DNA from: Octopus bimaculoides
Taxonomy: Eukaryota
Length of the DNA stretch: 36,237 bases
NCBI RefSeq assembly: GCF_001194135.2
Contig: NC_068983.1
Coordinates: forward strand, 152,114,273 to 152,150,509
Direction: 5' to 3'
This document shows positions 1-36,237 of this stretch, in pieces. The position numbers and the translations under genes are program-made. How positions within the stretch are numbered: the first letter of the stretch is position 1; each line of letters opens with the position of its first letter. The notes under the pieces were generated by a model. The model was not told the origin of the DNA and ran no database searches. It saw nothing but the letters and a program-made list of their open reading frames with translations.

Positions 1-1799
1 TATATATATCCAAAGTTTTAAATTTAAATTTAAGAGAGAGATTTGACGCTAATATCCATTATTAATGTAATTTATTCCTATGTCAACATTTCTGTATAAA
101 GCTATATTTGACCGTCAAATTTAAGTCAAACATATAAGTTGCCTTACATGTCTTCAGGGAATACATTTGAGAACAAACAAAAAAACCTAACAAAAGTCAA
201 AAATAGGAGATCAATATATATATATCCTAAAAAGGAAATATGCACATCGAGAGGTGGATTCAAATCCTTTCTCTTAGCACGAAAATTACCAACAGCAACA
301 TAAATGAATAGGTTCAGATTTAGATTCATAACTTGGAATTATAAATTACAAATATTTTTTCAAAATGCACCAAAAATCAATGTTTGCAAAAAAAGAAATC
401 TTATAATGTGTCCCAACACTGTACAACCTAGAATATTGTAAATAGATATAATATTTAATCAATGTTAATTCTCTAAATGAAGTATTAACAGTAACTGCAC
501 GATAAAGTGTAGTATATTGCCACTTAAGTGTGGCTGACCCCTNNNNNNNNNNCAAAATCAAACAGAATGAAAAACAACTCCAGGAATGTATGTTACAATA
601 CACATATGTTATGCAAAACTGGACCCTGCTCATGTTTTTTTCATGTGGCTGGGGCCATTATAAATACAAGCACAATCTTATTTAGCCGGAATACAAATTA
701 CTGATATTAGAATTGAATCTAGTTGTGTGCACCTGTGAAACGGAATAGATAAATGTATCAGGGATAGATATTAAGCTAACACATCTATCAATTCAACTTT
801 TGTTCTCTCTGCGCGGAGATTTCCTCCAAAAATTGCATAATTATATTTAGATTCATCCTATCAAATAATTTATATTCCTCTCAGATATTCGTTGTTGAGC
901 TCTGACATATTTTGAAAAAAAATCTCGAGTATTTTTTAGAACATTTATAATTTATAACATCAATCATATGTTGAATCTAAACTTGTTTGATGCTCTTCGT
1001 TTTAAGTTATTTACACACATATAGAAAATATTCAAATTCAATAACAGTGGCATTTTAAATACAACATGATTAGAAGACAAGCTGTTTTCCATATATACAA
1101 ATATAAAACTGGATGATAAAACAGCAAAAAAACGGAAAATGCATAGCGGAAATTCTACAAAGGAAAATAAATCTCTCTTCCCACACACGAAGATAAATTC
1201 TGTAGCCTCTTACAAGAGACATCTCAGCCTAGATCAAATTACACTCTTCAATCTCGATAGTAACTTGCACTTACAACCGAAATATAACAGAAAGTTTAAA
1301 AAGTCCGTATTCAGACTAATCTACCAATCCTCATAATGCTGAGATATCTTATAAGAAAGACAAAAGAACTACAAACATCAATAATAACCTCCAAGATACA
1401 CCCCGAAGCGGATACGACAAACATGATTGCACATACAGCAACAAGCAATTATTTAACACAGCCTGAAATAAACTCTGCATGACTAAAAGAATAACAGAGC
1501 AGTATTAAAGGGTGAGAAGAATAGACATTTATAATCACGGATAAAAAAAAAAAACAAGTACGTTGCAAAAATTATTTTTTCAGCAACAAAAATGAAATTA
1601 TGCCGATTCAGAAAAAAATTAAATATTATTCAATTGTAAATTAAAACTGATAAAGTAATAACTTTGGTAAACACAAACACCAAAAATAGGGTCAGCTCAG
1701 CATCGTGACATTGATAGAGGTTTCATCCCGACACCTATCTACGAAACAATAAAAGTGTATGAACAAAATTAAGTCTCGCTAAACCTTAAACTTTCCAAT

Positions 1800-2480
1800 A
1801 AATGCACCAGCGTATAAAATCACTAACAAATAATACGCAACGGACAGATAAAGTATACAGCCATTCGAAGACTTGCATAATATCGAAGCAGATTCCACTG
1901 AAGGCGTCAACATCTTCACCAAAAAAGCAGAAAAGTCTGTTTAGAAAAGTTGTAGTACAAAAAAGAACAGAAGCTGTAGTATACAGACTATAGTTTAGAA
2001 ACTATATTAAACTTTTAATAAAAACAGTCAACAATAAAACCATTTAAAGGCAGTAAGTCCTTAAAAGGGGTAATCTTTTGTTCGCCCAAAGGGAAGTTAT
2101 TTAAGTAAGAATATAGACAATCTATGAGTCCTCATTAGGGCTCACGTTCATTATATTCTTTGTTGTTACTATTATAAACAATGAGGTATCTAGATACTTA
2201 ATGTAGGATATTATCCAGTTATGTGGACAATATACTCCTCGTTGTAATGGACAAACTGGAAAACCTGGAGATATTTGAAGAGACCAACACCGTACTAAAA
2301 TACAACATTCAGAACAACTAAAAATATAACTTCTGCTAATGGCTTTATTTTTAGACGTAAATATTCGAATATACAAGTATTACATCAAACCCAAATGCAC
2401 TAAAGGTATAAGTATATGCCTCTACTTACATGGCGACATTGAATGTAAATGGTGCAGTGTAATATACAATGTATGGTAAA
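1800..2480 (+). mobile_element. Decayed Penelope-like element (PLE) reverse transcriptase relic with stops and frameshifts; element probably extends further on both sides
   Basis: Manual translation gives PLE RT motifs in the right order across frames: KSLFRKVVVQKRTEAVVYRL (~1931-1990; cf. SLFTNVP..T...I..RL), SSLGLTFIIFF (~2128; cf. MGSPLGPTFANIF), SYVDNILLVV (YVD at 2220; cf. YVDD), FLDVNI (2348), YIKP and CLYLHGDIEC...SVI (cf. KPT...CL..DSECP..YK.SVI). Family match is from memory of PLE consensus motifs. Confidence 0.72.
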
Positions 2481-3651
2481 ATTACGTTGGAGAAGAGCAT
2501 TTAGATTCCCTTCGTACGTAGAGCACCAGGAATAGAAATATACGAAATAAAACAAACTTCAATCAACGACGGAAATTCCGAAAAATAACGGACCAAGCAA
2601 CAGAAAAATAAATTCGCAAATAAAATACAGAAATGCATCATATAACCACATCTATTAAAAGCACAGAAATTACTAATAAAATTAACTACAATATGAACAA
2701 AGAAAATGCCGTCAATCTCATGGAAAGACACACAGTGCCTTACACTGAACCATAAACTAACACTAGAATTTATTCCTAAAGCACTAGAATTATAAACTTT
2801 CTTGATAACAAACTAGAAGAATGAAAATACGCAAACAAACAATTATTGAACGATGTACATAACAAAATATGATTGCTAAAACGAAAGTTGTATACTTTGT
2901 AAATCCTATTAGCTATAAAAGAAAGATTTTCTCCCGCCATCCCATCATGTATTTATTACAAAAAGCAATAGCAATGCACTGCATTATGCAAAACAAAAAA
3001 AACACTTGATAAGAAAACATTGCAAAACAACATGCCTAAATTATACAAAATTTCTCACAAAATAATCACAAACACAATGCACTATCAACTAAATAACTGT
3101 AGAATATTCATACACCGAATATTTATGTCTTGACCACATTTAGTCGCTTTAATGACAAATTACTCATTCTTTCCTCAAATTCTAATATTGACTTTGTGCT
3201 GATGTTAAAAATCACAATTTATCATTGTTGTTATGTTGAGAAATACTCTAGCATTTGTGCGGTACCTGTGCACATACTAGATGACTACACATACTAGATG
3301 ACTAGATACTAGATGACTAGTATGACTTTAAAAAAAAGGTTTTGCTGCTATTTCTAGTATGTCAGTGACCACATAGTGGCTTTACTAATACGCATTTTAA
3401 ATTTATGGCATGTAATGAACGCTACCTCTTTTATAATTCAGTTTTGTATTCGTCTATATTACACGCCTAAGAACAAATTGTTAGTTTCGTCCACACCAAC
3501 TTTGATTGCAGTGAAATATGTTCTGTTCGAATAAGGATTATAAATCCTGGGACAAAGCACCCGCTATATTTAAACTAAAATTTTACTGTGGATGAGTTAG
3601 GTGTTGTTTTACATTTTGTTTATTTCATGTACCAATGGTGTTAATAATCAT

Positions 3652-3850
3652 TTCTACTATAGGCAAAGGCCTGAAATTTTGGAAGTGGGGGTTAGTCGGC
3701 AATATCGCCCCCAGAGCTTAACTGGTATCTGTTTTATCGACCTCGGAAGGATGAAAAGCAAAGTTGACCTTGGTGGAATTTGAACTCAGAACGTAAGAAG
3801 CGCTAAATATTTCACTCGCCGTGCTAACCATTTTGCCAGCTCGCCGCCTT
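3652..3850 (-). mobile_element. tRNA-derived SINE, family A (AAGGCGGCGAGCTGGCAGAA head)
   Basis: Reverse complement reads aaggcggcgagctggc...gagttcaaattcc (B-box-like)...gtcgataaaa...cccc...aaaatttcaggccttt, matching the other family A copies in the window. Confidence 0.9.
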
Positions 3851-3872
3851 AAACCAATGGCTTTAATAATGG

Positions 3873-4044
3873 TTTCAAATTTTGGCACAAGGACAGCAAT
3901 TTCAGGGAAGGAGTAAGTCGATTACATTGACTCCAGAATTCAACTAGTACTTATTTTATCGACCCCGAAAAGATGTAAGGCAAAGTCGGCCCCGCAGAAC
4001 AGAATTTGATTTCAGAACGTAAAGACGGAAGAAATGCCGCTAAG
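3873..4044 (-). mobile_element. SINE family A, 5'-truncated at the inner breakpoint of the left arm
   Basis: Same core as other family A copies; ends abruptly at ...ccgctaag (4044). Confidence 0.88.
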
Positions 4045-5171
4045 ATAGTTTTTATGATTATGACGGCCTTGGTAGTGGTGTTAGTGACGCATTAAATGCG
4101 ATAGTATGCGTCACGTGACGAGACAGAATAGACATTGTGAGAAATTGTTGCTGATGGTAATAGTTCTAGTGCAGGTGGTGCGCCCTCTGACGCTTGAATA
4201 CTTTCAACAGAATACATCCTACAGCAAACATTGCGGACAGTTCTTAGGGTATTAGCATCACTTCTCTCCTTCCTTCCTTCCACCATCCTTACAAGCCCCA
4301 TAAAGGATCATCCTCCACTGATTAAATCGTATCAAAATATGAAGGGAAAACAAACAAAAAAGCTGTAATCCTTGACGATTTTAATAATGATGCAGTTAAT
4401 TGTGAAAGTGTATGTCGTCACGTAGTTGGAAAGAGTAATGGCGGCTGTCATACTTTTGATAATAATAATAACAATGGCGGAGACATTGGAAGTTTTTGTT
4501 TGTGTTTGGTGATGGACGGTAAGTTGGTGCAAGCATGAAGTTGCAGGAGAGGGATGGGAAAGTTGGCAGCCATGTTTATTTTATATTTTTTGTTTTTATA
4601 ACATATATTTCATAGTCACACCTCTTTGCTTTTTCTCTAAATATCCCTAGCCCAACTCACATATAATCAAATCAACCCTCTCAGCAATCAACCGACCACC
4701 CACTCCTTAATATTTTTTAAATATTTTCTACATTGTATCTACTATGTTCAGTTCTTTTAACGACCCCCTATGCGCTGCACAATCATATCTCGCTCCCAAC
4801 GACCACCCAACGCATTATTGTACAACCACATCACACGTCGTAATGATTACTTAACGAACAAACAAGGCCACGAACTTGTAGAAACAATTTATAATCGTTT
4901 GAATTAACTCTACCGCTTCCTTCACGAGTAGATGGCTGGCGGCTGTGATATCACCACAGTTAAGATTACCACCGACGTTAACTCTAAGGCCTGCTACTAG
5001 CAGAACTACGAGCCTGCGAGGGAGCCTCTTGCGGTCACTAGAAGTACTTGAAATAGCTGAAACGTCTCAGGATTGTGAAGCAAACCTCTTTATCAATGGG
5101 CCATGCTTCCGATTCATTTACATGAATATCATTACCACCACTACCAGAGGAATAAAACTCTTAACATTATT

Positions 5172-5343
5172 AGAATCGTTAGCACATCGGACAAAGTGCT
5201 TAGCGGGATTTCTTCCGTCTTTACGTTCTGAATTCAAATTCTGTTCTGCGAGTCGATAAAATAAGTACCAGTTGAATACTGGAGTCAAGGTAATCGACTT
5301 ACTCCTTCCTTGAAATTGCTGTCCTTGCGCCAAAATTTGAAAC
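5172..5343 (+). mobile_element. SINE family A, mirror partner of 3873-4044, with a ~29-bp internal deletion
   Basis: Shares the diagnostic caaattctgttctgcg with the left-arm copy. Confidence 0.88.
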
Positions 5344-5364
5344 TATTATTAAAGACATCGGTTT

Positions 5365-5557
5365 AAGGCGGTGAGCTTGCAGAATAATTAGCACACCGAG
5401 TGAAATGTTTAGCAGTCCTTACGTTCTGAGTTCAAATTCCGCCATGGTCAACTTTGCCTTTCATCCTTCAGGGTCGATAAAATAGATACCAGTTAAGCTC
5501 TGAGGTCGATATTATCGACTATCCCCCTCTCCCAAAATTTCATGCCTTTTGCCTATA
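5365..5557 (+). mobile_element. SINE family A, mirror partner of 3652-3850
   Basis: Shares the diagnostics gagtgaaat, gataccagttaagctctg and cgatatt with the left-arm copy. Confidence 0.9.
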
Positions 5558-5942
5558 GTTGTTGACACTTCATCGATTACGACGTCAAGGGTTTCAGTTG
5601 ATCCGATCAACGGAACAGCCTACTCGTGAAATTAACGTGCAAGTGGCTGAGCACTCCACAGACACGTGTACCCTTAATGTAGTTTTCGGGGATATTCAGC
5701 GTGACACAGTGTGACAAGGCTGACTCTTTGAATTACAGGCACAACAGAAACAGGAAGTAAGAGTGAGAGAAAGTTGTGGTGAAAGAGTATAGCAGGGTTC
5801 ACCACCATCCCCTGCAGGATGCCTCGTGGAGCTTTAGGTGTTTTCGCTCAATAAACACTCACAACGCCCGGTCTGGGAATCGAAACCGCGATCCTATGAT
5901 CACGAGTCCGTTGCCCTAACCACTGGGCCATTGCGCCTCCAC
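5558..5942 (-). mobile_element. Full-length tRNA-derived SINE, family C (385 bp), with 9-bp TSD
   Basis: Reverse complement head GTGGAGGCGCAATGGCCCAGTGGTTAGGG...GGTTTCGATTCCC has A and B boxes; tail is (CAA)n. TSD ttgcctata at 5549-5557 and 5943-5951. Confidence 0.93.
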
Positions 5943-6645
5943 TTGCCTATAATAGAAATGAATATTTATACCATTGGCACAAAATAAACAAAATGTAAAA
6001 CAACACCTAACTCATCCACAGTAAAATTTTAGTTTAAATATAGCGGATGCTTTGTCCCAGGATTTATAATCTTTATTCGAACAGAACATATTTCACTGCA
6101 ATCAAAAGTTGGTGTGGACGAAACTAACAATTTGTTCTTAGGCGTGTAATATAGACGAATACAAAACTGAATTATAAAAGAAGTAGCGTTCATTACATGC
6201 CAGAAATTTAAAATGCGTCTTAGTAAAGCCACTATGTGGTCACTGACATACTAGAAATAGCAGCAAAACCTTTTTTTTAAAGTCAAACTAGTCATCTAGT
6301 ATCTAGTCATCTAGTATGTGTAGTCATCTAGTATGTGTAGTCATCTAGTATGTGCACAGGTACCGCACAAATGCTAGCGTATTTCTCAACATAACAACAA
6401 TGATAAATGGTGATTTTTAACGTCAGCACAAAGTCAATATTAGAATTTGAGGAAAGAATGTGTAATTTGTCATTAAAGAGACTAAATGTGGTCAAGACAT
6501 AAATATTCGGTGTTGCTCCAGCATGACCGCAGCGTTAGGATCATGCAATTCAGATACTCTACTGCACAGGTACTTTGTTTTTCGATCCTGGGATGATGGC
6601 AAAGTTAGCTTCAGTGGGATTTGAACCCGATACAGAGCAGGAACA

Positions 6646-6970
6646 AATTCTTTTCTACTCTAGGCGCAAGGGCTGAAATTTTGGAAGAGGGGGCTAGTCG
6701 ATTAGATCGAACCGAGTATGCAACTGGTACTTAATTTATTGACCTCAAAGGATGAAAGGCAGAATTTGAACTCAGAAAGTAAAGACAGACGAAATACCGC
6801 AACACATTTCGCCCGGCGTGCAAACCTTTCTCTTCTACTCTAGGCACAAGGCCCGAAATTTGGGGGGAGGGAGCCAGTCGATTAGATCGACCCCAGTACG
6901 CAACTGGTACTTAATTTATTGACCTCAAAGGATGAAAGGCAAAGTCGACCTCGCCGGAATTTGAACGCAG
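6646..6970 (-). mobile_element. Two tandem partial SINE family A copies
   Basis: Two units starting ttctactctaggc(g/a)caagg at ~6653 and ~6833, each with gtcgattagatcga and caactggtacttaattt. Confidence 0.9.
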
Positions 6971-7217
6971 TGCGTGAAATAGAAAATAAATGGAAAAAAA
7001 ATATATATATATGACATAGTTTCGCATAGTTTCCGTAAACCAAATTATTTCAGAAGGAATTATTCGGTCCGGAGTACCGACTGATCCCAGACCCACAATA
7101 TTTCCAAGCGTACTTCTTAACCACACACCCTTGTTTGCGCGTACTCTGAGGTATTTTTCATACACCATACTTTCTTAGTCTTGTTTACGAGTTTTCTTAC
7201 GTATATATTACGATTTT

Positions 7218-7399
7218 GAGGCGGCGGTATTTCATCTATCTTTATGTATTGAGTTCAAATTCTGCCGAGGTAGGCTTTGCCTTTCAGTCTTTCATCTTTT
7301 CATGGTCAATAAAATAAGTACCAGTCGAGCACCGGGGTCGATGTAAACGATTCCTCCATCCCCCAAAATTGCTTTCCTGATGCCAAAATGTGAAACAAT
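7218..7399 (+). mobile_element. SINE family A copy, internally deleted near the head
   Basis: gaggcggcgg...gagttcaaattctgccgagg...ataagtaccagt...cccccaaaattgc...tgccaaaatgtgaaac. Confidence 0.85.
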
Positions 7400-7452
7400 T
7401 ACATTACGTCTTCCTTAAGTCTGTCTTATTATGTTTCCTTACTACATGCTAT

Positions 7453-7812
7453 ATCTTCTTTTCTAACATAGGCACAAGGCACGAAATTTTGGGGGAGAGA
7501 GCCAATCGATTAGATCGACCCCAGTACGCAATTGGTACTTAATTTATGGACCCCGTAAGGATGAAAGGCAAAGTCGACCTCGGCGGAATTTGAATTCAGA
7601 ACGTAACGGCAGACGAAATAACACTAAGCATTTCGCCTAGCGTGCTAACGTTTCTACAAGCTCGCCAATTTCTACATGCTATACATTCTTTTCTAGTCTA
7701 CACACAAGGCCCAAAATTTTGGGGGAGAAGGCCAGTCGATTAGATCGACCCCAGTACACAACCGCTAAGCAATTCGCCCGGCGTGCTAACGTTTCTGCCA
7801 TCTCGCCGCCTT
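7453..7812 (-). mobile_element. Two tandem SINE family A copies separated and flanked by the same 11-bp direct repeat
   Basis: ctacatgctat at 7442-7452, 7672-7682 and 7813-7823. The second copy has a large internal deletion. Confidence 0.92.
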
Positions 7813-8169
7813 CTACATGCTATTTATTAAAACGTTCCAACGGATTTCTTTATTGCGTCTCGAGATGTCCATCCTTTTCCCTGTTTTATTTATTCCTACT
7901 GTTTCTTTGTATGAATTTATTTGTTACGCTTCTTATAGCTATTAGTAATCGTTGTTTGCTTTACACAGAAGCATGTCTTTGTCCAGCCTTCCATCTTTAA
8001 CTCCCCTTCACCATTGTCCATTCTTGTTAAATATTTGCATGACGATGTTCCTTCCCAGACATTATTAACATTATGATTTGTCAGGAATTAAATGCAAAAA
8101 TACAAATTAAATTAAAAAGAAAGAAAAAGAGGCAAGTAATAAATGAACTTAATATAGAAAACACACAAT

Positions 8170-8187
8170 ATCATCATCGTTTCTAAT

Positions 8188-8227
<40 letters not shown>

Positions 8228-8297
8228 GAATGATGATGATGATGATGATGATGATGATAATAATAATAATGATGATGATTATGATGATGATATGATT

Positions 8298-8334
<37 letters not shown>

Positions 8335-8621
8335 GAATGATGATGATGACGATGATGATGATGAAGAAGAAGAAGAAGAAGAAGAAGAAGAAGAAGAAGA
8401 AGAAGAAGAAGAAAAAGAAGATGATGTTTTTTATTTACCACAAGTGCACAAGTGTCGACAAAATATATAGGATACACGATCACCATCGTTGTCGTCGTCT
8501 TTATTATTACCATGATGATCATCATCATCACCTTCAGCAGCAATTGTACCAACACCCCCACTCCACCGTCATCATCATCGCCATCATCGTCATTATCATC
8601 ATCGTCGTCGTCGTCGTCCTT

Positions 8622-8667
<46 letters not shown>

Positions 8668-8830
8668 CCATCCTTATTATCATCTTCAACATCATCATCA
8701 TCACCATCCTTATTATCATCTTCAACATCATCATCATCATCCTTACTATCATCTTCAACATCATCATCATCATCATCCTTATTATCATCTTCAATATCAA
8801 CATCATCATCATCACCATCCTTATCATTAT
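8170..8830. repeat. Compound trinucleotide microsatellite: (ATG)n and (AAG)n, then (CAT/CGT)n with a higher-order ~33-36-bp unit
   Basis: Read directly; explains the poly-M/K/S/I/H ORFs. Confidence 0.97.
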
Positions 8831-9011
8831 AACAGCCAGCTGCTGTTAAACAATTTTGTTGTCCTTTGTCGTCCTACTTTTTTTTTTCTTTGAGTTTTGA
8901 TTTCGTAGTGAGTAGTTCAACTTTTCGAGGCGTTTAATTTGGTAAACTTACTTTAACCCAGTTGAAATTTGAGATGGTATAATGCGTGTAACTCGCTCAC
9001 GGTCGAAGTCC

Positions 9012-9068
9012 TTGATTGATTGATTGATTGATTCATTCATTCTTTCATTCATTCATTCATTCATTCAT
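9012..9068. repeat. (GATT)n-(CATT)n microsatellite
   Basis: Read directly. Confidence 0.95.
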
Positions 9069-9295
9069 CCTCCTGTATGTCTTATTCTCCCACATTCTCA
9101 AGTTATCTTCTGCTTCTTCCTCTGCATAGCCACCATATTACCTCCCTTAGTTTCACTGTTCTTCCTTACGGCTAGCTAACTATTACCTCTGTTATTACGT
9201 ATTTCTTTTTTTGTTTATACTTTGTTTGTATTGACCTCAATGCCTCAAACATACCATTTTGCTTGTTCTACATGTAACAATATTTTCAGCAGTTT

Positions 9296-9398
9296 TTAAT
9301 TCCGCCGAGGTCGAATTTGCCTTTCATCTGTTCGGAGTCGATAAATTAAGTACCAATTACGTAATGGAATCGATCTAATCGACTGGCCCCACTCCCCA
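9296..9398 (+). mobile_element. SINE family A 3' fragment
   Basis: aattccgccgaggtcgaatttgcctttcatc...gtcgataaattaagtacc...cgatctaatcgactggcccc. Confidence 0.85.
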
Positions 9399-9414
9399 AG
9401 ATATATCATGATAA

Positions 9415-9570
9415 AGGCGCAGGTATGATCATGCGGTTAAAAAGTTCGCTTCGAAACTCTTGGTTCCCGGTTTGATCCGACATCTCGTCTCCTTGGAAGA
9501 GAATTTGCTGACACCAACCCGGGTTAAGCTATTCATATGCCCAAAACGTGGCTCGGGAAATTGTGCAGAA
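9415..9570 (+). mobile_element. Highly degraded SINE family B copy
   Basis: aggcgcaggtatgatcatgcggttaaaaagttcgcttcg...ggttcccggtttgatcc resembles the 13583 head. Confidence 0.55.
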
Positions 9571-10420
9571 GCCCATTGCATCCACATACAGGGGATAGAG
9601 TATAACTTTAAATACAATGAGATCATTTTGTTTTACACTTTTCACGCTGATTCCACCTTGAGTACCACATGATGGTTACACGTGTCTGTGGAATATTTAG
9701 TTACACATAAATCGAGAACATAGCTCATTTGAACTGAGTGCCCATTGGCTATGGTGTAATGCAGTTTGGTCGAGGTATGGTGCAGAAACCATAACAAGAA
9801 TATGTATAGATGTAAAGGGTAAAGAGTCTCAAAAGCTGTGTGTTTATGGAAGAGAGGATGTTGCATGAGTATTAATCGAAAAATGTTTGTGTGCGTTTGT
9901 CTAAGGCGCATATGAGTGAGGGTGTATACACGCACATGAGCGTATATGTGAGTATATCTATCTTTAGCATTTATTGTTTGAGAAAAGTGTTTTGGTTTCT
10001 AATGTGGACTATAATTGAGCTCTATGGTGTATCCGGGTTACATTTAATATAAACGTTAGACATTTAAGGAGTCTCTCGTAAGAAATTAATGTGGGGAATC
10101 ATATAAGATATACGTGCATATGGACATCATATTCTATATATGATAACTATTAATGTGTGCGCAAAAATATTTTGGCTGTTAATTACCAGATAAATCTACG
10201 ATGAAGAATCAACCTGCTTTAGCCCTACAAGCTTTTTGTACGTTGTAGGCAACATTAACCAATATAGCCTTCTCCTTTTAAAGAAATGGTGTGTAATCTG
10301 AGGGAGCATTGATTGCTATTTCTTATAGGTCAAACGACTACGTAAGCACGACGAGCATCTAGCAAAATATACGCATTTGTATGTATGTGTGTGTGAGAGA
10401 GAGGGGGAGCGCGCGCGTGT

Positions 10421-10468
<48 letters not shown>

Positions 10469-34125: not shown

Positions 34126-35226
34126 CAACATATTAGTCCATGATGTATCCTCGGATGAAGCAAAATCTAATTTGTGGGACTCATGTCTTTAGAAAAATAT
34201 ATTGTATTACATTTGATTCAAATGAGTAGTACGCAGTATGTTATCATTTACAAAAATATTTCTTGTGGATGCATAGTTAGTCACTATACGTGAGTAGTGT
34301 TAATCTGACTTCAATTCAATTGATGCTGCTCGACTAGTCATAGCATATAACCAAATAACTTAATGGTAAATGAAAAAATTAAATTGTGAATGACGTATTG
34401 GCGTTAAGCATTTCAAAAATTAAATTCATATGAACACAAAAGTAGACACAATGGCCCCTAGAAAAATTAATTCGTGAAATTTCTACAGTGAGAAAAAAAT
34501 CTGTGAAAGAATCGACTGAAAAATTTCAAATAAGATGTGATAAAAACATGTCACAAAGTCTCAGATAGTTAGTACATGTGTGTGAGCGTATTTACGTATT
34601 CACCCATATACACATCCATTAATACATGTACACGTAGACACATTCGTATACATTTATACGTACATATGAAACATCCGCAGTTATATTTATATGTGTGCGT
34701 GTGCAAATGTACACACATAGATACACTCACACAAATAGACACACGCACACATAGATGTATATGTATAAGCAATNNNNNNNNNNNNNNNNNNNNNNNNNNN
34801 NNNNNNNNNNNNNNNNNNNNNNNNNNNNNNNNNNNNNNNNNNNNNNNNNNNNNNNNNNNNNNNNNNNNNNNNNNNNNNNNNNNNNNNNNNNNNNNNNNNN
34901 NNNNNNNNNNNNNNNNNNNNNNNNNNNNNNNNNNNNNNNNNNNNNNNNNNNNNNNNNNNNNNNNNNNNNNNNNNNNNNNNNNNNNNNNNNNNNNNNNNNN
35001 NNNNNNNNNNNNNNNNNNNNNNNNNNNNNNNNNNNNNNNNNNNNNNNNNNNNNNNNNNNNNNNNNNNNNNNNNNNNNNNNNNNNNNNNNNNNNNNNNNNN
35101 NNNNNNNNNNNNNNNNNNNNNNNNNNNNNNNNNNNNNNNNNNNNNNNNNNNNNNNNNNNNNNNNNNNNNNNNNNNNNNNNNNNNNNNNNNNNNNNNNNNN
35201 NNNNNNNNNNNNNNNNNNNNNNTGTG

Positions 35227-35266
<40 letters not shown>

Positions 35267-35660
35267 CACACACAAATATGCATATATGTATGTATGCATA
35301 CATGCATGTACATATGTATGTATGTATGCGTGCGGGCGGGCGTGTGTGTATGTGGAAAATGAGGTTGTTTCTCAGTTTGTGTCCTGCATTAATTTGTCTG
35401 TGCTTGTTTGATTCGCCGAATTTCTGTTCTGTCTAGTGTTTGCTCCGTAAATAAACAAACACCGTACACTGTTTCATAGAGAAGTGTCACATCAAAGAAA
35501 ATACTTGGCCTTAGTAACATACAGTATTTTGATTTTTATTTCTGAGTAACTCACTCTGTTCCATGTCATATTTAATTCTCTTTGACAACACTTCCACACT
35601 TTCACTGATGTACAAGTATTTAGTGACAACTAAATACATATACAATTTTGTACATACATA

Positions 35661-35830
35661 TAGGCGCAGGCGTGTCTTCGTGCTGAAATTTTTGCTCTCC
35701 ACATGGTTCGGGTTCAGTCCCTGTGCTTGGCTCATCGTACAAGTATTTTCTATCATGTCACAGGTGAGTGTCTTATCCAAAATGGAGACCAACACCTTGT
35801 GATCTGCTTGAAAAGTTGTGAAGATCCTAA
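35661..35830 (+). mobile_element. Degraded SINE family B copy
   Basis: ataggcgcaggcgtg...ccacatggttcgggttcagtccctg matches the family B head. Confidence 0.6.
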
Positions 35831-35938
35831 GATATTTTCTAACTTTTCTTCCCATGAAACCGTCGGTAGCCTTAATACACAAATAAAGAAATTATACCTC
35901 CAAAGCCTTTTGAGCACTCGTTTTCATCGTTTGACATT

Positions 35939-35981
<43 letters not shown>

Positions 35982-36237
35982 GAAGGTTTGAAAATGCACT
36001 TATTTTTTAAAAATATTTATTTACTTAACCGGTTTCACTTTTTTAGAAAAAGATTATCAAAAGTCTTTGAGAATAATAAAAAATGTTAAAAAACAGTCTG
36101 AGTATTAAAATGCATATATACATTCTTTGATGATAAAATATATTTAAAGTATAAAGCTTTGTATGAACTTTGTAGTGTTGCATACTGATTGTCACACATT
36201 CTCTGACATTAAGGTGAAATTGTTAAAAACAGTGTTA

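What the first reader, a model, noticed from the sequence alone, without database searches (positions are those of the whole stretch)
3112..6513. 3.4-kb genomic palindrome: ~930-bp inverted arms around a 1.15-kb spacer
3112-4044 is the reverse complement of 5199-6513 once one later insertion is removed. Each arm has ~540 bp of non-SINE sequence plus two pre-existing SINE copies with shared diagnostic mutations. There is no transposase in the spacer and no TSD at the outer ends. This points to a local inverted duplication (template switch or fold-back repair) rather than a classical TIR transposon. If transcribed it would give ~0.9 kb of near-perfect dsRNA; in DNA it could extrude or recombine, and flip the spacer.
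Basis: partly seen in the sequence, partly recalled or inferred. Interest (0 to 1): 0.7.

Follow-up and report, generated by a model that had tools for sequence, protein, structure and literature searches.

The report
Local inverted duplication, already decaying
About 0.93 kb of non-coding, repeat-rich eukaryotic DNA, including two old SINE-like copies, was copied in reverse 1.15 kb away; this is an ordinary, decaying inverted duplication with no sign of a gene or a mobile element.

Summary
Window 3112-4044 is the reverse complement of 5199-6513 (BLAST bit scores 841 and 381, E = 0 and 6e-108). The match holds once a 384-bp element in the right arm is removed. The spacer is 1154 bp.

Each arm holds about 530 bp of window-unique sequence plus the same two SINE-like copies. 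The junctions are identical, and 32 and 37 non-consensus sites are shared.

- **Insertion after the duplication:** the 384-bp element has a 10-bp target-site duplication, and the left arm keeps the empty site.
- **Polarity of the inner edge:** it cuts SINE2. The right copy runs 28 bp further into the spacer; the left copy stops at 4044. So 4044|4045 is a rearrangement junction and 5198|5199 is ancestral.
- **Not a transposon on internal evidence:** there is no target-site duplication, no ORF or Pfam hit, and no second copy in the window.

Best reading: a single DNA-level inverted duplication, by fold-back or template switch, or by a staggered-break micro-inversion. It is now neutral and decaying.

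Arm divergence is uneven: 2.1%, 13.3% and 5.5%. This is unexplained; arm-to-arm gene conversion is my favoured guess.

Genome-wide copy number, read support and expression could not be tested. This is a known kind of structure and of low interest.

The parts
3112..4044 (.). Left arm (933 bp). It is the rearranged copy at its inner end.
   Evidence: Reverse complement of 5199-6513.
3112..3639 (.). Left arm, window-unique non-SINE part. Low arm-to-arm divergence: 12 mismatches in 526 positions.
   Evidence: No other match in the window. Divergence. No excess RNA structure (z = -0.5).
3271..3319 (.). 17-bp minisatellite CACATACTAGATGACTA, 3 copies. The partner at 6289-6354 has 4 copies.
   Evidence: TRF and the alignment.
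3643..3851 (-). SINE1, left copy. The SINE sense strand is the minus strand.
   Evidence: nhmmer with an HMM built from the other SINE copies in the window: model positions 13-233, E = 5.6e-47. It shares an 11-bp deletion and 32 non-consensus sites with the right copy.
3657..3666 (.). Empty target site CTATAGGCAA (= TTGCCTATAG on the other strand) for the 384-bp insertion seen in the right arm.
   Evidence: Alignment and sequence.
3865..4044 (-). SINE2, left copy. It is cut off at model position 189 by the junction 4044|4045.
   Evidence: nhmmer model positions 13-189. The 28 bases after 4044 match the SINE consensus at 7 of 28 positions (my reading).
3963..3990 (.). 28 bp of SINE2 kept only in the left arm and deleted in the right arm. 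The segment lies between the imperfect direct repeats CGACCCCG and CGGCCCCG.
   Evidence: Alignment. The segment is present in the other SINE copies.
4045..5198 (.). Spacer (1154 bp), unique within the window. Its last 28 bp (5171-5198) are the continuation of the right-hand SINE2.
   Evidence: No repeat hits. No Pfam hit and no long ORF. Only a sub-threshold snoRNA-like hit at 4046-4147.
5171..5348 (+). SINE2, right copy. It runs across the inner edge of the inverted repeat at 5198|5199.
   Evidence: nhmmer model positions 15-217. 5171-5241 also pairs with another SINE at 7586-7656 (I9). The 28 bp past the edge match the consensus at 20 of 28 positions and carry the same subfamily marks as the body.
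5199..6513 (.). Right arm (1315 bp, or 931 bp without the insertion). It keeps the ancestral inner junction.
5364..5562 (+). SINE1, right copy.
   Evidence: nhmmer model positions 23-233, E = 1.3e-50.
5549..5558 (.). Target-site duplication, copy 1: TTGCCTATAG.
   Evidence: Sequence. The TSD scan finds 9 exact bases; 5 of 2000 random position pairs reach 9 or more.
5559..5942 (-). 384-bp SINE-like element of a different family, inserted after the duplication. Its head carries TGGCCCAGTGG and GGTTTCGATTCC, which read like pol III A and B boxes by eye.
   Evidence: Absent from the left arm and flanked by the TSD. Fragments of it lie at 9635-9692 and 21521-21548. Neither ARAGORN nor Rfam calls it a tRNA.
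5943..5952 (.). Target-site duplication, copy 2: TTGCCTATAA (one mismatch).
   Evidence: Sequence.
5953..6513 (.). Right arm: the end of the SINE1 tail and the window-unique part, including the minisatellite at 6289-6354.

Best explanation
This is a real, single-event, DNA-level inverted duplication in non-coding, SINE-rich eukaryotic DNA.

**Before the event.** The ancestral locus already held ~530 bp of unique sequence followed by two old SINE-like insertions, SINE1 and SINE2.

**The event.** One rearrangement produced a reverse-oriented second copy of ~0.93 kb, 1.15 kb away.
- The right arm keeps the ancestral link to the spacer: SINE2 runs across 5198|5199.
- The left arm ends in a breakpoint inside SINE2, at 4044|4045.

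**Mechanism I commit to (about 0.5).** This is an inferred step. A broken or stalled 3' end at the left edge of the spacer folded back, or switched to the opposite strand, and copied 5199 -> 6513. It was then rejoined to the left flank at 3111|3112. This is a fold-back or double template-switch event.

**Main alternative (about 0.25).** A 1.15-kb micro-inversion made by breaks staggered by ~0.93 kb and filled in. It gives the same final map.

**After the event.** These changes are shown by the sequence.
- A 384-bp SINE-like element inserted into the right arm, with a 10-bp TSD.
- 28 bp were lost from the right SINE2 between short direct repeats.
- A 17-bp minisatellite changed copy number.
- 51 substitutions accumulated.

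**Function.** Nothing indicates a function. The structure is most likely neutral and decaying. Its only predictable activities are arm-to-arm recombination or gene conversion, and a long imperfect RNA hairpin if the locus happens to be transcribed.
For: - **Arms beyond chance:** collinear arms with E = 0 and 6e-108.
- **Common origin of the nested SINEs:** the unique/SINE1 and SINE1/SINE2 junctions are identical, an 11-bp deletion is shared, and 32 (SINE1) and 37 (SINE2) non-consensus sites are shared. Private changes in SINE1 are 16 (left) and 10 (right).
- **Filled versus empty site:** the 384-bp insertion has the TSD TTGCCTATA(G/A) on the right, and the single site is intact on the left. 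This shows two physically distinct copies that evolved separately.
- **Polarity:** the left SINE2 stops at model position 189. The right SINE2 runs to position 217, 28 bp past the repeat edge, with the same subfamily marks.
- **Against transposition:** no TSD around the whole unit or around either arm (2-4 bp, within the random range). No ORF or Pfam domain. No second copy in the window.
- **Size fits known processes:** fold-back duplications have spacers of 766-70,466 bp (PMC3907307). Staggered-break duplications reach about 1.9 kb (PMC1885836).
Against: - **Copy number unknown:** only 36 kb of this genome could be examined, so the unit could still be repeated elsewhere.
- **Draft assembly:** the window is a short-read-style scaffold with ten N-runs, and read support could not be checked.
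- **No visible microhomology:** none is seen at 3111|3112 or 4044|4045. Without the ancestral sequence, any microhomology would be hidden inside the arms.
- **Sub-mechanism unresolved:** scanning the two reconstructed ancestral junctions for SINE continuity gave nothing for either model.
- **Uneven divergence:** 2.1%, 13.3% and 5.5% along the arms (LR = 28.8 for two rates against one; Fisher p = 2.6e-7). One duplication followed by uniform neutral decay does not predict this.
Confidence: 0.8

Rival explanations
1. Staggered-break micro-inversion. Two single-strand nicks ~0.93 kb apart on one side, and a break on the other side of a 1.15-kb segment, were filled in and rejoined with the segment inverted. 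This left the stretch between the nicks duplicated in inverted orientation at both ends. It is a rival for the mechanism, not for what the structure is.
For: The model predicts L-X-S'-X'-R with one ancestral inner junction and one novel one. That is what is seen: 5198|5199 is ancestral and 4044|4045 is novel. Blunt junctions without TSD or visible microhomology fit end joining. Duplications of 46 bp to ~1.9 kb at inversion breakpoints are documented in Drosophila (PMC1885836).
Against: The model predicts that 3111|3112 is ancestral. Base composition switches abruptly exactly there: AT skew goes from +0.33 to -0.11. This is weak evidence. The reconstructed ancestral junction rc(4045)|6514 shows no continuity of the degenerate SINE at 6566-6637. 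A 0.93-kb stagger for so small an inversion requires long unwinding, a difficulty the authors of the model raise themselves.
Confidence: 0.25
2. Long-TIR or foldback-type DNA transposon. In this reading 3112-6513 is one copy of a non-autonomous mobile element whose terminal inverted repeats happen to contain SINE sequence.
For: It has long inverted termini around a non-coding middle. Genome-wide copy number could not be measured.
Against: The best TSD at the outer ends is 2 bp, below the random median. There is no transposase or any Pfam hit. There is no other copy or fragment in the window. The inner repeat edge falls inside a SINE that continues on one side only. Both 'TIRs' would need the same two nested SINE insertions with the same private mutations.
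Confidence: 0.04
3. Assembly artefact. One locus, or two haplotypes of it, was assembled twice in opposite orientation in a draft short-read scaffold.
For: The window is a gap-rich draft with ten N-runs. The arms contain high-copy SINE sequence, and no reads could be examined.
Against: - The structure lies inside one gap-free contig, 553-12271.
- The arms are not identical: 51 substitutions, a 28-bp indel and a minisatellite difference.
- One arm has a 384-bp insertion with a TSD while the other keeps the empty site.
- The 4044|4045 junction goes from SINE to non-SINE sequence. It is therefore not a mis-join through a shared repeat.
- 13% divergence in SINE1 is far above ordinary allelic variation.
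Confidence: 0.07
4. RNA-mediated copy. A read-through transcript started in SINE2, ran through SINE1 and the unique part, and was reverse-transcribed by LINE machinery. It inserted nearby in reverse, truncated at its 5' end.
For: The left copy lacks the first part of SINE2, as a 5'-truncated retrocopy would. SINE-like elements were active here after the duplication.
Against: There is no TSD around the left arm (3 bp, chance level). There is no A-rich or LINE-type tail at the 3112 end, and no T-run terminator at 6513 in the source copy.
Confidence: 0.03
5. Functional hairpin-RNA locus. The palindrome is transcribed, and its dsRNA stem is used as an siRNA source or an ADAR substrate. The outer 520 bp would be kept alike by selection.
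For: The predicted fold of 3112-6513 pairs 863 of 933 left-arm bases with the right arm on either strand. MFE is -1790 and -1829 kcal/mol, and the longest perfect helices are 77 and 98 bp. The outer block is much better conserved between arms than the inner one.
Against: There are no expression data. The arm's unique part has no structure or coding signal of its own. The stem is interrupted by a 384-nt insertion and is decaying. Better conservation of the outer block is equally explained by gene conversion or by assembly noise in the SINE parts.
Confidence: 0.05

Closest known systems
Fold-back / template-switch inverted duplications with a single-copy spacer (human constitutional and tumour rearrangements; PMC3907307)
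   Same: Two inverted copies are separated by a non-duplicated spacer of about a kilobase; reported spacers are 766-70,466 bp, and here it is 1154 bp. There is no TSD. One junction lies in or next to an interspersed repeat, as in 3 of the 21 human junctions.
   Different: The human cases duplicate megabases and come with terminal deletions, translocations or ring chromosomes. Here only 0.93 kb is duplicated, and a second junction (3111|3112) returns to the same chromosome. The diagnostic 2-8 bp inverted microhomology cannot be scored without the ancestral sequence.
Inverted duplications flanking inversions made by staggered breaks (Drosophila melanogaster group; PMC1885836)
   Same: Ancestrally single-copy sequence is duplicated in inverted orientation at the two ends of a segment. 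Duplicate size is within the reported range (46 bp to ~1.9 kb). Duplicates decay by substitutions and small deletions; mean identity in Drosophila is about 88%.
   Different: The segment between the copies is only 1.15 kb, not a chromosomal inversion. Whether it is actually inverted relative to the ancestor is unknown.
Large sex-chromosome palindromes maintained by arm-to-arm gene conversion (PMC8600007, PMC8327919; abstracts seen)
   Same: The architecture is arm-spacer-arm. Uneven arm divergence here, 2.1% in the long uninterrupted outer block, could reflect arm-to-arm conversion.
   Different: Those palindromes have arms longer than 10 kb, more than 99% identity, and carry testis-expressed genes. 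These arms are 0.93 kb, 94% identical overall, and gene-free.
Foldback and other long-TIR DNA transposons
   Same: Long inverted termini around a non-coding centre.
   Different: No TSD, no transposase, no other copies in the window, and the inner repeat edge cuts a SINE.
Inverted SINE pairs and hairpin-RNA loci that give dsRNA (for example inverted Alu pairs; PMC5080714, abstract seen)
   Same: If transcribed, the arms, which include inverted SINE copies, would form a long dsRNA stem.
   Different: The pairing comes from a segmental duplication, not from two independent SINE insertions. No evidence of transcription is available.

Membership tests
Local inverted segmental duplication (palindrome with spacer) | Two reverse-complementary arms far beyond chance | tested here: met
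   841 and 381 bits, E = 0 and 6e-108; 851 of 902 positions identical.
Local inverted segmental duplication (palindrome with spacer) | Arms are copies of one composite ancestral segment, with the same nested repeats, junctions and private mutations | tested here: met
   The unique/SINE1 and SINE1/SINE2 junctions are shared, as are an 11-bp deletion and 32 and 37 non-consensus sites.
Local inverted segmental duplication (palindrome with spacer) | A breakpoint interrupts a pre-existing element in one copy only | tested here: met
   SINE2 ends at model position 189 on the left and runs to position 217 on the right.
Local inverted segmental duplication (palindrome with spacer) | Exactly two copies in the genome | not testable with these tools
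   No further copy in the 36-kb window. No collection here holds the genome.
Local inverted segmental duplication (palindrome with spacer) | Both copies physically present and not an assembly artefact | tested here: inconclusive
   Indirect support only: a gap-free contig, arms that differ, and a filled site opposite an empty site. No reads were available.
Class II TIR / foldback transposon | Target-site duplication flanking the outer ends | tested here: not met
   Best match is 2 bp with +/-6 bp slack. The random median is 3 bp, and the control insertion gives 9 bp.
Class II TIR / foldback transposon | Transposase ORF (autonomous copy) or multiple copies with the same ends (non-autonomous) | tested here: not met
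   No Pfam hit, and the ORFs are short. No other copy in the window. Genome-wide copies were not testable.
Fold-back inverted duplication (PMC3907307) | Single-copy spacer between the inverted copies, usually up to a few kb | tested here: met
   The spacer is 1154 bp and unique in the window. The reported range is 766-70,466 bp.
Fold-back inverted duplication (PMC3907307) | Short inverted (micro)homology between the spacer end and the start of the duplicated region in the ancestral sequence | not testable with these tools
   This needs the pre-duplication sequence. In the present sequence, no homology extends beyond the arms at 4044|4045 or 5198|5199.
Staggered-break inversion with flanking inverted duplication (PMC1885836) | The segment between the copies is inverted relative to the ancestor, and one outer junction is ancestral | tested here: inconclusive
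   No outgroup. Composition switches at 3111|3112. The SINE-continuity test across the reconstructed junctions was negative for both models.
LINE-mediated retrocopy | TSD around the copy and a 3' A-rich or LINE-type tail | tested here: not met
   The best TSD around the left arm is 3 bp. There is no tail at the 3112 end.
Gene-conversion-maintained palindrome (sex-chromosome type) | Arms longer than 10 kb and more than 99% identical | tested here: not met
   Arms are 0.93 kb and 94.3% identical.
Hairpin-RNA / dsRNA-producing locus | Transcription across both arms, and small RNAs or editing | not testable with these tools
   Only the folding potential could be computed: 863 arm-arm pairs.

The most novel reading that the evidence does not exclude
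The palindrome is not inert. It is transcribed into a long hairpin whose ~520-bp, ~98%-matched outer stem is kept alike by selection or by frequent arm-to-arm conversion. The stem would serve as a dsRNA source (endogenous siRNA, or a hub for A-to-I editing). Alternatively, the arms act as an inversion switch for the 1.15-kb spacer.
Probability: 0.05. Interest if true: 0.5.

Novelty: new member of a known kind. Interest (0 to 1): 0.2.

Why it matters
Taken alone it matters little. Kilobase-scale inverted duplications with a spacer are a familiar by-product of break repair and replication errors in repeat-rich eukaryotic genomes.

The locus is still a tidy worked example. The nested SINE copies date and orient the event. 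One arm keeps the ancestral junction. A later insertion provides a filled site and an empty site within a single genome.

It could be useful in three ways:
- As a marker for checking assembly quality.
- As a natural test of how far a 384-bp heterology limits arm-to-arm gene conversion.
- As a candidate source of long dsRNA, if RNA data exist for this species.

Tried and rejected
**Searches for outside copies (all empty):**
- Exact-product look-ups of an arm ORF and of the spacer ORF.
- Protein search with the longest clean ORF of the window, 33438-33914.
- Exact 26-mer from the arm and 21-mer from the SINE core, in viral contigs and in metagenome contigs.
- SINE k-mers in the paper library.

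As a result, neither the organism nor the genome-wide copy number was established. From memory only, the ~230-bp SINE-like repeat resembles repeats abundant in cephalopod genomes. This is a lead, not a test.

**RNA genes:**
- ARAGORN found no tRNA, and Rfam at gathering score found nothing.
- Permissive Rfam runs gave only sub-threshold hits. 'tRNA-derived' therefore rests on A/B-box-like motifs read by eye.
- Folding the unique part of the arm gave z = -0.5.

**Mechanism tests that did not discriminate:**
- Microhomology at the four junctions, by eye: none.
- SINE continuity across the reconstructed ancestral junctions: none.
- Base-composition continuity: only a weak hint that 3111|3112 is a novel junction.

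**Explanations of the uneven divergence that were tested:**
- CpG decay is rejected: only 7 of 39 SINE mismatches are in a CpG context.
- One-sided conversion or hypermutation is not supported: 16 private changes on the left against 10 on the right.
- 17 of the 26 private states in SINE1 also occur in other SINE copies. That is about what chance gives, so ectopic conversion or assembly bleed-through is neither supported nor excluded.

**Other:** The repeat finder on the whole window reported mainly N-runs and microsatellites.


Full report
**Context.** The window is a draft eukaryotic scaffold.
- It has ten N-runs of 10-881 bp, usually next to microsatellites, and 26-43% G+C.
- No tRNA or Rfam family is present at curated thresholds, and I found no recognisable coding sequence.
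- An HMM built from the repeat copies outside the finding detects about 21 copies or fragments of a ~230-bp SINE-like repeat.
- The organism was not identified (see Limits).

**Observation.** The inverted repeat is real and lies at the stated coordinates.
- 3112-3666 pairs with 6513-5943 (841 bits, E = 0).
- 3656-3963 pairs with 5559-5252 (381 bits, E = 6e-108).
- 3993-4044 pairs with 5250-5199.
- A global alignment joins these into one collinear match once 384 bp in the right arm are set aside.
- The arms are 933 bp and 1315 bp (931 bp without the insertion). The spacer is 1154 bp.
- 851 of 902 aligned positions are identical.
- It is the largest repeat pair in the window and sits inside one gap-free contig, 553-12271.

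**Anatomy of an arm.** From the outside in, each arm holds three parts.
- **Unique part:** about 530 bp found nowhere else in the window. It includes a 17-bp minisatellite.
- **SINE1:** left copy 3643-3851, right copy 5364-5562.
- **SINE2:** left copy 3865-4044, right copy 5171-5348. It belongs to a second subfamily.

The two arms share the unique/SINE1 and SINE1/SINE2 junctions and an 11-bp deletion in SINE1. They also share 32 (SINE1) and 37 (SINE2) sites that depart from the consensus of the other copies. The SINEs were therefore already in place, and already old, when the segment was duplicated. They are not independent insertions.

**Changes since the duplication.**
- **384-bp insertion.** A SINE-like element of another family lies at 5559-5942 on the minus strand. 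It is flanked by TTGCCTATAG (5549-5558) and TTGCCTATAA (5943-5952). The left arm keeps the single, unoccupied site at 3657-3666. In a TSD scan this insertion scores 9 exact bases, a value reached by 5 of 2000 random position pairs.
- **28-bp loss.** The right arm lacks 28 bp of SINE2 (left 3963-3990). The segment lies between the imperfect direct repeats CGACCCCG and CGGCCCCG, which reads like a slippage deletion.
- **Minisatellite.** It has 3 copies on the left and 4 on the right.
- **Substitutions.** There are 51: 28 transitions and 23 transversions.

The filled site opposite the empty site is the strongest internal argument that the arms are two physically separate copies with separate histories.

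**Polarity.** The inner edge of the repeat lies inside SINE2.
- The left copy stops at model position 189, at base 4044. The next 28 bases match the SINE consensus at 7 of 28 positions, which is random.
- The right copy continues to model position 217. It runs 28 bp past the repeat edge into the 'spacer' (5171-5198), matching at 20 of 28 positions. It carries the same subfamily marks as the body of SINE2 (also I9).

So 5198|5199 is an ancestral adjacency and 4044|4045 is a rearrangement junction.

**Outer ends.**
- No target-site duplication flanks the whole unit (best 2 bp), the left arm (3 bp) or the right arm (4 bp). With the same +/-6 bp slack, random position pairs give a median of 3 bp.
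- I see no microhomology at 3111|3112 or 4044|4045. Without the ancestral sequence, any microhomology would be counted as part of the arms.
- The left flank is strongly strand-asymmetric (AT skew +0.15 to +0.33 over 2.5 kb) and switches to -0.11 exactly at 3112. This hints weakly that 3111|3112 is also a novel junction.
- I reconstructed the ancestral junctions predicted by two models and scanned them with the SINE HMM. No repeat became continuous under either model.

**What it is not.**
- **Not a TIR or foldback transposon, on internal evidence.** There is no TSD, no ORF with a Pfam hit in the arms or spacer, and no other copy in the window. The inner edge cuts a SINE that continues on one side.
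- **Not a retrocopy.** There is no TSD around the left arm and no 3' tail.
- **Unlikely to be an assembly artefact.**
  - The contig is gap-free and the arms differ.
  - One arm has an insertion with a TSD.
  - The 4044|4045 junction runs from SINE into non-SINE sequence, so it is not a mis-join through a shared repeat.
  - Reads were not available, so I leave about 7% for this.

**Mechanism.** Two known processes give exactly this map.
- **(a) Fold-back or double template switch.**
  1. A 3' end at the left edge of the spacer pairs with, or switches to, the complementary strand.
  2. It copies 5199 -> 6513.
  3. It is rejoined to the left flank.

  Human fold-back duplications have single-copy spacers of 766-70,466 bp. 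Their junctions are often in inverted SINE or LINE pairs (PMC3907307).
- **(b) Staggered-break micro-inversion.** Nicks ~0.93 kb apart are filled in, and the 1.15-kb segment is rejoined in reverse. In Drosophila this leaves inverted duplicates of 46 bp to ~1.9 kb that then decay (PMC1885836).

Both predict one ancestral and one novel inner junction, as observed. They differ in which outer junction is ancestral, and that needs an outgroup. I put (a) at about 0.5 and (b) at about 0.25, on priors and the compositional hint at 3111|3112.

**An unexplained feature.** Divergence between the arms is not uniform.
- It is 2.1% over 3112-3630, 13.3% over 3631-3871 (SINE1 and its linker), and 5.5% over 3872-4044 (SINE2).
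- The best change-point is 3631, with a support interval of 3606-3640. LR = 28.8 for two rates against one, and a further 6.5 for three rates. Fisher p = 2.6e-7 for unique against SINE parts.
- CpG decay does not explain it: 7 of 39 SINE mismatches are in a CpG context.
- Private changes lie on both arms, 16 on the left and 10 on the right.

Three candidates remain:
- Arm-to-arm gene conversion keeps the long uninterrupted outer block alike, with the 384-bp insertion acting as a heterology barrier. This is my favoured guess, by analogy with known palindromes.
- Other SINE copies converted SINE1 ectopically.
- Short-read assembly noise inside a high-copy repeat.

**Consequences.**
- **RNA.** If transcribed, either strand of 3112-6513 is predicted to fold so that about 863 bases of one arm pair with the other. 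MFE is -1790 and -1829 kcal/mol, and the longest perfect helices are 77 and 98 bp. That is a long but imperfect stem with a 384-nt bulge, not 'near-perfect' dsRNA. There is no evidence of transcription.
- **No independent signal.** The unique part of the arm has no excess structure of its own (z = -0.5). No shuffle control could be computed for the spacer fold.
- **DNA.** Cruciform extrusion in duplex DNA is not expected with a 1.15-kb spacer (established knowledge, not tested). Homologous recombination between ~520 bp at ~98% identity could flip the spacer.

**Limits.** No collection available here contains this genome or a relative.
- Exact-product look-ups, a protein search, DNA pattern scans and sequence strings in the paper library all came back empty.
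- Copy number outside the 36-kb window, read support, spacer orientation in other individuals and expression are therefore untested.

**Verdict.** It is a new instance of a well-known kind of rearrangement, with no indication of function. Interest is low, at 0.2.

Noticed in passing
window 6640-6978, 7443-7818, 22416-23062, 30498-30910, 33807-34136: The ~230-bp SINE-like repeat often sits head-to-tail in pairs or triplets, with one copy starting inside the end of the next (nhmmer). This suggests insertion into earlier copies or small tandem duplications. The SINE1-SINE2 pair in the arms has the same layout.
   Followed up: partly
window 22402-22912 vs 30485-30803: A direct (not inverted) duplicate of a SINE array, 85-90% identical over ~500 bp and 8 kb apart. 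It could be a second small segmental duplication or a composite repeat unit.
   Followed up: no
window 553-3111: 2.5 kb with strong strand asymmetry (AT skew +0.15 to +0.33, GC skew down to -0.27) that ends abruptly at the left edge of the palindrome. There are no ORFs or repeats in it, and its nature is unknown.
   Followed up: partly
window 4046-4147: A sub-threshold C/D-box snoRNA-like match (Rfam snoZ118, 29.9 bits against a gathering score of 48, E = 0.02). It starts at the second base of the spacer and contains a 9-bp stem, GTGACGCAT...ATGCGTCAC. Probably chance.
   Followed up: no
window 32482-33911 (+): A run of four consecutive ORFs of 103-164 aa on one strand. They have no Pfam family above threshold and no homologue in the protein collection. 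This may be a decayed retroelement ORF.
   Followed up: partly
window 9635-9692 and 21521-21548: Short fragments similar to the 384-bp element that inserted into the right arm. That element therefore belongs to a dispersed family.
   Followed up: no
window 6566-6637: A degenerate fragment of the SINE-like repeat (model positions 92-167, E = 1e-6), 50 bp to the right of the right arm. Both of its ends are truncated.
   Followed up: partly
window 12272-12883, 14843-15723, 26792-27072, 28286-28517, 30018-30260, 34774-35222 and four shorter runs: Assembly gaps (N-runs), mostly bordered by TA/CA-type microsatellites. They produce spurious 'repeats' in repeat finders.
   Followed up: yes
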